From Clostridiaceae bacterium (GTDB lineage: Bacteria > Bacillota > Clostridia > Saccharofermentanales > DTU023), in NCBI GenBank assembly GCA_012798865.1, contig JAAZMK010000005.1:1-61929 (forward strand): 61,929 nucleotides of DNA, in the 5' to 3' direction. Shown one piece after another: positions 1-61,929 of this stretch. The notes beneath the pieces are model-generated. The model worked only from the letters and a program-made list of their open reading frames with translations, ran no database searches and was not told the origin of the DNA. Position numbers and translations under genes: made by a program. Position 1 is the first letter of the stretch. Each line of letters starts with the position of its first letter.

Positions 1-1088
1 AGAAAGTGCCGCTGGCGATTGCCTACCACGGCAACATCGTCGACCTGCTCGAATACGCACTCGCGCACAACATTCACATCGAGCTTCTCTCCGACCAAAC
101 GTCGTGCCATGAACCGTACACGGGCGGTTACTGCCCGCAGGGGCTGACGTTTGAAGAGCGCACCGCGATGCTCGATCATGACCCCGAAGAGTTCCGTGTC
201 CTCGTTGATGAAACACTCAAAAGACATTTCCGTGCGATCAAGGAATTGACGGCACGGGGAACGTACTTCTTCGATTACGGCAACTCCTTCATGAAGGCCA
301 TTTTCGACGCGGGCGTCAAAGAGATTTCGCGAAACGGTGATAACGACCGCGACGGCTTCATCTGGCCATCCTACGTGGAAGATATCATGGGACCGCTCCT
401 TTTCGACTACGGTTACGGACCGTTCCGCTGGGTCTGCCTGTCCGGTAAGGATGAGGATCTGCGCGCGACCGATGAAGCGGCGATGTCTTGCATTGACCCC
501 GAACGGCGTTACCAAGACCGCGACAATTACAACTGGATTCGCGACGCCGAGAAAAACAACCTCGTCGTCGGAACAAAAGCGCGTATTCTCTATAGCGACG
601 CGTTCGGACGCATGTCGATCGCGCTCAAAATGAACGAGCTCGTCCGCGAAGGCGTGATCGGTCCCGTCATGATCGGACGCGATCACCACGACACGGGCGG
701 AACGGATTCGCCATTCCGCGAGACCTCGAACATTCGCGACGGCAGCAACGTGACGGCGGATATGGCGACTTCCGTCTTCGCCGGCAACGCGGCGCGCGGG
801 ATGAGCCTCTGCGCCCTGCATAACGGTGGCGGCGTCGGCATCGGCAAATCGATCAACGGAGGTTTCGGGTGCGTTCTCGACGGCTCGGAGCGTATCGATG
901 AGGTCATCCGAAACGCCGTCCTTTGGGATGTCATGGCGGGCGTCGCAAGGCGCTCATGGGCGCGCAACGAACACGCGATTGAGACGGTGATGGAATACAA
1001 TCGCGTGATGGACGGATCCGACAGACTGACACTTCCCTACATCGCAGATAACGCGCTGATTGAACGCGTGTTGCGGGGAGAGCAGTAA
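1..1088 (+). CDS. hutU: Urocanate hydratase, C-terminal about 360 aa; the 5' end lies outside the window
   Basis: The translation has typical urocanase blocks (GYCPQG, FRWVCLSG, GRDHHDTGGTDSPFRET, LHNGGGVGIGKSINGG). The frame is open to the window edge, and the track's first M is a GTG inside the gene. Confidence 0.9.
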   Translation, partial: KVPLAIAYHGNIVDLLEYALAHNIHIELLSDQTSCHEPYTGGYCPQGLTFEERTAMLDHDPEEFRVLVDETLKRHFRAIKELTARGTYFFDYGNSFMKAIFDAGVKEISRNGDNDRDGFIWPSYVEDIMGPLLFDYGYGPFRWVCLSGKDEDLRATDEAAMSCIDPERRYQDRDNYNWIRDAEKNNLVVGTKARILYSDAFGRMSIALKMNELVREGVIGPVMIGRDHHDTGGTDSPFRETSNIRDGSNVTADMATSVFAGNAARGMSLCALHNGGGVGIGKSINGGFGCVLDGSERIDEVIRNAVLWDVMAGVARRSWARNEHAIETVMEYNRVMDGSDRLTLPYIADNALIERVLRGEQ

Positions 1089-1187
1089 GCAAACAATAGA
1101 CTCAGCGAGTTTGGCACAGAGAACGACAGAAAATTCAAGAACAGTCATTATAACGTATAAGACAAAAGAAGCGAAAGGGAACCCTAC

Positions 1188-2093
1188 ATGACAGAAGTGA
1201 AAAAGATCGTTGAATGCGTCCCCAATTTTAGCGAAGGACGCGACCAAGAGAAGATCGAGCGCATCGTCGCACCGCTCAAAGGGCGTGAAGGTGTCCGCCT
1301 CGTCAACTACGAAGGCGACAAAGATTACAACCGCCTCGTCGTCACGGTGCTTGGCGAGCCTCAAGCCGTCAAGGAAGCCGTCCTCGACGCCATCGGTGTC
1401 GCGACGGAACTCATCGACCTCAATGTCCACGAGGGCGAACACTCCCGCATGGGCGCCACTGACGTCGTGCCCTTCATCCCGATTCGCAACATAACGATGG
1501 AGGAAGCCGTTGAGCTTTCAAAAGAGACTGCCGAAGCCATTAATGAACGTTACAGTATCCCCGTTTTCCTCTATGAGAATTCCGCGACATCGCCCGATCG
1601 TGTCAACCTCGCGTGCATCCGCAAGGGTCAGTTCGAAGGCATGCCGGAAAAGCTTCTTCAACCGGAATGGGAACCCGATTACGGCGAGCGAAAAATCCAT
1701 CCAACTGCCGGTGTCACCGCCGTCTGTGCGCGTTTTTCTCTCATCGCATACAACATAGATCTTGACACGGACAATATCGACATCGCGAACAAGATCGCGC
1801 GCGCCATCCGTCAATCGGGCGGCGGCTTCCAATACATCAAGGCGGGCGGCGTCGAGCTGAAAGAAAAAGGCATCGTCCAAGTCACGATGAACATCACCGA
1901 CTACCACAAAAACCCGATTTACCGCGTCTTCGAAACGGTCAAAATGGAAGCGTCGCGCTACGGCGTCTCCGTCATCGGGAGCGAAGTCGTCGGACTGGCA
2001 CCGCTCGCGGCGCTGATCGAATCGCTCGAATACTACATCGGACTCCATGATTTTAACGAGGAAAAAATCATTGAGCACTGGCTGCTCGGCTGA
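1188..2093 (+). CDS. ftcD: Glutamate formimidoyltransferase (transferase domain only, 301 aa)
   Basis: N-terminal ECVPNFSEGRD and HSRMGATDVVPFIP motifs. It sits between hutU and hutI. Confidence 0.85.
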   Translation: MTEVKKIVECVPNFSEGRDQEKIERIVAPLKGREGVRLVNYEGDKDYNRLVVTVLGEPQAVKEAVLDAIGVATELIDLNVHEGEHSRMGATDVVPFIPIRNITMEEAVELSKETAEAINERYSIPVFLYENSATSPDRVNLACIRKGQFEGMPEKLLQPEWEPDYGERKIHPTAGVTAVCARFSLIAYNIDLDTDNIDIANKIARAIRQSGGGFQYIKAGGVELKEKGIVQVTMNITDYHKNPIYRVFETVKMEASRYGVSVIGSEVVGLAPLAALIESLEYYIGLHDFNEEKIIEHWLLG

Positions 2094-2214
2094 TCTCGTC
2101 AGAGAATCGTGTTGAAAGATGCCTAGCAGAGACGTGTCAGCTTTCTCCGGCTATTCGAAAGCGTCATGTGGGGCGAATACAGAGCATTCCAGTAACAGAA
2201 AAGAGAGGACGGCT

Positions 2215-3471
2215 ATGGGCTTTTTAGTGATTGAAAACACGGCGGAACTCGTGACGCCGATCGGAAAGTCGGCACGTGGCGGGAGTGACATGAGTGAGCT
2301 TCGCGTTATTAAAGACGGCGCCGTTCTCTGCCGCGATGACAAGATACTCGCCGTCGGCACAACCGCAGAGATTGAAAAGACTCTTGCAGATCTCATACCC
2401 AACGCCTCCACCGTCGAGCGCATTGACGCCACAGGAAAGACCGTTCTTCCCGGTTACATCGATCCGCACACGCACTTCATCTTCGGCGGGTACCGCCAAG
2501 ACGAGTTCCAGATGAGACTTCAAGGCGCCACCTACATGGAGATCATGGAAGCGGGTGGCGGCATCGCGGCAACAAACAGAGCGACGTATGATGCGACAGA
2601 AGAACAGCTTTACGAAGCAGGTCTCCTTCGTTTGAATCGCATGCTCGAGCTCGGCATTACCACCGTCGAAGGAAAAACCGGGTACGGCGAGGACACTGAG
2701 ACGGAAAACAAGATGCTGACCGTTATGGAACGCCTCGACCGCGATCATCCCGTTGATATCGTGCGCACGTACATGGGCGCGCACTCCGTTCCGCCGGCAT
2801 TCAAAGGGCGGACTGGCGATTACGTCGACTATCTGATCGCCGAGGGTTTGCCGATGGCAAAAGGGCGTGCCGATTTTTGTGATGTCTTCACGGAAAAAGG
2901 CGTTTTTGAATTGGAGGAATCGGAGAAATTGCTCCTCGCCGCGCGTGAACAAGGCTTTAAACTCAAAATGCACGCCGACGAGATCGTGCCGCTCGGCGGC
3001 GCGGGCCTCGCCGCCAAACTCCGCACCACAAGCGCCGATCATCTCCTCAAGGCGTCGGACGAGGATCTCCTCGCCATGCGAGACGCCGGCGTCGTGGCGA
3101 CACTTCTGCCCTGCACGGCATTCAGTCTCCGCGAGCCGTATGCGCGCGGGCGTTTCATGATCGACAACGGCTTGGCGGTCGCGCTCGGAACGGACCTTAA
3201 CCCGGGAAGCTGCTACACACAGTCGATTCCTCTCATGACAGCGCTCGCGACCATCTACATGCGGATGACGATTGAAGAGACCATCACCGCCATCACTCTC
3301 AACGCCGCCGCCGCCATCGCTCGCGCCGATACCGTCGGATCACTCGAGCCAGGAAAGAAAGCCGACATCATCATCCTCGACTGTCCCGACTACCGACATC
3401 TCTCCTACCACTTCGCGATGAACCTCGTCGAGACTGTGATAAAATCGGGGAAAATAGTCAGAAAACCTTGA
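2215..3471 (+). CDS. hutI: Imidazolonepropionase
   Basis: Amidohydrolase motifs (DPHTHFIFGG, KMHADE, GTDLNPGS). ATG at 2215 is preceded by GAGAGGA; the upstream 32 codons of the track ORF have no homology logic. Confidence 0.9.
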   Translation: MGFLVIENTAELVTPIGKSARGGSDMSELRVIKDGAVLCRDDKILAVGTTAEIEKTLADLIPNASTVERIDATGKTVLPGYIDPHTHFIFGGYRQDEFQMRLQGATYMEIMEAGGGIAATNRATYDATEEQLYEAGLLRLNRMLELGITTVEGKTGYGEDTETENKMLTVMERLDRDHPVDIVRTYMGAHSVPPAFKGRTGDYVDYLIAEGLPMAKGRADFCDVFTEKGVFELEESEKLLLAAREQGFKLKMHADEIVPLGGAGLAAKLRTTSADHLLKASDEDLLAMRDAGVVATLLPCTAFSLREPYARGRFMIDNGLAVALGTDLNPGSCYTQSIPLMTALATIYMRMTIEETITAITLNAAAAIARADTVGSLEPGKKADIIILDCPDYRHLSYHFAMNLVETVIKSGKIVRKP

Positions 3472-3478
3472 GGCAGGC

Positions 3479-5305
3479 ATGCGCGCGACGCGTTTTTTGT
3501 TCGGCAAGATTTGGCAATACGATAAGCGGATGATCGGTATGATCGTTCTCTTTAGCGTGCTGTCCGCCGTCTATCCTTTTATCTGGGTCTACGTACCGAC
3601 CGCCATCATTCGATTAGCAAGCCAAGCGACCGGCGCCGTGACCGATGTGAGAAACGAGCTCTTTCTTTTGCTCGGGGTCGCCGCCGTGTTGGCGGTGGCG
3701 TGCACCTCAGCGCTCGCCTACCTTCGCGGCAACTACCGCATGCGCATGAATAACATTCGCTATCGGCTCATACGAGAACTGATCCGATACGGTCTGTCCA
3801 TGCCATACGAGAACACGCTCAACCGTGATAAGCTCGATGAAATCCAAAGAGCTTACGAGGCGGTTTACGCCCCGTGGCAAGGTGCCGGCGGCATCATGTT
3901 GACGCTCCTGCAGGTCTTTGGAACGGCAGTCGCAGTTGTCGGGTTCGTCGGCGTCTTCCTCTCTCTTTCCCTTTGGATGATGCTTTTGATCCTCGTCGTC
4001 ATTGCGCTGAATTTGTTGTTCAATCATAACCTCAGCAATCTTGTACATCGCGAATGGGACGAGATGAGACCGACTTACCGAAAGATTGAATCGCTGTTCC
4101 GTGAGCAACAGGATCCCTTGGCAAGAAAAGACTTTCTTTCTTACAGCTTACACGGGCTCTTTAAATCGTACACAGACCGTTACATCCTCGACATGCGTTT
4201 TATTCTCGAATCCGTCCTGAAAAGGAAAGTCGGCTGGCAGACTGCCCTCGCACTTGTCGACCTTGTAAAAGACGCCGTCGTTTACGGTTGGCTGATCAGC
4301 TTGTATTTGCGCGGAGACATCGACATCGCGCTTTTCTTTTTCTACAGCTCGGGCGTGATCACATTCGTCGCGCTCGCCCAACAACTCATGTTCGATCTCA
4401 CGAGTATCCGACGCGACGCCGGCAAGCTGTCTTCTTACATCGAGCTGAGCCAGAGCGTATCGCTAACCGATTCTCCGTATGGGAAGCCAGCCGCGACACT
4501 CTCCCCATCGTCTTTCTCCACGAAGAGCGATGCCGAAGACGCGATAACCGTCGACATACGTAACGTCTCTTTCCGGTATCCCGGTACGGAACACTGGGTG
4601 CTTCGCGACGTCAATCTCTCGATCAAGGCCGGCGAAAAGATCGCGCTTGTCGGCGAGAACGGCTCAGGCAAAACGACCCTGGTCATGTTATTGTCCCGTC
4701 TCTACCGACCGAGCGAGGGAGAGATCCTCTTCAACGGCATCAACATCTGGGATTACGACGAGGACGACTTCCGTGCGCTGTTAGGCGTCGTCTTTCAGGA
4801 CGCGATCATTCTCCCCTTCTCTATAAGCGAGAACATCACCCTGTCGTCCAATCCTGATGAGGTCCGACTGCAGAAAGCTATCGACAGCGCTGCCTTTACA
4901 TCAACCGTCTCCCTACAGAAAAACGGACTTGACACAACACTCCTTCGCATCCTTGACGATGAGGGCGTCGACCTCTCAGGCGGTCAAAGGCAGAAACTGT
5001 TTCTTTCGCGCGCGCTTTACAAAGACACGAGCCGCATCCTCCTGCTTGACGAGCCGACAGCGGCCCTTGACGCGCTCGCGGAACAGGAGCTCTATCAGCA
5101 TTATCACGAGCTCACAGAGGGTCAGACGAGCGTCTTTGTCTCCCATCGCCTTGCGAGCACACAGTTTTGTGACCGCGTCGCTTTTCTGTCGGACGGAAAA
5201 ATCGCTGAACTCGGCTCACATGAAGAGCTTTTCGCAAGGGGAGGTCTCTACCACGACATGTACGAGATACAGGCGAAAAATTATCGAATGGAGGGCGGCG
5301 GATGA
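3479..5305 (+). CDS. ABC exporter, fused permease/ATPase half-transporter (subunit 1)
   Basis: N-terminal 6-TM-like region. C-terminal Walker A GENGSGKTT, signature LSGGQRQK and Walker B LLLDEPT. Confidence 0.85.
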   Translation: MRATRFLFGKIWQYDKRMIGMIVLFSVLSAVYPFIWVYVPTAIIRLASQATGAVTDVRNELFLLLGVAAVLAVACTSALAYLRGNYRMRMNNIRYRLIRELIRYGLSMPYENTLNRDKLDEIQRAYEAVYAPWQGAGGIMLTLLQVFGTAVAVVGFVGVFLSLSLWMMLLILVVIALNLLFNHNLSNLVHREWDEMRPTYRKIESLFREQQDPLARKDFLSYSLHGLFKSYTDRYILDMRFILESVLKRKVGWQTALALVDLVKDAVVYGWLISLYLRGDIDIALFFFYSSGVITFVALAQQLMFDLTSIRRDAGKLSSYIELSQSVSLTDSPYGKPAATLSPSSFSTKSDAEDAITVDIRNVSFRYPGTEHWVLRDVNLSIKAGEKIALVGENGSGKTTLVMLLSRLYRPSEGEILFNGINIWDYDEDDFRALLGVVFQDAIILPFSISENITLSSNPDEVRLQKAIDSAAFTSTVSLQKNGLDTTLLRILDDEGVDLSGGQRQKLFLSRALYKDTSRILLLDEPTAALDALAEQELYQHYHELTEGQTSVFVSHRLASTQFCDRVAFLSDGKIAELGSHEELFARGGLYHDMYEIQAKNYRMEGGG

Positions 5306-7119
5306 GATATCTCTTAAAAATCATGCGTCTCCTCTGCCGACAACAGCCAGGATATGCGTGGAGACTCGTGGCGGTCTCCATCGTCACGGGCGTCGCGCCG
5401 CTCATCAATATCTTCATCCCTCGCCTGATCATCGATGAACTCTTGGGCGCGCAGAGAACCGCGTGGCTTCTCTCCCTCACGCTCGGTCTCGCCATCGGAA
5501 ACCTCGTGATGATGATGCTCGACAGTCTGCTTACCAACAGGGTCGCTCTTATGATGAATATCGCGGATGCTCACGCAAAAGAAATCCTCGCCGAAAAAGC
5601 GCTCCGCATTCCGCTTTCGGAAAGCGAGAGAAAGACAAATCTTGACCTCCTCGAGCGCGCTCGCTTCGGCATCTATCACCTGAATAATCTCGATGCTACC
5701 ATGAAGAAGCTGGGCGGATCGCTCGTCAGCCTGCTCTCCGTTCTCGTCATTGTTCTGATGGGAAGTCCGCTCTTAGCGTTCCTGATCCTTGCGATCAATT
5801 TCCCCACTCTTTACTGCCTAAAAAAGATTAAATATCTTGAAGCGGACAACGCCGAACGAAGCGCGCCTGAGAACAGGGCATTTAGTTATTTCACACATCT
5901 AGCGATCGACTACCGATACGCAAAAGATTTGAAGCTTTACGACGGCATCTCTCTCATGATGGAGAAAGCGCAAACGAACATGGACCGCATTCTAAAAATT
6001 AACCACGCGTACTTCACAAAGATCGGTTTTTGGAACGGAATCGTCGGAAGTCTCGTCGAATTCCAATCCGTCGCTATCTTCGCCGTGCTCGGCATTCGGC
6101 TTCTGCTCAAACAAATCACAGTCGGGACTTTTACGATGCTGTATAGCGCCGGACGGCAGATGGGGAGAGCGCTTAACAATATCCTGCAAAGCGCCAACGA
6201 GCTGATGACGGTCAATCTGCACATCAAACCGCTCGTCGAATACCTTGAGCTTCCCGAAAGCAGCGAAGATTTTACACTACACGCCGTCGATCATTGTGAC
6301 GATAAGACCGAGCTTGACGAAGACGTAAGGCGCTGTCTTGAACAGGCGGCGGACGGCGTTCTCGAATGGCGCGTGGAACACGTCTCGTTCAAGTACCCGA
6401 CAGGCGAGAACCTTGTGCTCGATAACTGTTCGTTGAAAATCCATTCGGGTGAACGCATCGCGCTTGTCGGTACGAACGGCGCCGGCAAAACAACACTCGT
6501 GAAGTTGCTGTGCCGCTATTACGAACAGCAATCAGGCAGCATCACGCTCAACGGCGTCGACATCAGGCGTATCCCGCTGCACTTGTACAACGCGATCCTT
6601 TCCCCGACCTTTCAGGATTTTCGTCTCTTTGCGTTCCAAATAGCTGAGAATATTTCGTGTAAAGCCTTCGACAAGATGACGTCCGACGATGAGCAGAGAA
6701 CGGTAGATGCCGTCGACAAACTCGGCTTGAAGGAATGGGTGTCGGGACTCCCGTTTGGCGTGAACACGTATCATTCCTCTACTCTTTCAGATGATGGTGT
6801 ACTGCCCTCCGGCGGTCAGGCTCAGAAGATCGCCCTTGCTCGTTCACTTGCACACGCGGGACCGTTTGTGATCATGGATGAACCGACGGCAGCGCTTGAC
6901 CCGAAGAGCGAGGAAGAGATATTCCACCAGATGTTGACTCTCAGCGAACATACGACGTCGCTCTTCATTTCGCATCGCCTGTCAAGCACACGTTATGCTG
7001 ATCGTATCCTCGTACTCGACCAAGGATGCATCGTCGAGCAGGGAAGCCACCGCGAGCTGCTTGCCAACGGCAGACTCTATGCGCGCATGTACAAGGCGCA
7101 GGCGGCACTCTATCGCTGA
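5302..7119 (+). CDS. ABC exporter, fused permease/ATPase half-transporter (subunit 2)
   Basis: Walker A GTNGAGKTT, signature PSGGQAQK, Walker B VIMDEPT. ATGA start/stop overlap with the upstream gene suggests a heterodimeric pair. Confidence 0.85.
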   Translation: MRYLLKIMRLLCRQQPGYAWRLVAVSIVTGVAPLINIFIPRLIIDELLGAQRTAWLLSLTLGLAIGNLVMMMLDSLLTNRVALMMNIADAHAKEILAEKALRIPLSESERKTNLDLLERARFGIYHLNNLDATMKKLGGSLVSLLSVLVIVLMGSPLLAFLILAINFPTLYCLKKIKYLEADNAERSAPENRAFSYFTHLAIDYRYAKDLKLYDGISLMMEKAQTNMDRILKINHAYFTKIGFWNGIVGSLVEFQSVAIFAVLGIRLLLKQITVGTFTMLYSAGRQMGRALNNILQSANELMTVNLHIKPLVEYLELPESSEDFTLHAVDHCDDKTELDEDVRRCLEQAADGVLEWRVEHVSFKYPTGENLVLDNCSLKIHSGERIALVGTNGAGKTTLVKLLCRYYEQQSGSITLNGVDIRRIPLHLYNAILSPTFQDFRLFAFQIAENISCKAFDKMTSDDEQRTVDAVDKLGLKEWVSGLPFGVNTYHSSTLSDDGVLPSGGQAQKIALARSLAHAGPFVIMDEPTAALDPKSEEEIFHQMLTLSEHTTSLFISHRLSSTRYADRILVLDQGCIVEQGSHRELLANGRLYARMYKAQAALYR

Positions 7120-7278
7120 CAACCCTTTTCCATTTACGTGCAAACGCACATGATTCTTTGGTTTTTCATTATCTGCATCTCTAGGGATCGGACGCTTTTG
7201 TCGTCTTGCGCACAACACACTCGTACGAGTCTTCATCTATAATGTCATCAAAGATTAATGAAGTGAGGAGTGTTTGCC

Positions 7279-7890
7279 ATGATCCAAGTCAATGCCATCG
7301 GCGACGCCTGTCCGTTGCCCGTGATTAAAGTTAGAAAAGCGCTTGAACAGATGACTTCAGGTGAACTCGAAGTTCTCGTCGACAACGATGTCGCCGTGCA
7401 GAACATTGAGCGATTCGCCAAGTCCAGAAATTGCGCTTTCAGCTATGAGGGAGGAGACGGCACGTATACAATCCGAATCGTCAAGCCTGATGACTCTGCA
7501 GCGGAAGACACACATGCACAAGAAGACGTCGTACGGGAGTATTCCTCTCGCGCCGCCAAGAATGTAGTTGCGATCGCGTCGGACAAGATGGGACGCGGGG
7601 ACGATGTTTTGGGCGACATCCTGATGAAGAGCTTCTTCTTTACGCTGACGCAACTCGACGATTTGCCGCACACGCTTTTGCTCTACAATGCGGGCGCGAA
7701 GCTGTCTATTCACGGAAGCCCTGTGCTGAAAGATCTCGTCGCGTTGGGCGAGGCAGGTGTAAGAATCATGACATGCGGGACGTGTCTAAACCATTTCGGC
7801 ATCGCGGATCAGCTCGCTATCGGTGAGATTACGAACATGTACGACATCGTTGACCAGCTGCGGACAGCGACGCACATCATCAGACCCTAA
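7279..7890 (+). CDS. yedF: YedF-type sulfurtransferase-like selenium metabolism protein (TusA-like N-terminus + DsrE-like C-terminus)
   Basis: TusA/SirA motif AIGDACPLPVIKVRKAL, then a DsrE-like half ending with a CGTC motif. GAGGAG lies 8 nt upstream of ATG 7279. Confidence 0.8.
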   Translation: MIQVNAIGDACPLPVIKVRKALEQMTSGELEVLVDNDVAVQNIERFAKSRNCAFSYEGGDGTYTIRIVKPDDSAAEDTHAQEDVVREYSSRAAKNVVAIASDKMGRGDDVLGDILMKSFFFTLTQLDDLPHTLLLYNAGAKLSIHGSPVLKDLVALGEAGVRIMTCGTCLNHFGIADQLAIGEITNMYDIVDQLRTATHIIRP

Positions 7891-7925
7891 CTCGATTAGC
7901 CCGCAAAGGCAACGCGCATGAGAGC

Positions 7926-8165
7926 ATGAGAGAGCGAGCGCCAAAACTCGTCATCACATTCCGGTCGACGACCGACGCCATGATGATGGAGAAAAAATGC
8001 CCCGAAGGGACAGGAAGGCTTATCCCCGTCCCACGTGAAATCAGCCGAGGGTGCGGTTTGGCGTGGGCAGCGGAGCCCGATCAGGAAGAATATCTCCTCG
8101 GCATCATGCGCGAGAACGACATCCCTTGGCTCGAGAAGAAAATCATCGAGTTTTACGATTTTTAA
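7926..8165 (+). CDS. DUF3343-like small putative Se/S carrier protein
   Basis: 79 aa with the pattern ITFRST..A...E......G.LIPVPREIS.GCGLAW. Immediately downstream of yedF, the usual partner. Confidence 0.65.
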   Translation: MRERAPKLVITFRSTTDAMMMEKKCPEGTGRLIPVPREISRGCGLAWAAEPDQEEYLLGIMRENDIPWLEKKIIEFYDF

Positions 8166-8182
8166 CTCACTGCAAAACATGA

Positions 8183-8220
8183 AGCGGTCTGCTCTTATCA
8201 CCGCGCAGACCGCTATTTTT
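8183..8220. terminator. Hairpin between convergent genes (yedF/DUF3343 and udp), probably a bidirectional terminator
   Basis: AGCGGTCTGC ... GCAGACCGCT forms a 10-bp stem followed by ATTTTT on the + strand. The minus-strand side is also followed by a U-rich stretch. Confidence 0.6.
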
Positions 8221-8267
8221 CACAACGTTTGAAAATATAATAACCGAGAGCGATTAGTCTGCGTTTT

Positions 8268-9032
8268 TCATAACTTCTGTTCGCGCTCTCTTTGAATATG
8301 GAGCTTGATCGCCTCGACGGCGACGCGAATGCCGCGCATCGTATCATGGCTTTCCGAATCGTCCATCCCTCTGGCGCGCCGTTCTTGATTCCAAATGGTA
8401 TTCAGAATGCACGCGGCTTTCGCACCGAGCGATTGGCAGACGATGTAGAGCGCAGCGCTCTCCATCTCCGAGGCGAGCGTCCCGCCTCTGAGCCAAGCCT
8501 CCCATTTTTGTTCCAGATCGTAGCTCACGGGCATACGACCGGGTGAATGCTGACCATAGAAAGAGTCCTTACACTGAACAACCCCGGTATGGAATCGGTA
8601 GCCTCCTTCGCGAGCGGCATCGACGAGACAGCCCGTCAATTCAAAATCGGCGACAGCCGGGAACTCGATCGGGAGATACTCGCGCGTCGTCCCTTCCATC
8701 CTGATGGCACCTGTCGCAATCACGAGATCGCCACCCATCACGGGGAGCGCCATGCCGCCGCACGTGCCCACGCGTATGAAGTTGCGGACACCCGTCATGA
8801 ACAATTCCTCTATGCCGATCGCGGTTGACGGACCGCCCATCCCCGTTGACATAACGAGAATCGGTTCGCCGAGAAGTGATCCCTGCCACGTCGTATACTC
8901 GCGATTTCTGCCAATGAAATGCGGATCGTCCAACAGCATGGCAATCTTCTCCACGCGCCCGGGATCTCCCGGAAGCAGAGCGTACTTCGCACCGTGTGAA
9001 TCATCAAGTTGAATGTGATAAAGCTTTTCCAT
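8268..9032 (-). CDS. udp: Uridine phosphorylase (PNP/UDP family 1)
   Basis: Collinear similarity to E. coli Udp (LPGDPGRVEKIA, STGMGGPSTAIGIEEL, EFPAVADFE, EMESAAL). GGGAGGA lies upstream of ATG 9032. Confidence 0.85.
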   Translation of the reverse strand: MEKLYHIQLDDSHGAKYALLPGDPGRVEKIAMLLDDPHFIGRNREYTTWQGSLLGEPILVMSTGMGGPSTAIGIEELFMTGVRNFIRVGTCGGMALPVMGGDLVIATGAIRMEGTTREYLPIEFPAVADFELTGCLVDAAREGGYRFHTGVVQCKDSFYGQHSPGRMPVSYDLEQKWEAWLRGGTLASEMESAALYIVCQSLGAKAACILNTIWNQERRARGMDDSESHDTMRGIRVAVEAIKLHIQREREQKL

Positions 9033-9045
9033 ATGATCCTCCCAC

Positions 9046-9993
9046 TCAAGCAAACGCATCTTTTACGTATGTACGACCGCAATAGGCGGCGGCGATCTTT
9101 GCCGCAACATAAGCGTTGTTCAGAACGAGCGCGATGTTCGCCGTGAGACTCTCGCCTCCTGTCTCCGCGACGATGTTCTCAAGCAGGAACGGTGAGACAT
9201 CCTTGCCCGTGATCCCTTGTTCATCGGTCTTAGCGACGGCATTGGCGATGGCGCGGTCGATTTTCTCTTTGTCCATCGCATCTTTTTCCGGAATTGGGTT
9301 GGCGATGACCATGCCGCCAGGGAATCCGAGAGACCGCGAAATACGGTATATTGCCGCCACTTCCTCCGGCGTGTCAACTCGCATCGGCAATTTGTATCCG
9401 CTCTCTCTCGTGTAGAAAGCCGGCATGTCATCCGTCCCGTACCCGATGACCGGGATACCTCCCGTCTCGAGGTATTCGAGTGTCCGCCCGATGTCGAGAA
9501 TCGATTTTGCGCCCGCGCAAATGACGACAACGGGCGTGTTCGCGAGCTCTTCCAAATCGGCAGAGATGTCCATGGTATCTTCGCCGTGTCGATGGACACC
9601 GCCGATCCCGCCTGTCGCAAAGAACGGAATCCCGGCGAGGTGAGACGCGATCATCGTCCCGCTTACAGTCAATGACCCCGTGAGTCCTTTCGTGAGCACG
9701 TAAGCAATATCTCGACGCGACGTTTTCGTTGCGCTCAAACCCTCCATGCCGAACCGTTCAATTTCGGCTGGCGACAACCCGACGCGAATTTTACCGTCAA
9801 GGATACCGATCGTTGCCGGCAACGCACCGCCGCGGTACACTTCCTGTTCCACGGCGAACGCCGTCTCCACGTTCTTAGGATACGGCATCCCGTGCGAAAT
9901 AATCGTTGTCTCGAGCGCGACGATTGGAAAGCCTTTACGAAGCGCCTCCGATACTTCTCTTGATAAATGAATGTATTGCTTCAAAGATTCCAT
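9046..9993 (-). CDS. psuG: Pseudouridine-5'-phosphate glycosidase
   Basis: VALETTIISHGMPYP, ATGGIGGVHRHGEDTMDISADLEELA and CAGAKSILD match PsuG/YeiN. The start could also be 10035 (14 codons longer). Confidence 0.9.
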   Translation of the reverse strand: MESLKQYIHLSREVSEALRKGFPIVALETTIISHGMPYPKNVETAFAVEQEVYRGGALPATIGILDGKIRVGLSPAEIERFGMEGLSATKTSRRDIAYVLTKGLTGSLTVSGTMIASHLAGIPFFATGGIGGVHRHGEDTMDISADLEELANTPVVVICAGAKSILDIGRTLEYLETGGIPVIGYGTDDMPAFYTRESGYKLPMRVDTPEEVAAIYRISRSLGFPGGMVIANPIPEKDAMDKEKIDRAIANAVAKTDEQGITGKDVSPFLLENIVAETGGESLTANIALVLNNAYVAAKIAAAYCGRTYVKDAFA

Positions 9994-10045
9994 GTTTTTG
10001 TCTCCAACGAAAATTTGTTTTAATAGCTGTTTCATCGCTCACCTT

Positions 10046-11059
10046 TCAGAGAACCTGAATCGTTAGTTTTGAAGAAGCGGCTCGTTGTTCGAGCGCCTCG
10101 ATTGTTATCGCTTCATTGACGGCGCCCGGCGATTCAAGAGCGAGCGACGCGGCAGCTTGAGAAAGACGCGCTGCATCGTCAAGCGTGTGACCCGATATCG
10201 TCGCCCATGCAAAGACGGCGCACATCGCGTCACCCGCTCCCGTCGTATTAATAATACTGGTCGTTTTCACAATACGTCCATCCACCTCTTTCTCGACCAC
10301 GCAATCGTATTGCGTCGCGACGGTCTGCCGCCCATCGGCAAACAGAGCGCCTTCTGCGCCGAGTGAAAGGCAAATTCGTTCAATCCCATTCGCAAGCAAT
10401 TGATGGATCGCTTTGACTGCGGCTTCAAAGCTCGCAATCCGATGTCCCGTTAAGTGCTCTGCCTCAATACGATTGAGCTTCATACCTGCGAGTCGATGGA
10501 AAACCGGCTTCAGCCGATCGACTTTTGCCTGAGAGACAGCATCCGCAAAGATCGGAATCTCCCATTCATTCGCTAAATGGACGATCACATTTTCCGGAAG
10601 ATTCGCATCAATTACCGCCGCACAAGGATGCATCGGTCGTGAATCAACTTCGCGGAATAAAGTAGAGGCAAGCGTGCACCAATTTTCAACATCGCGAGGT
10701 GCAAGCGACTCGATGGCTCTCATATCGTTGATGGCGGCAATCATATCGCCTGTTTCATCGTTGATGGCGATATAGCGTGAAGTCGAAAGATCTGATCTCA
10801 CAAGCACATGATCGAGCTCCAGGTTCGACTCGCGACCGATCGCGTCTAAAGCCAACCCGACGGAATCTTCCCCTCTTACGGACAAAAAATAAACGGGACG
10901 CGTGAGTAATGCGAGATTGCGTGCAATATTGAACGCGACGCCTCCCGCACGTTCTACAACATTCCCCGGTGTCGAATCGCTTAAATGAAAAGGTTGCCGA
11001 GCCGTCGCGATGAGGTCAAGATTTTGACCTCCCGCGACGAGCCAAATTGCATCCGACAT
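10046..11059 (-). CDS. psuK: PfkB-family carbohydrate kinase, probably pseudouridine kinase
   Basis: PfkB signatures (NIARNLA, TTGAGDAM). Directly upstream of psuG, as in the E. coli psuK-psuG arrangement. Confidence 0.7.
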   Translation of the reverse strand: MSDAIWLVAGGQNLDLIATARQPFHLSDSTPGNVVERAGGVAFNIARNLALLTRPVYFLSVRGEDSVGLALDAIGRESNLELDHVLVRSDLSTSRYIAINDETGDMIAAINDMRAIESLAPRDVENWCTLASTLFREVDSRPMHPCAAVIDANLPENVIVHLANEWEIPIFADAVSQAKVDRLKPVFHRLAGMKLNRIEAEHLTGHRIASFEAAVKAIHQLLANGIERICLSLGAEGALFADGRQTVATQYDCVVEKEVDGRIVKTTSIINTTGAGDAMCAVFAWATISGHTLDDAARLSQAAASLALESPGAVNEAITIEALEQRAASSKLTIQVL

Positions 11060-11062
11060 CTG

Positions 11063-11995
11063 TTACTGTCCTTTAAAGTAGGGCTGACCGACAGCTTTAG
11101 GCGGAGTCGACCGATCGACAAACACCATAAGAACGAGAAGTGTCAGCACATAGGGGAGCATCGCAAGAATCTGCGTAGGCAACCAAGGCGTACCGGCAAG
11201 GATGACGGTGAGCGCCTGAGCAAAACCGAACAATAGACACGCGAGTGTCGCACCGATAGGTCTCCAGTTTCCGAAGATAACGGCTGCCAATGCGATAAAT
11301 CCTTGACCGCTGATCACGCTAGGGGTAAACCTTCCGGCGATCGCGAGAGCCGTAACTCCGCCCCCAAGACCTGCCAGCACGCCTGAAAGCGTCGTGCAAA
11401 CGTAGCGAATGAGCGTGACGTTGACGCCGAGCGTATCGGCTGCGCCCGGATGTTCGCCGCATGCCCTGACACGCAATCCCGTCTTCGTTTTATAAAGAAC
11501 GAACCACACGACCAACGCGATCACGAACGCTAAGATCACCGTGAGATCGATTTCTGCGGACTGCAGCAGGCGTGAATTCGATTTATCGACACCCAACAGT
11601 TCCAAAACTTTCGGAATGCCTTTCGGAACGGTGTTCGACTGAGCGGCACCGTTAAACAAACGGCGCGTAATGAATGTCGCTATACCGAGTCCGACGAGAT
11701 TGAGCGCGATACCTGAAATAATCTGGTTGCCCTTAGCGGTCACAGCAATAAAAGCATGGATTAATGCCAAAAAGCCGCCGAAAACAGCACCCGCCAGGAG
11801 ACCCAACCAAGGGTTCGCCGCGAAAAAACCAACGATGGCAGCACCGCAAGCGCCGAACGCCATCATGCCCTCAAGTCCGATGTTGTCAACGCCGGAACGC
11901 TGTGTCAAAACGCCGCCGATCGCTGTAAAGATCAAAGGCGATGAGTACATGAGCGTAATGGAGATCGTCAGAACAATCGTGTTAAGAAATTCCAT
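11063..11995 (-). CDS. ABC importer permease (BMP/nucleoside type, second permease)
   Basis: 310-aa polytopic membrane protein typical of the nucleoside/simple-sugar ABC permease family. In an operon with the BMP binding protein. Confidence 0.85.
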   Translation of the reverse strand: MEFLNTIVLTISITLMYSSPLIFTAIGGVLTQRSGVDNIGLEGMMAFGACGAAIVGFFAANPWLGLLAGAVFGGFLALIHAFIAVTAKGNQIISGIALNLVGLGIATFITRRLFNGAAQSNTVPKGIPKVLELLGVDKSNSRLLQSAEIDLTVILAFVIALVVWFVLYKTKTGLRVRACGEHPGAADTLGVNVTLIRYVCTTLSGVLAGLGGGVTALAIAGRFTPSVISGQGFIALAAVIFGNWRPIGATLACLLFGFAQALTVILAGTPWLPTQILAMLPYVLTLLVLMVFVDRSTPPKAVGQPYFKGQ

Positions 11996-12000
11996 GGCGT

Positions 12001-13112
12001 TTACTCCTTCCTTTCAAGGCGTTCAGCAAGCCTCGGCAACGCGGGTGCCAGCGCAATGCATAGGACAAGCGTACCGATCATGATGTTGATAATCTCTGTC
12101 GGCGCTCTCATTCTCGACTGAATTTCGAGACCTCCGAACTTCAGAGCCGCATAGAGAAGACCCGCAAAAACGCAACCGATCGGATGATTGCTGGCGATCA
12201 GAGCGACGGATATGCCGTCCCATCCGTAACCCTCCGTTGTGCCTAGCATCGTAATGTAGTAGGACGTTGACATGACGAGCATCGCACCGCCGACGGCTGC
12301 CACACCGCCCGAGATAAACATGGACATCAGAGCGTTGCGTTTGACCGGCATGGCGGAAAATTCCGCGGCATAGCGGTTGTAGCCTACGGCGCGAAGCTCA
12401 TACCCAAGGCGCGTGTATTTGAGAATGAGCCAAAGAAGGAGCGCCGTGATGAGCATAATGATGATCGCATACCCGGCATCCGTCCTGATAAACGGTCTCA
12501 GGAACGGCGAGCTCTCACTAAGCGCTTGACCTTCTGCCGTTGTTCGGAAATCCCTGTGAAAGAAGTTGATCTTCGCCGTATCGAGGATTTCAGGTGAATG
12601 TTGTGAACCCGGCACTTTGACGCTCTTCATGTTCACGATAAAAATCATGAAGTAGTAAGCGATCCAGTTCAACATAATCGTAGAAATGACCTCGTGGATA
12701 TTGAACCGATTCTTCAGCCACGCCGCAAAACCGGCATAAAGACCACCCACAGCAAAAGCACATAGAATAATAAACAGGGGGTGAAGGATGGGCGGCATTG
12801 GAACATAGAAGCCGACAATCGCCCCCGTGATTTGTCCGAGAATAAACTGACCTTCCGCACCGATGTTAAATAATCCCGTACGTCCGGCAAATGCGACGGC
12901 GAGACCGGTCATGGCGATCGGCACCGAATCCACTATGACCTGCATGATGCGGTTCGTGCTGGAGAAGACACCGGTAAACATATAAGAAAAACCTTTGACC
13001 GGATCATAGCCCCCAGTGCAAGTGCAAGCGTGCCGATTATAAACCCGATGATCAGCGCTAGAACAACCGCAGCCATCGGTCTCCTTAGAGCTTTGGCTAA
13101 CCATGCCCTCAT
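12001..13112 (-). pseudogene. ABC importer permease (BMP/nucleoside type, first permease) with an apparent 1-nt frameshift in a G5 run (C5 on the + strand, 13010-13014)
   Basis: ATG 13112 overlaps the ATPase TGA (ATGA). It encodes MRAWLAKALRRPMAAVVLALIIGFIIGTLALALG (expected TM1), and then the frame dies. The long ORF frame resumes with GYDPVKGFSYMFTGVF. One extra G would join them. The track start at 13119 is a GTG in the wrong frame. Confidence 0.75.
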
Positions 13113-14641
13113 TGTCCACCTCCTGCCATCAGAAGCCCGATCGCCTGCTCATCCGTTTCCTCGGGATCGAGGTCCGCGACCATCGAACCGTTATAGATGA
13201 CATTGATACGATCGGCAATATCGAGTACTTCATCGAGTTCAAACGAAACGAGAAGCACAGCCCTGCCTTGGTCGCGCTGTTCGACGAGTGCGCTTCTCAC
13301 AAATTCAATCGCACCGACATCGAGTCCTCGTGTTGGTTGACATGCAATCAGGAGGTCCGGCTCCTGTTCAACCGTGCGAGCGACAATGACTTTTTGCTGA
13401 TTGCCTCCCGACAATTCCCTCACCGGTTGCATGGAACAATCCGCCGGACGAATATCGAATTCCTCAATCAGTCTTTCCGCATAATCATCGACTTTCTTCC
13501 AAGATATAAAAGGTCCGCGACCCGAAAAACGCTTTTCCTTATAGGTCTCAAGAATGAGGTTTTCTCCGACGTTAAATTCGAGCACAAGCCCTCGCTTGTG
13601 ACGATCCTCGTGGATTGTTTTGATGCCCGCGTTGTGTGTATCAATCGGCATCCCGTTCGCAATATCGACACCGTTAACGAGAATCTCGCCCGATTCGGAT
13701 TTTCTAAGCCCCGTGATGGCTTCGATCAGCTCCGTCTGCCCATTTCCGTCAACACCGGCGATGGCGAGAATTTCGCCGCGCCGCACATGCATTGAGAGGT
13801 CTCTCACCTGTGGAATGCCGCGGGCATCTTTAACCGTGAGATTGCGGATTTCCATGACTTTTTCACCGGGTTTTGCCTTGTCTTTAGCCGTTGTCAGCTT
13901 GACTTCGCGTCCGACCATCATGGAAGCGAGATCTTTTTCCGTAACGTCACTGACACGGACAGTGCCTACCAACTTACCACGCCTGATGACCGTGCAATCA
14001 TCGGCAGCGGCCATGATCTCCTTCAGCTTATGCGTAATGATGATGATCGTCTTGCCATCGGCGACGAGACTTCTCATCGTCACGATCAGACTATCAATTT
14101 CCTGCGGAGTGAGAACGGCCGTCGGTTCATCGAGAATCAGAATGTCAACGCCGCGGAACAGCGCTTTCAATATTTCGACGCGTTGTTGCGTCGCGACAGA
14201 AACGTCCATAATGACTTCCTCGGGATCGACCTCGAGCCCGTATTGTTTGCCGAAGTCGCGGATCATGTCATTCATCAAAGCATGATCAAGACGCCCGAGC
14301 GATTTTGTCGGCTCGCTCCCGAGCACAATGTTCTCAGCGATGGTCATATTTTCCACTAGCATGAAATGCTGGTGCACCATGCCGATGCCATGTGATATGG
14401 CTTGTTTCGGATTGCGAATGTCTACCGTCTCGCCGTCGATCTTAATCTCGCCTGCGTCGCCCGAATACAGACCGTACAGGATTTTCATCAAGGTTGATTT
14501 CCCCGCGCCGTTCTCTCCGAGCAGCGCATGTATCGTACCCGTGCGAACCCTGAGATCAACGTTGTCGAGTGCCTTGAAATGACCGAATGATTTTGAGATG
14601 CCGATCATTTCGACGGCAAACTCAGCTGAATCCTTCTTCAT
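13109..14641 (-). CDS. ABC importer ATPase with two nucleotide-binding domains
   Basis: Walker A GENGAGKST, a second NBD GVDGNGQTE, LSGGNQQK, DEPT/DEPTRGLD. 510 aa, typical of the CUT2/nucleoside type. Confidence 0.9.
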   Translation of the reverse strand: MKKDSAEFAVEMIGISKSFGHFKALDNVDLRVRTGTIHALLGENGAGKSTLMKILYGLYSGDAGEIKIDGETVDIRNPKQAISHGIGMVHQHFMLVENMTIAENIVLGSEPTKSLGRLDHALMNDMIRDFGKQYGLEVDPEEVIMDVSVATQQRVEILKALFRGVDILILDEPTAVLTPQEIDSLIVTMRSLVADGKTIIIITHKLKEIMAAADDCTVIRRGKLVGTVRVSDVTEKDLASMMVGREVKLTTAKDKAKPGEKVMEIRNLTVKDARGIPQVRDLSMHVRRGEILAIAGVDGNGQTELIEAITGLRKSESGEILVNGVDIANGMPIDTHNAGIKTIHEDRHKRGLVLEFNVGENLILETYKEKRFSGRGPFISWKKVDDYAERLIEEFDIRPADCSMQPVRELSGGNQQKVIVARTVEQEPDLLIACQPTRGLDVGAIEFVRSALVEQRDQGRAVLLVSFELDEVLDIADRINVIYNGSMVADLDPEETDEQAIGLLMAGGGQ

Positions 14642-14736
14642 GTTGTCTCTCCATAGCGAACGCCCGGATGCCCATTACGGAGCACCCGGGCAAGCTTTCA
14701 GCGAATGATATCAATCATCCATGAACGACGTGCTGA

Positions 14737-15792
14737 TTAATCGAGATTCGCTTTCCAAGCCTCGAATTCTTCAGCCGAGATCGGGCATTTGATCTCGCCC
14801 GCGATAATTTTCTTCTCGATCTCTTTCGTTTTGTCGAGGAGCTCTTTCGGGACGTGCTTGTCAGACGATGGCGCGATGCCGACTCCGCCCTCCTTCAGCC
14901 CAAAATAGAATGTCTTACCCCCGACGTCCTCACCATCGAGAACTTTCTTCGACAGCTCATAGACAGCTTGGTCGACGTTCTTCAGCGCCGATGTCAGCAC
15001 ATGGTCGGGAGCCAGAGCATTCTGGTCGAGGTCAACGCCGATAGCCCATTTATCAAGCTCTTTCGCCGCGGTAATCGCGCCGGAGCCAGCCTGACCGGCA
15101 GCGTGGTAGACGATGTCCGCGCCGTCCGAGTACATCTTCGTGGCGGTCGCCTTACCCTTCGCCGTATCGCCGAACGTGTCGATCGTCACGGCATCGACGC
15201 GGATCTCTTTCCCAAGCTCCCGTGCGGCATACTCAACACCGGCGAGATAACCGTACTGGAAGCGGAACATGACATCGCCTTCCATGCCGAGAATAAAGCC
15301 GACATGGTCAGTTTTCGTCATGTGACCGGCGATGTAGCCGACGAGGAACGACGATTCTTCAGAATGGAACATGGCGCCGACCGCATTCGGAAGCTCACCT
15401 TCCGCGTAGCCTTGGTCGACGATCGCAAAAAGACGGTCAGGATGCGCCTTCGACGCATCCGCAATCGCTTGGGCCATCATGAAGCCGATACCCCAAATGA
15501 CATCGGCACCCTCTTCAGACTTGCGGTCAAGGTTCGTCTTATAATCGGCTTCTTTCTCCGACTCAAGGAATGAAATTTCGACACCTTCTTTTTCCAGTCT
15601 CTCCATGCCGTTCCATGCTGACTGGTTAAAAGACTCGTCGTTGATGCCGCCGATGTCAGTAATCATCGCGACTTTCTTTCCTTTGTACTTCCCTGCGTCT
15701 ACACCTGGGTCGTCATCTTTCGGTCCACATCCGACCACGAAGGTCAGAACGAGAGCCATCACCAGAAGTAGGCAAAACAGTTTCCTTTTCAT
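14737..15792 (-). CDS. BMP-family (PnrA/Med-like) ABC substrate-binding lipoprotein, nucleoside-binding type
   Basis: Signal peptide with a lipobox (LTFVVGC). BMP-family blocks (ITDIGGINDESFNQSAWNG, FGDTAKGK). Confidence 0.9.
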   Translation of the reverse strand: MKRKLFCLLLVMALVLTFVVGCGPKDDDPGVDAGKYKGKKVAMITDIGGINDESFNQSAWNGMERLEKEGVEISFLESEKEADYKTNLDRKSEEGADVIWGIGFMMAQAIADASKAHPDRLFAIVDQGYAEGELPNAVGAMFHSEESSFLVGYIAGHMTKTDHVGFILGMEGDVMFRFQYGYLAGVEYAARELGKEIRVDAVTIDTFGDTAKGKATATKMYSDGADIVYHAAGQAGSGAITAAKELDKWAIGVDLDQNALAPDHVLTSALKNVDQAVYELSKKVLDGEDVGGKTFYFGLKEGGVGIAPSSDKHVPKELLDKTKEIEKKIIAGEIKCPISAEEFEAWKANLD

Positions 15793-15910
15793 TTTTTCCT
15801 CCTATTTTAGCTGCTGCCGCTGCTTCCGTTCGACCGGCTTTGCAAGCGGGTCCACCTATTTTAAAGACTCCGCAAATGAGAGTCATTTAAACATTACAAT
15901 CCATGCCGCC

Positions 15911-16357
15911 CTATTCCAACAGATAATCGAGATCTTCGGGTCCGAACGAATGCGGCAAAAGCGCATTCAAGCTCGACTCAAAGTATTCCGTAGGAGATGT
16001 TGCAACGAAGATAAGCAGTTCTCCGGAAGGAGGTAAAAATTCGCGAAGAACCTGGCGACAAATCCCGCACGGGTACGCTAAATCGAGATGCTCTAAATCG
16101 GCATTCTCCTCAGCGCCGACAACTGCGATGGCGATAAAAGACTTGGCGCCCTCAGACACGGCTTTGACCGCCGCTGTTCGCTCCGCGCATATGGTCGCGC
16201 CATACGATGCATTCTCTATATTCGCACCCCGGAAAATTCTGCCGTCAGTAGTCAAGATAGCTGCACCAACCTTAAAACGGGAATACGGGGCATAGCTATT
16301 CTCTCGTGCCAAAAAAGCCTCTTTGACTAGGCGTTGTTTCATCTCTTCTTTAATCAT
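15911..16357 (-). CDS. cdd: Cytidine deaminase
   Basis: CAERTA and PCGICRQ zinc motifs. Collinear with B. subtilis Cdd. Alternative ATG at 16342. Confidence 0.9.
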   Translation of the reverse strand: MIKEEMKQRLVKEAFLARENSYAPYSRFKVGAAILTTDGRIFRGANIENASYGATICAERTAAVKAVSEGAKSFIAIAVVGAEENADLEHLDLAYPCGICRQVLREFLPPSGELLIFVATSPTEYFESSLNALLPHSFGPEDLDYLLE

Positions 16358-16745
16358 CGTAAAGCAAACCTTTTTTCTTGACCGGAGAATGTGTTCGAAG
16401 GGCAAGGCGAATTCTTTCCGAAACGACCCGGCGCTTCCATATCATTCGTCTAATGAACGCCCTCATTTTACCATACTTTATAGGTTAATCCGACAAGTTG
16501 CGCCCTCTAATCCGCAAACAATTTATGTTTCAGTTTATGTTTCGACTTACCGTCACAAAATCTGATTTGTTCATAATGATTCTATTATTATCGAGGGCAC
16601 GAAAGATTTAGCTGACATCAAAACTAAAGCGCCATTTGAAAATATGCATGGAAACAACTTTAAAGAGCAGGTAGTAAAGACACCTACATTATCTCTAAGA
16701 GAAAGATAACAGACTCTAAAGCAAAAGAAAATCCCGTATGGTCGC

Positions 16746-18836
16746 CTAATGGTCAATCATTTGAAGCAACATGTAAACTGCCGGTCGATTGATCTCAATC
16801 CACCCGTCGTCGCCGTGCTGCTTTTCGAGTTTTTTTGCCTGATCCAGCCACGCATCAAAATATTCCTGCCCTGTTTCTGCTTCAAGTTTAAGCGCAGATT
16901 CCGGCGCCAGTTCATCCAAGATGATTCGCATGAGATGCCCTTTTAGTCCCGTCTGATCGCCGCGTAAGAATTCCGAGAAGATGTGTTGAAGCGTGCCGGC
17001 TTTGTCCGCCAACAATTGTTCATGTTCCTTCTTGTGTGCCTTCAGATAATCTCCCGGATTGGAGGAATCTTCAGGAGAAGACATGATGGTGTCAAACAAT
17101 GCGCTGATCATGGTATCGTAGGGCAAGGACCGGGAAACAAAGAACGTGCACTCTTCAATATCCGAATCCAAGACCTCCGCGAGCACAAACCACCCCGCCA
17201 TGTCGCAAGTGCCGGGGTAATAAGGATTGTTTGCCGGAACGACATCCATCATAAGGGTGGAGCCGTTAACGGTCACGTTCATAAGCTTAAACCTGTTAGA
17301 ACCGCTGACTGTTGTCACGTAGACGACCAACACCGTATGGTTGGCAAAGAAATCGTCATTATACGCGGCGGTTACCTCATTGAACGATGGCACTTCATCA
17401 TATCTGCCGCTAAACGACAGAACACCTTGGAACGTTGTCTTAAACTGTTCCAAGTCTGCCCTTGTATCAAACTTGTAGATCGGGTTATGCGGCGTCGAGT
17501 TGATTACAAATACGCCCGGATTCAAGCTCTCGGTCAAAATGCGGTCATCCTCCGTCCAACCTGCCCACGCCACATGTGAATTGGTCTCAATGAAGCGCGG
17601 TTCATTTTTCACGATTTTGATGGCATAGACCTTTTCCAACTGAGCAGGATAAGTTTCCAGTATGCCGCCATTGTACTCAATGACCACGGTATCGCCCACG
17701 TTCGGCACCGGGGATGCGGGCAGGAACTCCACAGGAACGAAGAAGCTGTCAGACGACGCCAGTTCCGCGGAGCCTTCAATCGGTTTTACCAACATGTTAC
17801 CGTTGTCGATGTCTGTAATGATCGCCGTCAGTGTCTTCGTAACAGCGTTCACATCGGTACGCGCAGCCGGCACTTCCCCCGAAGGACTTGACAGCGTCTT
17901 TTGGTTTGTTAAAAGGCATACTGCTAGGATCACACAGGCAACTACGGCGACGGCTATGATCCAAAAGGTCGGTTTCTTATAGTTCAATACGCCCTTCACC
18001 CTCTCCTTTATTCCCGTTTCGCCAAAAGCGAGCGGACAAGCGGTGATCCGCTTTTGCGGCAGACTGCAATCGAGAAGCGCCTGGGAGTACCTGACCATGC
18101 TTTCTTTGTCCATTTCCCGGATGACCTTTTCATCACAAGCCATTTCGATATCACGGCAAAGCAGTATATAGGCGACCCAGCACAACGGATTAAACCAGTA
18201 GATCGCCAGCAGAAGAAATCCGAGCGGTTTCCACCAATGGTCACGGCGCTGAATGTGCGCGCGCTCGTGGTGAATCACGCAGTCAAGCGTTTCCCCGGTT
18301 AGCGAGGAAGGCACATAGATCATCGGCTTGAACACGCCGAGGATAAAGGGCGCATGGATTTCATCGCACATCTTGATGTGATCCCCCAGAAGAATGGCGG
18401 TCGAAACCGTCCTTTTCAATCTTAAATAGCTTACCAAGGCATAGAGGAGCAAAGCGACAACTCCTGCGACCCATATGACCGCGACGAGAGGCAGGGCGAC
18501 CTGCAAGGGATTGCTGCTCACAACGGGAGCGGGCATTACTGAATCCGCAACGATCGGATTGACCGTATTCGTGACCGTTGTGATGCCTGAATGGTCGGCT
18601 GGGAACTGTGACAGAACAAGATCGGCAGGGATGGTCTCACGGCTTGAGATCAAGCTGAAGGCGCTTTCAATGGTAAACGGACAGACAAGCCGAATGGCGA
18701 CTAAAGCCCAAAGCAGACAGACTATCCATTTCGGCGCCTTCTTCAGCAGGGCGCGCGCCAGCACCACGGCGAGAATGAGCCAGCTTGCCGTGATGCTCAT
18801 ATTCAAGATCTTTAGAAATACTGCGCTCATGTTCAT
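16746..18836 (-). CDS. BlaR1/MecR1-like M56 peptidase signal transducer with a large non-PBP extracytoplasmic C-terminal region
   Basis: N-terminal TM helices and the HERAHIQRRDHWWK (HExxH) M56 motif. ATGA overlap with blaI. Confidence 0.8.
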   Translation of the reverse strand: MNMSAVFLKILNMSITASWLILAVVLARALLKKAPKWIVCLLWALVAIRLVCPFTIESAFSLISSRETIPADLVLSQFPADHSGITTVTNTVNPIVADSVMPAPVVSSNPLQVALPLVAVIWVAGVVALLLYALVSYLRLKRTVSTAILLGDHIKMCDEIHAPFILGVFKPMIYVPSSLTGETLDCVIHHERAHIQRRDHWWKPLGFLLLAIYWFNPLCWVAYILLCRDIEMACDEKVIREMDKESMVRYSQALLDCSLPQKRITACPLAFGETGIKERVKGVLNYKKPTFWIIAVAVVACVILAVCLLTNQKTLSSPSGEVPAARTDVNAVTKTLTAIITDIDNGNMLVKPIEGSAELASSDSFFVPVEFLPASPVPNVGDTVVIEYNGGILETYPAQLEKVYAIKIVKNEPRFIETNSHVAWAGWTEDDRILTESLNPGVFVINSTPHNPIYKFDTRADLEQFKTTFQGVLSFSGRYDEVPSFNEVTAAYNDDFFANHTVLVVYVTTVSGSNRFKLMNVTVNGSTLMMDVVPANNPYYPGTCDMAGWFVLAEVLDSDIEECTFFVSRSLPYDTMISALFDTIMSSPEDSSNPGDYLKAHKKEHEQLLADKAGTLQHIFSEFLRGDQTGLKGHLMRIILDELAPESALKLEAETGQEYFDAWLDQAKKLEKQHGDDGWIEINRPAVYMLLQMIDH

Positions 18837-19198
18837 TCCTCCTTCTTGAAGGTATCGATCATTCTTTGAATCTCATCCGCCTCTTGAACCGTCAGGTCAT
18901 TTCGGGAAATGAACGCTGAGACAAATGCAGGCAGAGAGCCTTGGTAGGAATCCTCGACAATCTGTTCGCTTTTCAGCGAATAGAATGCTTCGCGGGAGAT
19001 CAGGGAGGAAACGACGCCATCGACGTTTTGAAGCAGCCCTTTTTCACAGAGCTTGCGGAGCACCGTATAAGTCGTCGACTTTTTCCAGTTCAGTTCCTTC
19101 CTGCAAATCTTGACGAGTTCACCGGAACCGATCGGTTCATGTGCCCACACAATATCCGCGAACCGCTCCTGTACGGCACCAAGTTCAATGTCGATCAT
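18833..19198 (-). CDS. BlaI/MecI/CopY-family winged-helix repressor
   Basis: 121 aa. Typical N-terminal wHTH (WKKSTTYTVLRKLCEKGLL). Translationally coupled to the M56 gene. Confidence 0.85.
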   Translation of the reverse strand: MIDIELGAVQERFADIVWAHEPIGSGELVKICRKELNWKKSTTYTVLRKLCEKGLLQNVDGVVSSLISREAFYSLKSEQIVEDSYQGSLPAFVSAFISRNDLTVQEADEIQRMIDTFKKEE

Positions 19199-19566
19199 CT
19201 GAAACGCTCCTCTCGAAGGTCTATTTCGATAAACCTCACCTTAAGTTTACTCGGATAAACCCAATCTGTCAAGCGACTGACCGATCACGAGAATACTTTT
19301 CTATGACGGATTTCATCGAGTCTCGACGAAATCCGGTTTGAAAACATAATATAGCCCTGAAACAGAGATATGGGAGTGAGCGTTTCCGACAACCATTCTT
19401 TCGACTGAAAAACCTGCCTAAAACGAGAAAAATCACCAGCAAAAGAGCCTGCCCTGTGTCGGCTTACTCACATAGGATTACCGAAAAACTCGTAGTCAAA
19501 AATTGCAAATCTATGGGGCAGCAAGATGGTGAGAGTAACGGCTTTCATGGTTATCAACATGAATGA

Positions 19567-19606
19567 GGGTGTCTCAAATCACTCAATAAAGTGTTTTGAG
19601 ACACCC
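19567..19606 (-). terminator. Hairpin downstream of tRNA-Phe (12-bp stem)
   Basis: GGGTGTCTCAAA ... TTTGAGACACCC. On the minus strand it is followed by UCAUUCAUGUU, only moderately U-rich. Confidence 0.5.
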
Positions 19607-19613
19607 CCTGATT

Positions 19614-19689
<76 letters not shown>

Positions 19690-19724
19690 TTAAACAGTTG
19701 CCGGTTTTGAAACCGGCAACTGTT

Positions 19725-19801
19725 TGGCGACGCAGAAGGGACTCGAACCCTCGACCTCCAGCTTGACAGGCTGGCATTCTAACCGTCTGAACTACTGCGC
19801 C
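19725..19801 (-). tRNA. tRNA-Asp (anticodon GTC), CCA encoded
   Basis: The reverse complement GGCGCAGTAGTTCAGACGGTTAGAATGCCAGCCTGTCAAGCTGGAGGTCGAGGGTTCGAGTCCCTTCTGCGTCGCCA has a cloverleaf with anticodon loop CTGTCAA. Confidence 0.9.
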
Positions 19802-19991
19802 GTACACCTCGTTTTCGAACGCCATGCAAGGATAACAGATAAATGAAATGATTGTCAACCGGTCAAAGAGAGGGTTCAAAACGAATAGAACGAAAGCTGA
19901 ATGCCAACTTGTTTTGACGGCAAGTAGCGTGGGCAGAACGATTAATTCCTAACCATCGCATGTTCAATTTCATTTGAAAAGCTCAACTTAT

Positions 19992-20288
19992 TCAGTCAGC
20001 TGGTTTATCCGCCACCATGGGGGGAGTAAAGCTATAGAAATACTCCCGTTCATCAAACCGGCTAACGGGACGTATGGGTGTGCGACCAAATAAGTAGTCG
20101 ATAGAAACTTGGAAATATTCTGCGATTTTTATAAGCATACAGTAATCGGGCTGGCGTTCGCCGCGCTCATATTTAGAAATTGTCTGTCTGGTGACATTGA
20201 GATCAACGGCAATGTCATCTTGCCGAAGTCTCTTCTCTTTCCGCAACTCTCTGAGACGATCCCCGAATATTTGGCGCTGTTCATCCAT
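19992..20288 (-). CDS. XRE-family helix-turn-helix transcriptional regulator
   Basis: FGDRLRELRKEKRLRQDDIAVDLNVTRQTISKYERGERQPD is a classic HTH_3 domain. Start taken at the MDEQRQ methionine. Confidence 0.8.
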   Translation of the reverse strand: MDEQRQIFGDRLRELRKEKRLRQDDIAVDLNVTRQTISKYERGERQPDYCMLIKIAEYFQVSIDYLFGRTPIRPVSRFDEREYFYSFTPPMVADKPAD

Positions 20289-20528
20289 ACGTATGTGAAG
20301 TATGAATTGAGACTGGAAAATGCTCAAGAAAATGCATTGAATATGCTACAAACTGGCGCATTTGGCGCCTATGGACGGCAACTTGTCAAAGATGGGCTTT
20401 TGTGCAATTATTAAGCGTGCGGGTGCGATATGTTGGCTTCTCGGAGTGCGGACGCCCTTTAATTAAGGCAAAAGTATTAAATTCGCACCGACTATTGCAC
20501 TTATAGTGAGAAACGATCCGCGACAAAT

Positions 20529-20604
20529 GGGAGCATAGCTCAGCAGGGAGAGCACTTGCCTTACAAGCAAGGGGTCATCGGTTCGAGCCCGGTTGCTCCC
20601 ACCA
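20529..20604 (+). tRNA. tRNA-Val (anticodon TAC), CCA encoded
   Basis: GGGAGCATAGCTCAGCAGGGAGAGCACTTGCCTTACAAGCAAGGGGTCATCGGTTCGAGCCCGGTTGCTCCCACCA. Anticodon loop CTTACAA. Confidence 0.92.
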
Positions 20605-20605
20605 A

Positions 20606-20646
20606 ATACCCTTGTAACACAGCTGTTACAGGGGTATTGCTTTTTC
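20606..20646 (+). terminator. Rho-independent terminator after tRNA-Val
   Basis: ATACCCTTGTAACA cagc TGTTACAGGGGTAT (14-bp stem with one G-U pair) followed by TGCTTTTTC. Confidence 0.75.
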
Positions 20647-20972
20647 TTGATACTAAATTGAAACTATCTCTGTTTTTTGATTCCATGGCTCACAGATGAT
20701 TTTGAATGAGTGAAAGACATACATAGGGAAGCCTCATGAGCGACTGATAGTAAGCAATGGGAGCCATCTTACTACTGAAAATTCAATGGAAATCTCGGTC
20801 GCCGAAGGCGGGTGGACTTCAAACACCGCGGCTGACCTTCTGCGAGCGCGACTTCCAATTCACTGAAAAGTCACTCTTTTGCGTCAAGTTATTATCTGTT
20901 CATTGCACGCTGTAAATCGGTATGATTCGATCCCCCAGGTGATACGATAGAGACCGGAAGGGGTTGATAGAA

Positions 20973-21194
20973 ATGTCTGAAGAAAAAGAAAAATACTACT
21001 TTGACCCAGTATACAAAAATCTTGTGAAAGATGATGGGGTTTGGTTCTTCGTTTATGAAAATGGAAACTGAGTTCGCAATCGATACTACGAAGGCATTCT
21101 CATGGGGGATTGTTGGTGTGATCCCATTACACGAGAAAGAGCTGAGGAGCTCATTCAAGAATATGAAGGTGGTCAACATGCCGTTAGTCGATGA
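20973..21194 (+). pseudogene. Small ORF interrupted by an in-frame TGA at 21069-21071 (32 codons + TGA + 40 codons)
   Basis: GGAAGGGG lies upstream of ATG 20973. Reads MSEEKEKYYFDPVYKNLVKDDGVWFFVYENGN-TGA-VRNRYYEGILMGDCWCDPITRERAEELIQEYEGGQHAVSR, which is protein-like on both sides of the stop. Confidence 0.3.
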
Positions 21195-21381
21195 CCTTAT
21201 TCGCAGAACACAGCTCGAGGGGCAAAGCACTGAAGAATGGATAAAGCTATTCGATGAAGTCTGTGCATTCTTGGATGGTGACTACCCTGAGGCTGATAAA
21301 GAGAGGTTGAAAAAAGAAGGATGGATGGAAGTGATGTGCAGGATAGTTGCGTGGGCGGGGTATATTGAAGAGGACGAATAA
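21178..21381 (+). CDS. Hypothetical small acidic protein (67 aa), or the frameshifted C-terminus of the preceding ORF
   Basis: GAAGGTGG lies 5 nt upstream of ATG 21178. Reads MPLVDDLIRRTQLEGQSTEEWIKLFDEV... Confidence 0.35.
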   Translation: MPLVDDLIRRTQLEGQSTEEWIKLFDEVCAFLDGDYPEADKERLKKEGWMEVMCRIVAWAGYIEEDE

Positions 21382-21447
21382 AACTTTGAACGCGATGCAT
21401 GATAGGCGGTCGGTTTGCCGCTTCTTCAACAACACTCTTCTATATAA

Positions 21448-21651
21448 CTAATAAAAAATGTTTCCAGAAAAATCCCATCCGTAGATTTCCGGCAGCAGAT
21501 CCTTACCAGCTTTTTCACAAGCTTCTACGTGCTGCTCAAGCGTTTCATAAGACTCTGAAAGGGGAATCATTTCCATAGGCAAAATTTGACCAGTTACAGC
21601 CTTGTATCTGTTCTTCAGCGCCTGAAATCTTTTTGATTCAACATCGATCAT
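21448..21651 (-). CDS. Hypothetical small protein (67 aa)
   Basis: AAGGAG lies 9 nt upstream of ATG 21651. Reads MIDVESKRFQALKNRYKAVTGQ... No recognisable family. Confidence 0.45.
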   Translation of the reverse strand: MIDVESKRFQALKNRYKAVTGQILPMEMIPLSESYETLEQHVEACEKAGKDLLPEIYGWDFSGNIFY

Positions 21652-21944
21652 CTGCACCGGCTCCTTAAGCAAGCTATACCTTATACACTACTAGACGTCC
21701 ACAGGTAAAGTATATCTAAGTCTATTAACTTAGGTCATGTTTGCACTCTGTCTTTTTCTAACGTTCAAGTATCCGATATGGATATCCGTTTGCCTTCCGA
21801 AAGCAATTAAAAAATGACGAATAGAGCATGGTAACATGGCAAAAAACAGTAAGTAAGAAAGAAAAAACATGACGCTAACGACAAGTGAAAATGACTATAT
21901 TGATAAGAACTTCGTTGTTGATGCGAGCAAAGAAGGAGAATAAT

Positions 21945-22150
21945 TTGAGATTTAAGTGGCTGAATTATTTGGCTGATCTTGTTAAGAGCAAGAAAAAAGG
22001 GGCTTACCCTTTCTGCGGTGCTGATGCAGTGCATTATGCGATTACTATCCTGTGCGAAGAGCGTGGCGATGGGTTTGGTGTGACGCGTGCAATAGGCGAG
22101 ACGCTCATTCGATAAGAGGTTTTAAAGACAACTTTCCAAGAGAAGCCTAG
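21945..22150 (+). pseudogene. Decayed small zinc-ribbon-like ORF (frameshift near 22060-22072)
   Basis: AAGGAGA + TTG start. Frame 1 gives LRFKWLNYLADLVKSKKKGAYPFCGADAVHY... The shifted frame continues WVWCDACNRRDAHSIRGFKDNFPREA, i.e. a split xPFCG ... CDAC metal-binding pair. Confidence 0.35.
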
Positions 22151-22406
22151 TCATGAATATTCCGACCTAAGTTGACCGTTCCGCACGTAGAGAGCCATCA
22201 AATTGAACTTTTTAGAGCGAGACCTTCAGCGGACGAGTTTTCCAGACGAACAGATCAGATAATTCTTCCGGACTAAGCAATTACAACGAAATCAGAACAA
22301 AGTCTAGCGTCCTTATTCGGTTATCTGTGTCAAAAGCGATCTTAATGATGAGAGCGTTTCCGACCAGATATGCTTCCAGTTTGGAGGACATCTTCATCTA
22401 CTTTTC

Positions 22407-22820
22407 TTATTTAGTTGTAGTCGATTCATCTTCTTCGCGGATATTACTCTCATCAAATAACAAATTAAGATTAACGGTGGGTATAAGCAAAGGTTTCGAC
22501 CCGTCTGAAGCTGACACAAAAGAGAGAATGCTCCTTGCGTACGGTAGCAAGAGGGATGTGGCAATGATTTGCAGATCAGTATCGCGATGCTGCTCATTGA
22601 AATCTTCTGTCAGTAAAAAAATGCCGGATATCACGATTTTCGCTTCAACTGAACCGGTAAGCTCAGCATCCAAAATAACACGCTTTATCTCGGGATTCTC
22701 CATGTTATCTTGGCTCGTGATCGTTAGCGAGAGATTATTGTCACCCTCAAATGCCTCAATCTTCTTATAAGCTAATTCGTGCAATTCATAACTTTTAAAT
22801 TCAACAATACCTTCAGCCAT
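22407..22820 (-). CDS. SecB-like chaperone (137 aa), third gene of the hicAB operon
   Basis: GIFLL...LLLPYARSILSFVSASDGSKPLLIPTVNLNLLF aligns with the E. coli SecB block GIFSI...[33 protein letters not shown]. GGAG lies 5 nt upstream of ATG 22820, 13 nt after the hicB stop. Confidence 0.8.
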   Translation of the reverse strand: MAEGIVEFKSYELHELAYKKIEAFEGDNNLSLTITSQDNMENPEIKRVILDAELTGSVEAKIVISGIFLLTEDFNEQHRDTDLQIIATSLLLPYARSILSFVSASDGSKPLLIPTVNLNLLFDESNIREEDESTTTK

Positions 22821-22833
22821 AATGACTCCATAA

Positions 22834-23292
22834 CTATGCCGTTTGGGGGAACTTGGTGACCTTTTGTTTGCCATCGCTCCAGTGATTTTCAATTTCTGTC
22901 GGCACAGGAGACGGCATAGAGATTGACAAGTTATATACTGTCTGTGCTCGTCTCTCACCTAAGCCTTCAGCAAGAATACTGGTACAAAGGGAATTGAGAC
23001 TAACTCCCTCTTGTTCAGCTTTAAGAGCCAAATTACGATGTAATGATTTTGGGATTCTAAGATTGAAACGGCCACTGTATTCAGACGAATCCAAGCTCTT
23101 TGACGCAGGAATAGTTCTACCCATTTCTTGGGCAGCTTCAATCCAAACAGCTTTGTTTAACATTCCTTCATCGACAGCTTCCTGGAACGTATCACCAACT
23201 CCAATACATCCCTTGAGTTCAGGGAACTCACAAATCCACTGTTCTGTTCCGTCTTCTTCAATGATCGGATAAACCAAAAATGCATGTTCCAT
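22834..23292 (-). CDS. hicB: HicB-family antitoxin (HicB fold + RHH DNA-binding domain) with a C-terminal extension of about 40 aa
   Basis: WICEFPELKGCIGVGDTFQEAV is the HicB N-domain. SGRFNLRIPKSLHRNLALKAEQEGVSLNS is the RHH. GGAGGAG lies upstream of the ATG. Confidence 0.9.
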   Translation of the reverse strand: MEHAFLVYPIIEEDGTEQWICEFPELKGCIGVGDTFQEAVDEGMLNKAVWIEAAQEMGRTIPASKSLDSSEYSGRFNLRIPKSLHRNLALKAEQEGVSLNSLCTSILAEGLGERRAQTVYNLSISMPSPVPTEIENHWSDGKQKVTKFPQTA

Positions 23293-23294
23293 TT

Positions 23295-23582
23295 CTACTC
23301 CTCCTCTGGCATATTAAGCTCATCAACCGCTTCTAAGGCCTTGCGTATATACGCTCGCTTCACTCCGTCAGACGTTCCATGCGGTTTAACCACGGAAACA
23401 ATTCCATCATATTGAGGATGACAAAAGACCCTATGACTTCCTCCGGAAGAGGGCCTCAATTCAAATCCATAATAATCCATGAATTTTACTAACTCGTTAA
23501 AACGTATATCGTTTGGTGTTGGTTTTTGGCGGATTCGAGCTTCCAGTTTCTCAATGCTAGTAATATTTATCACCTTTCTCAT
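23295..23582 (-). CDS. hicA: HicA-family mRNA interferase toxin
   Basis: FNELVKFMDYYGFELRPSSGGSHRVFCHP...VVKPHG..D.VKRAYIRKALE fits the HicA/YcfA pattern. AGGTGG lies 7 nt upstream of the ATG. 2-nt gap to hicB. Confidence 0.85.
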   Translation of the reverse strand: MRKVINITSIEKLEARIRQKPTPNDIRFNELVKFMDYYGFELRPSSGGSHRVFCHPQYDGIVSVVKPHGTSDGVKRAYIRKALEAVDELNMPEEE

Positions 23583-24024
23583 AATAGTACCACCTGCGGT
23601 ACCATTGTCAACCCTCTGTTGCGTTTTTTTGAGAAATCACATGTTTGATTTTCTTTAGCTCTTTGCAAATTCTATCTATTAACTAAGTTTAGCCCAGCGA
23701 TACGATTGTTGCCAAATGACATTATTCCTGATCGATCGCAAAAACTTTGCTACACATTTTCATATAATAGCATTCTATTAATGGCTTGCTGAAACCTAGT
23801 TAGTGACGGTCTTTTAAAACAGTCCGTTGCGACGTATTTTTTGTTTTTCAGTCATGTTTAGCTTGCAATGTAACCCTTTGCTTTGGTTAGGGAGCGGTCT
23901 TGCTGGCATCCAGATTTTCACTAATGTAAACGTATTGTCTAATCGTTAATAGCAGCTTCAATTTTGCACCTCACGAACGTTCCCACTTATGAACTCACGT
24001 AAAAATCGATAATTCCCAATATGG

Positions 24025-24033
24025 TGATAGAAT
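24025..24033 (+). promoter_or_regulatory. Candidate extended -10 promoter element (TGaTAGAAT) for the MmeI-like gene
   Basis: TGATAGAAT lies about 130 nt upstream of ATG 24164. No convincing -35. Confidence 0.35.
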
Positions 24034-24163
24034 GGTTCTAAAGAATTGTGAGTGACTCAGGCTCGACGGTTTCGTCTAATTTCTCGTAGGGAATGGAGCA
24101 AATTAGACTAGGGTATGAAATAAAGAAGTCCAGATGTCGTCAGTCTCTTAACGAGGTGAATGG

Positions 24164-26941
24164 ATGCTAACACAGGCACAACAGAGAAAAGCAGCAAGGG
24201 ATTTTGCCAAAAGATGGGAAGGCAGAGGCTACGAAAAGGGTGATTCAGATACCTTTTGGATAACTCTTTTAAGCGAGGTTTATGGCGTAAAAAATCCTGC
24301 CGACTTTATCATTTTTGAAGATAAAGTCATGCTGGATAATACAAGCTTTATCGACGGACGTATCCCGTCGACTCACGTCTTGATTGAGCAAAAATCAATC
24401 GATAAAGATTTGACAAAGCCATTCAAACAATCGGACGGTTCTCTTCTTTCACCATTTCAACAAGCAAAGCGCTATTCGGCTGAATTGCCTTATTCCGAGA
24501 GACCAAGATGGATCGTGATCTCCAACTTCAAAGAGTTCCATATTTTCGATATGGAAAAACCCGGCGGAGAGCCTGAGGTTGTTCTATTAAAGGACTTGGA
24601 AGAAGACTACTATCGACTGAATTTCCTCGTGGACGAGGGCGACCATTACATTAAACGGGCTACGGAAGTGTCGATCCAAGCGGGTGAGCTCGTGGGGATT
24701 CTCTATGATGCCTTGCTCAAACAATACAATGACCCAGACGATGAGGAAACGCAGAAAGATCTGAACATCCTTTGTGTCCGTTTAGTCTTTTGTTTTTATG
24801 CCGAAGATGCCGGTCTATTTGGTCGCCACAATATGTTTCATGATTATTTGGCAAAACACAAAGATTCAAATTCTATGTTTAGAGAAGCTCTGCTCAACCT
24901 TTTTAGAGTATTGGATCAAGAAGAGCATGAGCGTGATCCTTATGCATCAGAAGACTTGCTGGCTTTTCCTTACGTCAACGGCGGTCTTTTTGAAAAAGAT
25001 GACATCGTTATACCGAGAATCAATGAAGAAATCATCGACATCATCTTAGACAAAGCTTCCGCCGGATTTAATTGGTCTAATATCAGCCCAACTGTTTTTG
25101 GCGGCGTTTTCGAGTCTACTCTGAATCCGGAGACAAGAAGATCTGGAGGTATGCATTACACGTCCATTGAGAACATACACAAGGTGATTGATCCGCTCTT
25201 TATGGACGATCTCCGTGAAGAATTTAAAGAAATCAAGGCTCTAAAAACACTTACGATCAAGAAGAGGCGTTATGAAGAGTTGCAAGACAAGATAGCTTCT
25301 TTGGTTTTCTTGGATCCGGCGGCGGGAAGCGGAAATTTCCTGACTGAAACATACCTTTCGCTTCGCAAACTGGAAAATGAGATTCTGAAAGAGTTACACG
25401 GAAAACAGGTTTTGATTGGTGCTGTAAAAAACCCCATCAAAGTGTCCATCAGTCAGTTTTACGGTATCGAGATTAACGACTTCGCTGTATCTGTTGCTAG
25501 AACGGCTCTTTGGATAGCCGAATCGCAAATGATGAAAGAAACTGAAAACATTGTCAATATGGATCTTGATTTTCTGCCGTTGGAAACGTATCCGAATATT
25601 GTTGAAGGCAATGCTTTGAGGATGGACTGGGAAGAGGTCGTGCCTAAAGACGAACTAGATTACATTATGGGAAATCCTCCGTTTGTGGGTGCACGAATGA
25701 TGGACACCCCTCAAAAAGATGACATGTACGAAGTATTTGGCAACCTCAAAGGTGTAGGAAACCTTGATTTTGTATCCGCGTGGTATAAGAAAGCATGCGA
25801 TTACATAAATCAAACCAACATTCATTGTGCTTTTGTTTCTACGAACTCTATCGCTCAAGGAGAGCAGGTTGCGATACTCTGGCAACCTCTATTCGAAAAA
25901 TACGGGATTGTGATTAACTTTGCTTACCAAAGTTTTGTATGGGATAGCGAAGCGAGCATGAAGGCTCATGTACATGTTGTAATCATAGGATTTTCGCAAA
26001 AAGAAAGACACGAAAAATTTATTTACAGTTCCGGCTCAAGAAAGGAAAAAGCTAGTTACATAAATGCTTATTTAGTTGACGCACCCAATATCTTTATTTC
26101 ATCTAGAAGAACACCGTTATCCGATGTGAGCAGAATGAGTTATGGAAGTTTCGCATTGGACGATGGTGCATTTACGATTAGTGAAGAAGAGTACAAAGAA
26201 ATCTTAAAAAAGGAACCCTTTATAAAAAGTGTTTTGAAGCCTTTCATAGGAGCTAAGGAGTTTATCAATAAGATAAACAGATACTGTGTGTGGCTAGATT
26301 ACGGTGATATTGATCTAATAAAGAGAAGCAGGATATTAACGCAAAAAATCCAACATGTAAAAAATTGGAGAAGCCAAAGCACTAGAAAGAACACTTTGGA
26401 GGCAGCTAATACGCCGATGAAATTTGCTGAAATAAGACAACCGGATTCAGATTATTTGGGAGTTCCGGTTGTTAGCTCAGAGAATAGAAAATATATTCCA
26501 ATAGGATTTCTTTCAAAAGAGATTATTGCGAGCAATCAACTGTTCGTTGTTCCAGACGCTGAAATCTACCATTTTTCTATCTTGTCCTCAAATGTTCACA
26601 ATGCTTGGATGAGGATAGTCGGAGGAAGATTGAAAAGTGATTACCGCTATTCTGCGTCCATCGTTTACAACAACTTCCCGTGGATTATCTTGACTGATGA
26701 ACAAAAAAACGAACTAACTATGACAGGAAAAAGAATTCTCAGAGCAAGGGAGTTGTACCCAGATTGGTCTCTAGCCGATCTATATAATGAACTGACTATG
26801 CCGCCTGAATTACGCAAAGCGCATCAAGAAAACGATAAAGCTGTTATGAGTGCATACGGTTTTGACTGGCGAACAATGACTAGTGCAGAGTGTGTGGCAG
26901 AGCTCATGAAGATGTACCAAAATCTCGTGAAACAAGCCTAA
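24164..26941 (+). CDS. MmeI-family type IIL restriction-modification enzyme (single-chain endonuclease + N6-adenine methyltransferase + TRD)
   Basis: 925 aa. N-terminal D...LIEQK nuclease motif, LVFCFYAEDAGLF helical block, motif I FLDPAAGSGNFL, motif IV GNPPFVG, and C-terminal RYSASIVYNNFPW and LRKAHQENDKAV blocks collinear with MmeI as I recall it. Confidence 0.88.
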   Translation: MLTQAQQRKAARDFAKRWEGRGYEKGDSDTFWITLLSEVYGVKNPADFIIFEDKVMLDNTSFIDGRIPSTHVLIEQKSIDKDLTKPFKQSDGSLLSPFQQAKRYSAELPYSERPRWIVISNFKEFHIFDMEKPGGEPEVVLLKDLEEDYYRLNFLVDEGDHYIKRATEVSIQAGELVGILYDALLKQYNDPDDEETQKDLNILCVRLVFCFYAEDAGLFGRHNMFHDYLAKHKDSNSMFREALLNLFRVLDQEEHERDPYASEDLLAFPYVNGGLFEKDDIVIPRINEEIIDIILDKASAGFNWSNISPTVFGGVFESTLNPETRRSGGMHYTSIENIHKVIDPLFMDDLREEFKEIKALKTLTIKKRRYEELQDKIASLVFLDPAAGSGNFLTETYLSLRKLENEILKELHGKQVLIGAVKNPIKVSISQFYGIEINDFAVSVARTALWIAESQMMKETENIVNMDLDFLPLETYPNIVEGNALRMDWEEVVPKDELDYIMGNPPFVGARMMDTPQKDDMYEVFGNLKGVGNLDFVSAWYKKACDYINQTNIHCAFVSTNSIAQGEQVAILWQPLFEKYGIVINFAYQSFVWDSEASMKAHVHVVIIGFSQKERHEKFIYSSGSRKEKASYINAYLVDAPNIFISSRRTPLSDVSRMSYGSFALDDGAFTISEEEYKEILKKEPFIKSVLKPFIGAKEFINKINRYCVWLDYGDIDLIKRSRILTQKIQHVKNWRSQSTRKNTLEAANTPMKFAEIRQPDSDYLGVPVVSSENRKYIPIGFLSKEIIASNQLFVVPDAEIYHFSILSSNVHNAWMRIVGGRLKSDYRYSASIVYNNFPWIILTDEQKNELTMTGKRILRARELYPDWSLADLYNELTMPPELRKAHQENDKAVMSAYGFDWRTMTSAECVAELMKMYQNLVKQA

Positions 26942-27072
26942 AACTACGATGCGAATAATTGCATGTCACTAGACGTAATAATACATAGAGAAACTCTTTG
27001 TCATTTCTAGTCTCTGAGTGCTTATTCTTTATGTTTTTACTCTATTTTTTCAACATCGCTTTTACTTGAGTA

Positions 27073-27106
27073 AAAGCCGCTGAAACGCAATTGTTTCAGC
27101 GGCTTT
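27073..27106. terminator. Bidirectional terminator hairpin between the convergent MmeI-like and hppA genes
   Basis: AAAGCCGCTGAAAC gcaatt GTTTCAGCGGCTTT, a perfect 14-bp stem with T/A runs on both sides. Confidence 0.7.
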
Positions 27107-27153
27107 ACACTTTATATACTGTATGGATTCAGCTTGCGGTTTCCGCAGCAGCC

Positions 27154-29259
27154 TTAGCCGAACAGTGAGAATGCGAGGAAAATAGAAGCCATTAAGGACG
27201 CGAGTAACGAAACCACGGTAATTTGCGTATTGATGGAAGGTCCCGCCGTATCCTTGAACGGATCGCCGACAGTATCGCCGACGACGGCAGCTTTATGAGC
27301 TTCGGAACCTTTTCCTCCGCAGTTGCCAGCCTCTACGTATTTTTTAGCATTATCCCAGAGTCCGCCTGCATTTGACATGAAAAGCGAGAGCAAGAGACCA
27401 CTGACAATATTGCCGGTAAGGAAACCGCCAATGGCTGAAACACCTCCGACAAAACCGACGATCAGCGTTGCCACGATCGCAAATAGACCGGCGGGAATGA
27501 GTTCCTTCAACGCGCCATCGGTCGCAATGGCGATGCATTTACCATATTCAGGAGCAACGCCTTCCTTACCTTCTTTGAGCCCTTCGATTTCATCAAACTG
27601 GCGATGGATTTCTCCGACCATACGCACGGCGTTCCTGTCCACTCCGCGCATCAACATGGCAGAAAAGACTGCCGGAACAGCTGCGCCGACAATCAAGCCG
27701 AAGAAGACCAAGGGATCGATGATGTCAAAACCCTTCAAGAGAGTTTCTCCCGCCTTGATGATACCCTGCTCAATGGCAGCCCCATTGACCTCGGTCATGT
27801 AGGCGCCCAACATCGAGATGACCGTCAAACCTGCTGCGCCGATGGCAAAGCCTTTCGTGATCGCTTTGACCGTGTTGCCAGCGCTATCCAACTCATCCGT
27901 AATTTCCAATGCATCCTCTCCCAAGTCCGCCATCTCGACCAAACCGCGCGCATTGTCGACGATGGGACCGTAGGCGTCATTCGAGACGATCATGCCCACG
28001 ATGGACAACATGCCAACTGCGGACATCGCGATGCCGTACATGGCATAGCCGCTACCCAACGGATCACATAACAAGTAAGCCACCAAAGAAGCGACGGCAA
28101 TCCCCACCATGGCAGGAAGCACGCTGAGGAATGAATAGGAGATACCGGAAAGAATGGTAAAAGCCGGACCGGATTTCGACATATTGGCAACGGCACGAAC
28201 GGGTGGACGCTCATCATTAGTGAAATAATCGGTCGTCAGCCCAATGATCAGTCCGACAGCGAGTCCGACAGCCGCGGCTCCCCATACTCTCCAGGAGAAA
28301 TTAAGTAAAGCAGTCAGTCCCGCAGTCAAGGCTAGATAGACAGCCGTTGTCACATACGTGCTGAAATTCAAGACGCGTGTGGGATTCGCGCCTTCTTTCA
28401 AACGAGCCGTGCCGACGCCGATGATGGATGCCAACAATCCTACGGCAGCGTAGCAAAAAACCGCCATGACATTGAGATTTCCGCCGACCTGTTGGTCAAG
28501 CGATATCCCCATAACCAAAGCGGCAGCCATAGCGGCAACGTTGGAGTCAAACAAGTCGGCTCCCATGCCCGCGACATCACCGACGTTATCGCCGACATTA
28601 TCGGCAATAACGGCAGGATTGCGCGGATCGTCTTCCGGCAAGCCGAGCGTCACTTTGCCGACGAGGTCGGCACTGATATCCGCCGTCTTCGTAAAAATAC
28701 CGCCGCCCGCCTTGGCAAACAGCGCCATGGTGCTGGCGCCGAAGCTGAAACCCAACATGGTTAACGCATCGCCTGTCAGAGCATAAATAGCACAGACTCC
28801 CAAGAGGCTGGAACCGACGACAGCCATGCCCATCACCGCTCCTCCACGGAAACCGCTGAGGAAAGACAGGCTCCTTCCATGCTTGGCGGCGGTCTCTGCA
28901 GCGCGCACATTGGCTCGCGTAGCGACGGCGATACCGATTTTCCCCGCTAGTCCGGAGAAAATGGTGCCGGTGATATATGCCACAACCATCCAGATGTTGT
29001 CTAGGACGCCTCCTTGCCAAATCGGCTTAGGCAGGAAAAACAAAATCAAGCAAGCGACTACTAGGCAAAAATACGCCAAATAGCGATACTCGCGCTTAAG
29101 AAAAGTGTTAGATCCGTCACGAATCAACTCGGATAACTCTAGCGCTCGCTTGTTCTCAACCTTGACACCTGTCAGCCAGCGGTAAAGCAACCAAGCGACG
29201 ATGAACGCCAATATGCTGACCGCAAATGAAACGACAAGAACAATATTCAATTGATCCAT
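27154..29259 (-). CDS. hppA: Membrane-bound proton-translocating pyrophosphatase, K+-independent signature
   Basis: 701 aa, polytopic. Motifs GDNVGDVAGMGADLF and GDTVGDPFKDT. GNTVKAITKG carries the Lys/Thr pair reported for K+-independent enzymes. Confidence 0.93.
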   Translation of the reverse strand: MDQLNIVLVVSFAVSILAFIVAWLLYRWLTGVKVENKRALELSELIRDGSNTFLKREYRYLAYFCLVVACLILFFLPKPIWQGGVLDNIWMVVAYITGTIFSGLAGKIGIAVATRANVRAAETAAKHGRSLSFLSGFRGGAVMGMAVVGSSLLGVCAIYALTGDALTMLGFSFGASTMALFAKAGGGIFTKTADISADLVGKVTLGLPEDDPRNPAVIADNVGDNVGDVAGMGADLFDSNVAAMAAALVMGISLDQQVGGNLNVMAVFCYAAVGLLASIIGVGTARLKEGANPTRVLNFSTYVTTAVYLALTAGLTALLNFSWRVWGAAAVGLAVGLIIGLTTDYFTNDERPPVRAVANMSKSGPAFTILSGISYSFLSVLPAMVGIAVASLVAYLLCDPLGSGYAMYGIAMSAVGMLSIVGMIVSNDAYGPIVDNARGLVEMADLGEDALEITDELDSAGNTVKAITKGFAIGAAGLTVISMLGAYMTEVNGAAIEQGIIKAGETLLKGFDIIDPLVFFGLIVGAAVPAVFSAMLMRGVDRNAVRMVGEIHRQFDEIEGLKEGKEGVAPEYGKCIAIATDGALKELIPAGLFAIVATLIVGFVGGVSAIGGFLTGNIVSGLLLSLFMSNAGGLWDNAKKYVEAGNCGGKGSEAHKAAVVGDTVGDPFKDTAGPSINTQITVVSLLASLMASIFLAFSLFG

Positions 29260-29337
29260 AAAAAACCTTCCTTTCAGGTTTTAACAATACCAAGCCAACG
29301 CTTCATCGCATTTTTTGGATAAGCGATACGAACGAAA

Positions 29338-29365
29338 CCCTCCCGGAAGACTCGTCCCGAGAGGG
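29338..29365 (-). terminator. Strong hairpin downstream of the SBP gene and inside the hppA upstream region
   Basis: On the minus strand, CCCTCTCGGGA cgagtc TTCCGGGAGGG (11 bp including 2 G-U pairs) is followed by TTTCGTTCG. Confidence 0.4.
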
Positions 29366-29451
29366 ATTGTTCTCTTGCTAGAGAATAGTATATCAGAAGA
29401 CGGCACGAGCAGAAAAAAGATATCAGATTAAAAGGATGCGGAAGACGGACA

Positions 29452-31242
29452 TTATTTGCTCTGCGGGCGCTCGCGCGTGAGAATAGGATACGCAAAGAGT
29501 GTGTCGAGGGGCGCGTCGGTATGGACGACCCTGCTCTCTAGCGCGACCTCCTTATAGCCCGCTCCCAAAGGAATGAACAGCCATTCCCGGAGCAGCCATT
29601 CCGCAAGCGCTTGGTAGCGTGCGACGATATAGGAGCGAGAATGACCGGCAGGAAAAGACTCGAGCACGTCTCGCGCACGGATGACGTCGAACTCTTTTCC
29701 CGTGACGAGTCCGCCGCCTTGCTTGCTCGGTATCGCAGCGATCCTTCCGATTGTCTCAACGAATGTCTCATTAACGGACGATTCCATGTAGGCGAGTTCA
29801 TAGTCCCCGCTCGTCAATGCGTCGCGCCACTCATCCGGATCAAGAGGTTGCACGTTAATCGCCAGGCCCTGCTCTTCCGCCATTTTTGCGTACTGAAAAC
29901 AGGCTGAACCGATGCGACCTGAACACTCGGGATAGATCAGAGTCAAGGGTTTCATGGGCACGCCGTCCAAATAAATCATATCGCCTGACTGGCGTGTCAT
30001 CCCCGCTTCTTCAATCAACGTATCAAAGACTTGATCGGACACTTCACCGAAAACCGATTCCAACGCATTCTTGTCCAGCCTCTCCATAACGGATGGTATG
30101 GAAAGAGCGTCTCTCCTCGCGATATCGATCGGGTATCCCGACCATAATGCGCCTGTTTTTTCGGGATCCGCGATGGCGACGAGCAGATGACGGAAGGGTC
30201 GTCGCCCGAGTTCCTCTCGGCTGCCGTAATTGATCGCCAGTCCGCCCAGCACCTGCCCCGAATAAATAGTGTGAAGATCCGGATTGAGTCGTTCCTCCGG
30301 CACTCGATATTCCTCGCTAGCCTTTCCCTCGCCCGGATCATTCTCGGCGATCAACAAATCAATCTCGGAATTTTCTATGGCATAGAATGCAAAAGCGGTT
30401 TGTGCGTACTTCAAGATCGTCAGGTATAAAGGCTTGGAGTCGTCTTCAACGGAATGCCTGATGAACGAAATCGATGAGGCGTCTTCTTGGTAAAATTTCC
30501 AAGGTCCTGTACCGACGACGCGCGTCAATCGGTCGAGCAACGAATCCACGTCAGAAGCATTAGAAACGGCATCTTCCCAAATATGCCGCGCTGCAATCAA
30601 CATATGTGATAGCGTATCAAGGATGTGCCAACCGGCGTTCTTTTCATTTCCTTGGAGCGAAATGTCAAGCGTGTAATCGTCCTCTGCTCTCACATCAATC
30701 ACATAACGGGAAAACACTTTTCCCTTATCCGTATTGAATTTCCGGTGGGCATCCATCGTGAATATAACGTCTTGAGCCATGAGAGAATAACCATCGTGCC
30801 ATAAAACATCTTCACAGAGAGTGATTTTAAGGCTTTGGTCGCTCAATTCAAATGATTCCGCCAGAACGGGTCGATACACGAATTGAGTCGGTTCAAAGAC
30901 AAACAGCGTTTGATAAACGGGCTGATAGAAACCGGACGGATCAACGGGAAACAACCGCGTACCCGATGCAAACGGATTCAAGTTTAAACGATCAGGGGCA
31001 TTGACCCCGACCATCAAGCGATCGTTTCGATCGCCGGGCAAGCCTCTCATATGGAAGGAATCGTTAGGCAGCAAGGGATCCGTAGCGGACGGAACCGTCA
31101 CCGTTGTCGGATTCACAAGTTCCGACTCCGAAGGAACAGGAAGCATTTGAGGTGAGCAGGCAAATAGCAGTGCGACCAGCAACACGCATGCCGCCGCAAT
31201 CGATAGACGCCGAGATTTTTTGTATCGCTGACAACCTCTCAT
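29452..31242 (-). CDS. Family-5 (peptide/nickel/opine type) ABC substrate-binding lipoprotein, with no cognate permease genes nearby
   Basis: 596 aa. Signal peptide with LLFAC lipobox. Overall SBP_bac_5-like size and composition. Confidence 0.75.
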   Translation of the reverse strand: MRGCQRYKKSRRLSIAAACVLLVALLFACSPQMLPVPSESELVNPTTVTVPSATDPLLPNDSFHMRGLPGDRNDRLMVGVNAPDRLNLNPFASGTRLFPVDPSGFYQPVYQTLFVFEPTQFVYRPVLAESFELSDQSLKITLCEDVLWHDGYSLMAQDVIFTMDAHRKFNTDKGKVFSRYVIDVRAEDDYTLDISLQGNEKNAGWHILDTLSHMLIAARHIWEDAVSNASDVDSLLDRLTRVVGTGPWKFYQEDASSISFIRHSVEDDSKPLYLTILKYAQTAFAFYAIENSEIDLLIAENDPGEGKASEEYRVPEERLNPDLHTIYSGQVLGGLAINYGSREELGRRPFRHLLVAIADPEKTGALWSGYPIDIARRDALSIPSVMERLDKNALESVFGEVSDQVFDTLIEEAGMTRQSGDMIYLDGVPMKPLTLIYPECSGRIGSACFQYAKMAEEQGLAINVQPLDPDEWRDALTSGDYELAYMESSVNETFVETIGRIAAIPSKQGGGLVTGKEFDVIRARDVLESFPAGHSRSYIVARYQALAEWLLREWLFIPLGAGYKEVALESRVVHTDAPLDTLFAYPILTRERPQSK

Positions 31243-31302
31243 GAAAACCTCCGACAGTTGGACAATTCACTGAAATTATTTTAACATGAGCCGGTGGGTA
31301 AC

Positions 31303-32007
31303 ATGAAACGACAAGCAATACGAAAAGATCGCCCTTGGTTGCGAGCGCTTATCCGCGTGATTGCCGTCATATTGGGGGTTTTTCTTGCGGTATCGGGTTC
31401 CATTCTCTTCATTTATGTCTATATCTCAATCAAGGGGAATGTTCGCACGTTCAAACTTCATGATCTGCCTCAGGGTGTCGACTGTATCATCGTCCTGGGA
31501 GCCCAAATCATAGGCAACCGCACTCCTTCACCTATGCTGCAAGATCGCCTCGACGGTGCCGTCGAGCTGTACCGGGCAGGTATATCGGATCGTATCATCG
31601 TATCCGGCGATCACCGCGAGGACAATTACAACGAACCCCTCGTCATGTATAGATATCTCCTCTCAAAAGATATCCCGGATGAAGCGATTTTCATGGATCA
31701 CTTCGGGCTCGATACATACGATTCTATCTACCGCGCCATTCACGTTTTTCAAGTAAAGTCGGCTGTCATCGCAACACAGCGATTCCACTTGCAGCGAGCG
31801 CTGTACATCGGAGGCAAACTCGGGTTGAACTGTGTCGGGTATGCAACAAATCCGCGCTCTTACTTGTCTGCTCCATACTTCATTGCTCGTGAGGTGGGTG
31901 CCCGCTTGAAAGCTGTATACGAAACAAATACCGACGCGCCTCCGGGAAGAATGAGTCCGCCTTACCCGATTTCCGGCGACGGTCGAGGCACGCGAAAGTC
32001 GTTCTGA
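31303..32007 (+). CDS. sanA: SanA/YdcF (DUF218) family protein
   Basis: N-terminal TM, then DCIIVLGAQI...PSPMLQDRLDGAVELYRAG...IIVSGDH...YNEP.VM, typical of SanA. Confidence 0.8.
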   Translation: MKRQAIRKDRPWLRALIRVIAVILGVFLAVSGSILFIYVYISIKGNVRTFKLHDLPQGVDCIIVLGAQIIGNRTPSPMLQDRLDGAVELYRAGISDRIIVSGDHREDNYNEPLVMYRYLLSKDIPDEAIFMDHFGLDTYDSIYRAIHVFQVKSAVIATQRFHLQRALYIGGKLGLNCVGYATNPRSYLSAPYFIAREVGARLKAVYETNTDAPPGRMSPPYPISGDGRGTRKSF

Positions 32008-32118
32008 GTTTTTACTGCCACGCTAATCAGTTTCAGATGTCGAGTACTTGTCAATCACACGACAAACCGTTCGGGTATTTATTTTGAGAAGAAGTGTTCG
32101 TATCGAATAATTTTACCG

Positions 32119-33198
32119 TTAATTTAGAGCGGATGCGGCGCTTCGCTCCTTTGCGACGCGTACAGCGCGAACATTTGTGGCGAGAACGTTCACGGCAGTG
32201 AATAGTTCGACGCCGGCACTGACAGCCGTTTGGGTCTCCGCTAAAACTGACTGAGTGCTCGAACCATAAACGATCGCCAAATCGAGATCAAGGATCACAC
32301 CGTACGGCTCTTTATGCACCTTCTGATCGACAACATCTTCCACGCCGTCGACTCTCAATGCGAGAACACTGACGAGATCTTTCATCGCCTGATCGGACAT
32401 CGCGTAACTGCCAAGCGTTGAAAAAGTCGGTCGCACGACCGTGCGGTCATAGTCCGCAGGGTTTTGCGCACCCAACGGGTTAAATACGCTGGCGAGGTCG
32501 ATTTTTTGCCATAGTCTGGCAAGCGGCTCCGTCAGGCTGCCGGAAAACTCGTGTTTAATCTCCATACTTGGAACGGGAATCGTGTGTTTTCCTTCCGACA
32601 AGCGCGTTTGTTTTGCCTGATTTCGTTCACTTTCTGTCGAAACATCTTCGATTCTGATCTTGATCGACGGCTGGTTGAGCCAGAGATTTTCGCAAATACG
32701 GGACAGCATCGCATCCGACGTACCGAGTACCATCAATGCGCTGGGAAGTCGCTCAACTAAAGTGCGCCTCATACTCTCTGCACGCGCGGGATCGAGGAAC
32801 AGCGCCTGCCTCACCGATTCCATTTTCGACTCCGCTCGTTTGGCGGAAGAACCGGCGATGATGGCGCCGCCGTGAATCAGGAGACCGTCATCGATGATAT
32901 AGTCGATCTTGTACTCGCGCGCAACACTGATGGCACGCGTCGACTTACCCGTCCCGCTCGATCCGACAAATGAGATAACGGCAATGTTCCCGAGCGTTTC
33001 ACGTATTTCGTTCTGTGTCTGTTCTTCATACGCGATATTGCGCTCGTTCATCTGCGTGATAACGGCATCAGCCAATCTTCCGAACGGATTGAAAATCGGC
33101 TCAGGCACATGCGACTCGCGCTCTCGCCTGAGCTCAGTCGTGCGCTCTTTTTCGGATTTGCGCAAATCACGTCGTCGTTTGAGCCAACCGTAGATCAT
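32119..33198 (-). CDS. P-loop NTPase fused to an Asp23/Gls24-like C-terminal domain; function unknown
   Basis: Walker A GSSGTGKST at about residue 80. The C-terminal 110 aa have the Asp23 pattern (VDGVEDV...V.LDLDLAIVYG..TQSVLAETQTAV...VNVLATNVRAVRV). Confidence 0.6.
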   Translation of the reverse strand: MIYGWLKRRRDLRKSEKERTTELRRERESHVPEPIFNPFGRLADAVITQMNERNIAYEEQTQNEIRETLGNIAVISFVGSSGTGKSTRAISVAREYKIDYIIDDGLLIHGGAIIAGSSAKRAESKMESVRQALFLDPARAESMRRTLVERLPSALMVLGTSDAMLSRICENLWLNQPSIKIRIEDVSTESERNQAKQTRLSEGKHTIPVPSMEIKHEFSGSLTEPLARLWQKIDLASVFNPLGAQNPADYDRTVVRPTFSTLGSYAMSDQAMKDLVSVLALRVDGVEDVVDQKVHKEPYGVILDLDLAIVYGSSTQSVLAETQTAVSAGVELFTAVNVLATNVRAVRVAKERSAASALN

Positions 33199-33200
33199 CG

Positions 33201-33938
33201 CTATGCGTCATCCTCCCGCGCCCAATTATGATAGACATCCTGCACATCGTCGTTATCTTCCAAGAGATCGATAAGTTTTGCCATATTCGATATCATTTCC
33301 TCATCTTCAAGCTCAACCCATGTAAGAGGAATAGGACCGAGCTCTTGTGCAGCGAATTCATACGTTGAGGCAAGCGCGTCGCGCACCGCTGCAAATTCAG
33401 TCGGAGGCGTCGTGATCTCGATGATGTCTTCCTGTTCAAGATCGACATCTTCAGCGCCCGCTTCAAGTGCGTCCATGAATACTTGCTCGTCATCGAGTGC
33501 ATCATGGCGCTCGATGACGAGCGTTCCCTTGCGCTCGAACTGAAAAGCGACACATCCGTCGGATCCGAGATTCCCGCCGAATTTGTCAAAGATATGCCTC
33601 ACTTCACCGGCCGTTCTGTTACGATTGTCCGTCAGTGCGCGCACCATCACCGCCACGCCGCCGGGACCGTACCCTTCGTATTGGATCTCCTCCATGACAT
33701 CGGAAGAACTATCACCTGCCGCACGGCTGATGGAGCGTTGAATATTGTCGTTCGGCATATTGTATGACTTCGCTTTTGCGACGACATCACGGAGAACGGT
33801 GTTTTTCTCCGGATCAGGACCGCCCATGCGCACGGCAACCTGTATTTCACGCCCGATCTTTGAAAAAATCTTGGCGCGCTTTTCGTCGACAGCGCCCTTG
33901 CGCCGCTTGATGTTGCTCCACTTTGAATGACCAGCCAT
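33201..33938 (-). CDS. yebC: YebC/PmpR-family transcriptional/translational regulator
   Basis: MAGHSKWSNIKRRKGAVDEKRAKIFSK... is a hallmark N-terminus. Confidence 0.95.
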   Translation of the reverse strand: MAGHSKWSNIKRRKGAVDEKRAKIFSKIGREIQVAVRMGGPDPEKNTVLRDVVAKAKSYNMPNDNIQRSISRAAGDSSSDVMEEIQYEGYGPGGVAVMVRALTDNRNRTAGEVRHIFDKFGGNLGSDGCVAFQFERKGTLVIERHDALDDEQVFMDALEAGAEDVDLEQEDIIEITTPPTEFAAVRDALASTYEFAAQELGPIPLTWVELEDEEMISNMAKLIDLLEDNDDVQDVYHNWAREDDA

Positions 33939-34117
33939 AAATCCTCCGATCGATCTTAGTTACGGTCTAAACACGATGACGACGCGACAAACCGTCAGTC
34001 TTCGTTCATCCATTATACACGCTTGTAAAAAGACAGTTCTGTGTCAATCGTCGGGATGTTGGAGTCGGTAAACCGACGATCGCGAACATCGATTCAAACC
34101 GACCGCATTCAGACAAA

Positions 34118-34780
34118 TCAAGGAGCGGAATCAATGAAGAGCGTCGATTCAAGCCACTGCTCACCTGCGTGCTCCCACACTGCTTCACCGGAAGAATAAT
34201 TCATAATCATCTCATGAAGCGAATCGACGCGGTCATCGGTTGCGCCGACGATCCAGCGAACGGAAGCTCCGAATTCAGGCGTCCTCTGAAAATACCCGCC
34301 CGCCTCAATGCGACCTGAAAGCTGGTGGTAAACAGAATAATCCGTCACGACGGAGAATGTCTGGCAGCGGATGTATTCGATCGGTTGCGCTTCGAATAGA
34401 GCGCCCCGCGCACCATATGAATAGGCGCGCGTCAGACCTCCCGTTCCCAACTTGACGCCGCCGAAGTAGCGCACGACGACAATGGCTACGCGGTCGATTT
34501 CTTCTCTCAGAATCACCTCAAGAACTTGTCTGCCCGCGGTACCTTGAGGTTCTCCGTCATCGGAGAACCGTTGCAATTGTACAGGGCGGTCAATTCGCCA
34601 TGCATAGACGTAGTGAGTCGCCTCAGGATATTGAACGCGCGTGTCTTCCAAAAAAGCGGTCGCATCTTCGGCAGATTCAATCGGTCGGCAAATGCCGATA
34701 AAACGCGAGCCGCGTTCAAAAAATTCAAAGCAGCCTTCGCGCCGGACTGTCGTAAATCGATCAGACATTGCCCTCGGCAA
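34118..34780 (-). CDS. yigZ: YigZ/IMPACT-family protein
   Basis: ATHYVYAWRI...FSDDGEPQGTAGRQVL...VVVRYFGGVKLGTGGLTRAY. Confidence 0.85.
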   Translation of the reverse strand: MPRAMSDRFTTVRREGCFEFFERGSRFIGICRPIESAEDATAFLEDTRVQYPEATHYVYAWRIDRPVQLQRFSDDGEPQGTAGRQVLEVILREEIDRVAIVVVRYFGGVKLGTGGLTRAYSYGARGALFEAQPIEYIRCQTFSVVTDYSVYHQLSGRIEAGGYFQRTPEFGASVRWIVGATDDRVDSLHEMIMNYSSGEAVWEHAGEQWLESTLFIDSAP

Positions 34781-36056
34781 GCGGGCGAATAATCTCTATA
34801 CCGTGCATCCACGGTCTCAAGACTTCCGGAACAACGATCGACCCGTCGGATTGCTGACACTGTTCAACGAGCGCCGGAATGATACGCGATGTCGCGAGCC
34901 CCGAACCGTTCAATGTGTGACAGAAGTCGACCTTGCCCGTGTCCGCTCTCCTGTATCGGATATTGCCTCTTCTAGCCTGGTAATCGCCTGCAGTGGAGAC
35001 GGAACTGACTTCCTTGTAGATTTGCATGCTGGGAATCCAGATTTCGATGTCATATGTCTTGCGCATTCCCGCGGAGCAGTCACCTGCCGCCAGACGGCTG
35101 ATGCGATGAACGAGTCCCAAGCCTTCGACGAGCCTAGCGGCTTTTCGCACCAATTCCTCGAACGCTTCTTCGGAATCTTCGGGGCGCGTATACTGGAACA
35201 TCTCCACTTTATTGAACTGATGACCGCGAATCATCCCGCGCTCTTCCGCGCGATACGAACCCGCTTCTTTACGGTAGCAGGGCGTGTAAGCGAAATACTT
35301 TTTCGGCAATTCATCTTCCGACAGTATTTCGTCGGCATGGATGTTCGTCAGAGCCGTTTCCGCCGTCGGAAGCAAGAATTGAAATTCATCGCCTCCGCCT
35401 CTGAGCTGAAAAACATCATCCTCAAACTTCGGGAATTGTCCACCGACGTAGCCGCAGGAATAATTCAGAATATGCGGAGGCAACATCATCTCGTACCCGT
35501 CGTTCAGGTGATCGTACACGAAATAGTTGAGAAGCGCCCACTCAAGTACAGCGCCGGCTCCGCGATAAATCCAATAACCGCTTCCTGAAAGCTTGACGCC
35601 TCTCTCGTAGTCGATCATACCGGTTGATTCGACAAGGTCAACATGATTTTTCACCGCGGCATCTACAGGCATGGGCTCGCCCCATACGGAGACGATTTCA
35701 TTGTTTTCTTTGCCGCCCGCAGGAATATCGTCAGCAGGAATATTGGGAATGCCTCTCAGAAATTCCTGTTGCTCCTCAGTCATCTTGTTGACCATGATAT
35801 CGTTTTCCTTGATCCGGTCACTGAGTTGGCGGAGACTTTCCGTCCATTGTGAGATATCGCCGCCTTCTTTTTTGATCATCGGAATCTCGGCGGACTTCCT
35901 GTTGCGCTCGGCTTTCAGCTCTTCATTCTCATGCATCATGGCACGCCGCTTCGCATCGGCCTCAAGAAATTCCGTAAAGTCAATATCAAAACCGCGCCGC
36001 GCCAGCTTTTCGCTCACTTCCTGCGGGTTGTTCCTGATATAAACAATATCCAGCAT
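34761..36056 (-). CDS. serS: Seryl-tRNA synthetase
   Basis: 431 aa. N-terminal coiled-coil arm and class II motifs (TPCYRKEAGS, RGMIRGHQFNKVE, GSGLATSRIIPALVE). Confidence 0.95.
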   Translation of the reverse strand: MLDIVYIRNNPQEVSEKLARRGFDIDFTEFLEADAKRRAMMHENEELKAERNRKSAEIPMIKKEGGDISQWTESLRQLSDRIKENDIMVNKMTEEQQEFLRGIPNIPADDIPAGGKENNEIVSVWGEPMPVDAAVKNHVDLVESTGMIDYERGVKLSGSGYWIYRGAGAVLEWALLNYFVYDHLNDGYEMMLPPHILNYSCGYVGGQFPKFEDDVFQLRGGGDEFQFLLPTAETALTNIHADEILSEDELPKKYFAYTPCYRKEAGSYRAEERGMIRGHQFNKVEMFQYTRPEDSEEAFEELVRKAARLVEGLGLVHRISRLAAGDCSAGMRKTYDIEIWIPSMQIYKEVSSVSTAGDYQARRGNIRYRRADTGKVDFCHTLNGSGLATSRIIPALVEQCQQSDGSIVVPEVLRPWMHGIEIIRPLAEGNV

Positions 36057-36128
36057 TTATCTATCCTCCTCTCAGGACATCAACATAATCCACACAATAG
36101 GCGGCATCTATTCTAACACGAGCTGCGA

Positions 36129-36752
36129 TCAATCATCGTTGTTTCCGTGCAACGCTTCCTCGACGAAATGATCCATCAGACCTTTGTCAATCGATGCCGG
36201 TATTACACCGACAAAAAAACCTTCACGATCGATCAAGTACGTCGTCGGCAGACCAGTAATCGCATACTGCCCAAAAATCTTTCCGCCCACATCAAACAAC
36301 ACGGGGAATGTCAGGTTTTCCTCATTTAAGAATAATTTCATTTCCTCGACGGTCATTTCTCTTATCTCATCGGACATCGCACCTTCTGCCACCGCCTCGG
36401 ACGGGTAGACAACACCGAGAACGGCGACTTCACCCTGATTTTGCGCACGATCCCTGTAAAGCCGCTCGACATCCTGTAACTCCAATGAACTAGACTCGTA
36501 CCACGTCGCCCAAAATGTCAAATACACAATCTTGCCGCGGTAATCCGACAGTCTATGTACGTTCCCAAACTGGTCCACCAATTCAAACTCCGGCGCCAAG
36601 GAGTGACCGCGCGCATTTGTTCGCAAAGGTTCCGTCGCCTCAGGATTGTTTTCATCGCTCTGACAAGCCGAGCATATGGATAGGAGAGAAATAAGAAGTG
36701 CCGTCACGCACATCACCGTCAACATCGTCCGCTTCTTTTTAATAATGCTCAT
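36129..36752 (-). CDS. TlpA/ResA-like thioredoxin-fold secreted protein with a degenerate active site (WYESS instead of WCxxC)
   Basis: Signal peptide, then KIVYLTFWATWYESSSLEL, which aligns with the FW.TWC..C motif of TlpA/ResA. GAGG lies 5 nt upstream of ATG 36752. Confidence 0.7.
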   Translation of the reverse strand: MSIIKKKRTMLTVMCVTALLISLLSICSACQSDENNPEATEPLRTNARGHSLAPEFELVDQFGNVHRLSDYRGKIVYLTFWATWYESSSLELQDVERLYRDRAQNQGEVAVLGVVYPSEAVAEGAMSDEIREMTVEEMKLFLNEENLTFPVLFDVGGKIFGQYAITGLPTTYLIDREGFFVGVIPASIDKGLMDHFVEEALHGNNDD

Positions 36753-36780
36753 TAACGCCTCATTTTCTACCCAAGATTGA

Positions 36781-37671
36781 TTAAGATTCATCAATCGGCA
36801 TAAAGCCTTCGCCATAGACTTCATCATACGATGTCACGATCATCAGCGCATCGGGATCGAGTCTTTTTACAATCCTTCTGACTTCCGGCACTTGTGACCG
36901 ACTGCAAGCACACAGGATAACCGGCAGCTGATCACGCGAGTAGGCTCCTGTGCCATGAAGAATCGTTGAGCCGCGATCGAGATCTTTGCCAATCTGCTCG
37001 GCAATCTCATCTCCTTTCACGGAAACGATCACCGCCATTTTGCCTGATACAAATCCGAACATAATCTTGTCAACCACAAGAATCATCGCGGCGCTATAGA
37101 TAAAGCCGTAAAGCACGGCATCGACTTGGCGAAAAACAAATCCGCCGCACAGGACAATGACGCCGTCAACGAACATCGTAATCTGACCCACCGACATATG
37201 GGGACGCAACTTTCGCAACGACATGATAATGAGGTCGGATCCGCCTGTACTGCTTTTATTTGAATAGATAATGGCAAGACCAAGCCCTACGAGCGCACCG
37301 GCAAACAGGGCGGCAAGCAGCGGTTCCCCCTGATAGACAGGAAAATGCGGGCTGATTACATCAAGGAAAAACGTATTGATCAGGATCGTCTGAAAAGTGC
37401 GCAGCAGATATTTCTTCCCGAGAATCTTAAGAGCGATAAGAATGATCGGAATGTTCAACATGAGCGTCAACGTACCGATTGGCAAGTGCGTGTAATGTCT
37501 CACGATAAAAGCGATACCGGTAACTCCCCCGGGCGCGAAAGAGGCGTTCGCCGCAAAATTGTAGATACCGATCGCAAAGAAAAAAGAACCCGCTACATCA
37601 AAGAGCAGATTGATAAAGAAACGTCGAAGATTATTTCTCGTCACTATTCTCTTCAAAAAACCTGAGAGCAC
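36781..37671 (-). CDS. YitT-family membrane protein (with DUF2179-like C-terminal domain)
   Basis: Polytopic N-terminal part, with GGSDLI and a C-terminal soluble domain ending in MIVTSYDEVYGEGF. Confidence 0.85.
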   Translation of the reverse strand: MLSGFLKRIVTRNNLRRFFINLLFDVAGSFFFAIGIYNFAANASFAPGGVTGIAFIVRHYTHLPIGTLTLMLNIPIILIALKILGKKYLLRTFQTILINTFFLDVISPHFPVYQGEPLLAALFAGALVGLGLAIIYSNKSSTGGSDLIIMSLRKLRPHMSVGQITMFVDGVIVLCGGFVFRQVDAVLYGFIYSAAMILVVDKIMFGFVSGKMAVIVSVKGDEIAEQIGKDLDRGSTILHGTGAYSRDQLPVILCACSRSQVPEVRRIVKRLDPDALMIVTSYDEVYGEGFMPIDES

Positions 37672-37739
37672 CTTTTACCCCTTGAAACGATGCGTGTCGA
37701 AATCAAACGCATTGCGTCGCGATTCCGACCGCCTCAAAT

Positions 37740-38924
37740 CTATTTACCTGTCAAAAAATTAACGAGCTTCGTATGAGTATTCGCCATCTTAAACGGCCAG
37801 ACTTCCATCCCCCTTACGTACGTTTTCCACGTATCGCTCATGGCGGGCAATTGCAGTTGTCGACGCGTGTAAGAAAGGTATTCCGTCGACACATACTGTT
37901 GGAGATTGAGATTTGTCCTTGTGTTGGCGAGAGCGACATTGACGGCGTTATAAATATCAACTCCACCGGAACCCATAGCGCTCAGAACGGAGTTCACAAT
38001 GTTTCTTTGCCTCTGATTCCGCTGAAAATCGCTGTCAATCTTGCGAAGGCGCGCATACCGCAACGCCTGACTGCCGTTGAGAAGCTGATAGCCTGGCTCA
38101 AACCCGAGATATTTGGCCTCGCGCTCCGTCAGCGTAATATGGACGCCACCCACGGCATTGATGATTTTCGTAAAGGCATTAAAATTGACCGCCACGTAAC
38201 CCTTGATGGGAATTCCGAAGTTGCGTTCGATCGTGCGCACGGCAAGATTGGGACCGCCGTACGAATACGAAGCATTTAACATGCCCCACGGGTGTTTAGC
38301 TGTTCCGATTTTCACATACATCGCTCTCATCAAAGAGACAAGGTTGAGCGTTCTGTTGTTGTGATTAAGAGATATGAGCATGGTGACATCGGCACGTCCT
38401 CTAAAATTATCCGAGCGCGAATCAACGCCGAACAGGACGATGTTTTCGATACCATCCATCGACACGAGTTTGGGTGAGGTCTGAGCAGGAATGTGTTCAT
38501 CGCCACGAGTCTTCTTGGGTGACGGGTCGCTTTCCGATACTTCGCTCGGATCAGGATCTGCCAACATGCTCTGAAATGAATCAAAGTCGTCATCCAACTG
38601 CTTTCTCTCGTCATCCTTCAAACCGCCCAACCATTCGTTGTCGGTCAGATCTTTCGCCAGAATGTTCTCGCTGAATGTCTCATCCGAAAACGTCACGCCT
38701 GACATCATGTCGGTAAAGATGATCAAAACACCCGTAAAAAGCGAAAAGATAAGACCGGCAACGACCCCAAGTGCAATCAGTCGCGGCGAATGGAGACGCG
38801 CAAACAAAGTCCGCGCTTCGCGTTTGCGCGAGCCTTCGTCCAAGTGTGCCTTTCCATGATTGCCGTTTCCATTTCCACCCGCGACACCGGGCGTTTTACT
38901 ATTTTTATCACTACGGTGGTTCAA
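37740..38924 (-). CDS. LytR-CpsA-Psr (LCP) family cell-wall glycopolymer ligase
   Basis: Single TM, then NIVLFGVDSR....RADVTMLISLN. Also RLRKIDSDFQRNQRQRNIV. Confidence 0.85.
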   Translation of the reverse strand: MNHRSDKNSKTPGVAGGNGNGNHGKAHLDEGSRKREARTLFARLHSPRLIALGVVAGLIFSLFTGVLIIFTDMMSGVTFSDETFSENILAKDLTDNEWLGGLKDDERKQLDDDFDSFQSMLADPDPSEVSESDPSPKKTRGDEHIPAQTSPKLVSMDGIENIVLFGVDSRSDNFRGRADVTMLISLNHNNRTLNLVSLMRAMYVKIGTAKHPWGMLNASYSYGGPNLAVRTIERNFGIPIKGYVAVNFNAFTKIINAVGGVHITLTEREAKYLGFEPGYQLLNGSQALRYARLRKIDSDFQRNQRQRNIVNSVLSAMGSGGVDIYNAVNVALANTRTNLNLQQYVSTEYLSYTRRQLQLPAMSDTWKTYVRGMEVWPFKMANTHTKLVNFLTGK

Positions 38925-38984
38925 TGACCCATGTCTCCTTCTCGTATGTCATACGTGTGATAATGATCAACACAACACTCTAGT

Positions 38985-39022
38985 CTCTTCTCCGGGAAAC
39001 GTGTCATGCCCCCGGAGAAGAG
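38985..39022. other. 12-bp GC-rich hairpin between the zinc-ribbon gene and the LCP gene
   Basis: CTCTTCTCCGGG ... CCCGGAGAAGAG. The A/T run is on the wrong side for a canonical minus-strand terminator. Confidence 0.35.
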
Positions 39023-39070
39023 AAAAAACAATTGAAATATATAAGGATGTTTATCGGTTCAAATTGCCCC

Positions 39071-39937
39071 CTACCAAATCATTCGCCAACCCCAGTTTAT
39101 GCCTACGGTGTAAATTGCCCCGACGATATACCACATGGCGATATACACGAAGATCACGATAACAACTTTCAGCCATGCCTTGGAGTCGCCGCGTGACGGA
39201 GACAAGCAGGTAAGAGCCGCGCCGAGTGAAAGCAGTCTTACGAATTGGAACATGACGGCAATAATGTGCGTCCCGAAAGTGAAAACCGGAACAATGATCC
39301 CCAAGATCATGGCGACGAAAACGATCGGAAGCGCAATATTATGGTAGGAAGAATACTCAGCAAAGACGGAGTCGGGAGTAACCGAATTGTCCTTTTCCAT
39401 GAATTTCTTGATAAGCCATACGGCGAGAGGCAATACGGCGATGTACAAGACATTGAAGAATCCTGTTAAGAAGAAGGCTCCTGCATGCCAACCCATCTGT
39501 GATGCAGTCCCCAAAGTAAAGAAGAACGTGATCACGAGCGGGACGATGGCGGCGAAAAGGAAATGGATCGGCTCTTTCGTTCCCAACAATCCCTTCTTAA
39601 GCCACGGGAAATAGTTTTTGGCTGCTAGTGAAAGCGCCGAAGGCTGCTGGGGAGGCGGCGCATAGCCCGGTGCACCCTGAGGCGGATAGTATCCGGCAGG
39701 TGGATACTGTGGCGGTGGTGCTTGCTGCGCACCATATCCCGGTGCGGGATAGGCGGCGGGCGGCGCGTATTCCGGTGCCTGAGGCGGCGCGGGTGGCACA
39801 GGTTCCGGTTCTTGTAACGGCTCGGGCGGAGATTGTGCGACTACTTCAACGTCAGCGGCAACTTGCGAATTCCCGCAATGACCGCAGAACGCCGCATCGG
39901 CAGCGATATCCGCTCCACAGAAAATACACTTTTTCAT
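39071..39937 (-). CDS. Zinc-ribbon + proline-rich linker + polytopic membrane domain protein
   Basis: N-terminus MKKCIFCGADIAADAAFCGHCG, then a low-complexity segment rich in P, A, Q and Y, then about 5 TM helices. Confidence 0.6.
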   Translation of the reverse strand: MKKCIFCGADIAADAAFCGHCGNSQVAADVEVVAQSPPEPLQEPEPVPPAPPQAPEYAPPAAYPAPGYGAQQAPPPQYPPAGYYPPQGAPGYAPPPQQPSALSLAAKNYFPWLKKGLLGTKEPIHFLFAAIVPLVITFFFTLGTASQMGWHAGAFFLTGFFNVLYIAVLPLAVWLIKKFMEKDNSVTPDSVFAEYSSYHNIALPIVFVAMILGIIVPVFTFGTHIIAVMFQFVRLLSLGAALTCLSPSRGDSKAWLKVVIVIFVYIAMWYIVGAIYTVGINWGWRMIW

Positions 39938-40188
39938 TTCTTATTTCTCCTCTTTCTCTCAATTCTTCCCATAAAACAAACGCTTCAAATGGAAAGCATG
40001 TCTGATGAGTTGCATACACAGCCATTTTATCATATCGAAACGATTTCTTATCTCGCTCAACGAAAAGCTTTGCGGTTAATCATCAACACAACTATGAACA
40101 CGTCAGATACGGAGGATCAAAGGTCTGCGCACACAGACTTTCCGTGATAACATGAACCGGACAGATCATGTGCGAAAGGACCTATCTT

Positions 40189-40635
40189 ATGAGAGCAGTA
40201 ATACAGCGAGTAGCAAAAGCTTCAGTCCAATGCGACGACGGTCATCAATCTTCCATCGGCAAGGGGTATTTAATCTTGCTCGGCATCGGACATGAAGATA
40301 ACGAAGAGAATTGTGCCAAGCTTTGGCAAAAAATTAAAAAACTGCGCATTTTTCCCGATGCGGAAGGAAAAATCAACCTCGATCTTGCAACGGTCAATGG
40401 TGAAGTGTTGATTGTTTCTCAATTTACCCTTTTTGCCGACACGAGAAAGGGAAATCGCCCGAGTTTCATCAATGCCGCTCATCCTCAGCTCGGGGAGCGC
40501 CTGTATGAGTATTTTGTCGAATTGGCGCGGCGTGACGTACCTGTCGTCGGAACAGGTTCGTTCGGCGCCATGATGGATGTCAGCCTTGTCAACAGCGGAC
40601 CCTTTACGATCATTCTCGATACTGACAATATGTGA
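40189..40635 (+). CDS. dtd: D-aminoacyl-tRNA deacylase
   Basis: MRAVIQRV...LILLGI...SQFTL.ADT.KGNRPSF. AAAGGA lies upstream of ATG 40189. Confidence 0.9.
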   Translation: MRAVIQRVAKASVQCDDGHQSSIGKGYLILLGIGHEDNEENCAKLWQKIKKLRIFPDAEGKINLDLATVNGEVLIVSQFTLFADTRKGNRPSFINAAHPQLGERLYEYFVELARRDVPVVGTGSFGAMMDVSLVNSGPFTIILDTDNM

Positions 40636-40643
40636 TTGTTTTT

Positions 40644-41711
40644 CTAAAAAAGCTCGGATGTCGAATCGATTGCCGTCGTGATGAATCGGACATCGGGGAA
40701 GCGCGAAGCCATCGTTGCAGAAACACTCTCGCAGGTGACGCGATCGCTAAACAATGCAAAACATGTCGGTCCGCTCCCGGACATCGAGACGACGGAAGCT
40801 GGTGTCGACCTCAAAGCGCCGAGGAGATCTTCAACCTGGTCAAGCGCTCCGGCTATAACCGGAACGAAATCATTGTGAATGAGGGGCTCCATCACCCGCA
40901 GTGATTGCCGGTCAATCGCCTCTTTCCAAGCCGCCACCGATTCACGGCGCTGTGAATCGGTTCGCATATTGAGCGGAACGGATGACGTATCTTCTTGCGA
41001 CCGGGTTTCGACCTGTACCGATTCCGCTCCGCCGTCTGTCTCTCGGAACTGATCGAGCATTTCAAACGCCGTCTTCGTCTTGACAAATTGCGCCGGGGTC
41101 GCCAACAGAACGGCAGCCGGAAAAAGAGATGGTAGCAGCGTCATCACCTCTCCAACACCCTCACAAAGCCGCATTCCTCCATAAAGACAAAATGGGACAT
41201 CGGCTCCGCAACGAAGGGCGATCTGCTCCAATTCTCTGAGTGACACGGATGTTGCATCAAGACCGAACCAACGGCAAAAGCGTTCGCGATTCTGAAACAA
41301 AAAACGCAACACGGCGGCGGCGTCAGCGCTTCCGCCCCCCAGACCAGCCGCATCCGGAATTCTTTTTTCGATGAAGATAGATAGAGATATCGAGAAAGGG
41401 TCGATACCCATGTGCTCGAAAAACAATTCCGCGGCACGAAAACAGATGTTTGCTTCACCCGACGGAATTGATTGCACATCGGCTTCAATGCGCCAAGGCG
41501 GGCGCTCCGATTCTCTGGCAACGGAATGACGAACATCGTCACGCAACGGCAATTTGCAAAGCTCAAAGGAAAGTTTGTCCGCCAAAGACAGCGTCGTCAT
41601 GACAGAGGAGAGCTCATGCATTCCGTCCGGTCGGCGACCCAGCACTCTGAGAGATAAATTCAGTTTTGCACGCGCCTCAAGGCACCCCCGGAAACACGAA
41701 TCGTTATCCAA
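40644..41711 (-). CDS. ispE: 4-diphosphocytidyl-2-C-methyl-D-erythritol kinase (longer than usual, 355 aa)
   Basis: AKLNLSLRVLGRRPDGMHEL and the GHMP kinase motif IPDAAGLGGGSADAAAV. Confidence 0.85.
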   Translation of the reverse strand: MDNDSCFRGCLEARAKLNLSLRVLGRRPDGMHELSSVMTTLSLADKLSFELCKLPLRDDVRHSVARESERPPWRIEADVQSIPSGEANICFRAAELFFEHMGIDPFSISLSIFIEKRIPDAAGLGGGSADAAAVLRFLFQNRERFCRWFGLDATSVSLRELEQIALRCGADVPFCLYGGMRLCEGVGEVMTLLPSLFPAAVLLATPAQFVKTKTAFEMLDQFRETDGGAESVQVETRSQEDTSSVPLNMRTDSQRRESVAAWKEAIDRQSLRVMEPLIHNDFVPVIAGALDQVEDLLGALRSTPASVVSMSGSGPTCFALFSDRVTCESVSATMASRFPDVRFITTAIDSTSELF

Positions 41712-41714
41712 AGC

Positions 41715-41993
41715 TTATCCGTCGTCCTGTTGGAGCAACTGCTCCAATTCTTCATCCGTAAAAGCAATCTCCACGACTTTCGTAAGCAGATCGACATAGC
41801 TGAAACTGACATGCTCGCTGTATGACGGACTTACGGGACAACACACGGTAAAAACGTTTGATGAACAATTCTCCAGAAAACCTTGGTGGATTACCGTGCG
41901 GCGACGCCCTCCGTTTGACTTAAGCATGATACGTTGCCCGAGGTGAGCTTCCAGTTCAGCACGACACGATGCGATATCGGATTTTACAATCAA
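41715..41993 (-). CDS. veg: Veg-family protein
   Basis: LGQRIMLKSNGGRRRTVIHQGFLENCSSNVFTV...VSFSYVDLLTKVVEIAF is collinear with B. subtilis Veg. Confidence 0.8.
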   Translation of the reverse strand: MIVKSDIASCRAELEAHLGQRIMLKSNGGRRRTVIHQGFLENCSSNVFTVCCPVSPSYSEHVSFSYVDLLTKVVEIAFTDEELEQLLQQDDG

Positions 41994-42100
41994 TTAATTT
42001 ACCTCATATCTCGGCTATTTTACACGAATAGATATTCTTATGATTGGAAAATTATTATATCGTGCGAGAAAGAATAATGCAATCGTGCAGTTTAACGGTA

Positions 42101-43165
42101 TCAAGCCATGCGTCGTACGATCCCCCCGCCGAGAACACGATCCTCTAGGTAAAAAACGACGGATTGACCAATCGACGTCAGACGGACGGGCGACTCGAAG
42201 TGAACGGACGCAGAAGTGTCTCCTTCAAGAACGATATGAGCGGGAAAGACCTTCCCCTGCGAACGAAGCTGAACGGACGCATCGAACGCTGACGGAAGCT
42301 GATCAATGGATGCGACGTCACGAAGTTCGAGACTTTCCATCATCGCTTCCTTTTCATCACCCAATACGACGAGATTCCTCACGCTGTCTTTGCGGAGAAC
42401 CGTCATCCGTTCACCGAGCGATATTCCCAACCCGCGTCGTTGTCCCTCGGAATAGTGCCAACTCCCGCGGTGCTCACCCAGCACGGTGCCGCGCGTGTCG
42501 ATAAAATTGCCCGGGAGGTCTTCGAGTCCTTGCTCAGAAAGGAAGCGACTCAGTTTCATCGCTCCGAGAAAACAGATGTCTTGACTGTCCGCTTTTTGCC
42601 CCAATTCCATATTAAAGGAAGAGACGATCTCTCTGACCTGATCTTTCGTATAATTCCCCAACGGCAATAAAGTACGATCGAGTATTGCGCGCGGAAGACG
42701 ATAAAGAAAATAGCTCTGATCTCTTTTCCTTTCCTTTGCCCTCAAGAGATAACGATGCGGCAAGTCACCGACCAACCGTGCGTAATGTCCCGTCGCGATG
42801 TAATCACAGCCCAGACGATCGGCGATCTCTGCCAACCGTTGAAACTTGAAATCGCGATTACAGAGAACACACGGATTAGGCGTCTCGCCTGAACGCCAGG
42901 AATCTACAAAGGGGGTCATGACATCGCGATGAAAGTCATCAACTGCATCGATTTCTATATGCTCAATCGCGAGTGCATGCGCAATGTCGGCAACATATCG
43001 ACCATCGCCATCGCTCACCGTCTGAAGAGTCAACGCCGTCACGCGGTAACCGGCGCGCTTCAAAAGATACGCCGCCGCCGCGCTGTCAACCCCTCCCGAC
43101 ATGCCGAGCAAGACTCGATCGCCCGAACGGTTTGCGTGATGATTCTCTTGAAGGATCGTATCCAT
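42101..43165 (-). CDS. mnmA: tRNA 2-thiouridine(34) synthase
   Basis: PP-loop LLGMSGGVDSAAAAYLL and NPCVLCN. Start taken at the MDTILQ methionine. Confidence 0.9.
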   Translation of the reverse strand: MDTILQENHHANRSGDRVLLGMSGGVDSAAAAYLLKRAGYRVTALTLQTVSDGDGRYVADIAHALAIEHIEIDAVDDFHRDVMTPFVDSWRSGETPNPCVLCNRDFKFQRLAEIADRLGCDYIATGHYARLVGDLPHRYLLRAKERKRDQSYFLYRLPRAILDRTLLPLGNYTKDQVREIVSSFNMELGQKADSQDICFLGAMKLSRFLSEQGLEDLPGNFIDTRGTVLGEHRGSWHYSEGQRRGLGISLGERMTVLRKDSVRNLVVLGDEKEAMMESLELRDVASIDQLPSAFDASVQLRSQGKVFPAHIVLEGDTSASVHFESPVRLTSIGQSVVFYLEDRVLGGGIVRRMA

Positions 43166-43209
43166 ACAGATACTATAGCCGAATCTTAGCGAAAAAAGCA
43201 CGTTTCGCG

Positions 43210-44283
43210 CTACTTATACCAGCATGGCACAGGGGTGCGAAAGTACTCGTAGTCTTGCGATAACTTGTCGAATTCCTCCAACATTTTTTGTTCCTGCGAA
43301 GAACCGGAAGCGCTTGACGCGAGTTTTTCAAGAATCGTGAACGATTGATGGTGAGCGAGCTGGGCAAAGAAGTAAGAGGGCACATCGCGATCAAAATAGA
43401 CATCGATCAGGCATTTCAAATCTTGCGGATCGCGCGTTCGCAATTCAAATAATATCCGACAAAGATCCATATGCATCACGTCTTCACAGAGCAGAAACGG
43501 ATAGTCGATCAGAAGCGCTGAGCTTCGCGCGTAAGCAAAACAGGTCGGCGCATACACTCCCAAAGAAAGAACCAAGCTCCCCCCATGGGCGACGCTTTTC
43601 GCATTTTGCGTCACAAAGGAACTCCAGCGGGAAAATCTTGGCGTCTGAGGTATACGCTCTTTGACCTCCTCAATCAGTCCGGCAGTCCGTTCCCTCAATG
43701 TATCGACAATTTTGTGGCTGTTTCTATTGGCGAAAACATTGTTTCCCATTTGAAGAAAGCGCAGAAATCCCGCCATTTGGACAATGTTTTCAAAACGAAA
43801 AAGATGATTTTTATCCTTTAGATACTCCAAAAAAGGTGTGTCGGAACGCCTCTCCGCAATCCCAAAAAAACCTTCTTCCGTTTTCAGCCATCTGACTGTC
43901 GGCAACATGGGACCTAGCGCTTGAAACAACGGCGAGACATCGAGCATAATCCGGTTTATGGAGTCAAGATGAACCCAAAGGTCGGAGACAAGTTGCCATT
44001 TTTGCCACGGACCGGTACAGAGCCAGTGTTCTCGTCGTTCCTTGTCAAAAGCCCTGAAGATGGATATTTTACTCGCATCATTCAGCACGATGCATTCGCC
44101 CAATGTCCATCCGTTCATCCTGGAAATGCCATTGAGTCTCTTCTCGAGAACCAGCATTTCCGGCGGTCGAAATTTCAAGGAGCAAACGTCAGGTTCCCGC
44201 CCATCCTCACACCGTTCAAAGCTAGGAACATGACAAGCTTCGTTCGCAAAGGATTTATTGTACATGGGATCAATTCTCGCCAT
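43210..44283 (-). CDS. Hypothetical protein, possibly a divergent APH/choline-kinase-like fold
   Basis: 357 aa. LIDYPFLLCEDVMHMDL resembles the kinase-like D..........D.DL segment, but the HGDxxxxN catalytic loop is not evident. Confidence 0.45.
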   Translation of the reverse strand: MARIDPMYNKSFANEACHVPSFERCEDGREPDVCSLKFRPPEMLVLEKRLNGISRMNGWTLGECIVLNDASKISIFRAFDKERREHWLCTGPWQKWQLVSDLWVHLDSINRIMLDVSPLFQALGPMLPTVRWLKTEEGFFGIAERRSDTPFLEYLKDKNHLFRFENIVQMAGFLRFLQMGNNVFANRNSHKIVDTLRERTAGLIEEVKERIPQTPRFSRWSSFVTQNAKSVAHGGSLVLSLGVYAPTCFAYARSSALLIDYPFLLCEDVMHMDLCRILFELRTRDPQDLKCLIDVYFDRDVPSYFFAQLAHHQSFTILEKLASSASGSSQEQKMLEEFDKLSQDYEYFRTPVPCWYK

Positions 44284-44395
44284 CCGTAAACAATGTGGAC
44301 TGTATGTGTATAAGCTTAGCGGACGGAGGGACGACCATGCGCTACGTTTTGGGGCATAATCATTTAAGCAAGATGGCGTCGCGCCATAAAATGCG

Positions 44396-44443
44396 AAAAA
44401 CCGCTTTGCGTTCCGACGATGTCGGTGCTCGCAAAGCGGTTTC
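44396..44443 (-). terminator. Rho-independent terminator downstream of the aminotransferase gene
   Basis: On the minus strand, AAACCGCTTTGCG ... CGCAAAGCGGTTT (with a nested CCGAC/GTCGG hairpin) is followed by TTTTCGCATTTT. Confidence 0.7.
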
Positions 44444-44482
44444 GATTCATTAGTAAAGCAACTGCAGAGCGATCCTTATAAC

Positions 44483-45676
44483 TTACGTGCGACCGGGATA
44501 TGTTTTGAGAGCGATTTCAAGTATTCTCATGGCTTCGGCAAGATCATCTGTATTCAATACATACGCAAGCCTCACTTCATCCATGCCCATGCCCGGCGTC
44601 TGATAGAAGTTCTCTACAGGTGCCACCATGACGGACTTGTTGTCGACTTGGAAGTCGGTTAACAGCCAGATAGCGAATTTCTCCGCATTGTCGACAGGAA
44701 GCTTCGCGATCGCATAAAAGGCGCCGCCGGGGCGTTCACAGAGGACTCCGTCCATCTTCTGCAGAGCATCGATCATGATATTGCGTCTCGCCTCATAGCG
44801 CTCGCGGATCGGCGTAAAATAATCGGGATCCAAATCGTACAGCGCCTTCGCGCCGATCATCTCGAGCGTCGGCACACAAAGGCGCGCCTGACCCAACTTC
44901 AAAGCAGCCGTCATGATATCTCGATTTTTGGACGCCAACGATCCTATACGCGCGCCGCAGGCGGAGAAACGCTTGGATACGCTGTCGACGATAATCACGC
45001 GATCAAGGATATCCGTCATTGAGCCAAAACTCGTCGCCTCTTTGCCGTCATAGCAAAATTCACGGTATACCTCGTCGGCGATGATAAACAGATTGTGATC
45101 GCGCGCGATGTCCGACAACATACGAACTTGCTCTTGGGAATAAACGACGCCCGTGGGATTCCCCGGATTCGAAAGCGCGATGGCACGCGTCTTTTCGGTA
45201 ATCAGCGATTCGAGCACATCTCTTCCCGGGAGGACGAAGCCGTCATCGGGTTTTGTGGTAATCGGTTTGATCACGACATCGTACGGTGCGGCGAAGCCGC
45301 GATAGTTTGTATAGAAAGGCTCGGGAACGAGAATCTCCTCACCGGGATCGCATGTGAGAAGGAACGCCCATTGCAGCGCCTCGCTGCCCCCGTTCGTGAT
45401 GATGATATCTTCCACCTCATAGGGCAGATTGATGCGTTTATAGTACTTCGAGATACTCTCGCGGAGAGGCTCCCAACCGTTCGAGTCGGCATAAGCAAGC
45501 ACTTCTACGTCAGCCTTTTTAACGGCTTCCATGAAGACTTTCGGCGTCTCGATATCGGGTTGACCGATGTTGAGATGGTAAATCTTTATACCCCTCTTTT
45601 TTGCCTCATTTGCGTATGGAACAAGTTTGCGAATAGGCGATGCCTGCAGATCATAACTGCGCTTCGATGCTTTCAT
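44483..45676 (-). CDS. Class I/II PLP-dependent aminotransferase (aspartate/aromatic type)
   Basis: LNIGQPD, NPGNPTG and SVSKRFSACGARIG (PLP lysine). Confidence 0.85.
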   Translation of the reverse strand: MKASKRSYDLQASPIRKLVPYANEAKKRGIKIYHLNIGQPDIETPKVFMEAVKKADVEVLAYADSNGWEPLRESISKYYKRINLPYEVEDIIITNGGSEALQWAFLLTCDPGEEILVPEPFYTNYRGFAAPYDVVIKPITTKPDDGFVLPGRDVLESLITEKTRAIALSNPGNPTGVVYSQEQVRMLSDIARDHNLFIIADEVYREFCYDGKEATSFGSMTDILDRVIIVDSVSKRFSACGARIGSLASKNRDIMTAALKLGQARLCVPTLEMIGAKALYDLDPDYFTPIRERYEARRNIMIDALQKMDGVLCERPGGAFYAIAKLPVDNAEKFAIWLLTDFQVDNKSVMVAPVENFYQTPGMGMDEVRLAYVLNTDDLAEAMRILEIALKTYPGRT

Positions 45677-45802
45677 CCAATCATTACCCCCTTTTGTCGA
45701 ATAGCTAGATTTGAGCATGAGAAATAGGAGAACCTGTTTTATTTACAGGTTGTCTCTTTTGCTTATCATAGCATATCGGCACCCGAATGATAGAATAAAA
45801 GC

Positions 45803-46861
45803 ATGAAGAGACTTCTCAGTTTTCCCGATGTTCGTGATCGCATCGACTGGATCGGAACACCCGAACAACAGCGCCGGATGCTCCGGCGTTTTCACCTTGA
45901 CGGCTTTGAGGTGGTCTGGTGCGATCAGAAGGTGGAGGAACGCTTTGCGAGCGAAGCCGTGATCGGTATGCATCTCCCCTTTTATGCCGACTGGATGAAT
46001 TATTGGCTCGAAGATTTCACCCGACTCGACGACGAGTTTGGTGATCGGTCGACGTGGACGAAGTTCTATCAGGGCGAGTCGAAGGATGCTTACATCGAAT
46101 ACCTCCGCAAAGCGCTTGAATACGCGCATGCACTCGATGTCGAGTATGTCGTATTTCACGTCTCACAAGTCGCGGTCGACGAAGCGTATGACTATCGTTT
46201 CCTGTTTGACGATGCAACTGTTATAGCGGAGTCCGTGAAACTCGTGAATGCGCTCTTCGACACGAACGGTCGAGCGGGGGAAAAAGCCGTGCGCGGCAAC
46301 CCTTATAAATTCAAATTCCTCATGGAAAACTTATGGTGGCCCGGATTGAATTTTCGAGACGCTTCCCTGACGAAAACCTTGTTCGACGGCATTGAATACG
46401 AACAAAAGGGGTTTGCGCTCGATCTCGGACATTTGCTGAACGCCGACACGTCTATACGAACATCGGCGGACGCCGTCGCTTGGATCCATCACGTCCTCGA
46501 CGTGCATGAAGAGCTGCTTCCTCACATACGGGCGGTCCACCTTCATCAGTCAATGACAGGCGCCTTCGTCGAACAGTTTTGCGCTTCGGGGACGAGGGCG
46601 TATGGAAAAGAGAATCGATCATCACTCGACTACTACGACCGTTTTCGGTTGAGCTATGAACACGTCGCAAAAATCGACGAACACGCCGTCTGGGAGATAC
46701 CGGGACTTCAGCCGATCCTCGACAGAATCAAGCCCGACTATCTCGTCTACGAATTTCGCGCCGAGACGAAAGAAGAGTATTTTTTGAATCTGGAGCGTCA
46801 GAACAGCTATTTCGGCTTAACAACCGGCAACTCGAACAAGACGCCGTCTCATAAATCATAA
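45803..46861 (+). CDS. Xylose-isomerase-like TIM-barrel (sugar phosphate isomerase/epimerase family) protein
   Basis: YVVFHVSQ, FLMENLWWPG, ALDLGHLLN and VHLHQS resemble the metal-ligand blocks of this fold. Confidence 0.6.
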   Translation: MKRLLSFPDVRDRIDWIGTPEQQRRMLRRFHLDGFEVVWCDQKVEERFASEAVIGMHLPFYADWMNYWLEDFTRLDDEFGDRSTWTKFYQGESKDAYIEYLRKALEYAHALDVEYVVFHVSQVAVDEAYDYRFLFDDATVIAESVKLVNALFDTNGRAGEKAVRGNPYKFKFLMENLWWPGLNFRDASLTKTLFDGIEYEQKGFALDLGHLLNADTSIRTSADAVAWIHHVLDVHEELLPHIRAVHLHQSMTGAFVEQFCASGTRAYGKENRSSLDYYDRFRLSYEHVAKIDEHAVWEIPGLQPILDRIKPDYLVYEFRAETKEEYFLNLERQNSYFGLTTGNSNKTPSHKS

Positions 46862-46957
46862 AAGCGGCAACGGACGAACCTTTTTGTCGAAAAGCATTTT
46901 CTTCCCTAACTGGAAAAAGTTCATCGTCACCGCTTTTTTACTGTTTACATTTCTTCC

Positions 46958-48154
46958 TTAGAACAGTCGATAGAATTCGTCGACCAGTTCTTCATAGTTT
47001 CCGAGAACGATCATATGATGGTTCGCGATTGGTTTCGTTGTGAAGTAATCAAGTCCTTTCGGAATTTCGAGTGAGATTTGCGTGCGGCACAAGTTGCCCT
47101 CATGCATGCTGGTGATAATGCGCCCGTCCGCCGCGAAGTATGTCTCAAAATCCTCACGACATTTGAACACCGTGCAGGCGTCAGCGGGAAGATCCGCCGC
47201 GACCGAAATTCCAAGACCGCTCTCAAAGTGAGTCGTAAGTTTGTATTTCTCCGTCATATCGAGCGGCAGGATGCAGTGCGCAAATACGATTTCTTTCTTG
47301 GCGTGGTACAGTCTCGACGGGTTCGCCATGAAGACGGGCTGTCCGGTCAATTCTCCGATGACGACCATCGAAACAAGCGAACGGCTGTCGCCCTCGCACG
47401 CCGCCCAAATTCCTTCCGCATTGAGTATACCGAGCGCGAGACATCCGGTAATGCATGTCGGCTCAAGCAAATCGAAACAGCGCAACGTGATCGCGTCAAG
47501 CGCATAGCGATCAACAATCCTTCGACATGCGCCGTAAACATTGAGCGCTCTTTCCATCTCGTCCTTGTCGTATCCCATGCCTTTCAGGCGGAGTGTCCAC
47601 TCATTGTCCTCATGGGTGTGCTTTTCCCACTCGGCAAAGATTTCCGACATCGGAACATGAACAAGCTCCATCCCGCTCCGCTCGCGCAAAAGTTCCCCAT
47701 CGACGGGAGCGCCGATGAGCCAGTCGGACTCGCCGGTGACACCGAGACGCATGCCCTTCAGTTTTTCCTTCGTTTCGACAGCTCTCATCAGAATGCGAAT
47801 GCGGCGAGCGAGTTCATCGGGATCACCGTGCAGGATCTCGCCGCTACGACCCTGTTCGCCGAGGAACGAGAGAATCTCCATCGAAGCGGCAAGCGAGTTA
47901 TGCGCACGCTGCGTCAGAAGATAATACGGACCTTCCACTTTGTCGTACACCGCACGGAACAGCATCTCCGAACCGCCTGAACCGATATAGAATAATCTCA
48001 GGGGTTGAGCGGCGAAGACATCGAAATCTTCCGTAAACTCAAGTTCAGAACCGAGCTCCCTCTCAATTTTCTTGAGCTGATCCTTGCACATATTCGTCAA
48101 GTAAGGATCGCGATTGTCTTCCGGTGCTTTGATAAGCCAAACATACTTTTTCAT
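46958..48154 (-). CDS. L-fucose/L-arabinose isomerase-like family protein; substrate unknown
   Basis: 398 aa. TLRCFDLL....TGCLALGILNAEGIWAACEGDSRSLVSM resembles the isomerase core. Confidence 0.5.
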   Translation of the reverse strand: MKKYVWLIKAPEDNRDPYLTNMCKDQLKKIERELGSELEFTEDFDVFAAQPLRLFYIGSGGSEMLFRAVYDKVEGPYYLLTQRAHNSLAASMEILSFLGEQGRSGEILHGDPDELARRIRILMRAVETKEKLKGMRLGVTGESDWLIGAPVDGELLRERSGMELVHVPMSEIFAEWEKHTHEDNEWTLRLKGMGYDKDEMERALNVYGACRRIVDRYALDAITLRCFDLLEPTCITGCLALGILNAEGIWAACEGDSRSLVSMVVIGELTGQPVFMANPSRLYHAKKEIVFAHCILPLDMTEKYKLTTHFESGLGISVAADLPADACTVFKCREDFETYFAADGRIITSMHEGNLCRTQISLEIPKGLDYFTTKPIANHHMIVLGNYEELVDEFYRLF

Positions 48155-48290
48155 AGTGATTTCCTTCTTTTCTTTTATGTTGGTAATATGCTCTACAGAA
48201 ATGCCTCAGAGGACAACTCCATTATCTCAAGAATGTTACTGCAGGAATATGTGGTCCAGGTACACGGATAAACAATCCGGGACTTTGTCT

Positions 48291-49313
48291 CTACTCCACG
48301 AAGAATCCTTTAAATAACTGGTCGAACAAATCGTTGACGTGCTGTTGCGTTTCAACTGAAAGTTGTTCATATCGTCGCAACAGCTCGCGTCCTGTATCAG
48401 TCAAGGTGCTGCTGCCGCCTTCCTGACCTCCCGGTTTGCGGACGATTACATTTTCACCCAGCTGTTCTTCGAGGAGATTCAGAATCTGCCACCCTTTGCT
48501 GTAGGAAAGCTTCATCCGCTGACATGCCATACGCACCGATCCTGTCTCGTCAATCAGACGTAACAGCACGGCGGGACCAGGACCAAAAAAGACTTTTTCG
48601 CGCGCGAGACTGAGTTTGAAGCGCACACGCATCGGCAATTTCATCGCATCTTCCGGGTATGACTCGCAATCCTCGAGAAAATCCGTCGTTATCGACTCGG
48701 GCAAAACCCCCCGATCGTCGAGTGCGATCCGCTCGACCACCCCGGGAACTAGCGTGATGAGTTCCTCAAATGTCTGACCTTTTTCCGCTCGAGCGAGCTG
48801 TTGGACGGTATCTTTACGAATGACAATCGGCAAGCCGTCTTCTCCCTCGTAGACGGGAACGGCAACACTTGACGGTGAAACGAGAAGCCGCGTCAATGTC
48901 GTTGTGTCGACGGACGGAATCAAGGGTGTCATAAGAAAGATCTTCTCGCAGTCTCTACACGTTCTGTCGATGTAAGAGAGTCCCTTGATCGCATCGTCAA
49001 ATAAAGTCGAACTGCGCCAATGAGGATTATGGAGGCTGACGACATTCATTCTGACAAGGTGTTTTTCCAAGTTGCTGTTCTTGAAACCGGTAATCACGAC
49101 GATCGGCGCAATTCCCGCCGTCTGCAGTCGGATAATCACGCGTTCAATCAAGCTGATTTTTCCGATACGGATTAAAGCGGGCAGGACTTGTTGATCCTCC
49201 CCGAGACCTGTCACCGATTCGGGTCGCTCCAACGGTCGCGACGCGACAATTATAGCGGAGGCGCGCGGCAACTCTTCTCTCGTGACTGAACAATTATCTT
49301 TAGACGAGTCCAT
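48291..49313 (-). CDS. MobA/MocA-like nucleotidyltransferase domain fused to a ModE/LysR-type winged-helix domain
   Basis: The N-terminal half resembles an NTP_transf_3 domain (AIIVAS...LIERVIIRLQTAGIAPIVVITG). The C-terminal GPGPAVLLRLIDETGSVRMACQRMKLSYSKGWQILNLLEEQLG is a ModE-N-like HTH. Confidence 0.65.
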   Translation of the reverse strand: MDSSKDNCSVTREELPRASAIIVASRPLERPESVTGLGEDQQVLPALIRIGKISLIERVIIRLQTAGIAPIVVITGFKNSNLEKHLVRMNVVSLHNPHWRSSTLFDDAIKGLSYIDRTCRDCEKIFLMTPLIPSVDTTTLTRLLVSPSSVAVPVYEGEDGLPIVIRKDTVQQLARAEKGQTFEELITLVPGVVERIALDDRGVLPESITTDFLEDCESYPEDAMKLPMRVRFKLSLAREKVFFGPGPAVLLRLIDETGSVRMACQRMKLSYSKGWQILNLLEEQLGENVIVRKPGGQEGGSSTLTDTGRELLRRYEQLSVETQQHVNDLFDQLFKGFFVE

Positions 49314-49340
49314 TAAGCGCTCCTCCGTGCAATGTGGTTA

Positions 49341-51908
49341 TTATTTCGCTTTGCGGTAGAACGTATCCTCCATAGGCAAGCTCTTCCTCATCTTGCCATC
49401 GAGTCTGTAATAAGCGTGCGCTACTGCCGGCGCGATCGGTACACAGGCGAGCTCTCCGACACCGCGTGCACCGAATGCGTGGTCTACGTAGCCGGGACCT
49501 CGCACGATGTGCGTCTCGATCTCCGGGACGCGATTGGCGCGGAACAGACCGTATGTGCCGAGCTTGAAGTTCGGAATGCCGCCCTCATTGTCGAAGTATT
49601 CCGTCAAAGCGTAGCCGAGACTCATCACACAGCCGCCTTCAATCTGACCTTCAACGGCCTGAATGTTGATCGGCGTTCCGAGGTCGTACGCTCCGACCAT
49701 CTTCTCAAGCTTGCCTTTTTCGTCGATGATCGCGACTTCACAACCGTAACTATACCCTATATGACTGACGGGATTGTCCTTTGGAGAACCCATAGGATCG
49801 GTCGGCGGACCGAACTCACCGAAGAATTCGCGTCCTTCTAATGCCGCCAAGTCGCCGTCCGCCTCATCGAGCGCCTTCTTCAGATCAAGCGCCGCTCGAC
49901 GCGTCGCCTCACCCGTAAACAAGGTCTGCCTGGACGCTGTACTCGTTCCGGCATCGGGCGTGCGATCAGTAAACGGCTTTTCGAAGACGGTGTCCGAAGG
50001 GCGACAGCCGATTGCCTGGCAAGCGATCGTCGTCATCACTTGCGCGATCCCCTGACCGGTACACGCCGCGGATGTTCTGATATGAATCTTTCCGTTTTCG
50101 ACAGACAGTGTGCAGCGACCGAAGTCGGGCAGACCGACACCGATACCGCTGTTTTTGAACCCGCATGCGATACCGGCATAAGGACTCGATTCGTACGCGT
50201 CGCGGACTGCTTCGAGACACTCCGCCAGACCGCAGCTTTCATCGACAATCTGTCCGTTCGGCAGGACATCGCCGGGGCGAACAACATTCAGATAACGGAA
50301 CTCCCACGGATCCATGCCAATCTTGTCAGCGAGCAAATTGAGGTTGCACTCAAACGCGTAGCAGCTCTGGGTAACGCCGAAACCGCGAAATGCGCCGGAA
50401 ACAACGTTGTTCGTATAGACGGCTTTCCCTTTGATATCGACATTTTGGAAATTGTAAGGACCTCCGGCGTGCGTGCAGGCGCGCTGCGTAACGGGTCCGC
50501 CAAGCGAAGCGTACGCGCCCGTATCGGCGACGATGTCGGCGATCAGCGCCGTCAAGCGTCCATTTTCATCGCAAGCCGTTGTCATCGTCATCGTCATCGG
50601 ATGGCGTTTAGTATGGACAAGCGTACTTGTGTAGCGGTCGAGCTTCACGTGGACATAACGCCCTGTCTTCCATGCGAGAAGCGCCGCATGGTGCTGGACG
50701 CTCATGTCCTCGCGACCGCCGAAAGCGCCGCCGACTAACCCTGACCTGACATGAACCTTGCTCGGGTCAATTTTCAGCATATTCGAAATTTCGCGTTGTT
50801 CATCGTAGATGGACTGCGAAGCGGTGATCATGTTAACGCCGCCGTCATCGGAAGGCCACGCGATGGCGCATTCCGTCTCAAGGAATGCGTGCTCCTCCCA
50901 CGAAACTTTGTACGTCTCCGTAACCGTATACGCCGCCTCCGCGACGGCCTTATGCGCGTCTCCGCGCACGAGGTGTTCATTCGACAGGATATTGCCTCCG
51001 GGATGAAGTTTAGGGGCATCGTCTTTCATCGCGTCAAACGGATCGAGCACGGGCGTCAGCACCGTATACTCGACTTCGATCAAGTCGAGCACTTCCTGAA
51101 GGCTTTCGCGCTTATTTGTCGCGACAAGCGCGATGGCGTCACCGACAAAGCGCGTAACATCGCCTTCGCGGATCATGACATCCCAGTCCTGCACGATGTG
51201 ACCGATCTTGTTTTCCGGCACGTCATCGGCTGTCAGGACGGTGACACAATCGGGATGCTCCAACGCTTTCGAGATATCGATGCGGTCGATGCGGACACGA
51301 GGATATTTCGGACGTAGCGCCTGTCCGTAGATCATGCCGTCGAATCGATAATCGTCGGGGAATTTCCCTATCCCGAGTACTTTCTCCGCGACGTCGATGC
51401 GATGAGACCTGTCGCTGAGCGACGCACTATCCGGCAGCGCCTCGACGGGTTCTCCCGTCCTCAATAATTTCGCTGCGAGCTCAATCGCCTCGAAAATTTT
51501 CTTGTATCCCGTGCAGCGACAGAGATTCCCGACGAGCGCCCTTTGGATCTCTTCGCGTGTCGGATCCGGGTTTTTGTCGAGAAGTACTTTGGCGGCAATC
51601 ACCATGCCGGGTGTGCAGTAACCGCACTGTACGGCCCCCGCCTCGCCGAACGCGTAGACGTAGACCTCCTTCTCTCTCTGAGAAAGACCCTCCACCGTCG
51701 TGACGGAACAACCGTCAAATCTCGAGACTTTCTGGATACATGCCTTGACAAGCTTGCCATCAACAATGACGGAACACGTCCCACACGCGCCCTCGCTGCA
51801 ACCGTCCTTGACAGACATCAGGAGGAGATCGTCTCGCAGAAAATCAATCAGCCGCTTGTCCTCATTGACTGTATGTGTTTGGTTGTTAACCGTTAAAGTC
51901 CATGACAT
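49341..51908 (-). CDS. xdhD: Selenium-dependent molybdenum hydroxylase, XdhD-like (fused 2Fe-2S + molybdopterin-binding subunit)
   Basis: N-terminal CSEGACGTCSV and CRCTGY 2Fe-2S motifs, then an aldehyde oxidase/xanthine dehydrogenase Moco domain (GGAFGGRE). AGAGGTGA lies upstream of ATG 51908. Confidence 0.85.
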   Translation of the reverse strand: MSWTLTVNNQTHTVNEDKRLIDFLRDDLLLMSVKDGCSEGACGTCSVIVDGKLVKACIQKVSRFDGCSVTTVEGLSQREKEVYVYAFGEAGAVQCGYCTPGMVIAAKVLLDKNPDPTREEIQRALVGNLCRCTGYKKIFEAIELAAKLLRTGEPVEALPDSASLSDRSHRIDVAEKVLGIGKFPDDYRFDGMIYGQALRPKYPRVRIDRIDISKALEHPDCVTVLTADDVPENKIGHIVQDWDVMIREGDVTRFVGDAIALVATNKRESLQEVLDLIEVEYTVLTPVLDPFDAMKDDAPKLHPGGNILSNEHLVRGDAHKAVAEAAYTVTETYKVSWEEHAFLETECAIAWPSDDGGVNMITASQSIYDEQREISNMLKIDPSKVHVRSGLVGGAFGGREDMSVQHHAALLAWKTGRYVHVKLDRYTSTLVHTKRHPMTMTMTTACDENGRLTALIADIVADTGAYASLGGPVTQRACTHAGGPYNFQNVDIKGKAVYTNNVVSGAFRGFGVTQSCYAFECNLNLLADKIGMDPWEFRYLNVVRPGDVLPNGQIVDESCGLAECLEAVRDAYESSPYAGIACGFKNSGIGVGLPDFGRCTLSVENGKIHIRTSAACTGQGIAQVMTTIACQAIGCRPSDTVFEKPFTDRTPDAGTSTASRQTLFTGEATRRAALDLKKALDEADGDLAALEGREFFGEFGPPTDPMGSPKDNPVSHIGYSYGCEVAIIDEKGKLEKMVGAYDLGTPINIQAVEGQIEGGCVMSLGYALTEYFDNEGGIPNFKLGTYGLFRANRVPEIETHIVRGPGYVDHAFGARGVGELACVPIAPAVAHAYYRLDGKMRKSLPMEDTFYRKAK

Positions 51909-51952
51909 AAATTTCACCTCTTTTTCAGACCTTAATGATTGTAAAGACTATT

Positions 51953-53356
51953 TTATCGGATCGTTACATCCGGTAAACCTCTCCTCAAATACTGACCGTC
52001 AGAGTCTCTCACTACAACGTTTCCGGATATAACTTTGCGGTTGCCTCGCAGGAATACGTCTCGAACCTTCCCCTTGAGGGAGAATCCTTCATACGGCGTG
52101 TAGTCGCAGTTTTCATGTAAGAGATCGGACGTGACCGTCCATTCCGTCTTCGGGTCAAAAACAACGATATCGGCATCGCTACCGACTTGTAAGATGCCTT
52201 TTCTCGGGAATAATCCGAAGTACTTGGCAGCATTCGTCGATGTGACGACAGAGAAGCGGTTGATATCCATACGTCCTCCGGCGACTCCGCATGAATACAT
52301 GAGATTCATGCGCAATTCGATTCCCGGCGCACCGTTAGGAATCTTTGAGAAATCTTCGCGACCCATTTCCTTTTGACCTTTGAAGTTAAAGGAGCAATGA
52401 TCCGTACCGACAAACTGGATATCACCGGATGCCAACCCCTGCCACAACGCTTCTTGGTCGCGACGCTCGCGGAGCGGCGGGCTCATGATAAATTTAGCGG
52501 ATTCAAAATTGTGCTCCTCCGGCGTCCCGTAACGGGAGCGATCGAGCAGGAGATACTGCGGACACGTCTCCACGATGACATCATTGCCGCGCTCTCTGGC
52601 GCGGAGAACGCTCGATAAACCACGAGCCGTCGAAAGATGCACGATGTAATGATTGGTGTGGAGTAGAGAAACGACCGTCTCAAGGCGGTCAATCGCCTCG
52701 GCTTCAAGTTCGGGCGGTCGCGTCATCTGATGGTAGTACGGCGTGAGGTTGCCTGCTTCCCTGATCCGTCGGGTGAACAAGTCGATGAGAAGTCCGTTCT
52801 CACAATGGAAACCGATCGTCGCGCCCAACTTCCCGGCTTCTTCAAGCGCCTCGTAGATCTCGTCCTCCTGCACCATCATCCTTCCCTTGTACGCCATATA
52901 CATCTTGAAGGAGGTGATGCCGTCGGCAACGATCGAAGCCATTTCGTTTTTCAAATTGTCGTTCCACTCCGTCAACGCCATATGAAAGCCGTAATCGATC
53001 GCCGACCGTCCGTCAGCCTTCTCATGCCAGCGCTCAAGACCGCGTGCCATCGATTCGCCATGGAATTGCGTGGCAAAGTCAAGGACGGTCGTCGTGCCGC
53101 CCGCCAAGGCCGCCAATGTCCCGGTCTTGAAGTCGTCGGCGGTGACCGTTCCCATCGACTCCAAATCGAGATGCGTATGCGTCTCAATCCCCCCGGGAAG
53201 AAAATAGCAATCGGAACAGTCGATAATCTCCTCATGATCGAGGGGAACGATGTCACCTAAAGCCTCAATCACTTCGCCGCGGATGCGTATGCTGCCCTTG
53301 ACGGTCTCGTCGGGCAGAACGATGTAGCCGTCCTTCAGAAGCGTGCTGTGTTCCAT
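51953..53356 (-). CDS. hyuA: D-hydantoinase/dihydropyrimidinase-family amidohydrolase (HyuA-like)
   Basis: GGIETHTHLD, FKMYMAYKG, HCENG and GTDHCSF are cyclic amidohydrolase motifs. Confidence 0.85.
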   Translation of the reverse strand: MEHSTLLKDGYIVLPDETVKGSIRIRGEVIEALGDIVPLDHEEIIDCSDCYFLPGGIETHTHLDLESMGTVTADDFKTGTLAALAGGTTTVLDFATQFHGESMARGLERWHEKADGRSAIDYGFHMALTEWNDNLKNEMASIVADGITSFKMYMAYKGRMMVQEDEIYEALEEAGKLGATIGFHCENGLLIDLFTRRIREAGNLTPYYHQMTRPPELEAEAIDRLETVVSLLHTNHYIVHLSTARGLSSVLRARERGNDVIVETCPQYLLLDRSRYGTPEEHNFESAKFIMSPPLRERRDQEALWQGLASGDIQFVGTDHCSFNFKGQKEMGREDFSKIPNGAPGIELRMNLMYSCGVAGGRMDINRFSVVTSTNAAKYFGLFPRKGILQVGSDADIVVFDPKTEWTVTSDLLHENCDYTPYEGFSLKGKVRDVFLRGNRKVISGNVVVRDSDGQYLRRGLPDVTIR

Positions 53357-53543
53357 GTTATCTCCCACTCTCCACATTTTTGTTTCGAAGCCGGATTTTT
53401 GCTTCAGAATCCCATGAAAGCGACAGGCAAGATACCTCCCCGCTCGCGAGTGATTCTCGCTTCACAAGCAGGGTAGTACTTCGCCTTATCACATTGTATG
53501 GCGCAGAAACCTGTGTTTGGCTCCTGCGCCATATTAATATCAA

Positions 53544-54866
53544 TTATAGGTTCTTCCAAACTTCCGCGGCGCGAGCTTCCGTGCGCGCGTTAATCTTCTC
53601 GACGTCGACAGTGAGAATGGCGCGGTCTTTCATTACAACCTTGCCGTTGATGATCACGTCGTTCGTCATGCGACCGTAACAACCGAACAGGATATGTCCT
53701 CTCCAGTTGTCTGCGCCGAATGGCGTGAACGGTGCGTAGTCGAGTGTAATAATGTCGGCGTAAGCTCCCGGTTTCAGCATGCCGAGCGGGCGTTTGAAGT
53801 GCTTCGCACAGATGGCGGGGTTGTTGTCAAACTGCAACTGCAATGCTTGACCGAATCCGACCGTCGGATCGGAGAGTCTGTAAGACTGCAAGATCTTCGA
53901 CACTTTGACCGATTCGAACATATCATGCGTGTACGCGTCGGTACCCATGCCTAGACGAATGCCGCGCGCCAACATTCCGATCACCGGCGTCGCACCGACG
54001 GCATTGCCCATGTTAGACATCGGGTTGTGGACGACAGTCGTATCCGTCTCCGCAAGGATGTCGAGTTCGCGGCCGTTGACGTGGACGGCATGGACAGCGA
54101 TCGATTTCGGACCGAGCATATTCCATCCTAGCAATCGCTCCACGACGCGGCAGTCATATTTCTTCAGGCTGTCATACTGGTCTTCGCGACCTTCACCTAC
54201 GTGAACGTGGTAGCCTGCGTCGATACCTTCCATCGATGTGACGATTTTTTCCATCGTCTTGTCGGAAATCGTAAAGGAGGCGTGCATACCGAACATGCCT
54301 TTGATCATGTCCTGATCGTCCGTATTCATCGCCTTGATGAAGTCGACATTCTCCTTGATCTCCGCATCCGTGATCTTTTCGCCGTCGCGATCGGAGACTT
54401 CCATCGAGAATGAACCGCGGATACCGATCTCTTTCGCCGCTTCTGCCAGAGCGAAGAGAGAACCTTTGGCGGCGTTCGGGCTCGCATGGTGGTCAAACAG
54501 CGTTGTCACACCGTTTTGAATACTTTCAATATACGTCGTGTACGCCGATAGCTCACAATCTTCCAGCGTCAGGCTGCGGTCGAGCGCCCACCACAAATTT
54601 TCCAGAATCTCCGGGAAATTGCGCGTCGGCTTCGATACGCCCATGCCGCGCGCGTAGGAGCTGTAGATGTGCGTATGCGCATTGATCATGCCCGGCATGA
54701 TAATGCGACCGCCGACGTCAAAGACTTCGTCATCGGGGAAACGCGCTTTTAAATCTTCGAAGTCGCCGACTTCTTCAATTAATTCACCGACGACGCGGAC
54801 AGCACCGTTTTTAAAATAAAGGTTGTCTTCACAGTTCGTAATTAATCTTCCGTTACCAATAATCAT
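53544..54866 (-). CDS. ssnA: SsnA-type putative aminohydrolase
   Basis: MPGMINAHTHIYSSYARGM, HVHVGEG and GTDAYTHDMFE. Gene context with ygfK and xdhD. Confidence 0.85.
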   Translation of the reverse strand: MIIGNGRLITNCEDNLYFKNGAVRVVGELIEEVGDFEDLKARFPDDEVFDVGGRIIMPGMINAHTHIYSSYARGMGVSKPTRNFPEILENLWWALDRSLTLEDCELSAYTTYIESIQNGVTTLFDHHASPNAAKGSLFALAEAAKEIGIRGSFSMEVSDRDGEKITDAEIKENVDFIKAMNTDDQDMIKGMFGMHASFTISDKTMEKIVTSMEGIDAGYHVHVGEGREDQYDSLKKYDCRVVERLLGWNMLGPKSIAVHAVHVNGRELDILAETDTTVVHNPMSNMGNAVGATPVIGMLARGIRLGMGTDAYTHDMFESVKVSKILQSYRLSDPTVGFGQALQLQFDNNPAICAKHFKRPLGMLKPGAYADIITLDYAPFTPFGADNWRGHILFGCYGRMTNDVIINGKVVMKDRAILTVDVEKINARTEARAAEVWKNL

Positions 54867-54967
54867 GTGGACCTCCTGATCCGTTTAGGATTCTCTTCAT
54901 CGCCGCCCCGCGCTCCAAGATGCGAGCGGGAGCGAGCGCACAATTTAATCATTTACATCTTTTAAAA

Positions 54968-55002
54968 GATGCCCCTTGCGACATTCCAGTCCGAGGGGCA
55001 TC
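54968..55002 (-). terminator. Rho-independent terminator downstream of ygfK
   Basis: On the minus strand, GATGCCCCT ... AGGGGCATC (9 bp) is followed by TTTTAAAAG. Confidence 0.7.
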
Positions 55003-55009
55003 ACTTCAA

Positions 55010-58000
55010 CTATTCACAACAAGCCTTATGGCACGCCGCGTTGTAAAGCCAAGGAGCCTTTTCGTTGACGGCGGCGATGACTTTCGACATACGCTCGTCG
55101 AGCTCATCGCCATCCGGAGCCGTATCGAACACGCGACCGTGCTCGTCTCGAATTCTGTACTTATCGTCCGCGAGCTTGAGGAAACCGATGTTCTCCGAAT
55201 CGGCGAAATCTTCCTCGCTCCAGAAGAGCGTCAGCTTGTCCTTGTAAGGTCTGCCGGCGTGCGGACAGAACGTCGCGCAGTTGCCGCACTCGTTACACAT
55301 GCCGTCCACGTGGACGATCTGCTCCGCAATGTCGAAGCCGTCCACGAGAATCGCCACATTGGCGCGGTTCGGGCAAACTTCAGTACAGATGCGGCAAATC
55401 TGATCACAGAGGAGACAGCGTTCGCCTTCCTTTTCAGGTGTAGATTGCGTTTCAACTAGGATTCCACGACGATCGACGACGACGCCCTCGTCTTTCGCGA
55501 CGAGAACGCGGTCGAAATTGTGTTTGAGATCTTCTTTTGCAAGAATATCGAGTACCGCTTTCTTCGCATCGCTCATCGCGGCGACGATCGTCGAAGGCCC
55601 CTTGCGGCAGTCACCGATGACATAGACGCCGTCGATGGAGGACTCCATCGCATCCGAGACGTACGGGTTGCCCCACTTATCGCAGGAGAGCTCCCAGTCG
55701 CGGAAGACCGATTGATCGACTCTCGCGCCCGTCGCTCCGATGACCGTGTCAAACTCCAGCGTGACCATCTCGCCCGTTCCGAGGCACGCCCTGCGCCCCG
55801 ATTCATCGAAACTGCCGAGACGCTGCTTTTCGCAGACGAGCTGTTTGCCGTCATAGCTGACCGGAGCAAGGAGTTCACGCCACTCGACACCTTCCGCCAT
55901 CGCCTCGTCGAACTCGTCCTGGCTTGCCGGAGCGTACATTTCCGTACGGCGATAGACGATCGTTACTTCGGGCGATCCGGGCATACGCTTCGCAAGGCGC
56001 GCGCAGTCCATCGCGACGTCTCCCGCGCCGACAACGGCGACTTTTTTCCCGAGATCGCGCGGACCGTCTTTCTTGACGGACAACAGGAAATCGAGAGAAT
56101 CCAAGACGTTTTCGCCGCCCTCGGTAACAGGTGAGCGCCCTTTCGCCCATGCGCCGATTGCCAACACGACGTAGTCGTATTTGTCTTTGAGTACGTCGAG
56201 CTTAACATTGGGATCGGCGTTGAAATGAAATTTCACGCCGGCAGCCTTTGCCAGCGCCAAGTCGCGGTCGATCTCTTCCTTTGAGATTCTGAACGAAGGA
56301 ATCGCATAGCGAACGATACCGTGCGATTCGGCTCTTTTCTCAAAGACATCGACGGCTACACCGTTGCGTGCCAGATAATATGCCGCCGCGATACCGCCGG
56401 GACCTGCGCCGATTACACATACTTTCTTGTCGGTGCGTACCGGTCTAGGTCTGAACGCAGCATTGTAGTTATCCTGAGCCTCGTCGGCAGCTTTCTTCTT
56501 AATGTCGCGCATATGGAGCGAGACGTCGTAATCGATGCGCGTGCAGTGTTCACGACACGGCTGAGCGCACAGAATGCCGGTGATTGTCGGGCACGCGTTG
56601 TCGATGGCGATCACGCGGAACGCCTCGTCGTAGTCGCCGCGAGCGACAAGCGTGTTGTACTCGGGAATTTGCTGGTTGATGGGACAGCCGCCGTCTTTAC
56701 ACGGCGCTTTGTAGCAGTCGTAAAGCGGGAGTTCCGAGTCTGTCTTACGCGACCAGACTTTCTCGCGCCAGCGTTTTTGCGTTCTCGGATCCTCGAGCAA
56801 CGATTGCGCCAGCGCTCTCAGCTTGGGAAGATCGATATCGCTGCTCTCGTTTCCGAGATAAGGTTCAGACTCCTCTGCCATCTGTTTAAAGCGCGCATAT
56901 CCTCCGGGTTTCAAGAGTGTCGTCGCGACGGTGACGGGACCGATGCCCGTCTCTAAGATGTTCGCCACATTCAATCCGTCGGCACCTCCCGCAAATGAAA
57001 CGGGGAGTTTCCCTTCGAACGCCTCCGACAATTTCAGCGCCAAGCTGATTGTCAGCGGCAAGAGAGAACGACCGGACATGTACATCTCTTCCGACGGCAC
57101 TTCGCCTCTCGTAACATCGACGGGACATGTATTTGTCAGTTTCACGCCGAACGCCAGCCCCTGTTCCCGACTCACCTTTGTCATGCGCTCGAAGATGCCG
57201 AGACCATCCTCATACTGCAAGTCGGCGAGAAAGTGTTTGTCCGGGAACGCAATATAGTCGTAGCCGAGATCGTCGAGCGTCTTTCTGACAAAGTCATAAC
57301 CGAGCATCGTCGGATTGCACTTGACGAATGTATGACAATGTTTCTCCGTCAACAGGTAATGCGCGATGCGCTCAATCTCCGCCGGCGGACATCCATGCAA
57401 GGTGGACAGCGTGATCTGATTAGAGATGTGAGGTGAAATTGCATCCACGACGCCTTTATCCACGCGCTCAAAGAGGTCCATGTGCCCCCTCAGAAAATCC
57501 ATGCACTCTTTGAAGATGGGCGTCTCGGACGCGTCCTTAAGTCCTTCAATGAAGTTGTCAATCTTCGGCAGCTTGATGCCTTCAAGGTCATAACCGACGC
57601 TCATGTTAAACGCAAAGTCATTGCCGTCCGAGATGCCGAATTCGACTGCCAGAACCTTCAGGGCAACCCACGCTTTAACGTACTCGTCAAATGCTTCTTG
57701 CACCGTCAACTCAGTCGACCATTCACAGTTGTAGCATTCGTCCTCCGCATTGATACAAGGCTTGGGGACCGCGTGTCTGATCTCCTCGCCGTCCATCTTC
57801 TGAACGGTCTTGAGCTCGATGAATCGAGCGCCCGCGAGATAAGAAACAATAATGTTCTGCGCCAGTTGTGAATGAGGACCGGCAGCGGGTCCGACAGGTG
57901 TCGCGATTTCGTCACCGAACGGCGTGCGGAAGCGCTTGTCACCTTTTGGGAAGTAAAACTTGCTCTTGTCGAGTCCAAATACGCGACCATTTTTCTTGTA

Positions 58001-58060
58001 CTCCCGGAGACTCCAATCGATGAGATTGGCGAAGCCGATTGGTCTCATAATATCGCTCAT
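55010..58060 (-). CDS. ygfK: YgfK-type large Fe-S/FAD oxidoreductase (DHOD-like + GltD-like + ferredoxin domains)
   Basis: 1016 aa. VCVIGAGPGGIAAAYYLA and VAVVGAGDVAMD dinucleotide folds, and a C-terminal double CxxCxxCxxxCP cluster. Size and order match E. coli YgfK. Confidence 0.9.
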   Translation of the reverse strand: MSDIMRPIGFANLIDWSLREYKKNGRVFGLDKSKFYFPKGDKRFRTPFGDEIATPVGPAAGPHSQLAQNIIVSYLAGARFIELKTVQKMDGEEIRHAVPKPCINAEDECYNCEWSTELTVQEAFDEYVKAWVALKVLAVEFGISDGNDFAFNMSVGYDLEGIKLPKIDNFIEGLKDASETPIFKECMDFLRGHMDLFERVDKGVVDAISPHISNQITLSTLHGCPPAEIERIAHYLLTEKHCHTFVKCNPTMLGYDFVRKTLDDLGYDYIAFPDKHFLADLQYEDGLGIFERMTKVSREQGLAFGVKLTNTCPVDVTRGEVPSEEMYMSGRSLLPLTISLALKLSEAFEGKLPVSFAGGADGLNVANILETGIGPVTVATTLLKPGGYARFKQMAEESEPYLGNESSDIDLPKLRALAQSLLEDPRTQKRWREKVWSRKTDSELPLYDCYKAPCKDGGCPINQQIPEYNTLVARGDYDEAFRVIAIDNACPTITGILCAQPCREHCTRIDYDVSLHMRDIKKKAADEAQDNYNAAFRPRPVRTDKKVCVIGAGPGGIAAAYYLARNGVAVDVFEKRAESHGIVRYAIPSFRISKEEIDRDLALAKAAGVKFHFNADPNVKLDVLKDKYDYVVLAIGAWAKGRSPVTEGGENVLDSLDFLLSVKKDGPRDLGKKVAVVGAGDVAMDCARLAKRMPGSPEVTIVYRRTEMYAPASQDEFDEAMAEGVEWRELLAPVSYDGKQLVCEKQRLGSFDESGRRACLGTGEMVTLEFDTVIGATGARVDQSVFRDWELSCDKWGNPYVSDAMESSIDGVYVIGDCRKGPSTIVAAMSDAKKAVLDILAKEDLKHNFDRVLVAKDEGVVVDRRGILVETQSTPEKEGERCLLCDQICRICTEVCPNRANVAILVDGFDIAEQIVHVDGMCNECGNCATFCPHAGRPYKDKLTLFWSEEDFADSENIGFLKLADDKYRIRDEHGRVFDTAPDGDELDERMSKVIAAVNEKAPWLYNAACHKACCE

Positions 58061-58253
58061 ATCGTCTATATCCTCTCCTTCTTAGTGTGGTGACATGGCA
58101 TCCTCGGTAGGGAGGCGGGTCACCCGTCACATATATCTCTTGATTACTATATTAACAGTAGATTAAGAATTATTATCCGATTTTTTCTTGTTTTCAACAA
58201 ATTTTGCCGATGGAAAATACATAACACAACATTTTTCTCATTCGGATGAAAAG

Positions 58254-58287
58254 AAGACCGGGCTTCTCCTGCGAGAACCCCGGTCTT
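58254..58287 (-). terminator. Rho-independent terminator downstream of ygeW
   Basis: On the minus strand, AAGACCGGG ... CCCGGTCTT (9 bp) is followed by CTTTTCATCC. Confidence 0.7.
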
Positions 58288-58371
58288 ACAATCAGGCTAT
58301 TTGTTTATGCGACCTGAACAACACACGCATCGATTCCCGGCATGACGCCTTCGTCGGCATATGCGCTCAGA

Positions 58372-59568
58372 TTAACCATTATCCGCCCAGCGAGGCGTCG
58401 TGCCCCTCCAAAGCTCATCCAGCTTAGCGCCGGGATTCTTGATCTTCTGCAAGAAGATCATCGCGGCGATGATGTAAGGTTTGTAACTCGCTTCCTTGTA
58501 TAGGGGGACGCGGTAGCGATCGAAGACCGACTCGTCGACTTCACCTTCCGCGCAAGATACGCCTGTGATGTCGGCAGGCAGGCAGTGCATGTACAACGCG
58601 TTGCCGCCTTTCGTCAGTTTCATCATGTCTTCGGAGCATGTCCAGTCCTTATGCAGCGCATTCTGCGCGAGTAATTCCTGCTCAAGCGCATCGATACCGG
58701 CTTGGTCGCCCTTGGCGTACAGATCTGTGCGGATCTCCATCGCCTTAAACGGTGCCCAGCTCTTCGGGTAAACGATGTCGGCATCTTTGAATGCCTCTTC
58801 CATCGACTCGACGCGCGTGAACTTTCCGCCGTATTGCTCTTCGTTGTGCTTCGCAACACCTTCGATCTCATCCATGATTTCGTATCCTTCCGGATGCGCG
58901 AGAACGACGTCCATGCCGAAGCGAGTCATCAAGCCGATCACGCCTTGCGGAACGGAAAGAGGCTTGCCGTACGAAGGTGAATATGCCCATGTCATGGCGA
59001 CTTTCTTGCCCTTAAGATTTTCGACGCCGCCGAGCTCGTGGATGATGTGGAGCGTGTCGGCCATCGTCTGTGTCGGGTGGTCAATGTCGCACTGCAGATT
59101 GACAAGCGTCGGGCGCTGTTCAAGCACGCCGTCGTTGAAACCTTCGTCGACATAACTAGCGACATTCTTCATGTAGGTGTGACCTTTGCCAATATACATG
59201 TCGTCGCGAATACCGATGACGTCCGCCATGAAAGAGATCATGTTCGCCGTCTCTTTGACTGTCTCGCCATGGGAGATCTGCGATTTGCCCTCGTCCAGAT
59301 CCTGTACCGCAAGTCCTAGGAAGTTACATGCCGACACGAATGAGAAACGAGTTCTCGTCGAGTTGTCGCGGAACAGTGAGATGCCGAGACCCGAATCGAA
59401 AACACGGGCACTCTTGTTATTCTCGCGAAGCGCGCGCAACGCGTCCGCCACCGCGAAAATGGCCATAATTTCATCTTGCGACTTGTCCCATGTCAGGAGA
59501 AAATCGCTGCCGTACAACCCTTGATAGTCGTAGCCTTCCAGTTGATCAATAAGCTTTTTTAGATCCAT
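58372..59568 (-). CDS. ygeW: YgeW-type knotted carbamoyltransferase
   Basis: 398 aa. SLFRDNSTRTRFSF (carbamoyl-phosphate motif) and HCLPA. Length and context match YgeW. Confidence 0.9.
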   Translation of the reverse strand: MDLKKLIDQLEGYDYQGLYGSDFLLTWDKSQDEIMAIFAVADALRALRENNKSARVFDSGLGISLFRDNSTRTRFSFVSACNFLGLAVQDLDEGKSQISHGETVKETANMISFMADVIGIRDDMYIGKGHTYMKNVASYVDEGFNDGVLEQRPTLVNLQCDIDHPTQTMADTLHIIHELGGVENLKGKKVAMTWAYSPSYGKPLSVPQGVIGLMTRFGMDVVLAHPEGYEIMDEIEGVAKHNEEQYGGKFTRVESMEEAFKDADIVYPKSWAPFKAMEIRTDLYAKGDQAGIDALEQELLAQNALHKDWTCSEDMMKLTKGGNALYMHCLPADITGVSCAEGEVDESVFDRYRVPLYKEASYKPYIIAAMIFLQKIKNPGAKLDELWRGTTPRWADNG

Positions 59569-59618
59569 TTGTACCTCTTTCCTCTCTTGAAATACGTTAT
59601 ATATTATTTTTCAAATTA

Positions 59619-61094
59619 TTAATCCATCGCCGCGAGAACACCCGTACGCTCGTTGAACTCTTCAATGAGCCTGTCGATCTCGTGCACCTGGTTGCGGGTG
59701 TCCTTCCAGTAATTGTCGTCGTACCACTGATCGTTCAGCTCGTGCATGGTGCGCCCCTGCTGCTCAACCCATGTGTAGTACTTGAGGTGATGGACGCGCT
59801 TGCGCGTGTAGTAAGTGAACTCTTCCATATGATCCGTCGTGGTGGAGGCAAGATAACTCCAGTAATCACGCGCCGCGAGATCCGGCGTGTAAGGTTCTGC
59901 CTCTTCCATCTCCACTACGCGTGAGCCGTACATTTCGGCAGAATCGGTCGCGACGGTGCCGATGACGTCGTCCTTCGTGAACTCGAAGTATTTCGCGAGC
60001 TTAATGCTTCCGAGCACGTTCGCGATACCGCTGATACCGAGTAACGGGAGAAGATCCAAGAAATCCTGAGACACGCCCGTTTCCTTCTTCAGGAATTCGT
60101 GTCCGACCTCCGTGTTGAACAGACGCAGGAGATTCACGGCGTGATTGTCGTCGATGGCACAGACGACGTCCGTATTCTTGACGTTGTGGACGAACGGGAT
60201 GTGCTTGTCGCCGATACCTTCAATGCGGTGACCGCCGAAACCATTGTTCAGAATGGTGGGACACTGGAGCGCCTCGCCGACTGACACTTTGATACGCGGA
60301 TACTGGTCTTTTAAGTAATCGCCGGCGCTCATCGAACCGCCGCTGCCGCTCGTAAAGAAGCAGGCGGAGAATCTCGACGTCGGCGTCTTTAGCGACTCGT
60401 AAACTTCTTCCATGGCCGGACCTGTGGCGTGGTAATGCCAGAGCACGTTGCCCATCTCTTCGAACTGGTTGAAAATGAAGGCGTCGGGACGCGTCCTGCG
60501 AAGCTCCCAGACCTTGTCGAAAATTTCTTTGACGTCGCTCTCGCAACCGGGTGTCGCGTAGATCTCGTCTGCGATGTGAGACAGCCAGTCAAATCGCTCT
60601 TGGCTCATGTCCTCGGGCAGGATCGCGATTGACTTGCAGCCGAGCAGTTTCGAGTTGAAAGCGCCTCCACGGCAATAGTTGCCGGTCGAAGGCCAAACCG
60701 CCCAGTCGTGATAGGGGTCGAACTGTCCTGTGACGAGACGGGGAACGAGACAGCCGTATGAAGCGCCGACCTTATGACAGCCGGTCGGGAACCACTTGCC
60801 GATGATGACGAAGATACGCGCGTCAACACCGCTAAGCTCGCTTGGGATTTCGATATAGTTCACATCGCCGTAACCGGCACCTTCCAGCGTCGGCTCATTT
60901 TTCCATGTGATGCGGAAAAGATTCAAAGGGTCGATATCCCATGAACCGACGTTCTTCAGTCTCTTCTTAATCTTCTCGGGAACTTTGTTAACGGGATCGC
61001 GCAATTGCGCAAATGTCGGAATGACTATGTTGTTTTCACGCGCACGTTTTATCGCATTCTCAAGCCCTTCCGGATGGATCGTCAGATCGATCAT
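59619..61094 (-). CDS. PLP-dependent enzyme of the tryptophan-synthase-beta fold (PALP; OrtB/cysteine-synthase-like); function unknown
   Basis: FPTGCHKVGASYG (candidate PLP lysine), FTSGSGGS glycine loop, about 490 aa. AAGGAGA lies 8 nt upstream of ATG 61094. Confidence 0.7.
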   Translation of the reverse strand: MIDLTIHPEGLENAIKRARENNIVIPTFAQLRDPVNKVPEKIKKRLKNVGSWDIDPLNLFRITWKNEPTLEGAGYGDVNYIEIPSELSGVDARIFVIIGKWFPTGCHKVGASYGCLVPRLVTGQFDPYHDWAVWPSTGNYCRGGAFNSKLLGCKSIAILPEDMSQERFDWLSHIADEIYATPGCESDVKEIFDKVWELRRTRPDAFIFNQFEEMGNVLWHYHATGPAMEEVYESLKTPTSRFSACFFTSGSGGSMSAGDYLKDQYPRIKVSVGEALQCPTILNNGFGGHRIEGIGDKHIPFVHNVKNTDVVCAIDDNHAVNLLRLFNTEVGHEFLKKETGVSQDFLDLLPLLGISGIANVLGSIKLAKYFEFTKDDVIGTVATDSAEMYGSRVVEMEEAEPYTPDLAARDYWSYLASTTTDHMEEFTYYTRKRVHHLKYYTWVEQQGRTMHELNDQWYDDNYWKDTRNQVHEIDRLIEEFNERTGVLAAMD

Positions 61095-61341
61095 AGATGT
61101 TTCTCCTTGCATTGTGATAATAATTGATTGGCTGTGGGTAAGTCTGTGAAAATTCCCATACCTAAGTACCTAAAGACTACCGTCATTCTACGTTTTAGTA
61201 AATGATTCTAAATGAACAGACTCTATCGACGGATTCGTCACAAACTTTCGCATAAAAGCAATAAAACGCTAAAAATATCGTTTTTTTTCGGCTTTCTACA
61301 TAAGAACAAAGCAAAAACAACGCGAAAGGATTATGGCTCCA

Positions 61342-61929
61342 TTACATGCCGTCGACCGATTCTTCGCCCTTCATGCTATCCTCTTCCGCTATGGTCTCTT
61401 GCTTTTCAGCTTTCTTATTTACGTAATGGTAGAAGATAAAACCGATGACGGCTGCAACGGCACCGATGCCGAACACGATCGCGGCGAAGACGTATTCTTT
61501 TGAACCGAGTAACCCGCCGCTGACCGTCGATGTCACGACGGAGAAAAAGCGCGCAAGTAAAATCTTCATCCACGTACCAAGCTTCATAGGCGTCAACCCT
61601 GCCAAGTACGTCAAGATATCTTTTGGCGTTCCGGGAATAAACATCAGCAAAAACATGAGCAGATTCAATTGCTTCGGTCGATTGAACAGTTTGACGCCGT
61701 CGATTTGCTCAGGCTTAAAGAACAACTCAATGACGGGTCGACCGTATCGTTTGACAACAAGAAAAATGATGACACTCGCCGCATAGATCGCCGCCATGGA
61801 AAGTATCGTCCCTTCAATGGAGCCGAAGGCATAGCCTGCAGCAAGCTCAAACGGTTCGCCGGGAATCACCGCGAGTATGACTTGGAGCATCGTTAGGATA
61901 AAGAAAAGAAACCGCGACCAAACAGGGGA
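61342..61929 (-). CDS. TVP38/TMEM64 (DedA-related) family membrane protein; the 5' end lies beyond the window
   Basis: VIPGEPFELAAGYAFG and FIPGTPKDILTYLAGLT motifs. The frame is open to the window end. Confidence 0.75.
   Translation of the reverse strand, partial: SPVWSRFLFFILTMLQVILAVIPGEPFELAAGYAFGSIEGTILSMAAIYAASVIIFLVVKRYGRPVIELFFKPEQIDGVKLFNRPKQLNLLMFLLMFIPGTPKDILTYLAGLTPMKLGTWMKILLARFFSVVTSTVSGGLLGSKEYVFAAIVFGIGAVAAVIGFIFYHYVNKKAEKQETIAEEDSMKGEESVDGM

Follow-up and report, generated by a model that had tools for sequence, protein, structure and literature searches.

The three minus-strand genes lying between positions 22,407 and 23,582 of the window (the whole analysed stretch of DNA, 61,929 nt) most likely make up a tripartite type II toxin-antitoxin-chaperone (TAC) operon with a HicAB pair, a reading to which we give a probability of about 0.85. 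The host is a member of the Clostridia, order Saccharofermentanales, and comes from biogas reactors, where the lineage is abundant; this placement was read from the names borne by near-identical housekeeping proteins. The genes are co-oriented, tightly linked and ordered toxin, antitoxin, SecB-like chaperone, which is the layout of a TAC. The toxin-antitoxin pair belongs to HicAB, one of the recognised TAC type II families (HigBA, MqsRA, HicAB and CmdTA). A preliminary description of this DNA had already proposed a TAC, and its interpretation held for every feature of sequence and structure that we examined. The features of the locus are as follows.

23295..23582, minus strand: hicA toxin gene (Pfam HicA_toxin; 95 aa from ATG 23582)
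22834..23292, minus strand: hicB antitoxin gene (152 aa; Pfam HicB, HicB_lk_antitox and Arc)
22837..22947, minus strand: candidate chaperone-addiction (ChAD) tail of HicB, residues 116-152 (predicted coil, positioned past the RHH domain)
22407..22820, minus strand: SecB-like chaperone gene (137 aa; Pfam SecB together with AlphaFold2 and Foldseek)
23584..23611, minus strand: candidate promoter TTGACA-N16-(TG)TACTAT (10/12 match; block conserved in a relative)
24164..26941, plus strand: MmeI-family type IIG restriction-modification gene, outside the operon (925 aa; Pfam and PADLOC)

The ORF coordinates reproduced the gaps given in the preliminary description, exactly 2 nt between hicA and hicB and 13 nt between hicB and the secB-like gene. 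Its claim that each gene has its own Shine-Dalgarno sequence was also borne out, with a purine run 5-8 nt ahead of the start codon in all three cases (AGGTGG, GAGGAGGAG and TGGAG). All three ORFs were intact. Identical or near-identical proteins were encoded on metagenomic contigs, 279 for HicA, 38 for HicB and 27 for the SecB-like protein. A promoter and terminator scan found no intrinsic terminator directly after secB, and the nearest terminator-like site was about 390 nt downstream.

The toxin was assigned to the HicA family by Pfam (HicA_toxin, 34.5 bits, cutoff 27). An N-terminal extension of about 28 aa leads into the dsRBD-like domain (residues 29-84), and the N-terminal part was 71% identical in relatives. 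A GSH catalytic-type motif was found at residues 48-50 (GGSH, 47-50), in register with the GSH of Y. pestis HicA3; it also lined up with the active-site region that was mutated in B. pseudomallei HicA. The protein could be aligned to the HicA structures 4c26, 6g26 and 4p78, with weak E-values against PDB sequences (0.5-1.2). The family named in the preliminary description therefore stands, as its Pfam score is above the cutoff, while the length of 95 aa is uncertain. The true start may be GTG 23573, giving 92 aa, instead of ATG 23582, since in the Mageeibacillus relative a stop codon lies in frame just upstream of the corresponding GTG.

HicB had been described as a 152-aa antitoxin with an RHH domain, and both Pfam and the AlphaFold model agreed with this. 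Three Pfam models were matched, HicB (48.6 bits, cutoff 21), HicB_lk_antitox (35.8, cutoff 27) and Arc (19.4), with HicB_lk_antitox spanning residues 8-71 and HicB/Arc spanning 70-110. A linker joins the HicB-like toxin-binding N-domain (about residues 1-57) to an RHH DNA-binding domain (about 76-115). In the model these appear as beta-beta-beta-alpha, in line with the RNase-H-like partial fold of HicB N-domains, followed by RHH, with pLDDT of 85-95 for the N-domain and the RHH. A profile of HicB homologues also matched the solved HicB structures 6u0i, 6hpb and 4p78.

Past the RHH domain, HicB carries a tail of about 37 aa (residues 116-152, QTVYNLSISMPSPVPTEIENHWSDGKQKVTKFPQTA), which includes the aromatic residues Y119, W138 and F148 and ends in TA. 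It was modelled as coil with pLDDT of 55-60 and is thus predicted to be unstructured. In alignment, HicBs from two-gene loci lack the tail and end right after the RHH, at about residue 115. The distribution of tail lengths was bimodal (n=120), fewer than 10 residues past residue 112 in 75 proteins and 40-49 in 16. The Trp and a similar tail length were kept in all nine aligned tail-bearing HicBs. In a small sample of nine loci, a SecB-like gene lay 8-32 nt downstream of all six HicBs whose tail has about 40 aa and of none of the three tail-less ones. Conservation of the aromatic positions (Y/F119, W138 and F/L148) is only suggestive of binding in a pocket of the chaperone. No sequence similarity was detected between the tail and characterised ChADs. 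Residues 116-152 are accordingly a candidate ChAD tail by analogy, an assignment resting on architecture and position. Lack of sequence similarity among ChADs is normal according to the literature.

The third gene product matched Pfam SecB barely above threshold (28.7 bits, cutoff 26) and over its C-terminal half alone (residues 61-125), so the fold assignment rests mainly on the predicted model. That AlphaFold2 model (pLDDT 80, pTM 0.72) combines a four-stranded sheet with two helices, the first of them long, and has a disordered, acidic C-terminus. The preliminary description had named an AlphaFold and Foldseek comparison of the 137-aa product with SecB as a check. At E<1e-3 all 23 Foldseek matches in the PDB were SecB, M. 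tuberculosis Rv1957 (5mtw, in complex with a ChAD peptide) or same-fold streptococcal proteins, with query TM-scores of about 0.5-0.7; at the level of the predicted model, a SecB fold was confirmed. The streptococcal matches are proteins of unknown function. Searching the PDB with the SecB-like protein as a single sequence returned only noise. A profile search of PDB sequences recovered the SecB signature block noted earlier, as GiF...illPYaR.SilSfvs against GIFSIA... in E. coli SecB, and a profile of the chaperone clade also matched the E. coli and H. influenzae SecB sequences. Within the family, the protein clustered with small Firmicutes SecB-like proteins sharing the motif PY[AV]RSI[LI]S[FM]. 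Its nearest relatives outside HicAB loci were from Streptococcus, Ligilactobacillus and Companilactobacillus, where they sit in CmdT-like/CmdA-like/SecB-like operons. Relatives of this chaperone clade amounted to 2,596 clusters at E<=1e-3. Phage and plasmid collections yielded SecB-like matches only in a Latilactobacillus phage and in Enterococcus plasmids, all of them distant (about 27% identity).

The closest characterised counterpart is the TAC of Methylomonas methanica MC09 (Mmet-TAC; Metme_2813/2812 plus chaperone), which shares its toxin and antitoxin families and gene order with our operon. Its HicB has 159 aa against 152 aa here, and in both, about 40 aa extend beyond the RHH at the C-terminus. 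In Mmet HicB, residues 119-159 confer chaperone dependence, and this HicAB-SecB TAC is functional in E. coli (Bordes et al. 2016, PMC5105189). The cloned Mmet hicAB fragment of 773 nt implies a long-form HicA of about 95 aa, as here. Like ours, the Mmet and Nitrosococcus HicB tails contain Trp (PMC5105189, Supplementary Fig. 1, machine-read text). The hosts differ, Mmet being a gammaproteobacterium in which SecB is also required for export and ours a presumed monoderm member of the Clostridia. Mmet-TAC was assayed in E. coli, whereas our operon is known from sequence and predicted models.

The M. tuberculosis TAC (HigB1-HigA1-Rv1957) is likewise a tripartite set of toxin, antitoxin and SecB-like protein. 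Our chaperone model superposes on Rv1957 (5mtw) with a TM-score of 0.59-0.64, although sequence identity is only about 10-12%. Its toxin is a RelE-superfamily HigB and its antitoxin an HTH HigA, in contrast to HicA and an RHH HicB here, and the two antitoxin tails have no sequence similarity. The disordered C-terminal ChAD of HigA1 is recognised via Trp and Tyr (W108, R110, Y114; PMC6377645), and ChAD recognition works through aromatic residues (PMC6377645; bioRxiv 10.1101/2024.02.24.581848). CmdTAC, or PD-T4-9, from E. coli ECOR22 (PMC9519451, PMC11618068) is related through its chaperone: the PADLOC model PD-T4-9_C (CmdC chaperone) matched our protein over residues 9-125 (1.7e-7). Its toxin and antitoxin are an ADP-ribosyltransferase and CmdA, not HicA and HicB. 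Neither HicA nor HicB had a PADLOC match, so the operon shares the chaperone alone with CmdTAC and does not belong to it. Compared with a two-gene hicAB, the operon has the same order of hicA then hicB, a HicB with N-domain and RHH and an inverted repeat in the promoter; it differs in the extra tail of HicB and in the third gene that follows. Neither SecB nor chaperones are mentioned in a survey of HicA that covers 14 contexts.

We infer HicA toxicity, chaperone addiction, autoregulation, the trigger and the biological role, along the following lines. HicA would be a small ribosome-independent RNase, bound and neutralised by the N-terminal domain of HicB, and the RHH domain of HicB probably represses the operon at the inverted repeat inside the promoter. 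By analogy with characterised ChADs, the tail would render HicB aggregation-prone or protease-sensitive unless held by the chaperone, a presumed tetramer that would grip it by aromatic and beta-strand contacts. Were the chaperone titrated away, by newly made phage structural proteins or by stress-unfolded clients, HicB would disappear, and RNA cleavage by HicA would then arrest growth.

The operon may serve in phage defence, in keeping the island with its MmeI-type restriction enzyme stable, or in both. The preliminary description had placed the operon beside a restriction-modification gene in a tRNA island, and each element of this setting was present. The operon lies in a stretch of low GC (about 0.41, compared with about 0.52) between about 19.9 and 27.05 kb, and genes for tRNA-Phe, tRNA-Asp and tRNA-Val lie at 19.6-20.6 kb. 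The 925-aa neighbour, divergent from the operon, matched Pfam MmeI_N, MmeI_hel, MmeI_Mtase, MmeI_TRD and MmeI_C and the PADLOC model REase_MTase_IIG (1172 bits). Other small ORFs of the island had no Pfam or PADLOC matches, and an Rfam scan of the whole window yielded the three tRNAs only. We found no integrase, phage-related genes or att repeats marking the island; between 19.4 and 27.4 kb, one chance-level 22-nt pair was all that a search for direct repeats of the att type or a duplicated tRNA 3′ end gave. Presence/absence variation is often seen at defence islands. Among contigs with an identical H+-PPase, the island was present in every one reaching far enough; therefore no such variation was seen, and mobility could not be shown.

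That the operon is a working anti-phage abortive-infection system, with the chaperone as phage sensor and HicA as effector, is a possibility that we put forward tentatively. TAC chaperones detect phages through their capsid or tail proteins (PMC11618068). The operon could instead be a TAC by architecture whose main role is addiction, stabilising the island and its MmeI gene, or the response to stress and promotion of persistence, rather than defence against phage, a reading that we consider rather unlikely. Its position next to a restriction-modification gene, in an island of foreign composition, would suit addiction, and the presence of the island in every inspectable contig of the population fits stable maintenance. 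At least 75% of TAC/AC systems were inferred to be horizontally acquired and five were plasmid-borne (Sala et al., PMC3581621), and the M. tuberculosis TAC has been described as stress-responsive (PMC3581621). However, HigBAC and CmdTAC in E. coli, the two TACs whose physiological role has been demonstrated, defend against phage with the chaperone as sensor, and adjacency to a restriction enzyme is typical of defence islands too. Addiction and phage defence are inseparable by sequence and not mutually exclusive, and both may hold together.

The identification of a TAC itself could be questioned if this were an ordinary two-component hicAB adjoined by an independent SecB-like gene, either a host chaperone with a general or secretion-linked function or the remains of some other system. 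SecB-family proteins are sporadic in Firmicutes and some have been reported as "solitary" (PMC3581621), the Pfam SecB match is marginal, and the TAC chaperones examined to date can also substitute for E. coli SecB, which leaves room for a general chaperone role. The protein here does share with export SecB (E. coli and H. influenzae; PDB 1qyn and 1fx3) a common fold, with TM-scores up to 0.70, and the helix-alpha1 motif G-I-F ... P-Y-A-R. It is shorter (137 aa), however, sits in a toxin-antitoxin operon and falls far below the export-SecB equivalog cutoffs, scoring 14-35 bits against NCBIfam cutoffs of 103-244 (best NCBIfam SecB score 34.6, cutoff 143; TIGR00809 23.5, cutoff 102.8). SecB-dependent export has not been described in this host lineage (PMC3581621). 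The Lactobacillales relatives examined, from the "solitary" SecB group, sit in CmdTAC-like operons.

An independent chaperone gene is also difficult to reconcile with the recurrence of the locus. The hicA-hicB-secB order with short gaps was found in about eight diverged lineages, even though their SecB-like proteins were only 30-60% identical. Those with names were MAGs labelled Mageeibacillus, Clostridiales or Bacillota, and the closest match among species representative genomes was a Mageeibacillus MAG (59% identity). Since this three-gene order recurs across so many diverged lineages, the arrangement is, as judged from the genome sequences, not a product of chance. Together with the 13-nt gap on one strand and a HicB tail found only where a chaperone gene follows, this makes an independent SecB-like gene very improbable.

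For the TAC operon, a candidate hicA promoter with an extended -10 was recognised. Counts of promoter and terminator sites were no higher than in shuffled sequence, and this one promoter-like site was retained solely because it is conserved in the Mageeibacillus relative, where a block of about 39 nt was about 90% identical compared with 68% in coding DNA. The -10 nearly abuts ATG 23582, so this ATG would lie outside any transcript from the candidate promoter. Within the promoter lies an inverted repeat, GGTACC (23603-23598) and GGTAC (23591-23587), a candidate HicB operator. Four other lineage types (L004/L034, L027, L029 and L033) have inverted repeats of their own 20-50 nt ahead of hicA; in L018 and L026 none was found at this place. 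That the module is decayed or inactive and no longer selected is scarcely credible: the lack of a clear terminator and the ambiguous hicA start codon and promoter geometry would fit decay, but the three ORFs are intact, near-identical proteins occur on tens to hundreds of metagenomic contigs, the HicA catalytic motif is retained and the upstream regulatory block is more conserved than coding DNA.

The novelty ascribed to the operon in the preliminary description was overstated, as HicAB-type TACs were catalogued in 2013 and Mmet-TAC was found functional in 2016; the statement that such systems are unstudied in Clostridia held within the reach of our literature search, which found no study of a HicAB-type TAC in this class. 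In Sala et al. (2013), HicB figures among the three canonical antitoxin families of TACs, each with an RHH domain (PMC3581621). TAC/AC systems were reported from seven phyla, including a TAC in the firmicute Caldicellulosiruptor (PMC3581621), and TACs had been listed in Clostridia before. The TAC concept, one HicAB example and the phage-sensing mechanism having all been published, the operon opens no new question. It does extend the TAC architecture to an uncultured Clostridia lineage, and several Clostridia/Bacillota MAGs turn out to have TACs of the HicAB type. The locus also provides a compact natural set for studying co-evolution of ChAD tails and SecB-like chaperones, comprising a tail with a conserved Trp, close HicBs without tail and chaperone gene, and a sister chaperone clade associated with CmdT-like toxins. 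If the proposed defence role is true, the operon would be without precedent both as a TAC defence armed with HicA and as one described outside Proteobacteria and Actinobacteria, and a single chaperone clade would have been re-used with HicAB in Clostridia and with CmdT-like ADP-ribosyltransferases in Lactobacillales.

The operon hicA-hicB-secB-like, on the minus strand, is very probably (about 85%) a toxin-antitoxin-chaperone (TAC) system in architecture and mechanism class. This reading, already put forward in the preliminary description, was supported by the gene layout, the protein families, the predicted SecB fold, and the antitoxin tail with its co-occurring chaperone gene. ORF listing and direct reading reproduced exactly the coordinates, lengths and spacings first reported for the three genes, which are separated by 2 nt and then 13 nt and are each preceded by an SD-like purine run. 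These genes and two of their neighbours are as follows.

23582..23295, minus strand: hicA, 95 aa
23292..22834, minus strand: hicB, 152 aa
22820..22407, minus strand: third (SecB-like) gene, 137 aa
24164-26941, plus strand: MmeI-family type IIG restriction-modification enzyme, 925 aa
19992-20327, minus strand: XRE-type HTH regulator

A 36-aa ORF (22281-22391, minus strand), beginning 15 nt past the secB stop, is annotated as a gene in public assemblies and had no family match. The closest terminator-like hairpin beyond secB on the minus strand was at 22014-21994.

The first two products had been described as a HicA-family toxin and a HicB antitoxin with an RHH domain, and profile searches bore this out. 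HicA matched Pfam HicA_toxin (34.5 bits, cutoff 27) and could be aligned with solved HicA toxins, its retained G-S-H motif (residues 48-50) lining up with the Y. pestis HicA3 motif. HicB matched both Pfam HicB, in its RHH part (48.6 bits, cutoff 21), and HicB_lk_antitox (35.8 bits, cutoff 27). The third protein exceeded the Pfam SecB cutoff (28.7 bits against 26), with the match limited to residues 61-125. NCBIfam SecB equivalog models matched the same region with scores far under their cutoffs (best 34.6 bits vs 143), which argues for a SecB superfamily member and not the housekeeping export SecB. Among PDB sequences, a profile built from 19 relatives matched SecB of E. coli and of H. influenzae best (E ~2e-3), and PADLOC grouped the third protein with CmdC (1.7e-7), the chaperone of the E. 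coli TAC system CmdTAC/PD-T4-9.

The AlphaFold2 model of the 137-aa protein (pLDDT 80, pTM 0.72) had four beta-strands, a long helix and a second helix. Foldseek against PDB returned 23 matches with E<1e-3, all in three groups: SecB itself, from H. influenzae or E. coli (TM up to 0.70), M. tuberculosis Rv1957 bound to its chaperone-addiction (ChAD) peptide (5mtw, TM 0.59-0.64), and two streptococcal proteins, 2o2a and 2hng, which share this fold and whose function is unknown. Beyond these were unrelated hot-dog folds with E>0.02. As every match with E<1e-3 was SecB-like, the predicted fold agrees with the original SecB assignment, against which a different fold would have counted. Among the homologues, the 276-aa protein P0046 carries a SecB-like domain (residues 153-275) behind a 150-aa N-terminal region without an assigned family; it may represent a fused antitoxin and chaperone, or else two genes merged in gene calling.

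In the AlphaFold2 model of HicB, made from a 120-sequence alignment, the N-domain (residues 1-57) and the RHH domain (76-115) were confident, and residues 116-152 formed coil with pLDDT 55-60. In HicBs of two-gene systems the RHH motif ...AEGLGxR is directly followed by the C-terminus; in the nine tail-bearing HicBs aligned with them, another 35-46 residues follow. Common to the nine tails were a loosely conserved V-[YF]-N stretch and an invariant Trp (W138 in the window HicB), and most ended in ...TA or ...AS. Tail length was bimodal among 120 homologues, 75 having fewer than 10 residues past position 112 and 16 having 40-49. Tail identity was 12-50%, vs 47-75% for the folded part; this faster divergence matches the high variability published for ChAD regions (PMC5105189). 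Chaperone binding is driven by W108, R110 and Y114 in M. tuberculosis HigA1 (PMC6377645) and by four spaced aromatic residues in E. coli HigA, in which a C-terminal Val-Ala or Ala-Ala can serve as a ClpXP degron (bioRxiv 10.1101/2024.02.24.581848). By analogy, Y119, W138, F148 and the C-terminal Thr-Ala of the window HicB would fit this ChAD/degron pattern.

The tail and the chaperone gene occurred together. A SecB-like gene lay 8-32 nt downstream in 6/6 HicBs with a ~40-aa tail (the window, L001, L004, L026, L027 and L029) and in none of three tail-less HicBs, two of which were close relatives (73% and 68% identity). The 73% relative (L023 1-494) ends at residue 122, and in the ~1 kb downstream neither a SecB-like gene nor a trace of one was detected; it resembles a natural derivative that has neither tail nor chaperone. 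At another locus (L030 2001-3195), a 175-aa HicB homologue has a different, Pro/Tyr-rich tail of 67 aa, and the next gene downstream, which overlaps it, encodes a 224-aa product of unknown family in place of a SecB-like protein. This product may be a different accessory partner of the tailed HicB.

A profile scan of all fetched loci found the order hicA-hicB-secB in ~8 diverged lineages, those bearing a name being MAGs labelled Mageeibacillus, Clostridiales or Bacillota. In L004-L007 (the MAG GCA_902489315.1 and related contigs; 3495-5411 in L004) a second hicAB pair (60 aa and 128 aa), without a chaperone, lies directly upstream of hicA-hicB-secB. The SecB-like chaperone family is large: a profile search of the full library gave 2,596 representative clusters with E<=1e-3, of which 455 had E<=1e-10. 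More distant members were found in Streptococcus, Ligilactobacillus and Companilactobacillus (L008 3160-4393; L019-L022; L036-L040; L043-L045), a group from which "solitary" Firmicutes SecB was reported. There the SecB-like gene follows a CmdT-like gene (PADLOC PD-T4-9_A, 2e-6), usually with one 102-aa gene between them. These look like CmdTAC-type operons whose chaperones fall into one clade with those of the HicAB TACs in Clostridia. With HicAB in one set of loci and CmdT-like genes in the other, the clade thus has two or more distinct toxin-antitoxin units as partners.

Upstream of hicA we found a promoter-like TTGACA-N16-TACTAT with an extended -10 (23611-23584, minus strand), containing the inverted repeat GGTACC/GGTAC. 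The ~39-nt block that holds this site (23573-23611, minus strand) was ~90% identical to positions 6895-6942 of L001, from a Mageeibacillus MAG whose coding DNA had only 68% identity. In four other lineage types, inverted repeats peculiar to each lay 20-50 nt before hicA; none with arms >=6 nt was found there in L018 and L026. The block and the repeats are consistent with autoregulation by the RHH antitoxin. The predicted -10 element stops 2 nt short of ATG 23582, and the Mageeibacillus relative has an in-frame TGA before the GTG that aligns with GTG 23573 of the window. The true hicA start may therefore be GTG 23573 instead of ATG 23582, and the transcript would then be near-leaderless.

Housekeeping proteins of the window had near-identical NCBI entries labelled Saccharofermentanales, Clostridia or Clostridiaceae MAGs, and the contigs originated for the most part from biogas fermenter metagenomes. 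Around the operon is a ~7 kb low-GC stretch (~19900-27050; GC ~0.41 vs ~0.52) that also holds the XRE-type regulator, tRNA-Val and several small ORFs without Pfam or PADLOC matches. As first described, a restriction-modification gene is a neighbour and tRNA genes lie close by; three of the latter were found. The divergent MmeI-family gene adjoins the operon within the stretch, and its product has MmeI_N, hel, Mtase, TRD and C domains (PADLOC REase_MTase_IIG, 1172 bits). No integrase and no att or flanking direct repeats were found in the stretch. The island was present on every inspected contig that has the same H+-PPase and reaches far enough. Just past the tRNA-Phe and tRNA-Asp genes is a BlaI/BlaR1-type pair (16746-19198, minus strand), a Penicillinase_R repressor (121 aa) with a Peptidase_M56 sensor (696 aa).

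The novelty claimed for the operon stood in part. Our literature search turned up no published work on HicAB-type TACs in Clostridia, and a survey of 14 HicA genetic contexts leaves SecB and chaperones unmentioned (Gerdes 2024). However, Sala et al. (2013) listed 60 TAC/AC systems from seven phyla, with HigA, MqsA and HicB as canonical antitoxin families, an RHH domain in all TAC HicBs, and a TAC in the firmicute Caldicellulosiruptor (PMC3581621). Bordes et al. (2016) showed that a HicAB-type TAC of Methylomonas methanica is functional in E. coli and that residues 119-159, the C-terminus of its HicB, are able to redirect the specificity for the chaperone; their alignments included HicB TAC antitoxins of Nitrosococcus and Pelobacter, and a HigA TAC antitoxin of Alkaliphilus metalliredigens (PMC5105189). 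The operon is one more example of a TAC type already known. Its chaperone addiction and HicA toxicity are putative. TACs have been shown to protect against phage by means of a chaperone that senses phage tail or capsid proteins (Mets et al. 2024; PMC11618068), and this operon has candidate roles in phage defence, in island addiction and in the stress response.
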